Assembly (NCBI GenBank): GCA_011048515.1
Contig: DSDW01000134.1
Coordinates: forward strand, 9,496-73,495
Direction: 5' to 3'
From: Campylobacterota bacterium
Lineage (GTDB): Bacteria > Campylobacterota > Campylobacteria > Campylobacterales > Sulfurovaceae
DNA: 64,000 bases
A program made the translations under genes and the position numbers. Under the pieces are notes generated by a model. It was not told the DNA's origin. It did no database searches and saw nothing but the letters and a program-made list of their open reading frames with translations. Below are positions 1 through 64,000 of this stretch, one piece after another (the stretch's first letter is position 1; the number at the start of each line of letters is the position of its first letter).

Positions 1-820
1 CAACGACTACATCGACCGGAAGGTAGAACTTGATACCGTTCTGCTGTGCTTTTTCCATGATCGCTTTTGCCTCATCGATAAGATCATCCTCGACCAGTGA
101 ATTGCCGATCTCGTAGCCCTGTGCTTTGAGGAAGGTAAATGCCATTCCTCCGCCGATGATGACCTTGTCGACCTTTTCGATGAGGTTGGTGAGCGCCTGA
201 AGTTTTCCCGACACCTTACTGCCGCCCACAACTGCGACAAACGGTCTGACAGGGTTCTCTATCACCTTCGAAAAGAAGTTGATCTCCTTCTCCATCAGGA
301 ATCCGACCGCCTTGTGCTCTTTGTCAAAGAACTGTGTGATCGCATGGATAGAGGCATGCTTTCTGTGACATGCTCCAAATGCGTCATTTACATAGAAGTC
401 TGCAAAATCTGCCAGTTTTTTTGCAAACGCTTCGTCATTTTCTGTCTCCCCAGCCTCATAACGAAGGTTCTCTAACAGAAGAATGTCACCCGGCTGAAGC
501 TGTGCGGCTTTTTTGCGTGCATCTTCACCGATTACATCCTCTGCCATATAGATCTCATTTTTGATCTTGAGAAGCGTATGGAGCCTTTTGGCAACCGGCG
601 CAAGCGAATACTTCTCCTCATACTGTCCCGGTTCAGGTCTCTCATAATGGGAAGCCAGGATGATTTTGCACTCTCTGTCGATACAGTAACGGATGGTCTG
701 CAGTGCAGAACGGATACGTCTGTCATCGGTTATATTTCCAAACTCATCTTTGGGTACGTTAAAATCACAACGAATAAATACGCGTTTGCCTGCAATATCT
801 AGACTTTTAATATCTTTCAA
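1..820 (-). CDS. pgk: phosphoglycerate kinase (runs off left edge; 3' part missing)
   Basis: Hand translation from TTG at 820 (AGAGG RBS): [23 protein letters not shown]...DDRRIRSAL...LLENLRY...YVNDAFG...GGSKVSGK...[11 protein letters not shown]. Open to the window edge; directly downstream of gap. Confidence 0.95.
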
Positions 821-907
821 TACTTTTCCTCTTTTTTATACTGATTTAAAATTGATTTGAAGAGGAGCAAAGCTCCTCTGCGCGACTAGTCACGCTTTGT
901 ATTTTTC

Positions 908-1900
908 TTATTTGCTGATATGAAGTGCCATATCCACAAGTCTGCATGAGTAGCCCCACTCATTGTCATACCATGAAAGTACCTTGACCATATTGCCCCC
1001 AATCACCTGGATCGTGTCAAGTGCGACAACGCTGCTCTGCTCTTCTCCGATAAAGTCCTGTGATACTCTGTACTCTGTGTCTACACCGAGGATGCCTTTA
1101 TGGGAACCTTCGCTTGCCTGGATAAAGGCAGCTTTGACTTCGTCCAGTGTGACCTCTTTGTTCAGTGTCACGGTAAGATCAACCATCGAGACATCTGCGG
1201 TAGGGACTCTGATCGCCTGACCATTGAGTTTGCCTTCAAGGTTTGGCAGCACTTTTGAGATTGCTTTTGCGGCACCTGTAGTTGTCGGAACGAGGTTTGT
1301 CGCTCCGGCACGTCCTTTTCTCGGGTCTTTTTTGTGTTTTGCATCCAGGATCGGCTGGGATGATGTGTAAGAGTGGATCGTCGTCATCAGACCTTTTTTG
1401 ATGCCAAATGCATCGTCCAGGACTTTGGCAACAGGTGCAAGACCGTTCGTGGTACAGCTTGCATTTGAAACGACTCTCTGCCCCGCATAATCATTTTCGT
1501 TTGCACCGATGACAAAGGTTGCAGTATCATCTTTTGCCGGTGCAGAGAAGAGCACTTTTTTAATTCCGTTGTCCAGATAGGGCCGTACACTCTCAGCGGT
1601 CAAAAAGGCACCGGTACACTCCAGGACGAGTTCCGCCCCATAGTCGGCAAAGTTCAGTTTCGCAGGATCCCTTTCTGAGAGGATCTTTGCTTTGTCGCTT
1701 CCCATACAGAGGTAACCTTCTACTACTTTGGCATCCTTGCGTGTACCATGTACAGAGTCATATTTGACATTGTATTCGATCATTTCGTGAGCACCGCTTG
1801 CATTGACAGCGACCAGTTCGATATCATCTCTATCTGCGATGATACGTGCTACACATCTACCAATTCTACCCAGTCCGTTGATTGCTACTTTTAGTGCCAT
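908..1900 (-). CDS. gap: glyceraldehyde-3-phosphate dehydrogenase
   Basis: INGLGRIGR Rossmann motif, NASCTTN catalytic Cys, WYDNEWGYS. Confidence 0.97.
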   Translation of the reverse strand: MALKVAINGLGRIGRCVARIIADRDDIELVAVNASGAHEMIEYNVKYDSVHGTRKDAKVVEGYLCMGSDKAKILSERDPAKLNFADYGAELVLECTGAFLTAESVRPYLDNGIKKVLFSAPAKDDTATFVIGANENDYAGQRVVSNASCTTNGLAPVAKVLDDAFGIKKGLMTTIHSYTSSQPILDAKHKKDPRKGRAGATNLVPTTTGAAKAISKVLPNLEGKLNGQAIRVPTADVSMVDLTVTLNKEVTLDEVKAAFIQASEGSHKGILGVDTEYRVSQDFIGEEQSSVVALDTIQVIGGNMVKVLSWYDNEWGYSCRLVDMALHISK

Positions 1901-1959
1901 TTGTTATCCCTTGATTATTATGCTAAAATTGCGTAATTTTACTGTATTTGAGGTTATAT

Positions 1960-2547
1960 TTGGGTAAAAAGAGACAAGAGTCTATCGCAATATTCGGAGG
2001 AAGTTTCGACCCCCCGCATAAAGGACATCAGCAGATCGTCGAGAAAGCGGTGGCCACTTTGGATATCGACAGGCTCTTGATCGTACCCGCATACCTCAAT
2101 CCGTTTAAGCAGAGTTCTCTTGCACCGGCAAAACTCAGATTGCAGTGGTGCCAAACGCTTTTTGATCCCTTGGAAAAGGTTTCAGTCAGTGATTATGAGA
2201 TTTTGCAGGGTAAAAGTATGTACACCGCTGATACGGTAAAGCATTTCCAGAAAATGTATGATGTCAAGTATTTGATCATTGGTTCTGACAACCTTGAATC
2301 ATTGACAAAATGGCATCAGTATGAGTGGCTGAACCAACAGGTAATATGGGTAGTAGCTACGAGAAAAAACAGCAGTTTTGATACCTCTATGTTGAGAAAA
2401 TGGGTAAAAATAGAACTGGATGAAGCGATAAGCTCTACACATATAAGAAGTACACAACAGCTTGACGGTGTAGATGAAAAAATCGTTGATTCTGTCAAGC
2501 AGGTGTTAATCCAAAAGAGTCAACAAACAAAGGATAGAAATAGATGA
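1960..2547 (+). CDS. nadD: nicotinate-nucleotide adenylyltransferase
   Basis: AIFGGSFDPPHKGH, IIGSDNL, ISST motifs. Start uncertain (TTG 1960 with GAGG RBS, or 1948). Confidence 0.92.
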   Translation: MGKKRQESIAIFGGSFDPPHKGHQQIVEKAVATLDIDRLLIVPAYLNPFKQSSLAPAKLRLQWCQTLFDPLEKVSVSDYEILQGKSMYTADTVKHFQKMYDVKYLIIGSDNLESLTKWHQYEWLNQQVIWVVATRKNSSFDTSMLRKWVKIELDEAISSTHIRSTQQLDGVDEKIVDSVKQVLIQKSQQTKDRNR

Positions 2548-2888
2548 CATTAGACCAACGTATTGAAAATATTGTCGCACTACTTGATGATAAAAAAGCT
2601 GAAGAGATAGAAGTATTTAACCTAGATAATGCAGATTATGTTGCTAAACGTGTGGTGATCGCCAATTCGCTGAACGGAAAACATACCAAAGCACTTTTTG
2701 ACCATCTGAAAAGGGAACTAAAACCGAAAGGGGAGCAGTTCCTGGCAACTGATGAGACAGATGAGTGGACCGTAGCGGACCTTGGAGATATCCTTGTGCA
2801 TATCATGATCCCCGAGTACAGACAACGCTACTCGCTTGAGCAGTTTCTCAATGAGCTGATCTCAAATCAGAAAAAAGAAGAGGTCTAG
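2544..2888 (+). CDS. rsfS: ribosome silencing factor
   Basis: LDDKKAEEI, WTVADLGDILVHIM...RQRYSLE; follows nadD as usual. Confidence 0.92.
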   Translation: MTLDQRIENIVALLDDKKAEEIEVFNLDNADYVAKRVVIANSLNGKHTKALFDHLKRELKPKGEQFLATDETDEWTVADLGDILVHIMIPEYRQRYSLEQFLNELISNQKKEEV

Positions 2889-3220
2889 CCCAGGATCGAA
2901 TGCTCATGGCCTGAACCCGTGAGCAGCTCTATGAGCAGAAAAATCCCGATCGTTATAACAGGCGAGAAGAGGACCCACCAGTAGTAACGGTCTTTGAAAA
3001 GATAGACAAATATCCCTCCCCAGGCAAACACCAGAAGGATCAGGTGCGCGACAAATAGCGGTATTACCTGCCGGGTCACATTTCCCGCTACAGCCAGACC
3101 GAGTATCACTCCGAACGTACCAAGCGAAATAAAAAGTTTTTTCAGATTTTTTGTTTTGGTATAGTAGAGAAAGTGAATGCCCAAGGTCAGAAGCACTGCT
3201 AAAATCATGACACCTTTCAT
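2885..3220 (-). CDS. hypothetical membrane protein (about 4 TM)
   Basis: 111 aa hydrophobic ORF directly downstream of argS. Confidence 0.7.
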   Translation of the reverse strand: MKGVMILAVLLTLGIHFLYYTKTKNLKKLFISLGTFGVILGLAVAGNVTRQVIPLFVAHLILLVFAWGGIFVYLFKDRYYWWVLFSPVITIGIFLLIELLTGSGHEHSILG

Positions 3221-3247
3221 TTTGCTCCCTCCCTGTATGATCCAGTA

Positions 3248-4945
3248 TTATAACCTGTCTACTACTTCAATCCCAAGCAGTTCCAGCCCCTTTTTGATCG
3301 TCTTCGCCGTAAGGTCCGCCAGCTGCAGACGGCTCATTCTGATTGCCTCGTCCACCCCCTCTTTGAGGATAGGATTCTGCTCATAGAAACGCATAAAGAG
3401 CGTCACCATCTCATAGAGGTAGGTCGTGATCTGGTTGGGTGAAGCATCTTCCGCCGCACGTTCCAGGATATCTTCAAAGCGCAGCAGCATCACTGCCAAT
3501 TGGTGTTCCAATGCATCAGTAATAATAATGTCTCCTTCCACCGCAGCATGATGCTTTTTGAAGATGCTCTGGATCCTTGCGTAGGCATACTGCATGTAGA
3601 GTGAGGTATTCCCCTCAAAGCTCAGCATCTTGTCCCAGTCAAAGATATAGTTTGACTCCCGGTTAATGGATAGGTCTGCATACTTCACTGCACCGATCCC
3701 CACGATCCTTGCGAGATGTTCTACCTCCTCTTCGGTATAGTTCTCTCTCTCTTTGATCGCATCTTTGGCCCTGATGACCGCTTCATCCAGCAGGTCGATG
3801 AGTTTTACGGTACCCCCGTCACGTGTCTTGAAGGGCCTTCCGCTCTTGTCCATCATCGTTCCGAATGCCACGTGTTCAAGTTTGACATCTTCCGGGACAA
3901 AGCGGGATGTTTTTGCCACGTGAAAGATCTGTCTGAAGTGTTCAGACTGTCTGGCATCCACGACATAGCAGATACGCTTTGCGTGGAGCACATTGGCACG
4001 GTAACGCAGTGCGGCCAGGTCAGTAGTGGCGTAGAGGTAGCCGCCGTCTCCCTTTTGTACGATCACCGGGATCTCCTCGCCTTCGAGGAAGACACACTGT
4101 GCCCCGTTGCTCTCCTGCAGCAGCCCCTCCTGTATCAGGTCTTCGATCACCTGTGGGAGGTCCTCATTATAAAAACTCTCTGCCTTGACATCTTCTCTTG
4201 TCAGGTTGACACAGAGTTTGCCGTAGACATCTTCACAATGCCCCAGCGAGGCATCAATAAACTTCTGCCAGAGGTTCAGACAGTGGTGGTCACCGCTTTG
4301 GATCTTGACGACATACTCTCTTGCTTTGTCGGCAAATGCCTTGTCGGCATCAAAACGTGTTTTGGCCTCTTTGTAAAACTCTTCAAGATCACACAGCTGT
4401 TCAGCGCCTTCGTTGCCGCTCTCTTCAAGGTAGGCAATCAGCATCCCAAACTGTGTCCCCCAGTCTCCGATATGGTTCTGGCGGATCACTTCATCCCCCA
4501 GAAACTCCAATAGATTGGAGAGGGTATCACCGATAATCGTCGAACGAAGGTGCCCCACGTGCATCTGTTTTGCCATGTTTGGCCCGGAGTAGTCTACGAC
4601 TACCTTTACGGGTGTTTCGAGTTTGCTGATGCCCACTCTCTCATCACTGAGTGCATCCTTGCATGCCGAAGCGACCCATTTATGGTCCAACCAGAGGTTG
4701 ATAAAACCCGGCCCGGCAATTTCAGCTTTTTGGATGAGGGTAGAGGTGTCGAGCGCATTGAGGATCTCTGCGGCGATCTCTCTGGGATTTTTGCCCAGTT
4801 TTTTTGCCAATGCCATAGCTCCGTTGAATTGGTAGTCGCCAAACTGCGGTTGTGTCGCCTCAGAGACGCTGATGGGTTCTGCATCGATCCCAGCCTTGAT
4901 AAATGCCTCTTTGATAAGTTTGTTGAGTTGTGATTTCAGTTTCAT
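3248..4945 (-). CDS. argS: arginine--tRNA ligase
   Basis: VVDYSGPNMAKQMHVGHLRSTIIGD (HIGH), FKTRDG, YMQYAYARI. Confidence 0.97.
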   Translation of the reverse strand: MKLKSQLNKLIKEAFIKAGIDAEPISVSEATQPQFGDYQFNGAMALAKKLGKNPREIAAEILNALDTSTLIQKAEIAGPGFINLWLDHKWVASACKDALSDERVGISKLETPVKVVVDYSGPNMAKQMHVGHLRSTIIGDTLSNLLEFLGDEVIRQNHIGDWGTQFGMLIAYLEESGNEGAEQLCDLEEFYKEAKTRFDADKAFADKAREYVVKIQSGDHHCLNLWQKFIDASLGHCEDVYGKLCVNLTREDVKAESFYNEDLPQVIEDLIQEGLLQESNGAQCVFLEGEEIPVIVQKGDGGYLYATTDLAALRYRANVLHAKRICYVVDARQSEHFRQIFHVAKTSRFVPEDVKLEHVAFGTMMDKSGRPFKTRDGGTVKLIDLLDEAVIRAKDAIKERENYTEEEVEHLARIVGIGAVKYADLSINRESNYIFDWDKMLSFEGNTSLYMQYAYARIQSIFKKHHAAVEGDIIITDALEHQLAVMLLRFEDILERAAEDASPNQITTYLYEMVTLFMRFYEQNPILKEGVDEAIRMSRLQLADLTAKTIKKGLELLGIEVVDRL

Positions 4946-5056
4946 AAGGTTCCCATATGATCAAAATAGTTAAGTGATGGAATTGTAGCAAAAATTTGTT
5001 GGTGGAGAAGTTAGTCAAAGGAGAAGTCTCCGGCGCATGGCACCGGAGCAACGGTT

Positions 5057-5299
5057 TTAAGCGATATCGCTTTTTTTCTCTTCGGGCTTCTTTTCTTCGA
5101 TCTTCGTCTCGGCAGGAGTTTCTTCTTTGGAAGCGATTTCTTTTTTCTCTTCTTTTTCGTCGTCCTCTTTTACTGCCTGTTTGAAGTCTTTGATCCCTTT
5201 TCCTATCCCTTTGGCAAGATCAGGAATCTTTTTCGCTCCGAAAAGCAGTACAACGATCGCTAAGATGATCAGTAGTTCCGGCATACTTGGCATACCCAT
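5057..5299 (-). CDS. tatA: twin-arginine translocase TatA/E subunit
   Basis: [33 protein letters not shown]. Confidence 0.95.
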
Positions 5300-5369
5300 A
5301 TTCGTCCTTTAATTTCGCTACATTGAGCATTAATTTGTGATAATTATACATGAAAATATTTAATTTTTC

Positions 5370-5999
5370 TTAGTGGCTCAACCAACGTGAGATAAATTCA
5401 GCCTGATCTTCTTCATTTTGTTTCAACCTGGCAGCTTTTGCAATAATGACAAACTCTTTTGTCGCATCCTCTACCGCGTCATTGAGTATCGTGAAGTCAT
5501 ATTCGCCCACTGCCAGTATCTCTTTTTTGGCATTTTCAATTCGTTTGCTGATCACCGCCTCGTCATCGGTGGACCTTGCACGCAGCCGGTGTTCGAGGTC
5601 GCTCAGCGTAGGCGGCGTGATAAAGGCGGATGTGGTGATATCATTCATCTTTGCACGTACCAGACGATGCCCCTGGACGTCGATATCAAAAATGACCAGT
5701 TTCCCCGCCTGAAGTGCTTCCCTGACCGGTGTGAGAGAGGTTCCGTAGTAGTTGCCGTGCACTTCGGCATACTCAAGGAAGTTCCCCGCTTTGATATCCT
5801 CTTCAAACGCCTCTTTGCTTACAAAGAAGTAGTCTTTGCCGTCTACTTCGCCTGCCCGTGGCGGACGGGTTGTCGTAGAGATCGAAAAATAGTACTCTCC
5901 GATCTCTTCTGATGCTGCATTGATAATGGTGCTTTTCCCCGCACCGCTTGGACCGGACAATACTAAGATTGCACCGCTGTTGGATATTTTTCTACTCAT
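5370..5999 (-). CDS. gmk: guanylate kinase
   Basis: SGPSGAGKST, SISTTTRPPR, EYAEVHGNYYGT, DIDVQG. Confidence 0.97.
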   Translation of the reverse strand: MSRKISNSGAILVLSGPSGAGKSTIINAASEEIGEYYFSISTTTRPPRAGEVDGKDYFFVSKEAFEEDIKAGNFLEYAEVHGNYYGTSLTPVREALQAGKLVIFDIDVQGHRLVRAKMNDITTSAFITPPTLSDLEHRLRARSTDDEAVISKRIENAKKEILAVGEYDFTILNDAVEDATKEFVIIAKAARLKQNEEDQAEFISRWLSH

Positions 6000-6784
6000 T
6001 CTTCGCTGTCTTTAAACTTGATATTGATCGTCACCTCTGTACCGCTGAGAAGTTTTTTCAATTTTTTGATCTTCATTTTTTCTATTGCGTCCAGCAGTTT
6101 TGCTTCAAACGCTTCTCTTTGCTCTTCTGATTTTCTGACATCATGTGTGATGTGAAGAGTGACATCTTTTTCGAGTGCATTGACCACATCCTCTTCCTCT
6201 ACGATCTCCAGTCCTTCATCGATAAGATTTTGTTTAATGACCTCTCTTTTTAATGTTTCCAGCTCCTTTCCATCTTTTTCCCAAAGAGCATCATCAGGTA
6301 CCGTTTCATCCATCTCCAGGAGAGACTTGATCCTCTCAATTTCATTGATATCCAAAATCGGAGCAGAGCTTGCCACTCCCTCTTTATCTTTCCGCAGATC
6401 TTCAAGCGTCTCTTCTTCCGCCGAGAGCGGAAAGATATGAGGCGGCTCTCCGGAATATGCTTCAGTGTTTTCTGCAAAATGCAGTGACTCTATCACCTCT
6501 ATGATCTTGGAGGGAAGAAAGGGTTTTTTGATCACGATATCAACCGGGATATCTCTTTTTTCAGGGTGGCTTGTAAGAAGAACCAGTTTTGTGATATTAA
6601 GTTTTTTAAATACACCAAGGGTGATATGCTTGTAGCTTGCATCATCGATAAAGGCAAGATCATAGGCTTTATCTTCTATCTCTTCCAGAGAAGAAAATTC
6701 ATAGAGTTCTGCATGCCTGTCTTTTAAACACAGAGTGATGAGTCTGGAGACGACAGGGTTTGTATTGAGCAATAAAATTCGCAT
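5996..6784 (-). CDS. receiver-like domain plus acidic region; ChePep/'highly acidic protein'-like
   Basis: N-terminal MRILLL...DLAFIDD...VLLTS...KKPFLP resembles a receiver fold; Glu/Asp-rich remainder; lies next to gmk, as chePep does in Helicobacter. Confidence 0.6.
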   Translation of the reverse strand: MRILLLNTNPVVSRLITLCLKDRHAELYEFSSLEEIEDKAYDLAFIDDASYKHITLGVFKKLNITKLVLLTSHPEKRDIPVDIVIKKPFLPSKIIEVIESLHFAENTEAYSGEPPHIFPLSAEEETLEDLRKDKEGVASSAPILDINEIERIKSLLEMDETVPDDALWEKDGKELETLKREVIKQNLIDEGLEIVEEEDVVNALEKDVTLHITHDVRKSEEQREAFEAKLLDAIEKMKIKKLKKLLSGTEVTINIKFKDSEE

Positions 6785-6855
6785 ACAGAAAGCATCCTTT
6801 TAAATTTTGGCTATGGTTGATTATAGTCAAAAATTGATTATGTTTTGTTGTGGCA

Positions 6856-8133
6856 CTACAAAGCCTTTACCAGCCTGATAAAGGTCTCTCCCCTGTCTTT
6901 GTAGGACTTGAACTGGTCGAAACTTGCCGCGGCAGGAGAGAGCAGCGCAATGGAATCCAGGGTATGTTCCCGGTCGATCGCGGCTACTGCCTTATCGATC
7001 GTTTTTGCCTCATGGGCTTCGATCCCATAGGTTCTTGCCAGATCCAGAAGCCTGTCATTGTTTGCTCCGATCGTATAGATCCTGATATCGCATCCCTGCA
7101 TGACCTCAAAGAGCGGAGCAAGGTCCACTCCTTTATCTTCTCCTCCGAGGATCAGATGTATTTTTTGGCCCTCAAACCCTTTGATCGCCTGGACCGCGGC
7201 ATCCAGGTTGGTTGCCTTGGAGTCGTTGATCCATACTCTTCCCTGAGCATCTTCTATTTTCTCCTGTCTGTGTCCATCGAGTTTGAAAGCGTTGATGCGG
7301 TCATAGTCGGCTTCATCAAAGAGCACTCTGGTGATCGCCAGTGCGAGCAGGGCATCCTGCAAAAAAGCACCCTTGAATGCAACCTGCCCGGCATCAAGAT
7401 AAAAGTACTCCTCTAAAAATGCGTTCTCGTCATACTCCACCACATAGGCAGGAGTGGGGGGTATATTCAGCCCTTTGGGGATCAGTGCAAGTTCGCCTTC
7501 CCGCATTGTTCTGAGCGGTGCGAGCTTGTCTGCCTCATACTGTTCAGGCGTGCCGTGCCAGTCAAGATGATCCGGTGTGATGGGGAGCAGTAGGTAGATG
7601 TTCGGGGAGGCGATCCTGGTATGATGCAGGGTAAAAGAGCTGGTTTCTAGCACCCAGATCGGCGCCTCTGGATCAAGCTCTGCCAGCGGCGTACCGATAT
7701 TGCCGCCGGATACCGCGCCGCGCTTCTCAAGCAGGTGTGTCAGCATCTGCGTAGTGGTGGTTTTGCCGTTGGTGCCGGAGATCCAGACAGTGAAAGGCTT
7801 TTGCCTTTCAAGTGAAGCGTTTCGGTTGACATTGCCTTGCAACGCTTCTATAAATTTGCTCTGTGCTCCTTGCTCCCTGCTCCCTAATATATAGTCATAT
7901 TCACTCATCAGGTTTTGAGCACTTTTGATAAGCGGGTGACCGGGCTTGAGACTGGGGGTGGTGACCTCCAGGGTGCTTGCTTCCGGGTCAAAAAGATGTG
8001 AAGGGAGGATCTGGTTGCCCGCTTCATCCACAGAGACTTCTTTGACATTGTCGTCAAAAAAAGTACAGCCTCCGCCAAGGCTTTTTGCGATCGCCCTGGT
8101 GGTCAGTCCGTATCCGAAAAGTGTAGGTTTCAT
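6856..8133 (-). CDS. murD: UDP-N-acetylmuramoyl-L-alanine--D-glutamate ligase, with an in-frame insertion of about 25 aa
   Basis: ISGTNGKTTTT, GGNIG, LETSSF, DHLDWH, NDSKATN, LSPAAASFDQF. Confidence 0.95.
   Translation of the reverse strand: MKPTLFGYGLTTRAIAKSLGGGCTFFDDNVKEVSVDEAGNQILPSHLFDPEASTLEVTTPSLKPGHPLIKSAQNLMSEYDYILGSREQGAQSKFIEALQGNVNRNASLERQKPFTVWISGTNGKTTTTQMLTHLLEKRGAVSGGNIGTPLAELDPEAPIWVLETSSFTLHHTRIASPNIYLLLPITPDHLDWHGTPEQYEADKLAPLRTMREGELALIPKGLNIPPTPAYVVEYDENAFLEEYFYLDAGQVAFKGAFLQDALLALAITRVLFDEADYDRINAFKLDGHRQEKIEDAQGRVWINDSKATNLDAAVQAIKGFEGQKIHLILGGEDKGVDLAPLFEVMQGCDIRIYTIGANNDRLLDLARTYGIEAHEAKTIDKAVAAIDREHTLDSIALLSPAAASFDQFKSYKDRGETFIRLVKAL
7791..7887 (-). repeat. heptamer array plus hairpins in frame within murD
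   Basis: Minus strand AGGGAGC AGGGAGC AAGGAGC ACAGAGC, then stems GAAGCGTT/AACGCTTC and TGAAAGGC/GCCTTTCA. Confidence 0.65.
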
Positions 8134-8353
8134 AAAAAACTCCGTTTTTTAAATGAGGAGTGAGGAGTGCGCCCGAACGAAGTGACAAGTGCTCTTGGGG
8201 TAAGGAGTGAGGAGTGTCGGCATGTTTTGTGTGACAAAACGTTTAGTCTGTTTTTCTTCATGGTTTTCTTTATTCCATCCAAATGTATAAATGTATCGTA
8301 GAGGCTTTTTGCGAAAAAAGCTTACCATAACTCTTCACTCTTAATTCTTCACT
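8131..8353. mobile_element. empty heptamer-array element between mraY and murD
   Basis: Inverted arrays (TGAGGAG)n at 8153-8216 and ACTCTTC-type at 8330-8353. The reverse complement of 8330-8353 is identical to 45020-45043. Confidence 0.7.
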
Positions 8354-8373
8354 GTGAAGCATCGCTTCGGCTG

Positions 8374-9432
8374 CTATCTGAACTTAAAAGAGATAAGTGC
8401 CAGAATATTGGCGATAAGGGAGATCATCCAGAAGCGTACGATGATCTTGTTCTCTGCCCATTTCTTCATCTCGAAGTGATGGTGTATCGGTGCCATCAGA
8501 AAGACTTTTTTCCCGCGCAGTTTGAAGCTTCCCACCTGCAGGATCACCGAAACCGTCTCTATCACAAAGATCAGCCCGATCAGGATAAGGAGTATTTCGC
8601 TTTTGCCGAGGATCGCCAGGTAGGCGAGAAAACCGCCGATCGCCAAACTTCCCGTATCTCCCATAAAGATCTCGGCTGGGTAACAGTTGTACCAGAGAAA
8701 TCCCAAAAGCCCCCCTGCAAGAGCGGAGGCCATGATCGTCACTTCTCCCACCCCTTTGATATTGGGGACAAGCAGGTAGCCTGAGAAAATGGCATGGCCG
8801 GTGACATAGATGATCGTTCCCAGTGTCACCAGTGCAATGACAGAAGGTACGGTTGCAAGTCCGTCAAGCCCGTCGGTAAGGTTCACCGCATTGGTGGTAG
8901 CCAAAAATACCAATATCCAGAAGATAGCGGCAAAATAGCCCATATCAAAGAGTTCGTTTTTGAAAAAAGGGATATAGAATGTTGTCGGAAAATCGGCATA
9001 GAAAAGAATGCCTATCGCAGAGAGTGCCACGATGACCTGTCCTGCCATCTTCCCTTTTGCCGAAAGTCCTTCAAGGTTGTTCCCTGAGAGTATCTTCCCG
9101 ATATCGTCCTTAAACCCTACGAGGCCGAAACCGATCAGCGTGACAAGTCCGGCCAGGACAAACAGATTGCCCAGATCGGCACTTAAAAGTACGGCAATGA
9201 CCGTAGCGGAGAGGAACACTGCACCGCCCATGGTTGGTGTATGACGTTTTCCTTCATGCGCGGGAACATACTTGTTGATGGGCTGGTTGGCTTTTTTTGA
9301 GATCGCCCATGCCAGGTATTTTGGCATGATCACGAGTGTCAAAATGAATGCGATAAAGAATGCAAAACCTGACCGGACGGTAATGTATCCGAAAAGGTTC
9401 ATATCTAAAAGGTGCGAGAGTTCGTATAGCAT
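8374..9432 (-). CDS. mraY: phospho-N-acetylmuramoyl-pentapeptide transferase
   Basis: [36 protein letters not shown]. Confidence 0.97.
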
Positions 9433-9520
9433 GGGTCTCTTTTTTAGTTTTAGGATGAAAAAAGGTTATTTTACTATTATTTCAATAAAATATAAGACTT
9501 TAGAAGATTTAGGGAAGTTT

Positions 9521-11002
9521 ATGGATATTCAAAAGACCGTTTTAATTATCACTGATGGTATCGGGTATAAACCTGAGAGCAAATGCAACGCATTTGAAGA
9601 TGCGATCAAGCCGACCTATGACAAACTTTTTGAGGAGACCTCCAAGGTGCTGATCTCCACACATGGGCTCAGCGTCGGGCTGCCTGAGGGGCAGATGGGG
9701 AACTCCGAAGTGGGACATATGACGATCGGTAGCGGCCGTATCCTCTACCAGGATCTTGTCAAGATCTCTTTGGCACTTGAAGATGGAAGTATTGAAGAGA
9801 ATACAGCGCTGAATGAGATACTGGGTAGAAGCGAGAGAGTGCATTTGATCGGATTGTTGAGTGACGGCGGGGTACACTCGCATATCACGCATACGATCGG
9901 GCTGGCGAAACTTGCGAAGGCAAGAGGAAAGAGAGTCTTTTTGCACCTGATCACCGACGGAAGGGATGTCAGCCCTACCTCTTCAAAAAGCTACATCGAG
10001 CAGATCGAGGCGATCACTGATGAGAATATCTCTATCGCTACGCTCGGCGGGCGTTTTTATACGATGGACAGAGATAACCGCTGGGAGAGGGTTGAAAAAG
10101 GCTACAGAGCCATCGTAGAAGCAGCTCCTGCTACGACGTTCTCTCCGTTGGAGTATGTGGATGCTAGCTATGCGAAAAAAGAGACCGATGAGTTTATCGT
10201 GCCTGTGGCTTTTGAAGGGTATGAAGGTATCGCTGAGGGGGATGCGGTGATCATGACCAATTTCCGTTCGGACAGGGTGCGCCAGATCACTACGGCACTG
10301 GGTGATGCGCAGTTCAGTGAATTTGGCAGAACATTCAAACCCCTGCATATCTCAACGATGACACAGTATGATGCGACATTCCCCTATCCGGTACTCTTCC
10401 CGAAAGAGGCGCCGAAAAACACACTGGCCGAAGTGGTAAGCAGAGCAGGATTGCGTCAGCTTCATACGGCGGAGACTGAGAAGTACGCGCATGTGACATT
10501 TTTCCTCAACGGGGGCGTCGAGGAGCTGATGGAGGGGGAGAGCCGTGTGCTGATCCCGAGCCCTGATGTGAAGACCTATGATATGAAACCGGAGATGTCC
10601 GCTCCCGAGGTAGGCGAAGCAGTACGCACGGCGATGGATGAGGCGTATGACCTTGTGGTGGTGAACTTCGCAAACGGCGATATGGTGGGGCATACGGGTA
10701 ACTATGAGGCCGCATGCAAGGCGGTCAATGCCGTGGATACAGAACTTGGGAAGATCATCGAAAAGGCAAAAGAGAAAAACTATGCGATCGTGCTCACCTC
10801 TGACCACGGGAACTGTGAAGAGATGTTGGACCAGGAGGGACATATCCTGACCAATCACACCGTAGGAGAGGTATGGTGCTGGGTGTTGGCTGATGGTGTA
10901 GAGAAGCTCAAAGAAGGAGGCGGACTTAACAATGTGGCACCGACCGTGCTCAAAGTGATGGGACTGGAGATACCCGAAGAGATGGACGAACCGCTCTTTT
11001 AG
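9521..11002 (+). CDS. gpmI: 2,3-bisphosphoglycerate-independent phosphoglycerate mutase
   Basis: [44 protein letters not shown]; real start ATG 9521 rather than the track's 9272. Confidence 0.96.
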
Positions 11003-11137
11003 CATCTTCTCCAAACGCTCCGTTCAACGCTTCTAAACGATGCATTTACAAAGGACCAGATGGCATCGCCCGCCGCAGGAGATCTGCTGCAAGATCTTCT
11101 TTTGTCGATATTCCCGCATCCGTATCTTTTTGAATTA

Positions 11138-11146
11138 TGCTACAAT
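11138..11146 (+). promoter_or_regulatory. extended -10 promoter (TGCTACAAT); identical motif at 11528-11536 before fabG
   Basis: TGn-TACAAT upstream of two consecutive genes. Confidence 0.45.
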
Positions 11147-11177
11147 ATTCAAAAACCAAATAAGAAAGGTGGTACGC

Positions 11178-11519
11178 ATGCAAAAAAAGATCAAAGAATC
11201 AGTCGCCACACTTTTAGCACACATTATTAAGCTCGATGGCAGGGATATAGAGAAAGAAGCACCGCTCTTTTGCAGTATACTCGGTGAAGAGTTTGAGTGC
11301 AGCGAGGCCGAGGGTAAAATACTTCTCAAGGAGCTGATGGATAAGGAGTATGACCTGGATCATCATATCCGGATCATCAAACAGGCACTCTGCGAAGACA
11401 GGATCTCCAAATACCATCTGATGGAGCAGCTGAACCGTATCATCTACTCGGACAAGATCACGCCGGAGGATTACGAGTTTTTTGAGAAACTCAAAAATGA
11501 GTTATTTGAGTCTCATTAA
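11178..11519 (+). CDS. hypothetical protein, TerB-like fold
   Basis: 113 aa from ATG 11178 with AAGGTGG RBS; LAHIIKLDG...IIYSDKIT pattern resembles TerB-type helical proteins. Confidence 0.55.
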   Translation: MQKKIKESVATLLAHIIKLDGRDIEKEAPLFCSILGEEFECSEAEGKILLKELMDKEYDLDHHIRIIKQALCEDRISKYHLMEQLNRIIYSDKITPEDYEFFEKLKNELFESH

Positions 11520-11562
11520 GCGCTTCATGCTACAATATCGCAAAGATTTGTAAGGAAGTATA

Positions 11563-12306
11563 ATGAAATTTAGCGGGAATAATGTACTCGTGACCGGAGC
11601 AAGCAGAGGGATCGGTGCACAGATAGCGAAAACACTGGCGCAGATGGGACTGAAGGTATGGATCAACTACCGAAGCGGAGAAGCGGAAGCGAATACGGTA
11701 AAAGCAGCGATCGAAGCAGAAGGCGGCAGGGCTGAGGTGATCGGGTTTGACGTGAGCGATGAAGAGGCTTTTGTAGAGGCGATCAAACGTATCTTGGAAG
11801 AGGATGGGGAGCTGAGCTATCTTGTCAATAACGCCGGGATCACCAAAGACGGTCTGGCGATGAGAATGAAAACGGAACAGTTCATGGATGTGATCAACGC
11901 GAACCTGAAGTCGACATTCATCGGGTGCAGAGAAGCGCTGAAGGTGATGGGCAAAAAACGTTTCGGATCGGTAGTCAATATCGCATCGATCGTAGGCGAG
12001 ACGGGAAATGCAGGCCAGACCAACTACGCTGCAAGCAAAGGCGGGACGATCGCAATGACCAAATCTTTCGCCCAGGAGGCAGCATCGAGAGGTATCAGAT
12101 ACAACACGATCACTCCGGGGTTCATCGCCACAGAGATGACAGATGTGCTCAAAGAGGAGATCAAAGAAGCCTTTGTTTCCAAGATCCCGATGGGAAGATT
12201 CGGTGAGGCCAAAGAGGTCGCTGATGCCGTAGCATTCCTGCTCTCTGACCACTCCTCCTATATCACCGGAGAAACCCTAAAAGTAAACGGCGGAATGTAT
12301 ATGTGA
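11563..12306 (+). CDS. fabG: 3-oxoacyl-ACP reductase
   Basis: VTGASRGIG, VNNAGITKD, GNAGQTNYAASK (YxxxK). Confidence 0.96.
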   Translation: MKFSGNNVLVTGASRGIGAQIAKTLAQMGLKVWINYRSGEAEANTVKAAIEAEGGRAEVIGFDVSDEEAFVEAIKRILEEDGELSYLVNNAGITKDGLAMRMKTEQFMDVINANLKSTFIGCREALKVMGKKRFGSVVNIASIVGETGNAGQTNYAASKGGTIAMTKSFAQEAASRGIRYNTITPGFIATEMTDVLKEEIKEAFVSKIPMGRFGEAKEVADAVAFLLSDHSSYITGETLKVNGGMYM

Positions 12307-12436
12307 GACCCGTTAAGCAAATGACACCTGCGTGTCATTTGTAGGGTCGAAACCGAAGCGGTGGAGCAAAGCGACCCGCGGAGGCAGAAGGACCCGTTAA
12401 GCAAATGACACCTGCGTGTCATTTACAGGGTCGAAA
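12307..12436. repeat. two 46-nt palindromic direct repeats (REP-like) at a convergent gene junction
   Basis: 12307-12352 and 12391-12436 differ at 2 positions; internal stem CAAATGACAC/GTGTCATTTG; 38-nt spacer. Confidence 0.85.
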
Positions 12437-12437
12437 A

Positions 12438-13091
12438 TCAACCCCTCTTTCCTCTCACAAAATACCAGATCAGGACAATCACGGCAGCAATGGAAAGCAC
12501 CATAATGAGTGCATCACTGTAGACAATAAGCGTCGCTTCAAAGTTTTTGATAAAGTAGGTCCATAGGATAATGGCTATGAATGTACTGAAGAGGACAGCT
12601 GCAAGCGTGGTTAGATGGGGAAGCCCCATAAGATAGCCTACGAAGCTGCCTACCACAGGTCCTGTCATCGCAAAAGGTGTGAGTACAAAAAATACCAGAC
12701 CTATGATGCCATACTTCCGAATCATTGGCTGATACTTCTCCGCATTCTTTTGGGAGCGCATGAAAAAGTCGTTTAACGGTTTATAGGAAACCACGTGAAG
12801 GCTTCTCCAGCTGAGCACAAAAAGCGGATAGAGTATCAATACCATAATCGATTCAATGAATAGGTTAAACGCGATAAGCAGGGCAGTATCCACCTGTGAA
12901 GAGATACCGATGGAAAGTCCGGCCATTCTTCCAAAAATAATATTTGATGCCGTCATACTCAGCAGTATATTGAGCCTGTCCGGCCAAAAGTAAGCACTTA
13001 TCGCCAGGAGAATCAAAAATATGGCAAGCAGGAAAAGCCCGAATGCCAGGATCTTTCCCTCAAAATGTTTCAAAAAATTCTCTTTTCCCAC
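12438..13091 (-). CDS. small multi-drug export family membrane protein
   Basis: Multi-TM; YGIIGLVFFVLTPFAMTGPVVGSFVGYLMG matches this family's motif. Confidence 0.7.
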   Translation of the reverse strand: MGKENFLKHFEGKILAFGLFLLAIFLILLAISAYFWPDRLNILLSMTASNIIFGRMAGLSIGISSQVDTALLIAFNLFIESIMVLILYPLFVLSWRSLHVVSYKPLNDFFMRSQKNAEKYQPMIRKYGIIGLVFFVLTPFAMTGPVVGSFVGYLMGLPHLTTLAAVLFSTFIAIILWTYFIKNFEATLIVYSDALIMVLSIAAVIVLIWYFVRGKRG

Positions 13092-13243
13092 TTCGCAAAA
13101 TACCTTTCAATGTGTTAGAGATATTATAGCCAACAGGTGCGGAAAATTTTATTATTTTTATAAGCAGCGGGTATGAATACCTTTTCAGTTAAGAAACAAG
13201 TTTGGTTATAATGTTACGATGCTTATGGATTGAAAGGAGAGTG

Positions 13244-13906
13244 ATGGCGGTTCGGGTTCTTATACTGGAAGATGATAAGCTTTTCAATGAGACACTTCAG
13301 GATTTTCTGGAGGAAGAGGGCTATCTGCTGGATGCGGTGATGGATCCCTATTCGGCACTGGACCTCACCTATGAGAATAGGTACGATATCTATCTTTTTG
13401 ATGTGAATCTCCCTTATGAGAGCGGATTTGACCTCCTAGGCAAACTGCGCAGTGCGGGGGATATGACGCCGACGATATTTCTGACCTCCCGGGAGGATAA
13501 GGAGTCGCTTGCTGAAGGGTTTGGCATGGGTGCGGATGATTACATGAAAAAGCCCATCGATTTCGATGAACTTCAGCTACGTATCGATGCGCTGCTTCGC
13601 AGACAGACACGAACCCGAAGTCTCAGGATCGGTGAGTATGTCCTTGATGTGAAGAACAAGATACTTTTTTATCAGGGAGAAGAGGTTGAGCTGACGATCA
13701 AGGTGATAGAGCTGCTGATGCTTTTCGTGCAGTCCAAAGGGGATGTGGTCACCAATACTTTTATCAAAGAACAGCTCTGGACGGCCAACCAGATGCCAAG
13801 CGACGGTTCGATACGTGTCTATGTGACACAGCTGAAAAAACTTTTCCCCGAACATATCACCAACATCCGGGGAGTCGGATATAGATTTGAGGATCCTGAT
13901 GCATAA
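13244..13906 (+). CDS. OmpR-family response regulator
   Basis: LILEDD, LFDVNLP, FLTS, GADDYMKKP, C-terminal winged helix IRVYVTQLKK...NIRGVGY. Confidence 0.95.
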   Translation: MAVRVLILEDDKLFNETLQDFLEEEGYLLDAVMDPYSALDLTYENRYDIYLFDVNLPYESGFDLLGKLRSAGDMTPTIFLTSREDKESLAEGFGMGADDYMKKPIDFDELQLRIDALLRRQTRTRSLRIGEYVLDVKNKILFYQGEEVELTIKVIELLMLFVQSKGDVVTNTFIKEQLWTANQMPSDGSIRVYVTQLKKLFPEHITNIRGVGYRFEDPDA

Positions 13907-14738
13907 GCGGGTAGTATGGGGGACGCTGATCTATGTGATCAGCATAGGCTTTTTCCTGGGGTTTATCTACCATATGCTCACCACATGGGAGAGTTTTGCA
14001 GAAATCTACCTTTGGGTATCACTGATACTTTTGCTTTTTGGCGCGATGTTCGGATATGTCTTTATCTCTACGCTTCTGGCACATCATAAAAGGATCGATG
14101 AGAATCTCTCTCAGCTCACCAAAGAGATACTCCATGAACTCAATATCCCGCTTGCGACGATCCAGGCCAATACAAAACTGATCGCCAGAAAACTGGATGA
14201 TCCGAAGAGTCTGGAACGTATCGCGCGTATCGATGCATCTTCCAAAAGGCTTGAGAGGCTTTACCGGGAACTTGCCTATAGCATCAAAAAAGAGTTCCAG
14301 CCCATCGAAAAAGAGTGTTTTGATCTGAGGAAAGTGCTGGAAGAGAGGGTAGCTGTCTTTGAAGCGTTCGACCGCAATGCCTTTGTACTGGAGGTAGAAA
14401 GCTACAGGGTCACGGCAGATAAGATAGGATTTGAGAAGATGATAGACAATATCTTGATGAATGCGATGAAGTATTCCTCCAAAGATACACCTGTGACATT
14501 GCGCTTGACTCGGGATACTTTGAGTATCAGTGACCAGGGAGTCGGGATGAGCGAGACGGAGCTGCTGAAGATCTACGAGCGCTACTATCAGGCAGACAGC
14601 AGTAAAGAGGGGGAGGGCATAGGCCTTGCACTGGTAAAATCCTACTGTGACAGTGAAGGTATCGATATCCAGATAAAATCACAAAAAAATGTGGGGACCA
14701 CGGTGTTTCTCAATCTCAAAAAGATCAGTTCACACTAA
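13899..14738 (+). CDS. sensor histidine kinase
   Basis: ILHELNIPL H-box, DNILMNAMKYS N-box, SDQGVGM, GEGIGLALVK; 2 TM with almost no periplasmic loop. Confidence 0.93.
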   Translation: MHKRVVWGTLIYVISIGFFLGFIYHMLTTWESFAEIYLWVSLILLLFGAMFGYVFISTLLAHHKRIDENLSQLTKEILHELNIPLATIQANTKLIARKLDDPKSLERIARIDASSKRLERLYRELAYSIKKEFQPIEKECFDLRKVLEERVAVFEAFDRNAFVLEVESYRVTADKIGFEKMIDNILMNAMKYSSKDTPVTLRLTRDTLSISDQGVGMSETELLKIYERYYQADSSKEGEGIGLALVKSYCDSEGIDIQIKSQKNVGTTVFLNLKKISSH

Positions 14739-14760
14739 ATTAACACTCGCGTTATATAAT
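14729..14760 (+). promoter_or_regulatory. putative OmpR-type box (TTCACAC-N4-TTAACAC) and TATAAT -10
   Basis: Direct repeat with 11-bp period at 14729-14746, TATAAT at 14755-14760; a similar box precedes the TonB-dependent receptor. Confidence 0.55.
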
Positions 14761-14792
14761 CTGATCATTGAAAAAATTCAAGGGGGTATAAT

Positions 14793-15521
14793 GTGGCAAT
14801 TAAAAAATTATTTTATAAAGGGATAAGTGGCATTAGCGTAGGATTGATGCTAAGTGCATGTGGAGGAGGAAGTCAAACGAGTGATCCTGATCCCTCTGCA
14901 TCTTCTATCACTTTGCCAGTGAATGTGAGGGATGCACTTTTGGCACCTATGTCATCACTTACGCAGGAACTTAATGACTCCATTGCATACATGTATAGTG
15001 AAGAGAAGCTTGCAAAAGAGCTCTATCTTAATATCTATGAACATCAGAGTGTGATACAGCTTAAAAATATTGCGACGAATTCAGAGGTGAAGCATACGGA
15101 AGCAGTGAATCAGCTGGCAGCCAAATATGATCTTAATATCACAAAATACCCTGATACTGAACCGCCATACCTGTTAGCTGATATCGAAAAGTATGGCTCG
15201 GGAGTCTATCCTGTAGAACCTATCCAGGAGCTGTATGACAATCTTTATGACAAGGGGATCGCGTCGCAAAAAAATGCATTGGAAGTAGGGTGTATCGTTG
15301 AAGTCACAGATATCAATGATCTTGATGCTTATATTGTACAGGCAGAGGCATCTTCTGCGACGGATGTACTAGAGATATTCGAGTGGTTACGTAACGGAAG
15401 TTATAAACATTACTGGGCATTTGACAAAGGTTTGAAGGATATGAATATTGTGGAGGGATGTTGTTCCATTGGAGAGTTGGAGGGGGTGAATTATTGTCAT
15501 CCTGAATATCCAAAAAACTAA
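14793..15521 (+). CDS. DUF2202 (ferritin-like) lipoprotein
   Basis: Lipobox LSAC; EEKLAKELY, SEVKH, VGCIVEVTDINDL, GSYKHYWAF. Confidence 0.8.
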   Translation: MAIKKLFYKGISGISVGLMLSACGGGSQTSDPDPSASSITLPVNVRDALLAPMSSLTQELNDSIAYMYSEEKLAKELYLNIYEHQSVIQLKNIATNSEVKHTEAVNQLAAKYDLNITKYPDTEPPYLLADIEKYGSGVYPVEPIQELYDNLYDKGIASQKNALEVGCIVEVTDINDLDAYIVQAEASSATDVLEIFEWLRNGSYKHYWAFDKGLKDMNIVEGCCSIGELEGVNYCHPEYPKN

Positions 15522-15576
15522 AATGATGGAGGCATAGATTACTTTTGTTATAATGCGCTTCAAAAAAAGAGGTTAT

Positions 15577-16302
15577 GTGTCTAAAAATCGGTATTTACTC
15601 TCCTTTCTGGTAACAAGTTTTTTATATGCAACGATGGGATATTTGCTTTTTTATCTTTCAGAGACGACCAGCATTTCGGAACAGAAATCCCCCGTAAAAA
15701 CGATCGCCATGAGCGTTTATGCATTCCAGCCGGAAGTCGTGGAAGAAAAACCTGAACCGCCAAAAGAAGAGCCGACACCGGAACCGGAACCAGAGCCGAC
15801 ACCAGAACCTGAACCGGAGCCGGAGCTTCTACCCGTAGAGTCTCCAAAACCTGCACCTCTTGTAAAAAAAGAGGAGATCAAAAAACCGGAAGTCAAAAAG
15901 GTAAAAGAGGAGAAACCAAAAGAGAAACCTAAGAAGGCAGCGAAAAAGCATCCTGTGAAACTTCAGCCTACAGAGAAAATAAGTGCACGCAAAAGTACCC
16001 AGAAACAGCAGAGCACGGCAGCGGAGAAAAATCTTTTTCTTGCCAAGGTACGAGACCGTATCAACCAGCACAAGAGCTATCCGCGTATGGCAAAACGCCG
16101 CGGGATGGAAGGGAGTGTCAAGGTCGATTTTACGATCCTGGCAAACGGCAATGTCTCCGGCATTATGGTAAGCGGCCCCAAAGCGTTTCATGCTTCAGCC
16201 AAAGAGGCTGTAGAGAAGGCTTTCCCTGTCTCCGTCAAAAATATACCGATCACACTGCCGCAAAAAGTTTCCATTACACTCCACTATACCCTCAGTAGAT
16301 AG
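15577..16302 (+). CDS. tonB: energy transducer TonB
   Basis: N-terminal TM, Pro/Glu repeats (EPTPEPEPEP), C-terminal YPRMAKRRGMEGSVKVDF. Confidence 0.9.
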   Translation: MSKNRYLLSFLVTSFLYATMGYLLFYLSETTSISEQKSPVKTIAMSVYAFQPEVVEEKPEPPKEEPTPEPEPEPTPEPEPEPELLPVESPKPAPLVKKEEIKKPEVKKVKEEKPKEKPKKAAKKHPVKLQPTEKISARKSTQKQQSTAAEKNLFLAKVRDRINQHKSYPRMAKRRGMEGSVKVDFTILANGNVSGIMVSGPKAFHASAKEAVEKAFPVSVKNIPITLPQKVSITLHYTLSR

Positions 16303-16349
16303 TCCAAAGCGCAACAGACTCTCTGCTATCTGAAAAGTTAAACCAAAAA

Positions 16350-16367
16350 TTAACAGTGATTTAACAC
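16350..16367 (+). promoter_or_regulatory. putative OmpR-type box TTAACAG-N4-TTAACAC
   Basis: 11-bp-period direct repeat 45 bp upstream of the receptor start. Confidence 0.5.
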
Positions 16368-16411
16368 TTTTGTGTTTTACTTATAAGGATTTAAAATAAG
16401 GAGGATAAGAA

Positions 16412-18400
16412 ATGAAGAAGATAATAGGCCTTTCGCTCTTTGCGGCAATGGTAGTACAGGCCGCACCGGCGGTGCTGGATGAGATCGAGGTAGAGGAGAA
16501 AATCGATACTGAGGTGATCAGCGATGTGAGCGGGGAGGAGATCAAATCCGCGGATTTGGCAGATGCGCTTTTCAAGCAGTCACCCAGTGTGGCACTGGTA
16601 CGCCGAAGCGGGATTTCAAACGATGTCATCATCAGGGGGCAGAAGAAGGATAATATCAACGTTACGATCGATGGAGCAAAGGTGTGTGGCGCCTGCCCGA
16701 ACAGGATGGACCCTCCTATCTCTCATGTGGCGACCAATAATATCGATTATATAGAGATCAATGAAGGGCCGTTCAATGTCGAGGATTTCGGCAGTTTAAG
16801 TGCAAATGTGCAGGTCAATACACTGAAGCCCTCCAAAGAGTTCACCGGGGAAGTGGGTGTGAATGTCGGAAGCTGGGACTACAAAAAGGGATACTTCAAC
16901 GCAAGCGGAGGGACGGATGATGTAAGATTCCTGCTCAGCGCCTCAACAGAGAAAGGCGGACAGTACGAGGATGGTGATGGTAACACATTTGCCGAGCAGC
17001 AGGATGCCTATATCGCTGATCACAATTCTTCAGCAGGTATGGCCTACCTTCCGACGAAGCGGGAGATGGATGCTTTTGAAAAACAAACGCTGATGGCAAA
17101 ACTTTTTTGGGATATCACCGATACCCAGGAGCTGAGACTGGGGTATACGGCAAACAGGACCGATAATGTGCTCTATCCGAATACACCGATGGATGCGATC
17201 TATGACGACAGCGACATCTATACGCTGGAGTATATCGCCAAAGATCTGGGGGAGTACTCGAAAAAACTTTCTGTGAACCTCTATCAGACAGAAGTAGACC
17301 ACCCCATGTCAAACGAATATAGAAAGTCATCCGCAAAAGGGGTCATGACACACCATCTGACCACCAAAATGCAGGGGGCGAAACTCAAAAACGAGTTTGA
17401 TGTAGAGAACCATGCCCTTACAGCCGGACTGGACTACAGCCTGAGAAACTGGGACGGGAATTATCTCATGCCCAACGGTGCATCAAAACACAGTATCTGG
17501 GATGTCGATACGGAGAATATCGCCCTGTTTGTCAAAGACAAGGTGAAGGTAGGCAAGTTCGAGATCGATCTCGGTCTGAGATATGACGATACGGAAGTGA
17601 GTACCGCGGATACGAACAGCAGTGTTCCGACAAGAAGCTACAATGCCTTAAGCGGGAATATGCTGGCGACCTACCATGCAGACTTCACGACGAAGTATTT
17701 TGTCGGTGCGGGGGTTGCCCACAGGGTACCGGACGGACGAGAGCTCTATTATTATGATAAAGGCGGTCAAAGAATAGGAAACTTTGATCTGGATATGGTG
17801 ACCAACAGAGAGGTCGATATCGGTCTGGAGAAGAAATATGAAAACGCTGTCGCAAAAGTGAAACTCTTCTACAGCCATCTGGATAACTTTATCGCCTATA
17901 ACTCGCTTCACAACAGTTTTGACAACATCGATGCAAGGATATGGGGATTTGATCTCAGCGGGAGCTACTTTGCGACAGAGTCACTCTCTTTTGACCTCGG
18001 TCTCTCCTATCAAAACGGAAAGAAACTTGATACGCCGGCAGGACAGAGCGACAAAGACCTTCCTGAGATCCCGCCTTTCAAGGCTAACCTGGCTGTGAAT
18101 TATGCCGTGGATCCAAGCCTGCTGCTCAAAGCGGAAGTTGTTGCGGCAGATGCGTGGACGAGCTTTGACGCGGAAAACGGAGAGCAGAAGCTTGATGCGT
18201 ACGGCGTGCTGAACCTGAAGGGGACGAAAACATTCGGGGACAATATCGAACTGACCGTTGGTGTGGATAATGTGTTTGACTCTACCTACGCGGTATCCAA
18301 TACCTATAGAGACCTGACATTGATCTTCGGGGGCGGGGATGTGATGCTGCTCAATGAGCCCGGACGTTATTTCTATACGAATCTCAGCTACAAATTTTAG
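16412..18400 (+). CDS. TonB-dependent receptor, OprC/NosA-like copper type
   Basis: Plug ACPNRMDPP (CxxxM) and DHPM (HxM), matching the OprC copper site; C-terminal EPGRYFYTNLSYKF. Confidence 0.85.
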   Translation: MKKIIGLSLFAAMVVQAAPAVLDEIEVEEKIDTEVISDVSGEEIKSADLADALFKQSPSVALVRRSGISNDVIIRGQKKDNINVTIDGAKVCGACPNRMDPPISHVATNNIDYIEINEGPFNVEDFGSLSANVQVNTLKPSKEFTGEVGVNVGSWDYKKGYFNASGGTDDVRFLLSASTEKGGQYEDGDGNTFAEQQDAYIADHNSSAGMAYLPTKREMDAFEKQTLMAKLFWDITDTQELRLGYTANRTDNVLYPNTPMDAIYDDSDIYTLEYIAKDLGEYSKKLSVNLYQTEVDHPMSNEYRKSSAKGVMTHHLTTKMQGAKLKNEFDVENHALTAGLDYSLRNWDGNYLMPNGASKHSIWDVDTENIALFVKDKVKVGKFEIDLGLRYDDTEVSTADTNSSVPTRSYNALSGNMLATYHADFTTKYFVGAGVAHRVPDGRELYYYDKGGQRIGNFDLDMVTNREVDIGLEKKYENAVAKVKLFYSHLDNFIAYNSLHNSFDNIDARIWGFDLSGSYFATESLSFDLGLSYQNGKKLDTPAGQSDKDLPEIPPFKANLAVNYAVDPSLLLKAEVVAADAWTSFDAENGEQKLDAYGVLNLKGTKTFGDNIELTVGVDNVFDSTYAVSNTYRDLTLIFGGGDVMLLNEPGRYFYTNLSYKF

Positions 18401-18408
18401 GAGGGGAT

Positions 18409-19143
18409 ATGAACAAGGTTTTACTGATCGCGGGGGCACTGCTGGCACTCTCAAGCTTCTCCTATGCGGAGATGAAGTGCGGCGCGGGTAAATGCGGAGA
18501 GAAGATGCAGGAGCCAAAACCCAAGAAAATGATGCAGATGTTTCAGAGCGTTTCCCCCTCTGAAGCCACGCTGCTGCAAAAAGGTGATGCCAAGGTATTT
18601 TGTCCGAACTGCGGCATGAACCTTCCGATGTACTACAAGACCAACCATGCGGCCACCATTAACGGCGAGGTCAAACAGTACTGCTCGATACACTGCCTGG
18701 CAGAGGATATCGAAAGGGGTCTCAAGCCGACAGAGATCAAAGTCGTGGATGTCAGCAGCCTGAAGTTCATTGATGCCAAGAAGGCGCATTATGTTGTGGG
18801 AAGCAGCCAAAGAGGTACGATGAGCATGATCAGCAAATATGCCTTTGCCGATAAGACAGAGGCGGAAGCTTTTGTAGGTCTCTATGGCGGAGAGGTGACC
18901 GATTTTGACGGAGCGCTCCAAAAAGCGATGCAGGATTTCCAGAATGACGTGACTATGGTTGAGCAGAAACGTGACGAGATGCGCAAGATGGGAAAAGAGC
19001 TCTACCACGACAAGTGTCAGAAAACAGACAAAATGTTCGGCTCGGTTGCCGAAGCAAAAGCGTTTATCCTGAGTGATAAACTCTGCGAAGGACTCAATCC
19101 CAAGCAGTTGCAGGCTGTCGGGCTCTATCTGCAAAGCAGATAG
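18409..19143 (+). CDS. NosL-family protein with N-terminal KCGAGKCG motif
   Basis: Signal peptide; CPNCGM, YCSIHC, AHYVVGS, YAFADKTEAEAF. Confidence 0.82.
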   Translation: MNKVLLIAGALLALSSFSYAEMKCGAGKCGEKMQEPKPKKMMQMFQSVSPSEATLLQKGDAKVFCPNCGMNLPMYYKTNHAATINGEVKQYCSIHCLAEDIERGLKPTEIKVVDVSSLKFIDAKKAHYVVGSSQRGTMSMISKYAFADKTEAEAFVGLYGGEVTDFDGALQKAMQDFQNDVTMVEQKRDEMRKMGKELYHDKCQKTDKMFGSVAEAKAFILSDKLCEGLNPKQLQAVGLYLQSR

Positions 19144-19203
19144 ATGTTACACTACATCCCAAAAAAAAGCGGGTTTCTCTCCCCGCTCCCCAAAAGGTTC
19201 CCT

Positions 19204-19872
19204 ATGAAAAAAACCATTCTGATTCTCTCTATACTTTTATATCCTCTCATTGCCGGTGAGCCAAGCCAGGCCAAAGTGATCAACCTTACACAGAAGGGGG
19301 AGAAGATTGCCAAAAGCCTTTGCGATACCGATAAGCTGCCCGATGCTACAGGGACGATCGACCAGCTGATCGAAAAGATCAAAAAGTCTCAGGCATGCCC
19401 GCCTCTTTCGAAAGATAAACTCGAAGCGGTTGCCTACTATCTCAGCAACGGAAGCATGAAGGATATCAAAGGGCACCTGCATGTACCGGAAAACGCCAAA
19501 TGCCCGGTATGCGGGATGTTCGTTGCCAAGTATCCCAAATGGGCCGCTTCGATCACCTATGAGGGGAAAACCTACTACTTTGACGGGGTAAAGGATATGA
19601 TGAAGTATTATATCTTTGACGGAAATTTTCCTTTTGACCGGGAGAGCATCAAGGAGATGAAAGTGACAGATTACTATACACTCGAAGCGATCGATGCCAG
19701 TGAAGCATTTTATGTCTATGACGCCAACGTTTACGGACCGATGGGGAGGGAACTGATCCCTTTCAAAACGCTTGAAAGCGCTGAGACATTCAACGCGGAT
19801 CACCAGGGAAAGAAGATCCTGCGTTTTTATGAGATCACCGATGCGATGGTGATGGCACTGGACGGACTGTGA
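19204..19872 (+). CDS. NosL-family protein
   Basis: CPVCGM, YFDGVKDM, GPMGRELIPF...AETFNADHQG. Confidence 0.85.
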   Translation: MKKTILILSILLYPLIAGEPSQAKVINLTQKGEKIAKSLCDTDKLPDATGTIDQLIEKIKKSQACPPLSKDKLEAVAYYLSNGSMKDIKGHLHVPENAKCPVCGMFVAKYPKWAASITYEGKTYYFDGVKDMMKYYIFDGNFPFDRESIKEMKVTDYYTLEAIDASEAFYVYDANVYGPMGRELIPFKTLESAETFNADHQGKKILRFYEITDAMVMALDGL

Positions 19873-19886
19873 GAGGAAGTTTCGGG

Positions 19887-20138
19887 ATGATTAAACAGTT
19901 TATCGGATCGGCAGCGCTTTTGATGCTGGTGACGGGTATGGCGGTCGGACATTATCTCTCTGCGGACAAAAGATCGCACAGGGAGGCTTTTTCTGGCGTG
20001 GTGGCGGTGACAGGCATTGTTTCCCCTTCGCTCAGTACGGCATTTTACGAACCGGCGTTTCTGGGTGAGAAGGTAGAGCATCCCGCCTCTCCGCAGATGC
20101 AGTCACTCAACAGGATGGAGTTTGTTTATGCTGAGTAG
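19887..20138 (+). CDS. small hypothetical membrane protein
   Basis: Fills the gap between coupled genes; N-terminal hydrophobic helix; start 19887 or GTG 19869. Confidence 0.6.
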   Translation: MIKQFIGSAALLMLVTGMAVGHYLSADKRSHREAFSGVVAVTGIVSPSLSTAFYEPAFLGEKVEHPASPQMQSLNRMEFVYAE

Positions 20139-21309
20139 GTCTCCGTTTTTGTATTTTCTTACCCTCCTGCTTTTCAAGCAGAAGAGCAAACATCTGGGCA
20201 TTATGTCGATATCGGTTGTCATGATCGCTCTGGTAAGTGCGGTGCTGTTTATCTCCTCATCCCTGCAGAAGACGCTGCAGGATACGCTGGATGAGCAGGC
20301 GGATTTTACAGTCACAAGGATAGAAGCGGGAAGGCCCGTGAGCACACCGCTTGCATGGGTTGACAAGATCATTGAGATCGAGGGGGTATCAGAGGTGGCA
20401 CCCCGGATTCATGGCCGTTACTTTTATGCGCCGGGAGAGGAGTCGTTTCTGGTTGTTGGGATCGACTTTTTCGATGAGCAGGGGTCCAAAGCATTACAGT
20501 CTCTGCTAAAAGGTATCGATCTGAAGCAGTTCTTTGCCGAGGAGAGCATGATCGTGGGGGAGGGGGTCAAAGATTTTCTCCAGAAGCACTATTATAAAGA
20601 CACTTTTTCGTTCAAGACACCCCGGGGTGAGTTTAAAAAGGTGAAAATTGACGAAGTGCTGCCCGGATCGCTGAACCTGCTTGCCAACGATATGATCATT
20701 ATGCCTATCGGCCTGGCACGGGAGATTTTCGGGCTGAAAGAGGATGAGGTGACCGATATCACCTTCAATGTTCCCAATGATGCGGAGTGGGATAATGTCA
20801 TAGGAAAACTGCACCTTGTCGATTATGAGATAAGGGTAGTGGAGAAGAGAGAGGTTGAGAAGGCCTATGAGAACCTCTATAACTACAAGGGGGGCATTTT
20901 TCTGATCCTCTATATTATCGCTTTGCTTACCCTGATGCTGATCTTGTACCAGAGATATGCCATGGTCTACTCCCATGAACGAAAAGAGATAGGGATACTG
21001 AGGGCGGTCGGCTGGAGCATCAGGGATATCCTGAAGCTGAAATTCTATGAGACCCTGATCCTGGTGATAAGCAGTTTTGTGATCGGCACGGTAGCAGCAT
21101 ACGGGTATGTCTTTGTCCTCGGGGCGCCGGTCCTGATAGAGATATTCCTGGGCGGTGCCAACCTGGAAAACCAGGTACAGCTGATCCCCGAGGTCTCGTT
21201 CGGGACACTGGGGTCGCTCTTTTTACTCTATGCCGTACCGTTTTTTGCGGCGGTACTGATCCCTTCGTGGCGGGTCGCTGTGATACCACCCAAGGAGGCG
21301 ATGCGATGA
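20128..21309 (+). CDS. ABC transporter permease, FtsX/MacB/LolE type
   Basis: N-terminal TM, large periplasmic domain, ERKEIGILRAVGWS motif, 3 C-terminal TM. Confidence 0.9.
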   Translation: MLSRSPFLYFLTLLLFKQKSKHLGIMSISVVMIALVSAVLFISSSLQKTLQDTLDEQADFTVTRIEAGRPVSTPLAWVDKIIEIEGVSEVAPRIHGRYFYAPGEESFLVVGIDFFDEQGSKALQSLLKGIDLKQFFAEESMIVGEGVKDFLQKHYYKDTFSFKTPRGEFKKVKIDEVLPGSLNLLANDMIIMPIGLAREIFGLKEDEVTDITFNVPNDAEWDNVIGKLHLVDYEIRVVEKREVEKAYENLYNYKGGIFLILYIIALLTLMLILYQRYAMVYSHERKEIGILRAVGWSIRDILKLKFYETLILVISSFVIGTVAAYGYVFVLGAPVLIEIFLGGANLENQVQLIPEVSFGTLGSLFLLYAVPFFAAVLIPSWRVAVIPPKEAMR

Positions 21310-21983
21310 TCAGGATCGAAGATGTCGGCAAAAGATTCGGCGAGGGGGAAAATCTCTTTGAAGCCCTGAAGTCCATCACCCTTGAAGTAGAAGAGGGCGA
21401 GTGCGTGATACTCAGCGGTATCAGCGGAAGCGGAAAATCCACACTGCTCTCCCTGATCGCCGCACTCGACCGCCCGAGCAGCGGGAAGATCGTGGTGGAG
21501 GGAGAACTGGTCTCCAAGCTTCCTGACCTGCATGCCTCCGCTTACCGGGCAAAGACGATCGGGGTGATCTTTCAGCACTTTAATCTGATAGAGTCGTTAA
21601 GCGTGGAGGAGAATGTGATCGTCCCGCTGATCAACAGCGGTCTGGATATGCCGGCTATCCGCAAAATGGCAGAGCAGAGTATGCAGCGCGCATCGATCCT
21701 GCACAAAGCATCCCAGGATGTTGCTTCGCTCTCAGGCGGGGAGAAGCAGCGGTGCGCGATCGCAAGAGCGTTGGTCCATGACCCCAAAGTGATCCTCTGT
21801 GATGAGCCTACCGCCAATCTTGACCGGGAGAATTCGCTCAGGTTTATCGAAACCATTCAAAAACTGCATCAAGCAGGCAAAACCATTGTCGTTGCGACAC
21901 ATGATCCGCTCTTTGAAGCATTGCCTTTTGAGAGCCGTGTGATCCACATGGCGGACGGGATGATAGGAAAGCACGGTGAATGA
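21306..21983 (+). CDS. ABC transporter ATP-binding protein, LolD/MacB type
   Basis: GISGSGKST, LSGGEKQR, LCDEPTANLD, VATHD. Confidence 0.95.
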   Translation: MIRIEDVGKRFGEGENLFEALKSITLEVEEGECVILSGISGSGKSTLLSLIAALDRPSSGKIVVEGELVSKLPDLHASAYRAKTIGVIFQHFNLIESLSVEENVIVPLINSGLDMPAIRKMAEQSMQRASILHKASQDVASLSGGEKQRCAIARALVHDPKVILCDEPTANLDRENSLRFIETIQKLHQAGKTIVVATHDPLFEALPFESRVIHMADGMIGKHGE

Positions 21984-22941
21984 GATCCTTCTAAGCAGCG
22001 AGGTGATCGTCTATCTACTCTCCGAAGCAGTGCTCTATCTGCTGCTCTTCATCGCAGCGATCGCCACCCTGGGAATATTGAAAGGGTGGAATTTTGACCG
22101 CTTTACCAAGAGGCAGTTTGACCTGGAGAACCGCTCCTACCTAGTGATGAGCATCATCTTTTTTGTGCTGGGGCTCAAAATGCTTCTGCTTCCCTATTTC
22201 GCCTATACGATCGATGCACTCTCCCTTCTGGTCCCCGGGGCAATGTGTGCCGCGGGTGTGATCGATGCGAATGACTACGGTTCTCCGCTGCTGCTTTTGA
22301 AGATCATCATCCTTTTTCTGAGCGGCCTCTGGCTGGGGATCAACCGTTTGGATCTTGAGGAGAAGCACTATCCCTATATGAAGCTGAAGTCCTGGTTTTA
22401 TCTTCTGCTCTTTGTGCTTCTGAGCGTAGAGATGGTTCTGGATATCCTCTACTTCAGCCACATCGAAACCACCAATCCGGTCAGCTGCTGTTCGGTGATT
22501 TTCGGAGAGATCGGCGGAAACAGCCTCCCTTTCGGGCTGGATATCCCCAAGCTTTTGATCCTCTTCTATCTGCTCTACGCGCTTCTGGTGCTGATGCTGT
22601 TCACGGGGCATTATCTGGTACGTATCGCAGCAAGCCTCTTCTTTGCGATGATCGCCTACTACAGCGTGGTCTACTTTTTCGGTACCTATATCTATGAGCT
22701 TCCTACCCACAGGTGCCCCTTCTGTATGCTGCAGGCGGAGTATCATTATGTAGGATATCTGCTCTGGGGAGTGCTCTTCTCGGGTACCTTCCTGGCGATA
22801 GAGAGCGCCGTGATGGAAGGAATTTTTGGCAGAGATGCCTTGAAGCTCAAGAAAATTTCGATAGGATTGCTGACGTTGTTTGTGCTGTTGTGCAGCAGTT
22901 ATGTCGGCTTGTATTATCTCAAGAATGGAGTGCTTCTATGA
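21976..22941 (+). CDS. conserved hypothetical polytopic membrane protein with Cys motifs
   Basis: About 8 TM; PGAMCAAG, VSCCS, HRCPFC; translationally coupled to neighbours. Confidence 0.75.
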   Translation: MNEILLSSEVIVYLLSEAVLYLLLFIAAIATLGILKGWNFDRFTKRQFDLENRSYLVMSIIFFVLGLKMLLLPYFAYTIDALSLLVPGAMCAAGVIDANDYGSPLLLLKIIILFLSGLWLGINRLDLEEKHYPYMKLKSWFYLLLFVLLSVEMVLDILYFSHIETTNPVSCCSVIFGEIGGNSLPFGLDIPKLLILFYLLYALLVLMLFTGHYLVRIAASLFFAMIAYYSVVYFFGTYIYELPTHRCPFCMLQAEYHYVGYLLWGVLFSGTFLAIESAVMEGIFGRDALKLKKISIGLLTLFVLLCSSYVGLYYLKNGVLL

Positions 22942-23441
22942 AAAAGTTTTTGATCAATCTTCTTACGTTCGGGATCGTGATCGCGATTATTGTCATCCTG
23001 CTGCTTTCTTTGGGGACGGATCAGGGCGCGCGCTATGTCTACAAGGGGAACACTGCCTATGAGCCTGTGGTGATCCAGCCCAAAGAGTACCAGTGTTCGG
23101 AGTGCAGTATGGATATTGAAGAGATGGAGTACAGTGCTCAGATCATTACGCCCGAAGGGGATACCTACTTCTTTGATGACATCGGGTGTGTGGTGGATTG
23201 GCTGGAGGGACGCAAGATAGAAACCCAAAAGGTCATTACCAGAACACTCGATACAGGCAACTGGGTCGATGTGGATAAAGCCTGGTATACCCGTACAGCC
23301 TCTTCTCCTATGGGGTACGGGTTTGCGGCGTATGAGCACAAGAAGGAGGGGCTGATCCCCTATGAAGAGATGAAACTCCTGATGCTCCAGGGTAAACATC
23401 TCCATGACCCGTTCGTCAAGAAGTCACTGTCGGGGCAATAA
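22938..23441 (+). CDS. membrane-anchored NosL-like protein
   Basis: N-terminal TM; CSECSM, YFFDDIGC, SPMGYGFAAY. Confidence 0.75.
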   Translation: MKKFLINLLTFGIVIAIIVILLLSLGTDQGARYVYKGNTAYEPVVIQPKEYQCSECSMDIEEMEYSAQIITPEGDTYFFDDIGCVVDWLEGRKIETQKVITRTLDTGNWVDVDKAWYTRTASSPMGYGFAAYEHKKEGLIPYEEMKLLMLQGKHLHDPFVKKSLSGQ

Positions 23442-23581
23442 CAGTGTAACTTTTTGATAACATCGTGTGGATTTCGGAAGAGATGGGGGAGACAATTTCC
23501 CCGTTTGCTTCTTCCCCTAACTCCTTTTTATCATTTTTTAGCTATACTTTGAGGTATTTTAAACTTATAAGGAGCAATCAA

Positions 23582-23812
23582 ATGGCACTATTTGATGACG
23601 TAAAAGAAGTGGTTGTTGAGCAACTGAATGTAAGTCCGGACGAGGTAAAAGAAGATTCCAAATTCGTTGAAGACCTTGGTGCTGACAGCCTTGACGTGGT
23701 AGAACTTGTTATGGCACTTGAAGAGAAGTTTGATATTGAAATTCCAGATGATCAGGCTGAAGCGATCGCTACAGTTGCTGATGCGATCAAGTTCATCGAG
23801 AGTGCACAGTAA
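23582..23812 (+). CDS. acpP: acyl carrier protein
   Basis: [20 protein letters not shown]; start ATG 23582 with AAGGAG. Confidence 0.97.
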
Positions 23813-23905
23813 GTCGTCCTTTCACCCCGGTTATGGGGTGAGTCTAGGATAGATCTTAGCATTTTCTGAAATGTTAATATATATCTTATTTGTACAGGAG
23901 AGATA

Positions 23906-25123
23906 GTGAGAAGAGTAGTAGTGACAGGTTTGGGGATGATCAACTCTCTGGGACTTGAAAAAGAGAGCGCATTTGCTGCAATAGTGGAGGGTAAATGTGG
24001 TATCAAGAATATCACATCGTTTGATACGGAGGGTCACTCAGTGAAAATTGCAGGAGAGATCACGGATTTTGATCCCTCTACTGTTTTGGATGCCAAAGAG
24101 CAAAAAAAGGCCGACAGATTTATCCAGCTCGGGATGAAAGCCGCGCAGGAAGCGATGGAAGATGCCAAGATCCCTGAGGGTACAGAGATGGAAAGATTCG
24201 GTATCGTGTCTGCGTCTGGTATCGGCGGTTTGCCGAATATCGAGAAGAACTCTGTGATCTGCGAAACCAAAGGATCGAGAAGAATCTCTCCGTTCTTCAT
24301 CCCTTCTTCTTTGGTGAATATGCTTGGCGGATTTATCTCTATCTATCAGGGGCTGAAAGGGCCTAACCTCTCGGCAGTTACGGCTTGCGCAGCAGGAACG
24401 CATGCGATCAACGAGGCTGCAAAATGCATTATGGTAGGAACGGCAGATAAAATGTTGGTCGTCGGTGCGGAAGCAGCGATCTGTCCTGTAGGTATCGGTG
24501 GATTTGCTGCAATGAAAGCACTCTCTACACGCAATGACGATCCTCAGCGTGCATCCAGACCATTTGATGCGGAGCGTGACGGGTTCATTATGGGCGAGGG
24601 AGCAGGTGCACTGGTTCTTGAGAGTTATGAGGATGCAGTAGCGCGCGGCGCGACGATCTATGCAGAGCTTATAGGATTTGGCGAGAGCGGGGATGCCAGC
24701 CACATCACTGCACCATCCATGGACGGCCCGCTCAGGGCAATGCAAATGGCATACAAAATGGCAGGAGAACCGAAAATTGATTATGTCAATGCACACGGTA
24801 CATCGACACCGGCCAATGACAAGAATGAAACTGCTGCGCTCAAAGAACTCTTCGGCGGCAAAGAGAACTGTCCTCCGGTAAGTTCCATCAAAGGACAGAT
24901 CGGTCACTGTCTCGGTGCTGCAGGTGCGATAGAAGCGGTAACCTGTCTTATGGCAATGAGAGAAGGCGTACTTCCTCCGACGATCAACTATACGACCCCG
25001 GACGAGAACTGTGACCTTGACTATGTGCCAAATGAGGCAAGAAAAGCTGACCTGAACATCGTAATGAGTAACTCATTCGGTTTTGGCGGGACAAACGGCG
25101 TAGTGATCTTTAAAAAAGTATAA
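23906..25123 (+). CDS. fabF: beta-ketoacyl-ACP synthase II
   Basis: RRVVVTGLG, TACAAG, NAHGTST, KGQIGHCLGAAG, SNSFGFGG. Confidence 0.97.
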   Translation: MRRVVVTGLGMINSLGLEKESAFAAIVEGKCGIKNITSFDTEGHSVKIAGEITDFDPSTVLDAKEQKKADRFIQLGMKAAQEAMEDAKIPEGTEMERFGIVSASGIGGLPNIEKNSVICETKGSRRISPFFIPSSLVNMLGGFISIYQGLKGPNLSAVTACAAGTHAINEAAKCIMVGTADKMLVVGAEAAICPVGIGGFAAMKALSTRNDDPQRASRPFDAERDGFIMGEGAGALVLESYEDAVARGATIYAELIGFGESGDASHITAPSMDGPLRAMQMAYKMAGEPKIDYVNAHGTSTPANDKNETAALKELFGGKENCPPVSSIKGQIGHCLGAAGAIEAVTCLMAMREGVLPPTINYTTPDENCDLDYVPNEARKADLNIVMSNSFGFGGTNGVVIFKKV

Positions 25124-25132
25124 GGGAATAAG

Positions 25133-26068
25133 ATGGCTACATACTTAGAGTTTGAGAAGAAGATCGAGCAGATACAGGAAGATATTGTTTCTGCCCATGC
25201 CATCGCCAATATGGAGGCAGTATCAAGACTGCAACAAGATCTGCAAAAAGAGGTGAATAAGACATTCGGTTCGCTCTCAGACTTCCAAAAGCTTCAGCTC
25301 GCACGCCATCCTGACAGACCTTATGCGCTTGACTATATCAAAGCGATCATGCATGATGAGTATGAGATCCACGGAGATCGTGCCTTCCGTGATGACCCTG
25401 CGATTTTGTGCTACATCGGTTGGATCGGTGACCAAAAGGCGATGGTAATCGGTGAGCAAAAAGGGCGTGGCCAGAAAAACAAGATCAAAAGAAATTTCGG
25501 TATGCCAAACCCGGAGGGGTACAGAAAAGCGCTGCGCGCTGTAAGGCTTGCAGAGAAGTTTGACATCCCTGTGCTGATGCTGATCGACACTCCGGGTGCA
25601 TACCCCGGCCTGGGAGCAGAAGAGCGCGGGCAGAGTGAAGCGATTGCTAAGAACCTTTTTGAATTTGCCGCGGTCAAAGTACCGATGATATCGATCGTGA
25701 TCGGTGAAGGCGGTTCTGGAGGTGCCCTGGCTATCGGTGTGGCTGACAAGCTTGCCATGATGCGTTATTCTGTCTTCTCAGTCATCTCCCCTGAAGGGTG
25801 TTCTGCGATCCTATGGAACGATCCAAGCAAAGTAGAAACTGCAACGAAAGCACTGAAGATCACGCCCAATGATCTTTATGAGCATAAGCTTGTAGATGAT
25901 ATTCTCGAAGAGCCGCTTATAGGGGCACACCGTGACAAAGATACTGCGGCAACTGTGATCAAAAACTACTTCCTGGAGAGTGTAAGCGCGTTGAGGGAAC
26001 TCAGCGAGGATGAACTTCTGGAGCAGCGTTATCAAAAATTGACTGCCGTAGGCGCATTCTCTGAGTAG
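25133..26068 (+). CDS. accA: acetyl-CoA carboxylase carboxyltransferase alpha subunit
   Basis: [39 protein letters not shown]. Confidence 0.97.
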
Positions 26069-26095
26069 AAGCGGATCTTCACCCCTCCAGCACTG

Positions 26096-26713
26096 ATGAT
26101 ACACGAAATAGCACAAGCCATTGTCTCCTATATCGGAACGCTTGGTTATACAGGTATCTTTTTGCTGATGTTTTTAGAGAGCACTTTTTTCCCTTTCCCC
26201 AGTGAAATTGTGATGATCCCTGCCGGATATCTTGCTTATAGGGGCGAAATGAGTCTTTACGGTGTCATTCTGGCGGGTATCTTTGGCTCTGTTGCAGGTG
26301 CACTCTTTAACTATTATCTGGCGATCTATGTGGGACGTGCATTTATCCTGCGCTATGGAAAATACTTTTTTATCAAAGAGAAAACCATGGATAAGCTGGA
26401 GGTGTTTTTTAAGACACACGGGGAGCTCTCTACCTTTAACGGCAGGCTGGTCCCAGGAATTCGTCAGTTGATCTCCCTGCCTGCAGGGTTGGCGAGGATG
26501 CATGTAGGGAAGTTCGCCCTATACACAGCGCTTGGTGCAGGTATCTGGGTGATCGTGCTGGTGGCACTGGGATATCTGCTTGGTTCCAAGGAGGAGCTTA
26601 TCTCCGAGTATCTTCGTACTGCGACACTGATCGCACTGCTATGTGTGGCAATGATCACGCTTTTTTATATTGTACGGCATAAAAGACGCCACAAAATCCT
26701 TGATGAGGATTAG
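26096..26713 (+). CDS. DedA family membrane protein
   Basis: FLESTFFPFPSEIVM, RLVPGIRQLISLPAG. Confidence 0.9.
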   Translation: MIHEIAQAIVSYIGTLGYTGIFLLMFLESTFFPFPSEIVMIPAGYLAYRGEMSLYGVILAGIFGSVAGALFNYYLAIYVGRAFILRYGKYFFIKEKTMDKLEVFFKTHGELSTFNGRLVPGIRQLISLPAGLARMHVGKFALYTALGAGIWVIVLVALGYLLGSKEELISEYLRTATLIALLCVAMITLFYIVRHKRRHKILDED

Positions 26714-28071
26714 TGTAGTCTCCAGGAAATATATTTTTTCTTTTTGATCTTTACGTTTTTCAGTGCATTGCGTACTTTTTCAATCACATTACGGTGCAGC
26801 GTGATATAGGCATTATTATCTGTGATATCGATCTTGCCGATATCTACCGCATCGATACCTATCTCTTTGCAGAGTGTTCCCAGTATATCGCCTTTTCTCA
26901 GCTTGGTTTTTTTCCCTCCGTTGAGACAGAGCGTATCGAACTCTGATACCATTGTGTAGCCATGATCATTTCGTAACGCCCCCAGTTCACCCTTGCGTGC
27001 ACTTGAAGTGATATATTCGCACTTTGAACGCTCTTGCGGCGTATAGAGTGAGAGTGCCATGCCCGAAGCATCAGCACGTCCTGTACGTCCGATACGATGG
27101 GTGTAAACCTCTTTTTCAAAAGGGAGGTCATAGTTGATCACCAGTTCTATCTCTTTGATATCCAGACCTCTTGAGGCGACATCAGTAGCAACGAGTATGC
27201 GCTTGGAGCCGTTTGAAAAAGCTATAAGGGATTCATTGCGCGCCCTTTGATCCAGATCTCCCTGCAGATCGATAACAGAGTGGCCAAGCGTATGCAGTCT
27301 GTCAGCAAGCGCAACAGCATCTGCTTTGGTGTTGCAAAAAATGAGCAGGGAAGCCGGTTTGAAAGTATTGATCAGCGTGATGAGTGTCTGAAACTTATCG
27401 GAGGTTTCGTAAGCCACTTCATCGATTTTGCCAACCTCTTGCAGTGTATCCACTTTGATGGATATTGGGTCAATGAGCAGCTTTTTGCTTAGATCTTCTA
27501 TCTTGGAGGGAAAGGTCGCAGAGAAAAGCAGTGTTTGTCTTGGTACAGAGATATTGGAAGCAATACCCACGATTTCATCATAGAATCCCATATCAAGCAT
27601 TTTATCGGCCTCATCAAGTATCAGGCACTTGATGCTATTGAGCTCGAGTGTATTTTTGCCCAGGTGGTCTTTTATCCTGCCGGGTGTACCTATGAGTATA
27701 TGCGCCCCTTTTGCCAGCGAGTCGGCCTGTGCACGAAGAGGTACACCGCCATAAAGCGTGAGGACCTTTAGATTGGCTTTGCAGGCAGCCAGCTTTCTCA
27801 GTTCAGTCGCTACCTGTTCAGCAAGTTCACGGGTAGGAGTGATGATAAGTGTTTGCGGTCTGTTATGGGCAGTATCTGTGCGGATCACCGCAGGCAGACC
27901 AAATGCGACTGTTTTGCCTGAACCTGTTTTGGATTGTGCCAAGACATCTCTGCCTTCCAATATCGCAGGAATACTCTCTTCCTGTATCTTTGTCATCTGC
28001 GTATAGTTGAGATTGTCAAGTATATTGAGCAGTGAAACCGGTATCCCGTTGATGGTATTAAAATGTGCCAT
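26710..28071 (-). CDS. dbpA: DEAD-box RNA helicase DbpA
   Basis: TGSGKT, PTRELA, DEAD, SAT, HRIGRTGR, C-terminal GGKKTKLRKGDILG RNA-binding domain. Confidence 0.92.
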   Translation of the reverse strand: MAHFNTINGIPVSLLNILDNLNYTQMTKIQEESIPAILEGRDVLAQSKTGSGKTVAFGLPAVIRTDTAHNRPQTLIITPTRELAEQVATELRKLAACKANLKVLTLYGGVPLRAQADSLAKGAHILIGTPGRIKDHLGKNTLELNSIKCLILDEADKMLDMGFYDEIVGIASNISVPRQTLLFSATFPSKIEDLSKKLLIDPISIKVDTLQEVGKIDEVAYETSDKFQTLITLINTFKPASLLIFCNTKADAVALADRLHTLGHSVIDLQGDLDQRARNESLIAFSNGSKRILVATDVASRGLDIKEIELVINYDLPFEKEVYTHRIGRTGRADASGMALSLYTPQERSKCEYITSSARKGELGALRNDHGYTMVSEFDTLCLNGGKKTKLRKGDILGTLCKEIGIDAVDIGKIDITDNNAYITLHRNVIEKVRNALKNVKIKKKKYISWRLH

Positions 28072-28124
28072 AGTGTTCTTTGTAAAGATAGTGTTAAAAG
28101 TTTATAGTGTTAGAGGATGTATCA

Positions 28125-28145
28125 AACGGGCTGTGAAAGCCCGTT
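28125..28145 (-). terminator. probable intrinsic terminator after the YdcH-like gene
   Basis: AACGGGCT/AGCCCGTT stem with 5-nt loop. Confidence 0.55.
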
Positions 28146-28157
28146 GGGTTAAAAGAA

Positions 28158-28394
28158 TTACGCGTTTTCTTGTTGTTCTTTTCTGTACTTGAGGATCATC
28201 ATGAGTGCTTCATCTTTCAAAAGAAGCTTCTCTTTTTTCATCTTTTCAAGCTCTGCATCAGTCAGATGAAGTCTTCCCTCATCCGCGTCTGTTGTCTGTT
28301 GGTCAAGCTCATTGTGCTTCTCAAAGATTTTTGCAAAGTGTGCATTCTCTTGCTTGAGGATACTGATTTCATCTCTGTATTCGTGTAGCATCAT
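28158..28394 (-). CDS. YdcH/DUF465 family protein
   Basis: HFAKIFEKHNELD...LEKMKKEKLLLKDE. Confidence 0.85.
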   Translation of the reverse strand: MMLHEYRDEISILKQENAHFAKIFEKHNELDQQTTDADEGRLHLTDAELEKMKKEKLLLKDEALMMILKYRKEQQENA

Positions 28395-28426
28395 CTACTC
28401 CTGCTTATTTTTTGTAATTATAGCTA

Positions 28427-29617
28427 TTATGTTCTATACTCTGCATTAATTTTGACATACTCATAGCTCAAATCACATCCGTAAGAGGTATAGCTACCCT
28501 CTCCCATCCCGATATCGCAGGTCACTTTGAAGCTGGCCTGTTTCATGATCTCATAGGCTCTCTTCTCACGCTCTTTATCGAGTTCTCTGTGCGCAGCATC
28601 ATAGATAAGAAGGTCATCATAGTGAATCACGAGTTTTTCATCATCGCACGCGATACCCGAGGCACCGATCGTCGAAGCGATGCGCCCCCAGTTCGGATCC
28701 TCGCCGAAGAGGGCGGTCTTGACAAGCAGCGAGTTTGAGAGTGCGACACTTGCAGTGCGTGCCTCTTCTTCCGTTCTTGCCCCTGTGACCTCAAAGGTGA
28801 CCAGTTTGTTGGCCCCTTCACCGTCTTTGAGGATCATCATGGCAAGCTCGAACATGATCTTCTCCAGCGCCTCTTTGAAGGCCTCTTTATGGTAGTTTCC
28901 TGAAGTTTTGTTCGCAAGCAGCAGGACGGTGTCGTTTGTGGAGGTGTCTCCATCTACCGAGATACGGTTGAATGATCGCTCGGTGCTCCCTGCAAGCAAA
29001 GCATCCATATCCTCTTGTGGAACGGCTGCATCTGTTGCGATAAAGCAGAGCATTGTAGCCATTGCGGGATTGATCATCCCCGCACCCTTGCAGATCGCAG
29101 CGATATGGAAATTCTCTCCGTTTTCCAGTTCGACTCTGTAGGCCAGTTCTTTTTTGAAACTGTCCGTGGTCATGATCGCTCGGGCAGCTTGATCGGAGTC
29201 CTTGCTGCTGAAGTCAAGCGTATCGAAGGCGGAAGCGATCTTCTCCAGAGGCAGACGGTAGCCGATCACACCGGTTGAGGCCATTACGGGATTGAGGACA
29301 TCGATCTTTGCCGAGAGTTTTGAGATCAGGGTATCGATATCCTCGACGCCTTTCTCTCCGGTCATCGCATTGGCATTTTTTGCATTGATCAGGACGAAAT
29401 CAGTCTGAAAGTTTTCAGGATATTTTTTAAAATGTCTGATCGGTGCCGCCTGGAACTTGTTTTGCGTAAAGACCGCACTCACATCGCAGGGAACCTCCGA
29501 ACGGATAAAGGCGACATCGCCATCATCAGAATTGGTCCGCATCCCGACGTTGGTTGCTCCGCAGTAAAATCCCTGAACATTTTCCAGTCCTTTTTCTAAA
29601 GGTGTGATTGTATACAT
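28427..29617 (-). CDS. argJ: bifunctional glutamate N-acetyltransferase
   Basis: INAKNANA, STGVIG, KGAGMINPAMAT, DGDTSTND, DGEGA, DPNWGR; start ATG 29617 with GGAG. Confidence 0.96.
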   Translation of the reverse strand: MYTITPLEKGLENVQGFYCGATNVGMRTNSDDGDVAFIRSEVPCDVSAVFTQNKFQAAPIRHFKKYPENFQTDFVLINAKNANAMTGEKGVEDIDTLISKLSAKIDVLNPVMASTGVIGYRLPLEKIASAFDTLDFSSKDSDQAARAIMTTDSFKKELAYRVELENGENFHIAAICKGAGMINPAMATMLCFIATDAAVPQEDMDALLAGSTERSFNRISVDGDTSTNDTVLLLANKTSGNYHKEAFKEALEKIMFELAMMILKDGEGANKLVTFEVTGARTEEEARTASVALSNSLLVKTALFGEDPNWGRIASTIGASGIACDDEKLVIHYDDLLIYDAAHRELDKEREKRAYEIMKQASFKVTCDIGMGEGSYTSYGCDLSYEYVKINAEYRT

Positions 29618-29672
29618 TGTTGATTCTCCATTTGATTCATAGATTGAATGATTGAGCGAGAGCAGATGCACA

Positions 29673-30818
29673 TCAGACGTACTTCAGCTCTTCGGGTTTC
29701 TCTTTGCGCCTGATGAGGCTTTTTGCTTTTGCGATCCCTTCGCTGGTGCCGATCAGCAAGAGTTTTGATTTGGGCATGATGATCGTCTCTCCGTTGGGCA
29801 TCGGGATAAATTTGTCATCTCTCTGACGGATACCGATGATCGTCACGTTGGCTACATCGCGAAGTCTTGCTGCTTTTATTTTTTTCAGTGCCAGCCAGGA
29901 GGTTTTTGATACTTTAGCCTCCTCCATGTCCAGAGGGGTATCCTGCTTGTAAAGGAACTCCTGAAGCAGGTTTTCCATATCGGGGCGCGCTGCCATCGCA
30001 TTGATACGCTGTGCCAGCAGTTTTGTCGCGGTAACGACTTTATTGGCACCCAGTTTCAACAGCTTCTGGTCATCTTCATTACTTTTGGCATTGGCGATGA
30101 TCAGGTAGGGCTGTCCTCTATGGATCTCTTTCTCGTAGAGGCGTGCCGAAGCGACCGTAGCAATATTGTCAGCGACGTTATCTGCAAGCGTGATGACCCC
30201 CTTGGCTGAAGAGAGGTGCGATTTAAGTATCCCTTCCTGGGTATGAGGCTCAGCCGTAACAAAATAGGGATAATGATATTTTTTGGCAATTGCTTCGAGG
30301 TCTTCACTTGGGTCCACTACCACAAAAGGGATGTGGTTGGCTCTGAGGTGTTTGGTTACCTGAATGGTATACTCATTATGGTAACAGACGACGAAATGCT
30401 GTTTTAGTCTTGCAATCTCATAAAGCATTTTACGCTCCTTGGCGGTTTTTTGAAACTCACCTCTTTTGACCACTTCCACGATGATACCTATAGAGATAGA
30501 AAAGAGGATAAAGCCAAAGATGATCAATGTGATCGTAAAGATACGTCCTGCGTCAGAAAGGGGTGCGATCTCACCGAATCCTACCGTAGTAAAGGTAATC
30601 CCCGTTTGAAAAATCGCTTCCATCAGAGGAAAGTCATCAATGATCATGTAGCCCATCGTACCGATCAGCATCATCAATACAGTAAGAATAAGAGGGAGTC
30701 TAAAAGGTGCTAAATGACTATAGAATTCGTCATTCAGAGTAATATGCGGTTTTGGTGCGCTTCTCCAGCCGAGAAACTTTTTGAATCTTTGGACAGGACC
30801 CAAAGGTGTGTATCCCAA
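29673..30818 (-). CDS. potassium channel protein with TrkA-N/C (RCK) domains
   Basis: 2 TM with TTVGFG filter, HFVVCY NAD-binding domain, C-terminal IIGIRQ TrkA-C; start uncertain. Confidence 0.88.
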   Translation of the reverse strand: MGYTPLGPVQRFKKFLGWRSAPKPHITLNDEFYSHLAPFRLPLILTVLMMLIGTMGYMIIDDFPLMEAIFQTGITFTTVGFGEIAPLSDAGRIFTITLIIFGFILFSISIGIIVEVVKRGEFQKTAKERKMLYEIARLKQHFVVCYHNEYTIQVTKHLRANHIPFVVVDPSEDLEAIAKKYHYPYFVTAEPHTQEGILKSHLSSAKGVITLADNVADNIATVASARLYEKEIHRGQPYLIIANAKSNEDDQKLLKLGANKVVTATKLLAQRINAMAARPDMENLLQEFLYKQDTPLDMEEAKVSKTSWLALKKIKAARLRDVANVTIIGIRQRDDKFIPMPNGETIIMPKSKLLLIGTSEGIAKAKSLIRRKEKPEELKYV

Positions 30819-30830
30819 AGTATGGGATAC
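30810..30830 (-). terminator. hairpin at the end of rpmB
   Basis: GTATCCCA/TGGGATAC stem touching the rpmB stop codon. Confidence 0.45.
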
Positions 30831-31036
30831 TAGTTAGCCGCAGCTTGTGCAGCTATCTTTCTCATTGTTCTGAGTGTAGAAGCAGCAACTTTGATTCTCT
30901 TTGTTGTACCGTCTTCAAGTGTGACCTTTACAGATCTGAGGTTTGGAAGTTGTCTTCTTTTTGTCTTGTTGTTTGCGTGTGAAACGTTATTCCCAACAAG
31001 TGGACCTTTTCCGGATACTGAACATCTTCTTGCCAT
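30830..31036 (-). CDS. rpmB: 50S ribosomal protein L28
   Basis: [28 protein letters not shown]. Confidence 0.97.
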
Positions 31037-31294
31037 GATAATTCCTTTATAAAATAATAGATAAATTCAACCTGTGTTAGTAAAAGGCGAATATTTTGTG
31101 CGATTATAGAGTAAGTGACCATAATTTTTGCTTAAGGGTTTCTAGAAGTGCCCTTGATATCAGCATGCAGTATATTTTACCCGGAAAAGAGGAGAATTTT
31201 TTCATCATTCTTCTCCCTTCTGGCCCGATATATGGCATCTTATCATCTATATTTCGTTATAATAACTACAAATTATATCATAAATAGGGACAGT

Positions 31295-31936
31295 ATGTTA
31301 GTAGCACCGAGTATCTTATCGGCAAATTTTGGAGCGTTGGCAAAGGATGTTGAGGCGATCTGCGAAGGGGGGTGTGATCTTGTGCATGTGGATGTCATGG
31401 ATGGACACTTTGTTCCCAATCTTACGATCGGGCCTGTTGTCGTGGAATCTGTGGCAAAAGTGGCTACCAAACCGCTTGATATCCATCTTATGGTAGAGAA
31501 CAATACCTTTTTTGTCGATCTTTTTGCGCCGTTGAAGCCCGGGTTTATCTCTTTCCATATAGAAGAGGAGAAACACCCGCACCGGCTGATCCAGAAGATC
31601 AGGGATTTGGGGATACACCCGGCGATCGTGCTCAATCCCCATACACCGCCAGAAGCGATCGAGTTTTTGCTCGAAGATATCGATATGGTGCTGTTGATGA
31701 GTGTCAATCCCGGGTTTGGAGGACAGAAGTTTATCCCTTCGGTGATAGAAAAGGCAAAGCGCCTGAAGCAGCTCATCGAAAAGCGGAATCCAAAGTGCCT
31801 GATCGAAGTGGATGGCGGGGTCAACGATCTCAATGTCAAAGAACTGGAAGCAGCGGGCGTGGATGTCGTTGTGGCAGGATCCTATGTCTATAAGCATCCA
31901 GAGGGTGTAGCGAAAGCGATCGCTTCGCTCAAATAA
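31295..31936 (+). CDS. rpe: ribulose-phosphate 3-epimerase
   Basis: APSILSA, HVDVMDGHFVPN, MSVNPGFGGQ, EVDGG; start ATG 31295. Confidence 0.97.
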   Translation: MLVAPSILSANFGALAKDVEAICEGGCDLVHVDVMDGHFVPNLTIGPVVVESVAKVATKPLDIHLMVENNTFFVDLFAPLKPGFISFHIEEEKHPHRLIQKIRDLGIHPAIVLNPHTPPEAIEFLLEDIDMVLLMSVNPGFGGQKFIPSVIEKAKRLKQLIEKRNPKCLIEVDGGVNDLNVKELEAAGVDVVVAGSYVYKHPEGVAKAIASLK

Positions 31937-31954
31937 ATTGTTGAGAGTAGAGTT

Positions 31955-32566
31955 GTGCAAGTTCAAAACAGAAAACTAAGAGTAAAGATCTGCGGTATTA
32001 CCAATCTGAGGGATGCACTGCACGCAGTGGAGTGCGGTGCGGATGCATTGGGGTTTGTATTTTACAGCAAGTCTCCGAGATATATCAGCCCTGAAGCGGC
32101 AAAGAAGATCATTGACAAGCTGCCTCCTTTCGTCGAGACCGTAGGCCTCTTTGTCAATGAAGGGGTAGAGACGATCGACACGATCTGCAAATATACCGAT
32201 ATCTCCCGTGCGCAGATACACTTTGAGGTGGATGAAGAGTCGCTTAGCCAGCTGCATGAGCAGGTACTGCCGGTTGTACGGGTAAAAGTCCCTGAGGATA
32301 TCCATAAGTTCGATCACAGATACCGGCTGGTCGATATACACAGTGACGCATACGGCGGTACCGGGGAGCGCCTTAACCTTGAGTGGTTCAAAGGGGTTGA
32401 CTGTTCCAGGATCATCCTGGCAGGGGGGCTGACTCCGGAAAATGTCGGGGAAGTGAAACCATACGGTTTTTACGGGGTTGACGTCAGTTCGGGAGTAGAG
32501 TCGATCAAAGGGAAAAAAGATCCTAAGAAAGTAGAGCAGTTTATCGTTAATGCAAAAGGTTTTTGA
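31955..32566 (+). CDS. trpF: phosphoribosylanthranilate isomerase
   Basis: VKICGITN, GFVFYSKSPRY, LAGGLTPEN, DVSSGVE. Confidence 0.95.
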   Translation: MQVQNRKLRVKICGITNLRDALHAVECGADALGFVFYSKSPRYISPEAAKKIIDKLPPFVETVGLFVNEGVETIDTICKYTDISRAQIHFEVDEESLSQLHEQVLPVVRVKVPEDIHKFDHRYRLVDIHSDAYGGTGERLNLEWFKGVDCSRIILAGGLTPENVGEVKPYGFYGVDVSSGVESIKGKKDPKKVEQFIVNAKGF

Positions 32567-33347
32567 GGAACTGACCCATGCATTTCGCAAGCATAAAGGC
32601 GTATTGACGCAAGAGCAGTATGAGCATATTGCCATCAGGCATACGACACTGCTGGAGGACGCCGATACAATTTTTATCCTTCTTCAGGCATCAGGCTATC
32701 CTATTTCACAAAGAGAAGAGAACCTTTACCAGCTGGACACCTACTTTACGCCGTATTATGAACAGCGCTACTGTGTCGTAGATATCGAGACCAACGGGAG
32801 CAAGCCTGGAGATTCTCAGGTCATTGAGATCGGTGCCGTACTGGTTCAAAACGGTAAGATCATCGACCGTTTTGAAACCTTTGTGGAGTGTGCTTTTTTG
32901 CCGGAGTATATCACGAAGATCACAGGGATTGAACCCCAGGACCTGATCGGTGCTCCCAGCAGAAAAGAGGCATTGACCAAACTGCGCCACTTCATGGGAG
33001 ATGCGGTCTTTGTCGCACACAATGCCAACTTTGATTATAATTTTCTTGGTGCCTCTTTTGAACGTTTCGGACTTGGCAATATCGGCAACCCGAAACTCTG
33101 TACGATCGATCTTGCCAGACGTACCTTCGAGTGCGAACGCTACGGTCTGTCGTATCTGATAGACTTTCTGGGAATTGATATGGCAACCCACCACAGGGCC
33201 TACAGCGATGCCTACTGCGCCTATCAGGTGATGAGAAAGAGTTTTATGACTGTACCTGAGTATGTCAGAAGTGCGGATGACCTGATCGTTTTTTCAACTT
33301 CCAGCAGGAAAGAGAGAAAAAAGCAGGGAGTAAGTAGCAGGGAGTAG
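32550..33347 (+). CDS. DEDDh 3'-5' exonuclease (DNA polymerase III epsilon-like)
   Basis: VDIETNG, VAHNANFD, HHRAYSDA. Confidence 0.9.
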   Translation: MQKVFEELTHAFRKHKGVLTQEQYEHIAIRHTTLLEDADTIFILLQASGYPISQREENLYQLDTYFTPYYEQRYCVVDIETNGSKPGDSQVIEIGAVLVQNGKIIDRFETFVECAFLPEYITKITGIEPQDLIGAPSRKEALTKLRHFMGDAVFVAHNANFDYNFLGASFERFGLGNIGNPKLCTIDLARRTFECERYGLSYLIDFLGIDMATHHRAYSDAYCAYQVMRKSFMTVPEYVRSADDLIVFSTSSRKERKKQGVSSRE

Positions 33348-33608
33348 GGAGCAGGTTAGGTAAGCATTTTTTAGAAAATGCTTTTATTTTAAGGTTTTGT
33401 TCATGTAATCCATGAAAAATTGCTACCGTGTGCCTACACGGCTTCGCTTCGCTACGACTTCGAGCTTACAAAAGCAAAGCTGTTTGCTTTTGCTTAACAG
33501 CTCTCACAGTTCCGTCGCTAAGATCGTGAAACTGTTCACGATCTTTATACGCTCCTCATCTGCTACCTACTTCCTTTTTACTTTTTACTTTTTACTTTTT
33601 ACTTTTTA
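33322..33608. mobile_element. empty heptamer-array element at a convergent junction
   Basis: AGCAGGG AGTAAGT AGCAGGG AGTAGGG AGCAGGT-TAGGTAAGC plus hairpin at left; (CTTTTTA)x5 at 33574-33608; several perfect internal stems. Confidence 0.65.
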
Positions 33609-34245
33609 AAAGGTGATGCAAAAAGAGTATCTGTGCAAAAACAGGGGCAAAGAGATTGAGGATCGGGATATAGTTGAAGAGCGATCCGATCATTGCGATG
33701 AGTGTGGATCGTCTGCTTTTCGTTTTGAGCATATTTTTATCCGTGATAAAAAGGGAGCCGACATCATAGACCGTCGGGTCTTTGAGCAGGATAGACCAGA
33801 GATAGAGCATCACGATTTGACCGATGAAGGGTATAAAAAGCAGCGGAAACAGCAGGATAAAGAGCAGCAGGAAAAGAGCGCTTGACTTTACCGTGACAAG
33901 GAGGGAGGTCATGATATCGGCACTTCCCGTGATCGGGGTAGCGGGGTAGTGTTTTTTTGTCAGTGCGATCAGGAGTTTTTCGCTCATGAGCGCAGTAAAG
34001 AGCGATACCATGAGGATAAAAAGGGTATATCCTATGAGCAGAGAGGCCAGAGAGGTGACAGCGGCAGTGAGCCACTCCCACGGTATCCAGCTCGCATAGA
34101 GGGTGGTCAATCCAAAGAGCAGGTCCCAGAAGAGCCAGCTCAGGATCAGGGTACTTGCCAGCGAGAGTAGGGCGATTTTTGCCACAAAGAAAAGCACCGA
34201 AGGGCTGAGGATATCCTGGAGGCTCTTGGCAGCGATCTGTTTCAT
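33592..34245 (-). CDS. EI24/CysZ-like membrane protein
   Basis: Multi-TM; LFNYIPILNLFAPVF C-terminal motif. Confidence 0.65.
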   Translation of the reverse strand: MKQIAAKSLQDILSPSVLFFVAKIALLSLASTLILSWLFWDLLFGLTTLYASWIPWEWLTAAVTSLASLLIGYTLFILMVSLFTALMSEKLLIALTKKHYPATPITGSADIMTSLLVTVKSSALFLLLFILLFPLLFIPFIGQIVMLYLWSILLKDPTVYDVGSLFITDKNMLKTKSRRSTLIAMIGSLFNYIPILNLFAPVFAQILFLHHLLKSKK

Positions 34246-34769
34246 TACAGATATTCGTTCTTGAAGGCTACATAGCGTTTTGCCGAAGCATAGAGCTCTG
34301 CCACCTCTTCATCGGTGAGTTCGCGTACCACTTTTGCAGGACTTCCCATGATGAGGCTTCTAGGCGGGAACTTTTTATTCTTTGTCACCAGTGCGTCGGC
34401 ACCTACGATCGACTCTTTGCCGATCACCGCACCATCCAGGATGGTCGCACTCATTCCGATCAGGCAGGCATCTTCGATGGTGCATCCGTGCAGCATTACC
34501 CTGTGCCCGACCGTCACATCATTGCCGATGATCGTCGGGTGCCCGTCGCTCATATCCTCTTTTTTGTGGTGGGTGACATGGATCATGCTGAGGTCCTGGA
34601 TATTGGTGCGGTCGCCGATGGAGATGTAGTGTACATCCCCGCGCACTACGCACCCGAACCATATTGCACTGTCTTCGCCCATCGTTGTGCGTCCCACTAC
34701 GGTCGCCCCTTCGGCGACCCATGCATTCTTGCCCAGTTTCGGTGTCCACTCTTTAAATTTTACTAACAT
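34245..34769 (-). CDS. gamma carbonic anhydrase family protein (YrdA-like)
   Basis: VVRGDV, NIQD, VTVGHRVMLHGC hexapeptide repeats. Confidence 0.92.
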   Translation of the reverse strand: MLVKFKEWTPKLGKNAWVAEGATVVGRTTMGEDSAIWFGCVVRGDVHYISIGDRTNIQDLSMIHVTHHKKEDMSDGHPTIIGNDVTVGHRVMLHGCTIEDACLIGMSATILDGAVIGKESIVGADALVTKNKKFPPRSLIMGSPAKVVRELTDEEVAELYASAKRYVAFKNEYL

Positions 34770-34804
34770 TTTTTTCTCCTGTAAATCTCTTTTTACTTAA
34801 GTAT

Positions 34805-34832
34805 TCTCATTTCTAACTTCTTGCGTCTTACT
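34805..34832 (-). repeat. solo degenerate heptamer array
   Basis: Minus strand AGTAAGA CGCAAGA AGTTAGA AATGAGA between ppk1 and the gamma-CA gene. Confidence 0.45.
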
Positions 34833-34839
34833 CTTTCGC

Positions 34840-36927
34840 TCAGCTCTCTTTGAGCAGCCGGTTTGCCAGACGGTGGACATAGTCCGGTGTCTCTTTTTGG
34901 GATTTGTTGTGAATCCTGTTGGTATACTCCTCAAGGATCTTATGGTTGTTGATCGATTTTCCGAGTACAGGCATTTTCACATAGTTGCCATCGGGCTGAA
35001 GCCTCCAGTTGAGGTTGTTGTCCGCCAGCTGGAGCATCAGTATCTGGATGATCTTTTGTGTCAGATGCTCTTCGCCGATCGGTGTCATGAGCTCCACACG
35101 CCTGATCAGGTTTCGCGGCATCAGGTCGGCACTGGCGATGTAGCATCTCGTCTTGGCATGTTTGAAGTAGTAGATACGCGGATGCTCAAGGTACTTGCCG
35201 ATGATGGAGTGTACCGCGATGTTCTCGCTCACCCCTTTGATCCCCGGTTTCAAACAGCAGATACCCCTGATGATCAGGTCGATCCTGCACCCCTCCTGAG
35301 AGGCTTTGTAGAGTGCCTTGATGATATCCTGGTCTACCAGTGAATTGGCTTTGAGGATCATATGCCCCTCTTGGCCGTGACGGCCCTCTCTTTCGATGAG
35401 GCGGAGCAGTTTGGGTTTGATCTGCGTAGGCGCCATGTAGAGCGTATCGAGTTTGGTATAGTTGGAGAATCCCGTCAGAAAATGGAAAAAGTTGGTTGCA
35501 TCCTTGACATAGCTCTCTTTGGCAGAGAAATAGGAGATATCCGTATAGATCTTTGCCGTGCTCGGATTGTAGTTCCCTGTCGCAAGATGTACGTAGCTCT
35601 GCAGTTTTTTGCCTTTGCGCTTGATCACCTGTGCGATCTTCGCATGGACTTTGAGCCCCGGGATCCCATAGACGACATGTGCGCCCACCTCTTCAAGCAG
35701 TTTTGCCCACCTGAGATTGTTCTCTTCGTCAAAGCGTGCTTTGAGTTCGACGAGTACCATGACCTGTTTACCGTCGCGTACCGCATCGATGAGCGCTTTG
35801 ACAATCGGTGATTTCGGGCCTGCGCGGTAGAGTGTCATACGGATCGCCAGTGTGTCGGGGTCCGCAGCCGCCTGCGAGATGAACTTGACGACGGGATCAA
35901 AACTGTCATAGGGGTGGTAGAGCAGGATATCCTGTTTCTCGATCGCCCCAAAGATATCTTCGCTGTCAAGCGGCGGAAGTATCTTCGGGGTGAAGGTCGG
36001 AAGCATAAGGTGCGAGAGCGAGGTTTCTCCTACGATCTGCCAGAGGCTTCCCAGGTCAAGCGGGATGGATTTGTAGAAGTAGATATCCTCCTGGTCAAGT
36101 TTCAAATAGGAGAGAAGGAACTTGACCAGGTCATTGTTCGCCCCGTCAAGCAGTTCAAGGCGGATGAATGAGCCCTTGTTTCTCGAACGCAGCCCCTCCT
36201 GCAGGATCTCGAGGAAATCATCGGCCTCCTCCTCCTCGATCTCGATATCGGCATTTCTTGTGACCCTGAACGGGGTGGAGGCGATGCACTTGAACCCCGG
36301 GAAGAGTTCCGAAGCAAAATACTCCACCACCGTGTCGATCGGCACGAAGGTATGGTCGATCTGTAGAAATCTCGGCAGCACGCGCGGGATACGGATCAGG
36401 CCGTGCTTGATCTGGTTGGAGTCATCCTTGAGGGTGAGCGCCAGGCCGAAGCTCAGGTTGTTGAGGTGGGGGAAAGGGTGGGTCGCATCGACAGCGATCG
36501 GGATGATCACCGGATAGATCTCATTGAAAAAGATCGCTTTGACCTCTTCCTGTTCCTGGTCGTTGAGCGCAGTGTAGTTTTTGATATTGACGCCGTGGGT
36601 ATAGAGCTCCGAGACGATAGAGTTGTAGCATGACTCAAGGATCAAATGCTCTTTATGGAGATAGTTGCGTATCTCCTCAAGCTGTTCGCCGGGGGTCAGT
36701 TTGTCCGGCCCTGTCTCCTGGATGCGCGCATCATAGAGCGACTTGAGCCCGGCGACGCGTATCATGTAGAACTCGTCAAGGTTGGTTCCGTAAATGGCGA
36801 TGAACTTCAGCCTCTCCAGCGGCGGCAGGTTCTCATCGAGCGCCTGTGCGAGTGCGCGGGAGTTGAACTGCAGCCATGAGAGCTCACGGTTAAAATAGAG
36901 TTGTGATGAATTCAGGTCCATTGACAT
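34840..36927 (-). CDS. ppk1: polyphosphate kinase 1
   Basis: YFNRELSWLQFN, NLDEFYMIRVAG, HHPY-like YHPYDSF, ELKARFDE, GLKVHAK, EHPRIYYF. Confidence 0.97.
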   Translation of the reverse strand: MSMDLNSSQLYFNRELSWLQFNSRALAQALDENLPPLERLKFIAIYGTNLDEFYMIRVAGLKSLYDARIQETGPDKLTPGEQLEEIRNYLHKEHLILESCYNSIVSELYTHGVNIKNYTALNDQEQEEVKAIFFNEIYPVIIPIAVDATHPFPHLNNLSFGLALTLKDDSNQIKHGLIRIPRVLPRFLQIDHTFVPIDTVVEYFASELFPGFKCIASTPFRVTRNADIEIEEEEADDFLEILQEGLRSRNKGSFIRLELLDGANNDLVKFLLSYLKLDQEDIYFYKSIPLDLGSLWQIVGETSLSHLMLPTFTPKILPPLDSEDIFGAIEKQDILLYHPYDSFDPVVKFISQAAADPDTLAIRMTLYRAGPKSPIVKALIDAVRDGKQVMVLVELKARFDEENNLRWAKLLEEVGAHVVYGIPGLKVHAKIAQVIKRKGKKLQSYVHLATGNYNPSTAKIYTDISYFSAKESYVKDATNFFHFLTGFSNYTKLDTLYMAPTQIKPKLLRLIEREGRHGQEGHMILKANSLVDQDIIKALYKASQEGCRIDLIIRGICCLKPGIKGVSENIAVHSIIGKYLEHPRIYYFKHAKTRCYIASADLMPRNLIRRVELMTPIGEEHLTQKIIQILMLQLADNNLNWRLQPDGNYVKMPVLGKSINNHKILEEYTNRIHNKSQKETPDYVHRLANRLLKES

Positions 36928-37196
36928 AAAAACTCCGTTTTTAAATTAAAAATTAAAAGGTAAAAACTAACAATCCAGACTCGTTCCCACTCTCCTGAGT
37001 GGGAATGCATATACAACATTTCAGAGTAAAGGGAGTCTATTCACTTTTATGTCGTTTTGTACGCATTCCATATCAGGAGATATGGAACGAGGCGGTGGCT
37101 CCACTTTTTATGATTTGAAAGGATTATAGCAAAATAAAAGCACTTTGACAAAAGTGGATACTAAAGTTTTTAATTTTTAATTTTTACTTGTTAATT
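36925..37196. mobile_element. empty heptamer-array element containing an inverted REP doublet
   Basis: ATTAAAA ATTAAAA GGTAAAA at 36945-36965; inverse array at 37165-37196; REP hairpins at 36980-37008 and 37063-37091. Confidence 0.65.
36980..37091. repeat. REP doublet (REPIN-like)
   Basis: CTCGTTCCCACTCTCCTGAGTGGGAATGC and an inverted copy CTCGTTCCATATCTCCTGATATGGAATGC with compensatory stem changes. Confidence 0.8.
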
Positions 37197-37207
37197 GATC
37201 AAAAAGC

Positions 37208-39181
37208 CTAGAGCTTTTTGATCTTGGCGATCTCATCGCGCAGCCTTGCCGCCTCTTCAAACTCAAGGTTTTTGGCCGCAACCAGCATCTTTGCCTTGAG
37301 CTCACCGATCACTTTCTGGCGTTCGGCTTTCGGCATCTTGTCGAGTTTGCTGCGTTTATTGTAGAGTTCACCCGCGTCTTCGACTTTGAGATCGGTATCA
37401 AGTACCCTGACCGTGGTTTGGGGGGTGATATTGTGCGCTTTGTTGTATGCCATCTGCTTCTGGCGTCTCGCCTGTGTGGTTTCGATCGTGGTCTTCATCG
37501 ACTCCGTCATCTTCTTGGCATACATCAGTACTTTCCCGTTGGCGTTTCTGGCCGCACGCCCGGAGGTCTGTATCAGCGAGGTGGTCGAGCGGAGGAACCC
37601 CTCTTTGTCCGCATCAAGGATCGCTACGAGGCTCACCTCGGGGAGGTCAAGCCCCTCCCTCAGCAGGTTGATCCCCACCAATATGTCAAATTCGCCCAGG
37701 CGGAGCGAACGGATCGTCTGGTTGCGTTCGATCGCATCCATCTCGGAGTGCATATAGCGCGCTTTCAGCCCAAGGTCATTGTAGTAGGTGGTCAGCTCTT
37801 CGGCCATCTTTTTGGTCAGTACCGTCACGAGTACCCGTTCTCCCCGTTCGATGACGGGTTTCATCCTGTCATGCAGGTCCTCCACCTGGTAGGTGCTGTC
37901 TATCACCTCTATCTCGGGATCGAGCAGCCCCGTGGGACGTACGACCTGTTCGGCAACGACGGAGGAGAGTTCCCCTTCGATCTGTGCCGGTGTGGCAGAG
38001 ACGAAAAGGTAGTGGGGCGCTTTGTTGATATACTCGTCAAATTTGAGCGGACGGTTATCCAGCGCCGAGGGGAGGCGGAAGCCGTGCTCCACCAGTACCT
38101 CCTTGCGGCTTCTGTCCCCTGCATACATACCGCGGAATTGGGGGAGGGAGACATGCGACTCATCGACGATCACCAGGTAGTCGTCATGCATCGCTTCGAA
38201 GTAGTCCATCATCGAGTAGGGGGTCTCCCCCGGTTTTTTGCCGGTAAGGTGGCGCGAGTAGTTCTCGATCCCCTTGCAGATCCCTGTCGCCTCCAGCATC
38301 TCAAGGTCGAACTCGGTACGCTGCTTGAGGCGGTTGTACTCTATCAGGCGCTCCTCTTTCTGGAAAAAGGCGAGCCTCTCGTCCAGCTCCTCCTCGATGC
38401 TTTTGATCGCTTTTGCCAGCTTCTCTTTCCCTACGATGAACTGGTTGGCGGAGTAGACCGTCACCTCTTTTTTGTGCTCCTCCTTCTCTCCGGTGAGCGA
38501 GTTGAAGGTGTAGATATCCTCGACTTCATCCCCGAAGAACTCCACACGGATGGCAAACTCCTCGGAGTAGGCGGGATAGATATCTACCACCTCCCCGCTG
38601 ACACGGAAGTTCCCCCGGTCAAAGTACTCGTCGTTGCGTTTGTAGCCCATATCGACCAGTTTGAGCAGCAGCGCTTTGCGGTCATGCTCCTCGCCGACAC
38701 AGAGTTTCTGGACGATGGTTTTGTAGTCCTCTGGCGAGCCCAGCCCGTAGTTGGCGGAGACCGAGGCGACGACGATCACATCATCGTGGCTGAGCAGCGA
38801 AGCGGTCGTAGAGAGCCTGAGGCGTTCGAGCTCCTGGTTGATCGAGCTGTCCTTCTCGATAAAGAGATCCTGCCTCGGCAGGTAGGCTTCGGGCTGGTAG
38901 TAGTCGTAGTAGCTGATAAAGTACTCGACATGGTTGTTAGGGAAGAAAGACTTGAACTCGCTGTAGAGCTGTGCGGCCAGCGTCTTGTTGTGCGTCATGA
39001 TCAGGGTCGGCTTCTGTGTCTTCTCGATCACTTTCGCCATCGTATAGGTCTTCCCCGAACCCGTCACCCCCAGCAGAGTCTGGTAGCGGTTGCCCGCAAG
39101 GATGGAACTGCTGAGCGCCTCGATCGCTCCCGGCTGGTCTCCGGAAGGCTGATAGGGACTGCTTACGGTAAAATTTTTCAA
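37208..39181 (-). CDS. uvrB: excinuclease ABC subunit B
   Basis: [48 protein letters not shown] domain [11 protein letters not shown]; likely start TTG 39181. Confidence 0.98.
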
Positions 39182-39202
39182 ATTCTCCCTTTCAAATTTA
39201 TA

Positions 39203-39721
39203 AGTAAAAATTAACAAGTAAAAAGTAAAAGTTTATGTAGATATTTTATTATACAACAGTTTTATTTTTGAGCCTTTTAAGACTGGATACAAGCAGACGG
39301 ATAATCTCTTTGATATCTTCTATAAGACTTTCAAACATTGCCTGCGTTATAAACTTGGTATCGTATAGTAAATTGATCCAATACTTTGTTTCATTTGCTT
39401 CTTTTAGACCTATGTTTAGTTTATTGATAAAGTCAGCATGAGACTGTGCGAACTCGGACTCAGATATCAATGCGCCGATCGATGTTCCTGACCGAAGAAT
39501 CTGTCTGCTTAATACATACTCTTTTTTCTCATTGTTGAGGTATTGAGACAGGTTTACTACTCTGATAGCAAATGCATAGGATTTAGAGTGCAATAAGTTC
39601 TCTTTTTTCATGTCAGAGTTTACCCATCTGTTATTTATTTATGAGTATTATAACGATAAAGGTTAAAAAGTGTTTTTAATTGTTACTTTTTACTTTTTAA
39701 TTTAAAAAACGGAGTTTTTTT
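39203..39721 (-). mobile_element. four-helix-bundle cassette bounded by inverted AGTAAAA-type heptamer arrays
   Basis: AGTAAAA ATTAACA AGTAAAA AGTAAAA at 39203-39230; inverse array at 39672-39702. Confidence 0.7.
39249..39611 (-). CDS. four helix bundle protein (TIGR02436; 23S rRNA IVP/Avd-like)
   Basis: QILRSGTSIGALISE...AQS..DFINKL...KEANETKYWI.LL family signature. Confidence 0.9.
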   Translation of the reverse strand: MKKENLLHSKSYAFAIRVVNLSQYLNNEKKEYVLSRQILRSGTSIGALISESEFAQSHADFINKLNIGLKEANETKYWINLLYDTKFITQAMFESLIEDIKEIIRLLVSSLKRLKNKTVV

Positions 39722-39940
39722 ATGTCAGCCTTACAAAGACTACAAGCGAAGATCGAGCAGTGGAGAGTGGATTTTGAAGCGCTCAAAAGCGAAAATGCAC
39801 AGTTGAAGGTCGAACTGCAAAATGCGAGCGGTTCCAAAGAGGAGCAGTCTGCAGAGATCGAACTGTTGAAGCTTGAACTGGAAGAGAAAGATGCGGAGAT
39901 CGAGAAGATCATTGCGCAGGTCGAATCTTTACTTGCGTAA
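39722..39940 (+). CDS. ZapB-like coiled-coil cell division protein
   Basis: 72 aa pure coiled coil upstream of a ZapA-like gene. Confidence 0.6.
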   Translation: MSALQRLQAKIEQWRVDFEALKSENAQLKVELQNASGSKEEQSAEIELLKLELEEKDAEIEKIIAQVESLLA

Positions 39941-39951
39941 AGACTCTCTTT

Positions 39952-40078
39952 AATTAACAATGAATAAGTAATAATTAATAATGAAAGTATGTGTTGCACG
40001 CAACACTTTCATTAAGTAAAAGCACTTCAACGAAGTGCATACAAAACTTATTAATTATTCACTATTAATTATTTATTC
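39952..40078. mobile_element. empty AT-rich heptamer-array element
   Basis: AATTAAC AATGAAT AAGTAAT AATTAAT AATGAAA at left, inverse array 40046-40078, two internal hairpins (GTGTTGC/GCAACAC; GCACTTC/GAAGTGC). Confidence 0.6.
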
Positions 40079-40099
40079 AAAATAATCCAAAGGATTTTC

Positions 40100-40321
40100 A
40101 TGAAGCAGGTTGGGCTTACAATCTCCGGCAATCGCTACAACATCAATCTTGACGACGATTTCGCTGATTTTGTCTATCGGGATCTGAAGGAAGCCGGAGT
40201 CGAACTCTTTAAAGACAACAAACCCGATGCCCTGCTGAGGGCCTACCTCCGCCTGGCAAAACAGGCGACCTCCTATGAAAATGAGATCGAAATGCTGATC
40301 GAGACGCTTGAGGGGCTATAA
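40100..40321 (+). CDS. ZapA-like cell division protein
   Basis: VGLTISGNRYNINL N-terminal beta motif plus C-terminal coiled coil. Confidence 0.55.
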   Translation: MKQVGLTISGNRYNINLDDDFADFVYRDLKEAGVELFKDNKPDALLRAYLRLAKQATSYENEIEMLIETLEGL

Positions 40322-40348
40322 TCACCCTTCTTGCGTCAGACCGCTATC

Positions 40349-41341
40349 TTACTCCAACACACTTCTCCCCTCTTCGATAAAGCGTTCACAGCTCTCCTCC
40401 TGATCATACGCATCGATGCTGAAACCCAGTCTGGTGTTTGAGGCATTAGCAGAGAGTTTTGTTCCCAGGGTTTCCTGCAGACGACCGGCCAATACCTCTC
40501 CATGCTCTTTGGAGGTCATCGGCAGGAGTATGCAGAAGAGCGTTTTCTCCCCCTCAGATGCGGGATCGCTGTATCTTGCGGCGATGTCACTGCTGCGTAT
40601 GGCACCCGAGACGATCGTGCCGAACTCCCGGTAAAATTGCTTTTTCGCCTTTTTGTCCGCCGTGCTCTCAAAGGTGACAGAGATCCACAGGGCGCAGAGC
40701 GGGGTACGGTAGCGTTTTGATTCGGCGCAGGCGTTCTGAAGTACGGATAAAAAGTACTTTTTATTGAATAACCCCGTCTCCCCGTCATGGATGGCGTGCT
40801 TTTTCATCTGCAGATGGATATAAACCCTGACAAAATAGATCGCGGCAATCAAAAGCAGCATTGTAAGCAAAAGAGAGCCATAGAAAATATTGACAATCTT
40901 ATGCTGTTTCAGATAGACCATTTTTTCAATGATGAGCGCAAGCGTTTCTGCGGAGTCATAGCACTGGAGGTTTTGGTCAGGAAGATCCTTGCCGTCTTTT
41001 GCAACAGAAAGTCTATAGTCATGCCAGCATTGTTCTACACGCTGAAAATCTTTTTGGAGCGTAGTTTCACCGATGTAATACTCGCAACTGTTGTTTAGCT
41101 TGACCCATGATGAGAGATCATGGAGGGCATTCTCTATCTCTTTCTCCGATATCTGACGCGTTGTCGGGTCAAGATAATGGTGCCCGATGCCGCCTGCCAG
41201 CCAACTGCTTTGCCGGATGGCTTTTGTATCCTGCTGCAGGGCTTGAAATGCCTGATGGACAAAATAGAACCCAACAGGCATCAACAATACAATCGCATAT
41301 AAAACAGCCGTGATACGATAGGATGGCCACTCTTTTTGCAT
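40349..41341 (-). CDS. membrane protein with degenerate GGDEF domain
   Basis: 2 TM around a periplasmic domain; HDGETGLFNKKYF, IRSSDIAARY then SDPASEGEKTL in place of GGDEF. Confidence 0.75.
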   Translation of the reverse strand: MQKEWPSYRITAVLYAIVLLMPVGFYFVHQAFQALQQDTKAIRQSSWLAGGIGHHYLDPTTRQISEKEIENALHDLSSWVKLNNSCEYYIGETTLQKDFQRVEQCWHDYRLSVAKDGKDLPDQNLQCYDSAETLALIIEKMVYLKQHKIVNIFYGSLLLTMLLLIAAIYFVRVYIHLQMKKHAIHDGETGLFNKKYFLSVLQNACAESKRYRTPLCALWISVTFESTADKKAKKQFYREFGTIVSGAIRSSDIAARYSDPASEGEKTLFCILLPMTSKEHGEVLAGRLQETLGTKLSANASNTRLGFSIDAYDQEESCERFIEEGRSVLE

Positions 41342-41351
41342 ACTCTCTCCT

Positions 41352-41750
41352 CTATCTCGTTATTTTTTGGCCGCCGAAATCATAGCTTTTTGCCAAATGG
41401 CCGCCTACATAGTCGATATCCGCGCAGTAATCCGCAGCGGCACTGTTGGTGGTGACATTGAAATCCTCCCCGTTCACGGCATAGACGATGGTATAGCAGA
41501 CGACGCGGTCGCATGCATCGGAATGGTCTGTTTCGGTAAAGTCGATATGCTGGGCGGTATAGGCGTAGGCTGCATCCCTGATGCAGATTGCCATATTGGA
41601 TACATCGGCGCTCAGCTTGGCGTCATCACGCGTCACCGCCAGTTTTGAGATCGCCATGGAGGCAAGTATCCCTATGATGATGATCACAAAGATAAGTTCT
41701 ATGACTGTAAATCCGTTCCGAAGCCGTGAAGAAATAGCTACTGTTTTCAT
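41352..41750 (-). CDS. type IV pilin / pseudopilin
   Basis: Class III signal RNG|FTVIELIFVIIIIGIL. Confidence 0.88.
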   Translation of the reverse strand: MKTVAISSRLRNGFTVIELIFVIIIIGILASMAISKLAVTRDDAKLSADVSNMAICIRDAAYAYTAQHIDFTETDHSDACDRVVCYTIVYAVNGEDFNVTTNSAAADYCADIDYVGGHLAKSYDFGGQKITR

Positions 41751-41945
41751 CTTGAACGATACCTCTCATTGCTATGTGTTCATTGATCTCTCTTGTATAC
41801 TTATACTATAAATATTTCAAATTATATACAAATATTTTAAATTAAGCAAACCGAGGAGGATGTTTTATAAATTTGAAAGCTTCGGCATATTATAATTTGA
41901 CAGGCCGGTTATTGAATCGGTACTATTTTTTATCAGGAGTTAATC

Positions 41946-42467
41946 ATGACACAGACGAACATGAGACGCGGATTTACGATGATCGAATTGATCTTTGTTA
42001 TTGTAATTATCGGTATTTTGGCAGCGGTTGCTATTCCTAAACTGGCAGCAACAAGAGATGATGCAAAGATCTCTAACATTGTTTCAAATACAAGAACAGC
42101 ATTAGGGGATATGAAAGCATTCTATACATCACAAGGTAATACAGTATGGAAAGATGCTGCTACTTTGATTGATACAATTACAGATGTACCATTTGAAACA
42201 GCTTGTGGTACGACAGCGATTGGAACAAAAGCAACATCTGCAGCAGGTAAGGATTTTGTGCTTTGTGATGAATCATCAGCTACTGGTGCAATTTGTATTA
42301 CAATGACGCTTACTGATGATGGGAATGTAACAGTTGAAGCAACAACTGCAGCTACACCAATATGTAAAGGCGTATTAAGTGATCCGGCGATCCAAGGGAT
42401 TGTAGGTGGTACTACTGCAACTTCTAGCAAAGTACATCAACTTGGCGGTATAGGCGTAGAAAGATAA
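41946..42467 (+). CDS. type IV pilin (probable major pilin)
   Basis: RRG|FTMIELIFVIVIIGILAAVAIPK; strong AGGAG RBS; downstream hairpin; AT-rich codons. Confidence 0.9.
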   Translation: MTQTNMRRGFTMIELIFVIVIIGILAAVAIPKLAATRDDAKISNIVSNTRTALGDMKAFYTSQGNTVWKDAATLIDTITDVPFETACGTTAIGTKATSAAGKDFVLCDESSATGAICITMTLTDDGNVTVEATTAATPICKGVLSDPAIQGIVGGTTATSSKVHQLGGIGVER

Positions 42468-42479
42468 ACTCTTATGCCC

Positions 42480-42505
42480 TGTCCCATATCTTCGTATATG
42501 GGACA
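42480..42505 (+). terminator. probable terminator after the pilin gene
   Basis: TGTCCCATAT/ATATGGGACA stem followed by TTT. Confidence 0.6.
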
Positions 42506-42680
42506 TTTCTCCTCCATCTCTAAAATTCATTTTTCGTAACCTTCAATCACTCTTTCCTAAAATTTCCGAAATCTATCCCTGCTACAAAACGCTAATGTTC
42601 TGAGTGCACAACCTATATACTTTGACAAAGAATATGCTATACTTTATAAAAGATAAAGAATACGCCCTAAAGGATAAAAG

Positions 42681-43139
42681 ATGGTTGGAATGGCAAAATG
42701 CAGAAAGGCATTTACAATGGTGGAGCTGGTGTTTGTGATCGTCGTGATAGGGATCCTGGCAGCGATCGCGATACCGAAACTTGCGGTGACAAGGGATGAT
42801 GCGATCATCACCAAAGCGATCAACACGGTAGCTGCCGTTAGAAGTGCCATTGCAACGGAACGTTCAAAAAATATACTCATGGGCAATTACGATGACTTCA
42901 ACAAAACATCGATCGGCTATACTGCCAATCAGGTCTTTACGGGGATGCTTGAGTATCCGGTCGAGAGGTGTACGGGGAGCGAAAAGGATTGTTGGGTGGT
43001 GGGAGGTTCGGATAGCCAGCCTACCTATACCTTCAGGGGTCCTACGGGGGATGTGATCTATACCTACAAAAACAAAAAATTTGTTTGTACTTCCACCGAA
43101 GCGGTCTGTAAAGTGTATGATGACCATCATGTCGATTGA
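42681..43139 (+). CDS. type IV pilin / pseudopilin
   Basis: RKA|FTMVELVFVIVVIGILAAIAIPK. Confidence 0.88.
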   Translation: MVGMAKCRKAFTMVELVFVIVVIGILAAIAIPKLAVTRDDAIITKAINTVAAVRSAIATERSKNILMGNYDDFNKTSIGYTANQVFTGMLEYPVERCTGSEKDCWVVGGSDSQPTYTFRGPTGDVIYTYKNKKFVCTSTEAVCKVYDDHHVD

Positions 43140-45010
43140 TTTTTGATAAAAAAGCTTTTGTGTACTATTATCACGTTGCATTATTAAAAACGCATAGCCC
43201 TGTTTTTACATACGCTTCGACTACCAGGTATGAGATCGGAGCGGTTGTTTCTGTCCCGGTCAAATCTCTGGATAAAGAGGGTGTGGTAGTTCGTGTATCA
43301 GAGAAACCGGAGTTTGAAACCCTTGAGATCAAATCCTCTTTGGGTCAATACTACTCTGGAATACAGCTGGAAACGGCGAAGTTCATCTCCGACTACTACT
43401 TCTCCTCTCTGGGCGAGGCACTCTCCCTTTTTATCCCGTACCGTCGTCATTCCGGGCTTGACCCGGAATCCACATTGCAGGATGAGGAAGTTGCATTACC
43501 TCAGTTAACAGAAGCGCAGCAAAATGCCTATAACGCGCTGCTGCACAAAGAGAGAGCACTCCTCTTCGGGGTCACGGGCGCGGGGAAAACGGAGATATTC
43601 ATCAGCTTAATGGCGAAGATGCTTGAGGAGGGGAAAAGCACGGTCTTTCTGATGCCGGAGATCTCGCTCACGCCCCAGATGGAGACGCGTCTGAAAAAGT
43701 ACTTCGGCGAGCGTGTGGCGATGTGGCACTCCAAGCTGACGAAGAAGAAAAAAGAGAGCATCCTGGAGGGGATCCACAGCGGCGGGATACGCATCGTGGC
43801 GGGCGCGCGCTCGGCGCTCTTTGTCCCGCTGCAGGACCTCGGGCTGATCATCGTGGACGAAGAGCATGACGACAGCTACAAGGCGATGACACGGCCGCGC
43901 TACCATGCCAGGGATGTCGCGGTGCTGATGGGGCAGAAGCTCGGGGCAAAAGTGCTCCTGGCCTCTGCGACGCCGAGCATGGGTTCTTATACAAAATATG
44001 ATGTGGTCAAGCTGGACAGACCTTTCATTCAGACAGCGAAACGCTACACCTTTATCCCCGGCGATACGGTCAACACGACGATCCTGAAGGCGTTGAAAGA
44101 GAACTATCTCAAGGGCGGGCAGTCCCTGCTTTTTCTGCCGACACGCGGCAACTTCAAATACCTCTACTGTGAAAAGTGCGGCAAGACGCACCTCTGCCCT
44201 TTCTGTTCTGTCGGCATGGCGCTGCACCGCAACCACAGGCACCTGAAGTGCCACTACTGCAACTACACCGAAGCGATCCGTGACAGCTGCAGCTACTGCG
44301 GGCATACGCCGCTGAGAAGCGAACGCATGGGTACGCAGGAGGCGGTAGAGGTGATAGGCGCGGCGATCGAGGGGATCAAAGTAGAGAAGTTCGACAGGGA
44401 CAGCATCACCACGGCAAACAAGCTCAAGCAGGCATTGCAGCGTTTCGAGAAGAAGGAGAGCGACCTGTTGCTGGGCACGCAGATGCTCTCCAAGGGGCAT
44501 GACTACGCCGATATCACACTCTCCGTGATCATGGGGCTGGACCATATCCTTGGGCTGGCGGACTACCGCGCCAGAGAGCGGGCGATGAGCCTTTTCTTCC
44601 AGATCGCGGGGCGCAGCGGACGCGCCAAAGCAGCCGAGGTGGTCGTGCAGACAGGGGACCAGGAGTTTTTCAAAAGCTGCCTGGGGGACTACGAGTCCTT
44701 CATAAAAGAGGAGCTCTCCTTTCTGGAGATGATGGGGTATCCGCCTTTTGCCTCGCTGGCACGGATACTGATCGCCCACAAAGATGAAAGCAAGGCAGCC
44801 AAGATCACACTCGATACCGTCGCCAGGCTCAAATCCTTCGAAGCGGTAGAGATCGTAGGGCACGGCAAAGCACCGGTAGAAAAGATCGCCAACAAGTACC
44901 GCTTCCACATCCTGCTGAGGGCAAAAAGCAGGGTGCCGCTGCTCAAAGCGCTCCATGCGGTGGACTGCCGGGAGATAGAGATCGATATGGACCCGGTCGA
45001 ATTTTCTTAG
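43136..45010 (+). CDS. priA: primosomal protein N' (helicase)
   Basis: GVTGAGKTE, MPEISLTPQ, VDEEHD, SATPS, 8-Cys zinc cluster, QMLSKGHD, QIAGRSGR. Confidence 0.97.
   Translation: MIFDKKAFVYYYHVALLKTHSPVFTYASTTRYEIGAVVSVPVKSLDKEGVVVRVSEKPEFETLEIKSSLGQYYSGIQLETAKFISDYYFSSLGEALSLFIPYRRHSGLDPESTLQDEEVALPQLTEAQQNAYNALLHKERALLFGVTGAGKTEIFISLMAKMLEEGKSTVFLMPEISLTPQMETRLKKYFGERVAMWHSKLTKKKKESILEGIHSGGIRIVAGARSALFVPLQDLGLIIVDEEHDDSYKAMTRPRYHARDVAVLMGQKLGAKVLLASATPSMGSYTKYDVVKLDRPFIQTAKRYTFIPGDTVNTTILKALKENYLKGGQSLLFLPTRGNFKYLYCEKCGKTHLCPFCSVGMALHRNHRHLKCHYCNYTEAIRDSCSYCGHTPLRSERMGTQEAVEVIGAAIEGIKVEKFDRDSITTANKLKQALQRFEKKESDLLLGTQMLSKGHDYADITLSVIMGLDHILGLADYRARERAMSLFFQIAGRSGRAKAAEVVVQTGDQEFFKSCLGDYESFIKEELSFLEMMGYPPFASLARILIAHKDESKAAKITLDTVARLKSFEAVEIVGHGKAPVEKIANKYRFHILLRAKSRVPLLKALHAVDCREIEIDMDPVEFS
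43446..43473 (+). repeat. REP-like palindrome in frame within priA
   Basis: GTCATTCCGGGCTTGACCCGGAATCCAC; stem ATTCCGGG/CCCGGAAT; encodes RHSGLDPES. Confidence 0.7.
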
Positions 45011-45019
45011 AAAATTCGA

Positions 45020-45510
45020 AGTGAAGAATTAAGAGTGAAGAGTGAAGAGTTTTGGTATGCTTTTCTTTTGAAAAGCTTTTTTTAAATCAGGAAATAAATG
45101 AGTATATTGGAAGAGAAAAGCTATGCTTTTTCGATTCGTATCGTGAAGTGTACACAGTATTTGCAAGATGATAAGAAAGAGTTTGTTCTAAGTAAACAGC
45201 TCATTCGTTCGGGTACAGCTGTGGGTGCATTGATCGCTGAGGCGAAATATGCACAATCGAAATCGGATTTTATCAATAAACTCTCAATAGCCGCCAAAGA
45301 AGGAAATGAGACCAAATATTGGCTGCGTCTTTTAAAAGATTGTAACTATCTTCAAGAAAAAAGTGCTATAAGTCTATTGGATGATATAGAGGGTCTCATC
45401 CGGATATTGGCATCAAGTATAAAAACTGCAAAAGAGAATAACTATGAAAAATAAAACACAAACGAAGTTTGTTTTCCAGCACTCTTCACTCTTCACTCTT
45501 CACTCTTCAT
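45020..45510 (+). mobile_element. four-helix-bundle cassette bounded by inverted AGTGAAG heptamer arrays
   Basis: AGTGAAG AATTAAG AGTGAAG AGTGAAG AGT at 45020-45050; (ACTCTTC)x4 at 45481-45508; a hairpin just inside each array. Confidence 0.8.
45098..45454 (+). CDS. four helix bundle protein (TIGR02436; 23S rRNA IVP/Avd-like)
   Basis: QLIRSGTAVGALIAEA..AQS..DFINKL.IA.KE.NETKYWL.LL; 60/110 identical to the 39249-39611 protein by hand alignment. Confidence 0.9.
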   Translation: MSILEEKSYAFSIRIVKCTQYLQDDKKEFVLSKQLIRSGTAVGALIAEAKYAQSKSDFINKLSIAAKEGNETKYWLRLLKDCNYLQEKSAISLLDDIEGLIRILASSIKTAKENNYEK

Positions 45511-45532
45511 TTTTCCCTCAAGGAGGAAAACT

Positions 45533-46594
45533 GTGAAAGAGAGATTTCCTACAAAGAAGATCTATGTCGGCAATGTAGCCGTAGGAGGGGATGCCCCGAT
45601 CTCGGTGCAGTCGATGACCTACAGTGATACGCATAATGTGGAGGCAACGGTCGAGCAGATCAACAGGCTGCACTTTGCTGGTGCGGATATCGTACGTGTG
45701 GCTGTGCCGAAGATGGAGGATGCCCTGGCGCTTGAGGAGATCAAGAAGCGTATCTCTCTGCCGCTGATCGCGGATATCCACTTTGACTACAGACTGGCGC
45801 TTGAAGCAGCCAAGTGGGTGGACTGCATCCGGTTCAACCCCGGGAATATCGGTGAGAAGAACCGTATCAGGGAGATCGTCAAAGCGTGCCAGGAGAGAAG
45901 CCTTCCGATCCGTGTGGGGGTCAATGCGGGAAGTCTGGAAAAAGAGTTTGAGGACCGGTACGGAGCGACCGCCGAGGGAATGGTGGCAAGCGCGGAGTAC
46001 AATATTAAGTTCCTTGAAGACCTCGGCTTTACCGATATCAAAGTCTCCCTCAAGGCCAGCGATGTGGACCGTACCGTGGAAGCCTACCGGATGCTTCGCC
46101 CCAAAAATAACTACCCTTTCCATCTCGGGGTGACGGAGGCCGGTACGGTCTTTCATGCCACGATCAAGTCCGCGATCGGGCTGGGGGCACTGCTGCTTGA
46201 CGGGATAGGGGATACCCTGCGTGTCTCGATCACCGGTGAGCTGGAAGAGGAGATCAGGGTAGGCAAAGCGATCCTTAAAGACAGCGGACGCGTGCAGGAG
46301 GGGCTCAACATCATCTCCTGTCCGACCTGCGGGCGGATAGAGGCGGACCTGGTCTCGGCCGTGGCAGAGGTGGAGAGGCGCACCGCGCATATCAAAACAC
46401 CGATGGATGTCTCCGTAATGGGATGCGTGGTCAACGCCATTGGCGAAGCCAAGCATGCCGATGTGGCGATCGCCTACGGAAAAGGTTCCGGACTCATTAT
46501 GGTAAAGGGTGAGGTGGTGGCACGCCTTCCCGAGAATGAACTAGTCGATAGATTTGTTGCTGAAGTAGAGAATTTTGCAAAAGAGAATAGCTGA
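45533..46594 (+). CDS. ispG: 4-hydroxy-3-methylbut-2-en-1-yl diphosphate synthase (flavodoxin)
   Basis: [47 protein letters not shown]. Confidence 0.97.
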
Positions 46595-49056
46595 TGGAAA
46601 ACATGTACAACCTCAATATCGAACGTGCGGTCCTCTCTGCGATCATCTTCGACCCGGAGATCTACGAAGAGGTCGCTGCCAAGCTAAAGCCGCATGACTT
46701 TTATCTCCCCTTCCATCAGCACCTATTTGCTGCGATGGAAGAGCTTTCGCACGAAGAGAAGCCGATCGATGAAGAGTTTTTGCGCAGCAAACTGAAAAAC
46801 AAAGGGAAGTTCGACGAAGTTGCGATGCTCGACCTGCTCTCGGTCAACCCTATCTCAAATACCGGAGCCTATCTTGCGGAGATCAAGGCAAAGTCCAGTA
46901 AGCGCGCACTTGCGACACTGGCTACGGAGATCAGAAAACGAACGATCGAAGATGACCTGCCTGCCGATGAGGTGATGAACCTCGTAGAAAAGAAGCTCTA
47001 TGAGATCACACAGAACAGCAGTAACGAGGATTTCCGGGAATCCAATGAAATTACTCTCTCTATGCTCGAGGAGATCAACCGCCTCAAGGCGATGGGCAAC
47101 TCCAAGCTGATCGGTACGGATACGGGATTTAAAAACCTCAATGATAAAACCTCGGGATTCGGAAAAGGGGACCTCGTCATTGTCGCTGCGAGGCCGGCGA
47201 TGGGGAAATGTCTGGGCAAAGGCACAAAAGTGCTGATGTATGATGGTTCGTTGAAAAATGTGGAAGATGTTGTGGTGGGGGATAAACTGATGGGGGATGA
47301 CTCTACGCCTCGCAATGTACTTTCTCTGGCCCGTGGACGAGAAGAGATGTATTGGGTCAGACAAAACAAAGGGGTGGACTACCGCGTCAATAAATCACAT
47401 ATCCTCTCTTTGAAACGTTCGCGCAACGAAGGCAGACATAAACATGGGGATGTGCTAAATATCGAAGTTTCAGACTACATTGAAAAGAGTGACAAGTTCA
47501 AAACAAACTACAAAGGATACAAAGTCAGTGTAGAGTTCGATGCAAAACCTTTGGAGATCGAACCCTACTTTTTGGGCTTGTGGCTGGGGGATGGCAGAAG
47601 CTCTGATGTGCGTATCGCTACGGAAGATGATGAGGTGGTAGAGTATCTGCAGGAGTATGCTTTTAGATTGGATAAAAAACTTCATCGTTATGAGGTAGAT
47701 GGCAAATGTACCATGTTCGGTATCACTAATATACAAAAAGAGGGTGCTTTGCGTGATGTAAGCCATTCACTGCAAGGAAAGCTCCGAACACTGGGTGTGA
47801 TAGATAACAAACATATTCCTCATGACTATCTCACGGGGAGCAAAGAACAAAGAGAGGCATTGCTTGCGGGATTGATAGATAGTGACGGCTATTATGATGA
47901 TAGATATCATGTGATGGAGATCGTTCAAAAAAATCAAGCACTTGCCCAGCAGATAAAGTTTTTGGCAGACTCTCTTGGTTTTAGAGTCTCTTTGGTGAAG
48001 AAAAAAGCGACCATCAAGTCCATGGGCTATGAGAGTGATGTATTTCGGGTGCGTATCGTAGGGAATTTGGAAACGATACCTACACGGATAGAAAGAAAAA
48101 AAGCAAGAGCATTGGCATCCAAAAGAGACCATCGTCATACCGGGATCAAAGTAGAATTTGATAAAGTAGATGACTATTATGGTTTTGTGTTGGATGGCAA
48201 CCATCTTTTTTTGCTGGAAGATATGACAGTGACGCACAACACGGCTTTCGTCCTCAATATAGCACTCAAAGCGATCGAACGGGACGAAGGGGTGGCATTT
48301 TTCTCACTGGAGATGCCTGCGGAGCAGCTGATGCTCAGAATGCTCTCTGCCAAGACCTCCATTCCCCTGCAGTCGCTCAGAGTGGGTGATCTGACCGATG
48401 AACAGTGGTCACAGCTCTCGGCAGCGACCGATGATATCTCCAAAAAGAGGCTTTTTGTGGATGACGGGGGACATGCGACGATCCATCAGGTAAGAAGCAA
48501 ATTGCGCAAGCTCAAGTCCAGGCACCCTGAGATCTCGATAGCGATCATCGACTACCTGCAGCTGATGAGCGGCGACGGGAAGGAAGGAAGACAGCAGGAG
48601 GTTTCCGAGATCTCAAGGGGGCTGAAACAGCTTGCCAGAGAACTGCAGATCCCGATCGTGGCACTTTCCCAGCTCAACCGCGGACTGGAGGCAAGGGAAA
48701 ACAAACGGCCGATGCTCTCCGACCTCCGTGAATCCGGGGCGATAGAACAGGATGCGGATATCATTCTCTTTGTCTACCGTGATGATGTCTACCGGGAAGC
48801 CAAAGAGAAAGAGAAAGAGATGAAGGCGAAAGCCGAAGGCAAGGAGTACAGTTCGGAGTTCAAAAAGAAGTCCGAAGAGGAGGCGGAGATCATCATCGGG
48901 AAACAGAGGAACGGTCCGACGGGTACGGTGGATCTGCTCTTTCAGAAAAGATTTACACGCTTTGTGGATGCCTCACACTCTCCGGCCTTTGAAGTGGTCT
49001 ATGAAGAGGGGAATATCCCGATGAATGAAGGGAATATCGAACTACCGAGGATCTAG
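46594..49056 (+). CDS. dnaB: replicative DNA helicase with intein
   Basis: IERAVLSA, ARPAMGK|intein|TAF, FSLEM, IDYLQL, SQLNR, DLRESGAIEQDAD, KQRNGPTG. Confidence 0.97.
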   Translation: MENMYNLNIERAVLSAIIFDPEIYEEVAAKLKPHDFYLPFHQHLFAAMEELSHEEKPIDEEFLRSKLKNKGKFDEVAMLDLLSVNPISNTGAYLAEIKAKSSKRALATLATEIRKRTIEDDLPADEVMNLVEKKLYEITQNSSNEDFRESNEITLSMLEEINRLKAMGNSKLIGTDTGFKNLNDKTSGFGKGDLVIVAARPAMGKCLGKGTKVLMYDGSLKNVEDVVVGDKLMGDDSTPRNVLSLARGREEMYWVRQNKGVDYRVNKSHILSLKRSRNEGRHKHGDVLNIEVSDYIEKSDKFKTNYKGYKVSVEFDAKPLEIEPYFLGLWLGDGRSSDVRIATEDDEVVEYLQEYAFRLDKKLHRYEVDGKCTMFGITNIQKEGALRDVSHSLQGKLRTLGVIDNKHIPHDYLTGSKEQREALLAGLIDSDGYYDDRYHVMEIVQKNQALAQQIKFLADSLGFRVSLVKKKATIKSMGYESDVFRVRIVGNLETIPTRIERKKARALASKRDHRHTGIKVEFDKVDDYYGFVLDGNHLFLLEDMTVTHNTAFVLNIALKAIERDEGVAFFSLEMPAEQLMLRMLSAKTSIPLQSLRVGDLTDEQWSQLSAATDDISKKRLFVDDGGHATIHQVRSKLRKLKSRHPEISIAIIDYLQLMSGDGKEGRQQEVSEISRGLKQLARELQIPIVALSQLNRGLEARENKRPMLSDLRESGAIEQDADIILFVYRDDVYREAKEKEKEMKAKAEGKEYSSEFKKKSEEEAEIIIGKQRNGPTGTVDLLFQKRFTRFVDASHSPAFEVVYEEGNIPMNEGNIELPRI
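47209..48240 (+). mobile_element. intein with LAGLIDADG homing endonuclease (344 aa) in the DnaB Walker A motif
   Basis: Starts CLGKGT, block B VNKSH, endonuclease blocks FLGLWLGDG and LLAGLIDSDG, ends VTHN followed by +1 Thr. Confidence 0.95.
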
Positions 49057-49092
49057 CCCTCACAAAGTAAAGCATTCTGAAAGGGGAAGAGG

Positions 49093-50358
49093 ATGCAACT
49101 ACAAAAACCACAGCTTTTTGCTGATAGAAAAAGTCTGGCCTGGGTACTGTTGTTCTTTGTGATGATCCTGCTTATCCGGCTCTTTGTGCACTATCAGGAG
49201 TATCTCTCCTTCGTCTCTAAACCTTTTTACTACACCTATGCGGATGTGATCAGCGAAAAGAGCAAGTACTCCCGCGGGAAAAGTTACAAGGTATTGAAAC
49301 TTCATGCGGAGAACAGGCTGCGCTTTATCACCACTTCCTACAGCAAAGACTCCTACGCAAATAGACGGCTGCGTCTTCAGCTCTTTCCTGATGAGAAGAT
49401 CGGTTTCCGGGGATATATGGGCACTTTTTTTGTCAAATCGCGTATCAAAGAGGTGCAATCCGTACAAAGCGGATACAAGGAGAGGTTGCTGGCAAAGGTG
49501 ACGGAACAGCACAATTCTGAGACGCTTGGCTCGTTTTATAATGCGATCTTCTTTGCCACCCCGCTGCCCGATACTTTGAGGGTACAGATCAGCAAACTGG
49601 GCGTGAGCCACCTGATCGCATTGAGCGGCTTTCACCTGGGGATACTCTGGGGAATCATATACGGGCTGATAAAGATCGCCTACACCCCATTGCAGCAGAG
49701 ATATTTTCCCTATCGCTTTATCCTCATCGATGTGGGAATGGTAACATTGATCGTTTTGGGAATCTATCTCTGGTTTGTGGGATTCCCGCCCTCGCTGGTA
49801 CGCTCCTATGCGATGCTTCTGGCAGGATGGGGTGTCTTGGTTGCAGGGATGGAGCTGCTGAGCTTTGCTTTTCTCTTTACTGTGGCAGGGATGCTGCTGG
49901 CACTCTTCCCCTCGCTCCTCTTCTCCCTGGGGTTTTGGCTCTCCGTCTCAGGCGTATTTGCCATCTTTCTGCTCTTGAAATATGCGCAGCATATCGACAA
50001 ACGTATCCAGGCGCTGCTGATCATACCGGTGGGGATCTTTGTGTTGATGCTTCCCGTGGTGCACGGCATCTTCGGGGTGACGACACCCTATCAGCTGCTC
50101 TCGCCGCTCTTGTCCCTGCTCTTTATCCCCTTTTATCCTTTGGCGATGGTGCTGCACCTTGTGGGGTATGGCGGGGTATTTGACGGGGTGCTGCTGAAAC
50201 TCTTTGCCCTCCCCGCAGAGGCCGAGAACCATCTTCTGCCTGCAGGAATGATGTACGGGTATATCGTTCTAGCGCTTTTGTCGATCAGGTACAGGCCGGC
50301 CTTTGTGCTGCTGGCAGGTGCGGCATCCTCTTATGCGCTTTATCTCTTTCTGCTATAG
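49093..50358 (+). CDS. comEC: ComEC/Rec2 family competence protein
   Basis: LGVSHLIALSGFHL, PSLVRS, LGFWLS. Confidence 0.88.
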   Translation: MQLQKPQLFADRKSLAWVLLFFVMILLIRLFVHYQEYLSFVSKPFYYTYADVISEKSKYSRGKSYKVLKLHAENRLRFITTSYSKDSYANRRLRLQLFPDEKIGFRGYMGTFFVKSRIKEVQSVQSGYKERLLAKVTEQHNSETLGSFYNAIFFATPLPDTLRVQISKLGVSHLIALSGFHLGILWGIIYGLIKIAYTPLQQRYFPYRFILIDVGMVTLIVLGIYLWFVGFPPSLVRSYAMLLAGWGVLVAGMELLSFAFLFTVAGMLLALFPSLLFSLGFWLSVSGVFAIFLLLKYAQHIDKRIQALLIIPVGIFVLMLPVVHGIFGVTTPYQLLSPLLSLLFIPFYPLAMVLHLVGYGGVFDGVLLKLFALPAEAENHLLPAGMMYGYIVLALLSIRYRPAFVLLAGAASSYALYLFLL

Positions 50359-50367
50359 AGGAACCCT

Positions 50368-51183
50368 TTAGATATGTTCGATCTCCTCCTCTTTGTTCAG
50401 CAGGTCACAGAACTTGAGCCCATGCAGGAAGATCATCCAGGAGACATAGATCCACAAAAAGAAGAAGAGGAGCGTGGAGACGGAGCCGTAGATGTTCATA
50501 TAGGTTTTGTTGTGGAGGATATAGTAGATAAAGCCGTTTTTGGAGAGGTTCCACACAAGCGAAGTGATAAAAGAGCTGATGAGTGCGGATGATACGGAGA
50601 CCCTGGTGTTTGCAGAGAACTGGAACAACAGGTAAAACACCATCCACACGATCAGAAAAGGGACAAAGTAGAGCAGCTGAATACTGCTGGTGATACTGAA
50701 GCGGTTCAAATAGAGCTGCATCGTTGCAGAGAGGTAAAAAGAAATCCCCATCATCAAAGGAATGACGAGAAGAAGGAGGCCGTAGGTTTTGAGTGCATTG
50801 AAGACCCCGCGGTTTGGCACACCGAAGATATCATTGACGATATAGTCATAGTTTTTGAAAAAGAGTATCGCTGCTACTGTGACATAGAGCACGCCGATAT
50901 ATCCGAGTTTGTAGGAGTTCTCCATAAAGGTATTGATGTAGTCTATTACCTCCTTTGAGTATGTGGGCAGGAGGTTGCGGAAGATCAGATCTTTGATCTG
51001 GACTTGTATCTCCTCAAAGGCAGGCAGAGTGGTAAAGACCCACAGTATAATGACCATCAATGGAATGATGGAGAAGAGCGTACTCCAGCTGAGGCTTGAA
51101 GCGTAGTGGCCGATCTTGTCATCAAAAAGCTCGCTGATGAAGTCCCGTAGGAAGATATAGTAGTGTCGCAAAAGGGATCTCAT
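50368..51183 (-). CDS. YihY/virulence factor BrkB family membrane protein
   Basis: ASSLSWSTLFSIIPL, YMNIYGSVSTLLFFFLWIY. Confidence 0.88.
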   Translation of the reverse strand: MRSLLRHYYIFLRDFISELFDDKIGHYASSLSWSTLFSIIPLMVIILWVFTTLPAFEEIQVQIKDLIFRNLLPTYSKEVIDYINTFMENSYKLGYIGVLYVTVAAILFFKNYDYIVNDIFGVPNRGVFNALKTYGLLLLVIPLMMGISFYLSATMQLYLNRFSITSSIQLLYFVPFLIVWMVFYLLFQFSANTRVSVSSALISSFITSLVWNLSKNGFIYYILHNKTYMNIYGSVSTLLFFFLWIYVSWMIFLHGLKFCDLLNKEEEIEHI

Positions 51184-51200
51184 CGGGGATCCCTTGTTTT

Positions 51201-51340
51201 AGTGAATAGTGAATAGTGAGGAGTGAAGAGTGTCGGTATGCACTGCTTTGTAGTGCCTTTAGTAAATAAAAGAGAAACAAAGCTCATTTTCAAAAACTCC
51301 TCTTCATTAATCGCTAATTTCTAACACTTCACTCCTCGCT
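51201..51340. mobile_element. empty heptamer-array element
   Basis: AGTGAAT AGTGAAT AGTGAGG AGTGAAG AGT-GTCGGTATGC plus hairpin; degenerate inverse end CACTTCACTCCTCGCT. Confidence 0.65.
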
Positions 51341-51364
51341 TTAAAAAGGCAAATGCCTTTTTAA
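51341..51364 (-). terminator. perfect hairpin overlapping the glcD-like stop codon
   Basis: TTAAAAAGGC-AAAT-GCCTTTTTAA. Confidence 0.6.
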
Positions 51365-52749
51365 TTTGGCAGTCCCATTTTCCCCGGATTGAGGATATTG
51401 TTGGGGTCAAATGCCTGTTTGAGGTCTCTGAAGAGTTGTATCTCCTCTTCGTTGAAGGCGATATTCATAAACGGTGCCTTGGCTGTTCCGATACCGTGTT
51501 CGCCGCTGAGCGTACCGCCCATCTCCACCACCAGTTCGAATATCTCTTCGATACAGTGGTGCCCCTCTTCAAGCTGCTTTGGATCGCTCCCGTCCACCAT
51601 GACGTTGACATGGATATTGCCATCCCCGGCATGTCCGAAGCAGGGTACTTTGAACCCATACTTCCTGCCGATCTCATAGATACGTTTCAGTGCTTCAGGC
51701 AGCATACTTCTTGGCACCGAGATATCCTCATTGAGCTTTTTGCTGCCGTATATGGTGATTACCGGGGAAGCGTTGCGTCTGGCAACCCAAAGCCGGTCTC
51801 TCTCTTCGGCAGTGTGCGCTACGATGAAATCCTGCGCGCCGTTCTCTTTGAAGGATTTTTCCAGGGTTGCAAGCTGGAACTCCACCTCCTCAGGGACATT
51901 CCCGTCCACATCGCCGATCAGCAGGCCGCCCGCATCTTCAGGCAGTTCGATACCGAGTTTCTCCTTCAGCGCCTGTACCACCAGGTCATCCATGAACTCC
52001 ATCGCTACGGGGTTTGCGCCTGAAGCAAGTGACTTGAAGACCGCGTTCATCGCATCTTCAACGGAAGGGAAGATGCCCATATAGGCTTTGGTATATTTGG
52101 GTTTTGGGATCAGTTTGAGCGTGATCTCCGTGATGACAGCCAAAGTTCCTTCGCTCGCGATCAGGATGCCAGCGATGTTATATCCCGCCACATCTTTGAT
52201 CGTACGTTTCCCCGCACGGATGATGTCTCCGTTCGGACGTACGGCTCTGAGTGCCATCACATAGTCTTTGGTAATCCCGTACTTGGCCGCACGCATACCT
52301 CCGGCATTTTCGCTGACATTTCCGCCAAGCGTCGAGTAGGCTTCGCTGGCAGGATCCGGCGGATAGAAAAGTCCTACCGCTTCTGCTGCTTTTTGCAGAT
52401 CCATATTGACCACGCCGGGCTGGACGACGGCAACCATGTTCTCCATATCGATCTCGAGGATCTTGTTCATATGTTTTTCCATCGCCAGGGTGATCCCGCC
52501 GTTTGTCGGAAGCGCTCCCCCGGTAAAGCCCGAGCCCGCGCCGCGCGGAGTGATCACAATCTTGTGCTCATTGCAATAGGACAGGATGTGGCTGACATCC
52601 TCCTCATTGCGGGGAAATACTACCGCATCGGGTTCGAAACGTGTACGCGTCGCATCGTACGAGTAAGCGATAAGATGGGCTTTGTCAGAGTAGACATTTT
52701 CCTTGCCTACCATCTCTTCGAAAGCTTTGATATGTTTTGCGTCTAGCAT
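51361..52749 (-). CDS. glcD: FAD-linked oxidase, GlcD-like (glycolate/D-lactate dehydrogenase subunit)
   Basis: PRGAGSGFTGG, PPDPAS, GGNVSENAGG, GHAGDGNIH, GEHGIG, NILNPGK. Confidence 0.85.
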   Translation of the reverse strand: MLDAKHIKAFEEMVGKENVYSDKAHLIAYSYDATRTRFEPDAVVFPRNEEDVSHILSYCNEHKIVITPRGAGSGFTGGALPTNGGITLAMEKHMNKILEIDMENMVAVVQPGVVNMDLQKAAEAVGLFYPPDPASEAYSTLGGNVSENAGGMRAAKYGITKDYVMALRAVRPNGDIIRAGKRTIKDVAGYNIAGILIASEGTLAVITEITLKLIPKPKYTKAYMGIFPSVEDAMNAVFKSLASGANPVAMEFMDDLVVQALKEKLGIELPEDAGGLLIGDVDGNVPEEVEFQLATLEKSFKENGAQDFIVAHTAEERDRLWVARRNASPVITIYGSKKLNEDISVPRSMLPEALKRIYEIGRKYGFKVPCFGHAGDGNIHVNVMVDGSDPKQLEEGHHCIEEIFELVVEMGGTLSGEHGIGTAKAPFMNIAFNEEEIQLFRDLKQAFDPNNILNPGKMGLPN

Positions 52750-52846
52750 AAAACTCCTTTTTAAACTCTATCGATCAATTGACTGATTGGTTGATAAGTG
52801 GTTGCATTACCCGATTCGCTCATGGTGACGGGTTTGATCCTGGGAC

Positions 52847-53533
52847 CTAAAGCTGTTCCATGGTCCTGTAGTAGTCCTTCACATCATTGTCGGTGTCAAA
52901 CCAGCCGGATTCTATCTTTTCCAGGCGTGAAAAGAAAGGGAATTTGCCTTTTTGAGGCAGATTTTCCATTTTTTTCTGGCTGATGATCTTTTGAGATACA
53001 GGATCCAGAAGTACCGCCGTGCCGCTGCGTACGATCAACACAAGCCCTACCTGATAGGCTTTGGCGAACTCGGAAAGATTTTCCCTGCTTGGTAAGCTCT
53101 CTCCCTCAGTTGAAAGGAAAAGTGCATAAAGATCGGGATGTATCCAGTTTTTACTATATTGCTTGGTGATTTTTGTATAGGTCTCCGCATCAGGGGCCAG
53201 AATCAGTACATTTTGGTACATATATCCGCCAATCACTTTGTCCCCACGCTTTACAGGGGTCTTGATCGTAGGCAGTTTTTTATGATCAATCGCACTGTGG
53301 GCTATCGCTTCTGCCGATCCCTCTTTGCCGGTCTGAACAAGATAGCTTGTGATTGCCTCGGCATTTTTTCCGTAAGGGTGTATCACTACTCCGCTCATGC
53401 CGTCAAGAGGGAAAGCGTTTTGGAGTTTGAGATGCTGTTGATCAACATCCTTTATGGTTGTATGTACGGCAGAAGGGAAAAAATCTGCAAAAAGCGGAAT
53501 GGAAAAAAGCGTAATAAGTGCAAACCTGCGCAT
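52847..53533 (-). CDS. plasminogen-binding N-terminal domain (PgbA-like) exported protein
   Basis: Signal peptide; GMSGVVIH, YQNVLILAP, WIHPDLYA, PFFSR motifs of the Campylobacterota family. Confidence 0.7.
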   Translation of the reverse strand: MRRFALITLFSIPLFADFFPSAVHTTIKDVDQQHLKLQNAFPLDGMSGVVIHPYGKNAEAITSYLVQTGKEGSAEAIAHSAIDHKKLPTIKTPVKRGDKVIGGYMYQNVLILAPDAETYTKITKQYSKNWIHPDLYALFLSTEGESLPSRENLSEFAKAYQVGLVLIVRSGTAVLLDPVSQKIISQKKMENLPQKGKFPFFSRLEKIESGWFDTDNDVKDYYRTMEQL

Positions 53534-53697
53534 AGCGATCCTTTTAATGGATAATATTAGCTTGATTATACAGAGAAAAGAGTAAAAGTTCCATAATCGA
53601 TTGCTGTTATCATTAACATAATTAAGTTATAATGATGGCTGATTAATGAGGACTGGAAGCATGAGAAGAAATAAAATCAAGTGCATGGAGGCGCCCC

Positions 53698-54918
53698 ATG
53701 CCAATGTTTAAAAGTGTTGTGGTGATACTTTTGGCGCTTACCTCTCTTTTCGGTGCGAAAGTGACGCTCCATGACTGGGAAAGAGGGCAGACATTTTCAA
53801 ATTTTCTTGAAGAGCATAATATTCCAAAGAAGTTGCTGGGCCAAATCTCCGATGAGGATCAAAAGTTTCTCACAGAGATACAGAGTGATTCTAAGTATTA
53901 TCAGCTGGTCGGAGCCGATAATACCCTGATACAGGCATTGATCCCTATCAATGAGGAGATGCAGATCCATCTTTACAGGGACAGAGAGAGCGGCGAGTAC
54001 AGTTTTGACATCATTCCCATCGTCTATGAAGAGAATGAGTATTTTGCCAATGTTGAGATAAACTCCAATCCTTACAGCGACACTTTGGAGTGTGTCAAAG
54101 AAGAAAAGATCGCCAAAAGAGTGGGGCAGGCGCTCAAGAATACGATCAATACAAAATCGTTGGCCAAGGGTGATCAGGTTGCCTTTTGTTATAAGCAGCG
54201 TACCCGGCTGGGGGAGATCTGTCATATGCCGAGTATTGAAGTGATCAAGCTTACTACGCGCGGCAAGACGAAGTTCATCTATGCGGATGAAGACGGGGAT
54301 GGCCATCTTGAAGGGGCGCAGCGTACCAGCTTCAGCAAAGAAGGTGATCTTGTCCATCTGGTACCTTTCAGAGACCGATCCAAGAAACTCGGTATGCCCC
54401 TCAGGCATATACGTATTACCTCGTCGTTCAGCTACAGAAGATGGCACCCTATCCTGAAGCGTTATCGTCCCCACCACGGAACAGATTTCGGCGCAAGGAC
54501 AGGGACGCCGCTTTTGGCTGTCTATGAAGGGACGGTAAGTTATGCCGGCTGGATGGGAGGATACGGAAAGGTGGTGAAGATCAGGCACCCCAGAGGCTAT
54601 GAATCCCTCTATGCACATCAAAATCGCATCAGCGTGCGCAGGGGGGAGCGGGTCAAAAAAGGGCAGATCATCGGATATGTGGGCAGTACGGGCAGAAGCA
54701 CAGGACCGCATCTTCATTTCGGGCTTCAAAAAAGCGGAAGATGGGTCGACCCTATGAAGCATCTTCAGCGTACTTCCCTGAACAAGCAGAAGTTTAACAA
54801 GATCGTGATCAAAGATGCCAAAATGCATAAAGAGAAGCTTGTCAGGCTGCTCGATGCAAACAGCAGCACTTATGTCTGGGATGACACCAGCACGCAGAGC
54901 ACAAGGATAGGTGGATAG
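53698..54918 (+). CDS. M23 family peptidase (Csd3-like)
   Basis: RWHPILKRYRPHHGTDFGA, LYAHQ, GRSTGPHLHFG. Confidence 0.92.
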   Translation: MPMFKSVVVILLALTSLFGAKVTLHDWERGQTFSNFLEEHNIPKKLLGQISDEDQKFLTEIQSDSKYYQLVGADNTLIQALIPINEEMQIHLYRDRESGEYSFDIIPIVYEENEYFANVEINSNPYSDTLECVKEEKIAKRVGQALKNTINTKSLAKGDQVAFCYKQRTRLGEICHMPSIEVIKLTTRGKTKFIYADEDGDGHLEGAQRTSFSKEGDLVHLVPFRDRSKKLGMPLRHIRITSSFSYRRWHPILKRYRPHHGTDFGARTGTPLLAVYEGTVSYAGWMGGYGKVVKIRHPRGYESLYAHQNRISVRRGERVKKGQIIGYVGSTGRSTGPHLHFGLQKSGRWVDPMKHLQRTSLNKQKFNKIVIKDAKMHKEKLVRLLDANSSTYVWDDTSTQSTRIGG

Positions 54919-54922
54919 AGGC

Positions 54923-55501
54923 ATGAAAAACGAGATCAAGTCTTTTCAGCTTCATCCACTTGAAGATCCGAAGTTCATCACCGCCTCTCTTGCTACCTAT
55001 CAGCAAAACGGTGTTGCAAAGAGCTGGGAGATCGTAGAGGCGCACGACAGCGTTGCGATCCTGATCTACCACACAACAAAAGATGCGTTTGTGCTGGTAC
55101 GGCAGTTCAGGCCGGCGGTCTATATCAACAATCTTGACGGACTCACGATCGAGCTCTGTGCAGGTATCGTGGATAAAAATCTTTCGTTGCTGCATATCGC
55201 ATCGGAGGAGATAGAAGAGGAGTGCGGTTACCGTATAGACGTGAACCAGCTGGAAAAGATCACCTCTTTTTACACTTCAGTGGGCTTTGCAGGCAGCAAG
55301 CAGATGCTCTACTATACAGAGGTGGACGAAAGCATAAAAGTCTCCGAAGGCGGAGGCGTGGATGATGAACAGATCGAAGTGGTCTATCTGCCGGTTTCAG
55401 AAGCCAACGCTTTTATCTATGATGAAAAAGTGGCAAAAACACCGGGGTTGATTTTTGCCTTTATGTGGTGGTTTGGGAATAAATTGGAAATTAGAAATTA
55501 A
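54923..55501 (+). CDS. NUDIX hydrolase (nucleoside diphosphate-sugar pyrophosphatase, NudF/NudK-like)
   Basis: LVRQFRPAV, ELCAGIVD...EEIEEECG Nudix box. Confidence 0.88.
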   Translation: MKNEIKSFQLHPLEDPKFITASLATYQQNGVAKSWEIVEAHDSVAILIYHTTKDAFVLVRQFRPAVYINNLDGLTIELCAGIVDKNLSLLHIASEEIEEECGYRIDVNQLEKITSFYTSVGFAGSKQMLYYTEVDESIKVSEGGGVDDEQIEVVYLPVSEANAFIYDEKVAKTPGLIFAFMWWFGNKLEIRN

Positions 55502-55577
55502 AAATTTTGGGCATTTCTTCAGGTTAAAGAGTAAAGAAGTGGGAATAAAAAATACTCCTAACTCCCCTAACTCTACT
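55482..55577. repeat. degenerate heptamer-array element at a convergent junction
   Basis: AATTGGA AATTAGA AATTAAA AAT (contains the Nudix stop) and ACTCCTA ACTCCCC TAACTCT ACT (contains the globin stop). Confidence 0.45.
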
Positions 55578-56058
55578 TGTCCTCTATCGCCTGTGTATAG
55601 GCTGCATAGTAGTGGCTTCCGTCAGTGAAACTGTTGACTGTCAGTTTTGAAAAGGCTTCAAGGTATTCCCAGAAATTATCTTTGAGCTCCTGAGGAATAT
55701 CAGTTTCCCGCAGGGCCGTCTCCATGCATCCCAGCCACTCGTAGCGGCTTTTTTCATAGATGGAAAACTCATCATGCAGGCGGATCATATACTCAGTGAG
55801 ATCCTGCCCCTCCGACTCGGTATGCACCTTCGGTCCGCCGCAGAGCTGGATAAAAAAGCGTGCATTTTTCTCTTTGACCTTTGCGAACTCCTCTTCATCC
55901 TGGGGGAAGAAGTTGGCGATGGCACTCTCATAGATCTCATCGTAAAAACGGTACATCAGGTCTTGCATCCCTTCATACCCCAATGCCTCGTAAAATGCCG
56001 GGTCAGGCATCCTGAAGTGTACGTTCTTGCCTTTGACTACAGGGGTTACATCATACAT
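55573..56058 (-). CDS. truncated hemoglobin (group II-like)
   Basis: YEALG...RFY, FFIQLCGGP, RLH proximal His, WLGCMETAL. Confidence 0.82.
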   Translation of the reverse strand: MYDVTPVVKGKNVHFRMPDPAFYEALGYEGMQDLMYRFYDEIYESAIANFFPQDEEEFAKVKEKNARFFIQLCGGPKVHTESEGQDLTEYMIRLHDEFSIYEKSRYEWLGCMETALRETDIPQELKDNFWEYLEAFSKLTVNSFTDGSHYYAAYTQAIEDK

Positions 56059-56116
56059 TATATTGCTCCGAATGTGAAAAATATCAGTTATTGTATCAAA
56101 TTATCATAAATATAAA

Positions 56117-56992
56117 TTACTCATCACAGTAGCGTTTGAGCAGGTAGCTGTAAGACTCGATCCGTCTGTCACGGAGGAAGGGCCAGATATCGCGCACTGC
56201 TTTGGTGCGTGCATGGTCGATCTCTCCGTAGAGTATCTCCTCATTTTCGCTTCCGGCCTGTACGAGTATCTCTCCCTGGGCTCCGGCGATAAAGGAGTTG
56301 CCCCAGAAACGTATCCCCTCCATCACACCTGAGCTGTCAGCTTCAAACCCTACGCGGTTGCATGATATGACCGGGATCCCGTTGGCAATGGCATGGGAGC
56401 GCTGGATCGTGATCCAGCTCTCCAGCTGTCTTCTTTTTTCCTCTTCGCTGTCTGCATCGAACCAACCGATCGCTGTCGGGTAGATAAGTATCTCTGCACC
56501 GCGAAGGGTCATCGCTCTGGCAGCTTCCGGGTACCACTGATCCCAGCAGACAAGTACTCCCAGCCTCCCTACGGATGTGTCAATCGGCTCAAAACCAAGA
56601 TCTCCCGGGGTAAAGTAGAACTTCTCGTAAAACCCCGGGTCATCGGGGATATGCATCTTTCGATATTTCCCTGCGACCGTACCATCTTTTTCAAAGACCA
56701 CCGCAGTGTTGTGGTAGAGTCCTGCCGTACGCCTCTCAAAAAGTGACGTGACAAGCACGACCGCATTCTCTCTGGCAACCTCCGCCCAGTAAGCGACATC
56801 CTCCTCAAAATTTGCCGCATAATCGAAAAATCCTGTATCTTCGCTTTGGCAGAAGTATTCACTCTGGTGAAGTTCCTGGAGCACGATCAGTTCGGCTCCG
56901 TTCTTGGCAGCCTCTTGTATTTTAGAGGTAGTAGCGTTGACGGTATCGGTTTTATTTCCGTAAAATTTTTGTTGAATCAGTGCTGTTTTCAT
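56117..56992 (-). CDS. aguB: N-carbamoylputrescine amidase (carbon-nitrogen hydrolase)
   Basis: LQELH, YRKMHIPDDPGFYEKFYF, VCWDQWYPE. Confidence 0.9.
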   Translation of the reverse strand: MKTALIQQKFYGNKTDTVNATTSKIQEAAKNGAELIVLQELHQSEYFCQSEDTGFFDYAANFEEDVAYWAEVARENAVVLVTSLFERRTAGLYHNTAVVFEKDGTVAGKYRKMHIPDDPGFYEKFYFTPGDLGFEPIDTSVGRLGVLVCWDQWYPEAARAMTLRGAEILIYPTAIGWFDADSEEEKRRQLESWITIQRSHAIANGIPVISCNRVGFEADSSGVMEGIRFWGNSFIAGAQGEILVQAGSENEEILYGEIDHARTKAVRDIWPFLRDRRIESYSYLLKRYCDE

Positions 56993-57057
56993 AAGGGTGA
57001 TTTTAGCATAATTTTATTTCTTATTAAACCTTATTTTTATATAGTTATGGGCAAGGG

Positions 57058-57134
57058 AATGTTAAAAGCCAAACATATCGTGAGGTGTGGACGGAAAGCT
57101 ATGGGTCTCAGGGAAGATCGCCAGGCTGCACATT
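57058..57134 (+). ncRNA. c-di-GMP-I (GEMM) riboswitch aptamer (cis-regulatory)
   Basis: P1 AATGT/ACATT; CCAAAC-ATATC-GTGA-GGTGT-GGACGGAAAGC (GNRA loop, conserved GAC and AAA); P3 GGTCT/AGATC then GCCAGGCTGC; C21-G46 covariation relative to Vc2. Confidence 0.85.
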
Positions 57135-57192
57135 TTTAGCTTCATATACTTTTACTTTTCCTGCAGATATGCCGATATAAAGGATAGAATGA

Positions 57193-57828
57193 ATGAAAAG
57201 TACAACAATTGCAGCAGTATCTGCGGCGATTTTTCTCTTTACCGGATGCGGTACCAGCAAGGTCGCACATGCCAGCATAGTAAATAACGGAAAGGGTTAT
57301 GCTTCAGACAAAAGCACACAAAGTGTGAAGAGAAAGCGAGCAGTCTCTCACTCGGCTTTTATCACCAAAAGCCAGCAAAAAGAGTTCCTGCAGCATATAA
57401 ATAAAGTCCGCTCCGAGAGAAGATCATGCGGAAAATACGGCCGTATGGGGCCTGTAGAGCCATTGGCATGGAGTGATAAACTCTATGAGGCTGCCTATCT
57501 CCACAGCTATGATATGGCCAAGAGCAGCCACTTCGGGCATGACGGATCAGGCAGCAGAAATGACAGATGCTCTGTCGATATGGGGCTGAGACGCGGAAGC
57601 AAGCTTAAAGAGCGTATGAGCTATACGGATTATCGATGGAGGGCGATCGGTGAAAATATTGCGGCAGGGCAACCATCAACGCATGCGGCAATGCAAGCCT
57701 GGCTTCGCAGTGATGAACACTGTAAAAACCTCATGAGCGATCATTTTACGGAAGTAGGAATGGCTTACCACCCATCAAATGATCACTATCAAAACTACTG
57801 GGCTCAAAACTTTGGCCGGAGTCTGTAA
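57193..57828 (+). CDS. CAP (SCP) domain lipoprotein
   Basis: Lipobox FTGC; AAYLHSYDM, HFGHDG, GENIAAG, WLRSDEHCKNLM, YWAQNFG. Confidence 0.88.
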   Translation: MKSTTIAAVSAAIFLFTGCGTSKVAHASIVNNGKGYASDKSTQSVKRKRAVSHSAFITKSQQKEFLQHINKVRSERRSCGKYGRMGPVEPLAWSDKLYEAAYLHSYDMAKSSHFGHDGSGSRNDRCSVDMGLRRGSKLKERMSYTDYRWRAIGENIAAGQPSTHAAMQAWLRSDEHCKNLMSDHFTEVGMAYHPSNDHYQNYWAQNFGRSL

Positions 57829-57843
57829 GTTTAGAGGTGCCCT

Positions 57844-58857
57844 TTAGTAAGCGACCTGCATCGTAGAACAGTGCAGGCTGCCTCCCTGTTCGATCAGTTT
57901 GAGACAGTTGACCGGGATGATCTCTCTGCCAGGGAATTGTGCGGCAAACACCTCATGGGCAGTTTTGTCCTGCGGAGTACCGTATGTCGGGTAGACCAGC
58001 GCATCGTTGGTGATCAGAAAGTTCGCATAGGTGGCAGGCAGCCGGTCACCCTCTTCGCTGTAAACGGCGTCACACATCGGAAGTGCTACAAGGTTATAGG
58101 GCTTTCCGTCAACCGTTTTGAACGTCTGTAGCTGCTCCTCCATCTTTTTGAGTGCCTCATAGTGTTCATCGCTCTGATCATCGCACTTGACGTACATGAT
58201 CGTATCCCGGTTGACAAAACGCGCCAGGGTATCGATGTGCGAATCGGTATCATCCCCTGCCAGATACCCGTGATCAAGCCACAATACCCTTGTCGCCCCA
58301 AGTGTCTCCCGGAGTTTCGCCTCGACCGCCTCTTTGCTCAATCCGCCGTTTCTGTTGGGGTTGCAGAGACACTCGGATGTCGTGAGGATCGTCCCCTCTC
58401 CGTCACTCTCCAGCGAACCTCCCTCAAGGACGAAGTCGATCGTCTCCATCGGGGTGGTCCCCATATAGCCCGTTTTGTGAAGTATCGTATTGACACGATT
58501 GTCAAGAGTGGCGTCAAATTTACCTCCCCATCCGTCAAAAGTGAAGTCAAGTAATTTGAGTTCATTACCTTCTTTGATAGAAATATATCCGTAGTCACGT
58601 ATCCAGGTATCATTTGTCGGGATTTCGATAAATGTCATATTGCGGGTAGAGCAGAACAACCCGGATATCCTCTCTTTGTTATCGCAGACGATATATACCG
58701 GCTCGGCATAGGCGATCGCCTGAGCGATACGGATAAACGGGCTGAGCGCCTCCTCTAAACTCTTTTCATTTTCTGGATCATGCCAGTCTGTCTCCTTGTG
58801 GGGAAACGACAAGAGCACAAGCCTTTGTTTTTCCCATTCTGCAACCATACGTTTCAT
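57844..58857 (-). CDS. aguA: agmatine deiminase
   Basis: MVAEWE, NDTWIRDYG, LEGGSLESDG, DDTDSHID, PATYANF, GGSLHCSTMQ. Confidence 0.93.
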   Translation of the reverse strand: MKRMVAEWEKQRLVLLSFPHKETDWHDPENEKSLEEALSPFIRIAQAIAYAEPVYIVCDNKERISGLFCSTRNMTFIEIPTNDTWIRDYGYISIKEGNELKLLDFTFDGWGGKFDATLDNRVNTILHKTGYMGTTPMETIDFVLEGGSLESDGEGTILTTSECLCNPNRNGGLSKEAVEAKLRETLGATRVLWLDHGYLAGDDTDSHIDTLARFVNRDTIMYVKCDDQSDEHYEALKKMEEQLQTFKTVDGKPYNLVALPMCDAVYSEEGDRLPATYANFLITNDALVYPTYGTPQDKTAHEVFAAQFPGREIIPVNCLKLIEQGGSLHCSTMQVAY

Positions 58858-58994
58858 TAGTCTAAATTACACCTTTCATTTTTTTTCCCGTTTTTGGAGT
58901 CTTTGATAGCTTTTTTCAGCGCTTTGAGAAGAGCGAAAAGGATCATCACGGTCAAGAATATACCGATAATCTCCAGCATTGTCAGCCAATCCAT
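58857..58994 (-). CDS. 45-aa single-TM small protein coupled to aguA
   Basis: Hand-translated [45 protein letters not shown]; stop overlaps the aguA start (TAATG); below the track's cutoff. Confidence 0.6.
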
Positions 58995-59047
58995 TTTTTG
59001 CCTTTATTGACGGGATGAATTTTGTCTATTTGGGGTATAATTCCTTC

Positions 59048-60055
59048 ATGGCATATATAACGATCAATAGACAAAATTTTTATCATAATCTTAACCAAAT
59101 CGCGCTAAAAACCGGCTCTAAAGAAAAAATAGCCATTGTATTGAAGGACAATGCCTATGGACATGGTCTCAAACTGATAGCAACGCTGGCAAGCGAATAC
59201 GGGATCAAACACGCAGTCGTGCGTGATCTGACGGAGGCCGATGAGGTCAAAGGATTCTTTGAAAGCGTATTGGTACTTGCAGGTGAGAGCAGGGCGGATG
59301 AGGTCTGTAGTTTCGCAGTCAACAGTATCGAACAGCTCTCCGGGATGGAGAAAGGGTGCCGGGTAGAGATCAAGGTCGATACCGGTATGCATCGTAACGG
59401 TATTGCCCTCAGCGAGCTGGATGAAGCACTGGATATGCTCACGGAAAAGGAGCTGAACCTGATCGGTGTGATGACCCACTTCAAATCCGCGGATGAACTG
59501 GGCTCAGAGTATTTCTGGCAAAAGAAGTATTTTGAACTTGCAAAGCAACGGGTCAAAGAGCGCGGGTTTGATAATGTGCGATTCCATTCGCATAACTCTG
59601 CGGCGATCCTGCGTACGAAAAGTTTCGATGAAGATATGGTGCGTGCGGGCATCGCGCTATACGGGTATGATGAACTTCCAGGGAGTTTTGACAAAACAGA
59701 CCTCAGGCCTGTCTTGACGCTCTATGCCAAAAAGGTTGCCACAAAACTTCTTGAAAAGGGACAGAGAGTAGGGTATGGCGGCACCTACACTGCGCCGAAA
59801 GATATGGTGGTCTCGACCTACAATATCGGGTATGGCGACGGGTGGCCAAGAGCAAGCGACAAAGCGCCCTATCGGACAAGTGAGGGGCTTGAGGTACTGG
59901 GACGGGTCTCGATGGACCTGATGAGTTTTGAGAGTGAAAAGGAGTCTTTGTGCATCATGGATGACGCACAACAGGCAGCCAGACACTTTGGGACGATCTC
60001 CTATGAGATCATGACCGCACTCTCCTCTGATATACCAAGGGAAGTGATAGAGTAG
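59048..60055 (+). CDS. alr: alanine racemase
   Basis: [10 protein letters not shown] (PLP Lys), [25 protein letters not shown]; start ATG 59048. Confidence 0.95.
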
Positions 60056-60074
60056 CGCACTGTCTCTTCATCAC

Positions 60075-60287
60075 TTACTGGTGGATGATCCTGATGATAT
60101 CATTGTTCTCATCCACTATTTGAAAGATATGTTTGTCTCCGGCACTTTGATGGTAGACCGCTTCGCTGTTTTGTGCATCGTCGAGTAGGACACGGATCGT
60201 CGCATTCCGGTCCTCTATCTCTACATCAAAAGAGATGATCTCTACGGCTGAAACCACTACACCATCTTCGACTTTTTTTAAAATCAT
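60075..60287 (-). CDS. small hypothetical protein
   Basis: 70 aa ORF with AAGGAAG RBS filling the gap. Confidence 0.5.
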   Translation of the reverse strand: MILKKVEDGVVVSAVEIISFDVEIEDRNATIRVLLDDAQNSEAVYHQSAGDKHIFQIVDENNDIIRIIHQ

Positions 60288-60399
60288 TGTTTCTTCCTTT
60301 TGACTTAATGGTATCTTATTATATTATATTTGTATAAAGATATTAGGATATGAAGAGGTTAGAGTATTTACCCGGTAAATATCGGGCAGGTTCTGTTGC

Positions 60400-60418
60400 C
60401 TCAGGCATGATGCCTGAG
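60400..60418 (-). terminator. hairpin after the porin gene
   Basis: CTCAGGCA/TGCCTGAG stem. Confidence 0.5.
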
Positions 60419-60426
60419 AACTTCTG

Positions 60427-61077
60427 TTAAAATTTGTAGGTAATCCCTACAGTAATCGCATCGGCTTTAAAATCTGACATATAGGCTGGTGAATCATCAA
60501 ATGAGTCATCATCATACCATACTGTATAGTCCACAAATGCACCAAGTGATTCTGTAAAGTTGTATCCTGCACCGATACCCCACTGGAAGCCGCTGTCATC
60601 ATAGTCGCCTCCACCCTCATACTCAATCGAGGTCTGTCCGTAACCGAGCAATCCGTAGAGTGCAAAGTCTCCGATCGGATACATCGGTTTGAGGTAGATA
60701 GCGAGATTGGAAAGATCACTGCCATCATCCCAATCATAACCACCATTTGCCTCCCATGAAGCATCCGTAAAGCTCATTGCATAACGCCCTTCCACTGCGA
60801 TATAAGGATTGAACTGATATCCTGCCAGGATGGTTCCGCCGGTCCATGTGGCTTCCAAATCATTGTAGGCCAACATTACATCACCCACCTCTCCTGTATT
60901 TGCTTTTTCTTCCCAGCTTAAAAACGAAACCCCGGCACCCACATAGAATCCGCTCTTCTCCGGAGCCGGTGCTACCACCTCCTCAACCGGTGTATATACC
61001 GGGGCGATATCTCCTCCTGCCATCGCAAAAGTACCTAATGCCAAACACGCTACTATCGATAAACTTAACTTTTTCAT
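60427..61077 (-). CDS. outer-membrane beta-barrel (porin family) protein
   Basis: Signal peptide, GFYVGAG, AGYQFNPYIAVEGRY, C-terminal VGITYKF. Confidence 0.88.
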   Translation of the reverse strand: MKKLSLSIVACLALGTFAMAGGDIAPVYTPVEEVVAPAPEKSGFYVGAGVSFLSWEEKANTGEVGDVMLAYNDLEATWTGGTILAGYQFNPYIAVEGRYAMSFTDASWEANGGYDWDDGSDLSNLAIYLKPMYPIGDFALYGLLGYGQTSIEYEGGGDYDDSGFQWGIGAGYNFTESLGAFVDYTVWYDDDSFDDSPAYMSDFKADAITVGITYKF

Positions 61078-61187
61078 AATGAACTCCTTGTCATTGTTGT
61101 GAGGAAACTATATATCCTTCTTATACAATATCATTAAAATTATTAAAAAATTATAAAATGGGTGAATTCCTGCAGCGCTGTGATACT

Positions 61188-62558
61188 TTAGATGAAGCCG
61201 AGGTTTTTTTCCATAAAACTATTGAGGTTTGGAAAAATACGCTCAAGCTCACTGGTGCTGTATGGGCCGAACCATGAAGCGAGTGTCGCCAGATACTGTT
61301 CTGCGGAAGTCGTGGGGATCACACGCCCGGTTTTTGTGATATAGTCGCTGGTATACCCCCCTGCTGTCATCTTAAGCTCGGGGATCTCCCCGTAGATCCG
61401 GCCGCCCTTGACTGCACCACCCATGACCAGGGCATGGCCTCCCCAGCCATGGTCTGTTCCATTTCCGTTGGGTACAAGAGATCTCCCGAAATCCGAAGCA
61501 GTGAAAGTAGTCACCTGCTCTGAGAGCTGCATACTCTCGATGGCATCCTGGAATTCCCGTAAAACACTGTTGAGGTAGTTTAGTTTCAAGGGATGGTCTG
61601 CTGCCTGTAATGCATGGTGGTCAAACCCATGCAAACGGGCAAAAAAGATCTGTCGTTTGGGAGCGTTTGGAAGCTGTGTGTGTACCGAGATCAGTCTGGC
61701 GATCATTTCCAGTTGTTTGGCCAGGGGTACACCGGGTTCATTGTCAAGGGTGCTGACAAAGCGAAAGTCTGATGCTCCTTCCAGCGCTTCACTCACACTT
61801 GTACGGTAGTCGATGTTCTTGATCTGGTTATCGGCATAGGCTTTGACCAGCAGATGCTCGCTTTCAACCTCTCTTTGAATGATCTGGTCAAGTATCCCGT
61901 CAAATGCGGCTTTGGAGTCGGGCTCAGCATAGCCGTAACTATCGAAGGAGTGAATATCTCCGCTGATCTCAAAAACAGGTTTTTCGCCTCCAGACTGCAT
62001 AAAGTTGCTGCCATCGACGCTGATATTGGTAAAATCACTGCGGTTTTCAAGCAAGTTTGCCGCTCTGGCTGCCCACCCGGAGAGTTCTATCGTATGGGAG
62101 TTTGCGGTCATCCACTGTTTCTGCTGATCGATATGGGAAAAGAGTTGGGGCGGGTGGGCTATACCGGATTCAAACTCTTCCTTGGTGACCGGCCGGATGA
62201 GCGTTCCGACATTTGCAATGATGGCGAGTTTGTCCGCATTGAACATCTCCTGCATTGCAGGCATATTGAAAAGGCCATAGTCCGTGTTTTTCAATGGCAG
62301 CAGTGCATCTTTGGGGACACTGAGGCTACCTCTGATTTTGGCATAGTCATTATAGGCTGCAGTGGAGGTAGGAACGATCATATTAAACGCATCGTTGCCT
62401 CCCTCGAGGAATACGCACACCAGGGCTTTATAGTCAGATAACTCTTCTGCTTTCAGCGGCGAAAAAGCCCCCAGAAGAGAGAGCAGGGAAGAGGAGCTTA
62501 GGGCAAGTGATGCCTGAAGTTTTAAAAAGTCACGTCTATCCATTGTTTTGCTTCTCAT
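61188..62558 (-). CDS. DUF1501 domain protein with Tat signal
   Basis: DRRDFLK, KALVCVFLEGGND, LFSHIDQ, GFDHH, SDFGRSL..NG.GTDHGWG, GGAVKGG. Confidence 0.88.
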   Translation of the reverse strand: MRSKTMDRRDFLKLQASLALSSSSLLSLLGAFSPLKAEELSDYKALVCVFLEGGNDAFNMIVPTSTAAYNDYAKIRGSLSVPKDALLPLKNTDYGLFNMPAMQEMFNADKLAIIANVGTLIRPVTKEEFESGIAHPPQLFSHIDQQKQWMTANSHTIELSGWAARAANLLENRSDFTNISVDGSNFMQSGGEKPVFEISGDIHSFDSYGYAEPDSKAAFDGILDQIIQREVESEHLLVKAYADNQIKNIDYRTSVSEALEGASDFRFVSTLDNEPGVPLAKQLEMIARLISVHTQLPNAPKRQIFFARLHGFDHHALQAADHPLKLNYLNSVLREFQDAIESMQLSEQVTTFTASDFGRSLVPNGNGTDHGWGGHALVMGGAVKGGRIYGEIPELKMTAGGYTSDYITKTGRVIPTTSAEQYLATLASWFGPYSTSELERIFPNLNSFMEKNLGFI

Positions 62559-62561
62559 TGC

Positions 62562-64000
62562 TTACCTCTCTATGGCATATTCAGCAGACAGGACGATCAG
62601 TGCGATGATCTGTTCTGCGATATCACGTGCACTTTGATGCGTTGCAGTATAGTCGATAAGTTCCTCTTTGAGCTCATCACTCATCTGCCCTGACATCAAA
62701 AGCAGATTCAAGTGTTCGATGAATGCCTCCGGGCCTTGCTGGGCAAGCAGGTTTTTCTCATAATTCAGATCAAGAGTGATCCGATCATGCTGGCGGTCTG
62801 TCAGTCCGATAACATCAAGCATGACAGTCCCAAACTCGCTCATCTTCAGAGGAGAGAGGACCTTAAACTCCGGTGCTGCAAGGTTGTTATCCTGTAGGAT
62901 GCCTGTGGGGCTATAGGTGGGTTGGTAGTAGTTGAACACCGATGGTGCAGTAAGAGGCTGGAGGTGGAGACCAAGACTCTGTGCTGCTTCAAAGTCATAA
63001 AATACATAACTGCTGATAGATGGATCGCCTACGGCATGAAAGGTCCTCATCACCGAAGCGATACGGATAAGCTGTTCTCTCAACTTTCCATGTGTATAAG
63101 GCGATGGGTGTTGATCCTTGTAATTGAGGAGGGCCTCTTCATCTGTCAGGATAGCTCGGATCACCGCTTTCATATCCCCCCTGACACCTGATCCGTTGTC
63201 ATTGAACACTGAGGCAACTCTTGCAACGTATTGCGGTGATGGATTGCTGGTAACGAGTCTTTGTATCAGCTGTTTGCCTATAAACGGACCTACATTGGGA
63301 TGATTGAAGATGATATCGATCGTGTTGCTGAGGTCCTCCTTTGCTGAAAGACCCGAAGGTATGCTTTGAGGCTGTCCATAGGCATCGTTGAAGGTATCGG
63401 AAAAAACTTTTTCTCTTGTATCGTGATAGGCTTCGTAAGCAACCATAGGTTTGATAAACGAGGCTAAGGTATTTGTACCGTCCAGATAATAAAATGCGCC
63501 ATTGTCGCTTGTCCACCCGGTATAGACTTTGGCAAACTCCTCGATATCTTTTTGCGTATAGGTTGGTATAGGTTTGCCATCCAAAAGCTTCGGCTCACCG
63601 TTGAGTTCGAGCTGCACCAGTCCTATGCTGAAAAGCTGGAGTATCTCTCTGGCATAGTTCTCATCGGCATGCACCAGTGTGCCGTTTTCGGTCGTATGTT
63701 CTTTCATGTTGCCCCAGGTACTGAGGTAGATACCCATTGAAGGGTGCAGAGCAGTATGGTAGAGGATCTCTCTGTAGTTCCCAAATGCATGATCCAGCAG
63801 TAGGTCAAAATAGTCAGCAAGCGGATAGTGATATTCTACTCCAATAGAGGAAACGACAATGATCTCGCTCAAGGCCAAAGCGACCCTTTGTCTCAGCTGG
63901 TCCTCTGCGTTGACAGTGATACTGTACCAGGCATTGTAAAAGGCTTTGCGTACGACCACATCCCTAAGATCTCTGCCCTGATGTCTGTTGATCCAGTCAA
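62562..64000 (-). CDS. DUF1800 domain protein (runs off right edge; 5' part missing)
   Basis: DQLRQRVALALSEI, HAFGNYR, DENYAREILQLFSIG, HPNVGPFI...LVTSNPS, GKLRE; frame open to position 64000. Confidence 0.88.
   Translation of the reverse strand, partial: DWINRHQGRDLRDVVVRKAFYNAWYSITVNAEDQLRQRVALALSEIIVVSSIGVEYHYPLADYFDLLLDHAFGNYREILYHTALHPSMGIYLSTWGNMKEHTTENGTLVHADENYAREILQLFSIGLVQLELNGEPKLLDGKPIPTYTQKDIEEFAKVYTGWTSDNGAFYYLDGTNTLASFIKPMVAYEAYHDTREKVFSDTFNDAYGQPQSIPSGLSAKEDLSNTIDIIFNHPNVGPFIGKQLIQRLVTSNPSPQYVARVASVFNDNGSGVRGDMKAVIRAILTDEEALLNYKDQHPSPYTHGKLREQLIRIASVMRTFHAVGDPSISSYVFYDFEAAQSLGLHLQPLTAPSVFNYYQPTYSPTGILQDNNLAAPEFKVLSPLKMSEFGTVMLDVIGLTDRQHDRITLDLNYEKNLLAQQGPEAFIEHLNLLLMSGQMSDELKEELIDYTATHQSARDIAEQIIALIVLSAEYAIER

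Follow-up and report, generated by a model that had tools for sequence, protein, structure and literature searches.

A conserved c-di-GMP class I riboswitch ahead of a CAP-domain lipoprotein gene in Sulfurovum-like Campylobacterota, and its predicted translational output

Described class I systems and the element in the window

Among described c-di-GMP class I (GEMM-I) riboswitches, Vc2 of Vibrio cholerae (Rfam family RF01051) lies upstream of tfoY and folds into a three-helix junction with an AAA-G junction segment, a CAAAC bulge and a GAAA tetraloop of the GNRA type. The roles of its nucleotides G20, A47 and C92 have been described, and C92 forms a Watson-Crick pair with one guanine of the ligand (PMC5888326, PMC6140456). 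Position 20 bears on specificity: G favours c-di-GMP, while A leads to cGAMP recognition or dual specificity, and wild-type Vc2 binds cGAMP with a Kd of ~10 uM (PMC6140456). Vc2 has no terminator, and it is reported (Inuzuka 2018, as cited in PMC11218506) to repress translation by masking of the ribosome-binding site on ligand binding. The GEMM-Ib riboswitches of Geobacter, such as Gs1761 (PDB 4YAZ), adopt the same fold and sense 3',3'-cGAMP. Their discriminator is A, and in Gs1761 this A14 is followed by C15 of a C-G pair that is flipped relative to Vc2 (PMC7288161).

The element described here lies in a 64 kb stretch of DNA (the window; G+C = 47.7%) from a Sulfurovum-like host of the Campylobacterota. 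An Rfam covariance-model scan of the window, run at the gathering threshold with only the best family per clan displayed, gave a single riboswitch match at 57059-57134 on the plus strand (60.2 bits, E = 1.1e-11). The match covers the full model length and was reproduced when the sub-window was rescanned. A GEMM (c-di-GMP-I) riboswitch had originally been predicted at this site, and the match, which is above the gathering threshold and conserved in orthologues, bears this out, with RF03167 rather than RF01051 as the best model. All features lie where that prediction had placed them, including AGGA at 57181-57184, the ATG at 57193 and the open reading frame at 57193-57828.

The full-length model alignment contains the three-way junction of P1 and two hairpins, the A-rich junction and the CAAAC internal loop (Table 1). 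As in Vc2, a GNRA tetraloop, the AAA-G junction and counterparts of G20, A47 and C92 are present. These ligand-contacting nucleotides, G57068 (the last unpaired G ahead of the first inner helix), A57095 and C57129, are invariant in the relatives. The first hairpin is closed below by C57069-G57094 and C57070-G57093. In contrast to Vc2, the element has a C-G pair next to G20 where Vc2 has G-C, and its tetraloop is GUGA instead of GAAA. In type 1 aptamers of this family, the second hairpin provides a receptor for the GNRA tetraloop; here that hairpin is short, lacks the receptor-like CUAAgg...cuAuG segment of the RF01051 consensus and contains no evident receptor. The host and the target, a CAP lipoprotein, also differ from those of Vc2.

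Nine orthologous leaders, the window included, share a mean column identity of 80%, with the junction and the ligand-contacting nucleotides invariant and hairpin loop length variable. Across these leaders, 99% of the cells of 23 aptamer pairs are paired, as opposed to 28-38% when the 3' partners were slid as a control. Two pairs, both in the first hairpin, show compensatory changes (U-A to C-G and C-G to U-A). With RF03167, eight orthologous loci, which represent seven distinct sequences, reach 60.5-67.3 bits. The single-sequence minimum free energy (MFE) of the aptamer is not better than that of shuffles (z = -0.09), so the evidence for the aptamer lies in the covariance model and conservation and not in thermodynamics. 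By that comparative evidence, the element is confirmed as a genuine and conserved member of the c-di-GMP class I riboswitch family.

The same pattern of conservation, which tracks the helices and invariant junctions, makes it barely credible that the element is a non-functional relic, or a leader peptide read from an AUG at 57060, instead of an RNA switch. What speaks for a peptide is that the AAGGGAAUG motif opens a 26-codon reading frame through the aptamer (in the frame of 56846-57139). The spacing between the SD-like motif and this AUG is, however, 0-1 nt. The upstream reading frame was rejected as a candidate because neither its length nor its frame is conserved: it spans 26 codons in the window, 18 in L081 and 17 in L083, with a 1 nt indel.

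Table 1. Coordinates of the riboswitch, its leader and the neighbouring genes in the window
Feature	Position	Strand	Basis
Promoter-like block TTAAAC..TATTTTTATATAGT for the riboswitch-CAP transcript	57024..57047	+	Conserved in 9/9 orthologous leaders
Anti-aptamer helix, 5' strand (5' flank, P1 5' strand, junction including G20)	57054..57068	+	Pairs with 57149-57162
c-di-GMP class I (GEMM-I) aptamer	57058..57134	+	Rfam match 57059-57134 and conserved pairing
P1 5' strand AAUGU	57058..57062	+	Pairs with ACAUU 57130-57134; 5 bp, invariant in 9/9 leaders
G equivalent to Vc2 G20, c-di-GMP versus cGAMP discriminator	57068	+	Model position 10; invariant across relatives
First hairpin, GUGA (GNRA) tetraloop 57080-57083	57074..57089	+	Model alignment; pairing in nine leaders
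A equivalent to Vc2 A47	57095	+	Window GGAAAGC; A at model position 37
Second hairpin, short, no evident tetraloop receptor	57097..57127	+	Model alignment; loop length and sequence vary among relatives
C equivalent to Vc2 C92	57129	+	Model position 75; invariant
Switch / anti-Shine-Dalgarno segment CUUUUACUUUUCCU	57149..57162	+	Nearly invariant in nine leaders, flanks variable
Translation initiation region (SD AAGGA 57180-57184, ATG 57193-57195)	57180..57195	+	Sequence
CAP/SCP (YkwD-like) domain lipoprotein, 211 aa	57193..57828	+	PF00188
aguB-like N-carbamoylputrescine amidase, divergent from the riboswitch	56117..56992	-	PF00795 (CN_hydrolase), E = 5e-60
aguA-like agmatine deiminase, convergent with the CAP gene	57844..58857	-	PF04371 (PAD_porph), E = 5e-117

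Family assignment, predicted ligand and distribution

The top score of RF03167 (c-di-GMP-I-GGC) in the window is marginal, at 60.2 bits against a cut-off of 59. One lower-scoring match of the same clan at the gathering level, presumably to RF01051 (cut-off 35), was suppressed. RF03167 is also the top model for most relatives, with scores of 59.1-67.3 bits for these and the window, and it has a comparably compact second hairpin; for locus L089, plain RF01051 gives the best match (57.7 bits, cut-off 35). The consensus lines of the two models, ...GACGCAAAgC... in RF01051 and ...GACGCGAAgC... in RF03167, differ in the change of A47 to G. Weinberg et al. reportedly defined the GGC variant in 2017; to judge from the two consensus lines, G for A47 is the middle letter of 'GGC'. 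We know of no ligand that has been determined for the GGC class. Position 37, where the RF03167 consensus has its defining G, is occupied by A in the window, in both copies of the Sulfurovaceae locus L007 and in L081-L089. Membership of the GGC variant was rejected on account of this A47 (57095), despite the top score of RF03167. The higher score of the GGC model probably reflects the compactness of the second hairpin and its missing receptor-like segment.

The sole core departure from the RF01051 consensus is the C-G pair in place of G-C beside G20. Because the Geobacter cGAMP riboswitch has this flipped pair in common with the window, the earlier description of a Geobacter-like CCAAAC...GACGGAAAGC core was a fair one. 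The A at position 20 that defines GEMM-Ib is absent, and in its place stands G57068, a base that disfavours cGAMP (PMC6140456). It is very unlikely that the element is a specificity variant for another ligand, be it that of the GGC class or, as in Geobacter GEMM-Ib, 3',3'-cGAMP. The top-scoring Rfam model and the flipped pair beside position 20 would both fit such a variant, but A rather than G is found at position 47 in every copy, G rather than A is found at position 20, and L089 scores highest with the parent model. Moreover, the advantage of the GGC model probably stems, to judge from the consensus lines, from the short, receptor-less second hairpin. With G20 and C92 canonical and A instead of G at position 47, the element is therefore taken to be an ordinary c-di-GMP-I aptamer whose predicted ligand is c-di-GMP. 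The original prediction had arrived at the same ligand by applying the G20/A20 rule to the G at 57068. That base does align with Vc2 G20 and is invariant in relatives; in company with A57095 and C57129, it makes c-di-GMP the most likely signal sensed by the leader. The case illustrates an annotation pitfall in which a small model for the GGC variant narrowly beats its parent on aptamers with canonical binding-site nucleotides, such that automated pipelines would label them as specificity variants.

Aptamers of this flipped-pair flavour are abundant in metagenomes, with at least 120 stretches recovered in a pattern scan. Among the matches listed, similar aptamers are frequent in AT-rich metagenome contigs, some of them from the sample series of the Sulfurovum-like loci. 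The genes downstream, again among the matches listed, are typical GEMM targets, including those for small PAS proteins, surface proteins (PEP-CTERM and others), NlpC/P60-LysM, GGDEF, HD-type and outer-membrane proteins. CAP-domain proteins occur there twice more (L139 and L161). In five metagenome contigs (L093, L110, L117, L128 and L135), four of them with 33-37% G+C, the gene that follows this type of aptamer encodes a stand-alone PAS-domain protein of about 137-159 aa, which may be a recurrent target of c-di-GMP riboswitches in the source organisms of these contigs.

Free-living members of the Campylobacterota, Sulfurovum among them, carry genes for many GGDEF/EAL proteins (PMC2628731). A search of the 64 kb window for GGDEF/EAL motifs gave no match. 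The original prediction knew of no such riboswitch characterised in Campylobacterota, and no paper on c-di-GMP riboswitches in this phylum was found in the literature searched; the c-di-GMP-I element is uncharacterised there rather than absent. What the window holds is an ordinary kind of riboswitch in a Sulfurovum-like host of a little-studied phylum. With it, chemolithotrophic Campylobacterota gain a c-di-GMP riboswitch whose expression platform is conserved and open to analysis; c-di-GMP enzymes are abundant in this phylum, but the literature searched gave no characterised RNA effector of c-di-GMP for it. The source organism dominates one 'freshwater metagenome' run (X1), in which word depth over 56000-59000 is about 24,000, and it is also found in sediment and hot-spring metagenomes.

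The leader and its predicted switching mechanism

Transcription of the leader may start near 57052, from a putative promoter in the block at 57024-57047, which was missed by a sigma-70 consensus scan. At its other end, AGGA lies 8 nt ahead of the ATG, and AAAGGAA is conserved ahead of the ATG in relatives. No plus-strand terminator-like site was found between the aptamer and the ATG (57135-57192), in keeping with the earlier statement that no intrinsic terminator follows the aptamer. A terminator-like hairpin with a U-run at 57209-57226, within the signal-peptide codons, was rejected because it is not conserved, which makes transcription termination unlikely.

Between the aptamer and the SD, the segment ACUUUU(A/G)CUUUUCCU (57148-57162 in the window) is invariant in eight of nine leaders. 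Its complementarities suggest that the leader, ~57052-57192, is a c-di-GMP-I riboswitch that acts on translation initiation through three mutually exclusive pairings and is OFF with ligand, a model held here with moderate confidence. In the ligand-free state, the CU-rich segment 57149-57162 would pair with 57054-57068, a stretch made up of 5' flank, P1 5' strand and junction. This pairing would break the binding pocket and leave the SD and AUG open, so that the CAP gene would be ON. When c-di-GMP is bound, P1 (57058-62 with 57130-34) and the junction would be locked in the aptamer. The CU-rich segment, once released, would then mask AGGA and the start-codon region, and the CAP gene would be OFF.

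Several results bear on the first of these pairings. The duplex of 57149-57162 with the 5' aptamer has an energy of -9.4 to -10.1 kcal/mol in eight of nine leaders (-7.6 in L089), compared with -4.3 to -6.1 kcal/mol (SD about 2) for shuffled segments in the same eight leaders, a difference of ~2 SD. An unguided RNAalifold consensus fold recovers the helix between 57055-57068 and 57149-57161, with the two hairpins enclosed and the start region unpaired. The helix excludes P1 and the binding pocket. Over the nine leaders, 96.6% of its cells are paired, and a single change, A-U to G-C in L089, is compensatory; the covariation is not significant by a shuffle control (127/500), and the helix was originally derived from the same leader sequences that were used to score it. 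Analogous anti-aptamer helices of different sequence are found in the distant CAP-linked leaders L139 and L007b. In an RNAalifold analysis of this second CAP-linked clade (two copies of L007, L139 and L161), the two hairpins alone were recovered, the platform being too divergent to align.

Complementarity of the segment to the start region is present as well. UUUUCCU of the switch segment is complementary to the SD, which reads AGGAAAA in most relatives and AGGAUAG in the window, where the match is weak (4 bp, a mismatch and 3 bp). In addition, aptamer-enforced folds show ACUUUUC of the segment paired to GAAAAGU in codons 1-3. Pairing of the segment with the start region is not better than that of composition-matched shuffles, as any start region rich in purines will pair with a strand rich in U and C. 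The ensembles of the aptamer and anti-aptamer states differ by about 0.3-5 kcal/mol, and the unconstrained MFE structures of the leaders often include the aptamer fold already. Predicted accessibility of the start region rises in the anti-aptamer state in the window (0.43 to 0.91), L081, L084 and L085 and is much the same in both states in four to five of the nine leaders; the GGA that was picked automatically in L086 and L087 lies too close to the AUG. Taken with the open start in the RNAalifold fold, the conserved complementarities of the switch segment lead us to infer a translational OFF switch of the Vc2 type. The original prediction had also suggested that control may be translational, and the missing terminator and the complementarity of the CU-rich segment to the SD/start region are consistent with this.

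The direction of the switch could in principle be reversed, with c-di-GMP raising CAP translation by freeing a U-rich standby or enhancer site or by opening the start region. Such ON-type c-di-GMP-I switches are known, e.g., Vc1/gbpA (PMC11218506), and both the shuffle result for the start region and the leaders without an accessibility difference would suit one. This direction is nevertheless quite unlikely, as the RNAalifold consensus and the anti-aptamer-constrained folds leave the SD and AUG accessible in the absence of ligand, and no sequence was found to mask the SD specifically in the ligand-free state.

Also unlikely is an output that is mainly non-translational, through Rho-dependent termination, RNase access or mRNA stability. 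The leader is C/U-rich, no intrinsic terminator follows either the aptamer or the CAP stop codon (within 57829-57950), and Pursley (2019), as cited in PMC11218506, reports an effect of Vc2 on RNA stability. The CAP gene and aguA converge without a terminator, so that antisense read-through into aguA may be affected as well. The complementarity of the switch segment to the SD/start region is, however, more simply explained by occlusion of the ribosome-binding site, as in the translational OFF model.

The lipoprotein gene and the aguA/aguB neighbourhood

Described bacterial CAP/SCP proteins (YkwD; PDB 4ifa) share with the protein encoded in the window a CAP domain with GENIA and H..KNL motifs and predicted export. 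In the window protein, the domain occupies residues 67-207 (PF00188, 63.6 bits against a gathering threshold of 21.1, E = 4e-17), and the only PDB sequence match is the SCP-domain protein 4ifa (E = 1e-8). Unlike these relatives, it has the form of a lipoprotein, and its NCBIfam matches to TIGR02909 YkwD and DalA are both below cut-off. Lipoproteins were judged by motif, i.e., a signal peptide ending in a lipobox [LVI][ASTVI][GAS]C. The lipobox L-F-T-G-C is encoded at 57235-57249 with Cys19 at 57247-57249, where the window reads MKSTTIAAVSAAIFLFTG followed by C, and both the motif ([L/I][F/L][T/S]GC) and the signal peptide are conserved in nine orthologues. The CAP-domain lipoprotein of the original prediction is upheld by the PF00188 match and the conserved LFTGC lipobox, and the protein is predicted to be exported. 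The riboswitch nominates it as a c-di-GMP-regulated envelope protein.

Two short metatranscriptome contigs are identical to the window at 57300-57491 and 57498-57677, both inside the CAP reading frame; RNA-seq support for the leader or a transcription start was not found. These contigs, which may contain DNA and come from a study where the source organism is very abundant, weakly suggest that the CAP gene is transcribed in situ.

The gene had been described as inserted between co-oriented aguA and aguB on the opposite strand, and the flanking minus-strand reading frames do match both families. The best NCBIfam match of the aguB-like frame (TIGR03381, 287.6 bits) is below its cut-off of 410, as are those of the aguA-like frame (NF010070 and TIGR03380) below theirs. 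The aguA product shares 81% identity with its counterpart in a Sulfurimonas MAG and 74-78% with those in several Sulfurovum/Sulfurovaceae MAGs. CAP homologues of 46-88% identity were traced to eight further distinct metagenomic loci (L081-L089, where L081 and L082 are identical contigs of one locus). All have the order aguB(-), about 200 nt, CAP(+), aguA(-), with the aptamer nearly invariant.

Other relatives show that 'inserted between' was the right description, since three arrangements are found among them: aguA and aguB adjacent, a CAP gene without aptamer, and two tandem CAP genes, each with an aptamer. For example, aguA and aguB are directly adjacent in many relatives (L001-3, 5, 6, 8, 9, 13, 14, 21 and 67). 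Six Sulfurovaceae MAGs (L004, L012, L015, L016, L018 and L022) possess an opposite-strand CAP-lipoprotein gene at the same site, of 36-44% identity and with a short, AT-rich intergenic region of 36-209 nt, in which no aptamer was found by Rfam even at E <= 0.01. Nor was an aptamer found with a more distant CAP homologue in another genomic context. The six loci indicate that the riboswitch was gained or lost independently of the gene, and the CAP gene at the aguA/aguB site is older and more widespread than the riboswitch.

The third arrangement is seen in L007 (Sulfurovaceae MAG CAVORT010000004.1, 7003-8623), where the promoter-aptamer-CAP cassette is tandemly duplicated between aguA and aguB. 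Each CAP gene has its own aptamer (59.3 and 59.1 bits), and the two promoters are nearly identical, of the form TTGAC...TATGATATA(C/A)T.

On the aguB side, a conserved extended -10 element, TGCTAAAAT, at 57000-57008 on the minus strand ends 7 nt ahead of the aguB ATG (56992-56990), with no Shine-Dalgarno sequence found between the two. This proximity suggests that, in CAP-containing loci, aguB may be transcribed from a promoter of its own as a leaderless or near-leaderless mRNA. L004, which has no riboswitch, shows the same arrangement of TGATAAAAT, 6 nt and ATG.

On the aguA side, the CAP stop codon (57826-57828) and that of aguA (57844-57846, minus strand) are 15 nt apart. No terminator-like site was found between them, and antisense overlap of the two transcripts is probable. 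The 3' end of aguA contains an inverted repeat, CCTGCA-N11-TGCAGG (region 57829-57875). The fixed position of the CAP cassette, which converges on aguA and separates it from aguB, might itself be functional, with translational repression causing Rho polarity and altered antisense read-through into aguA, and c-di-GMP thereby coupled to agmatine-to-putrescine (polyamine) synthesis in Sulfurovaceae; this is a highly speculative and improbable proposal. If it were true, the CAP lipoprotein itself would be a c-di-GMP-controlled envelope factor.

Two small minus-strand reading frames were also observed. A hydrophobic 45 aa frame at 58857-58994 has a stop codon that overlaps the aguA start; L081, L083 and L084 each have a gene call of 40-45 aa at this place. 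The second, a 70 aa frame at 60075-60287 with no Pfam match, occupies the same position, after alr, in those three loci.
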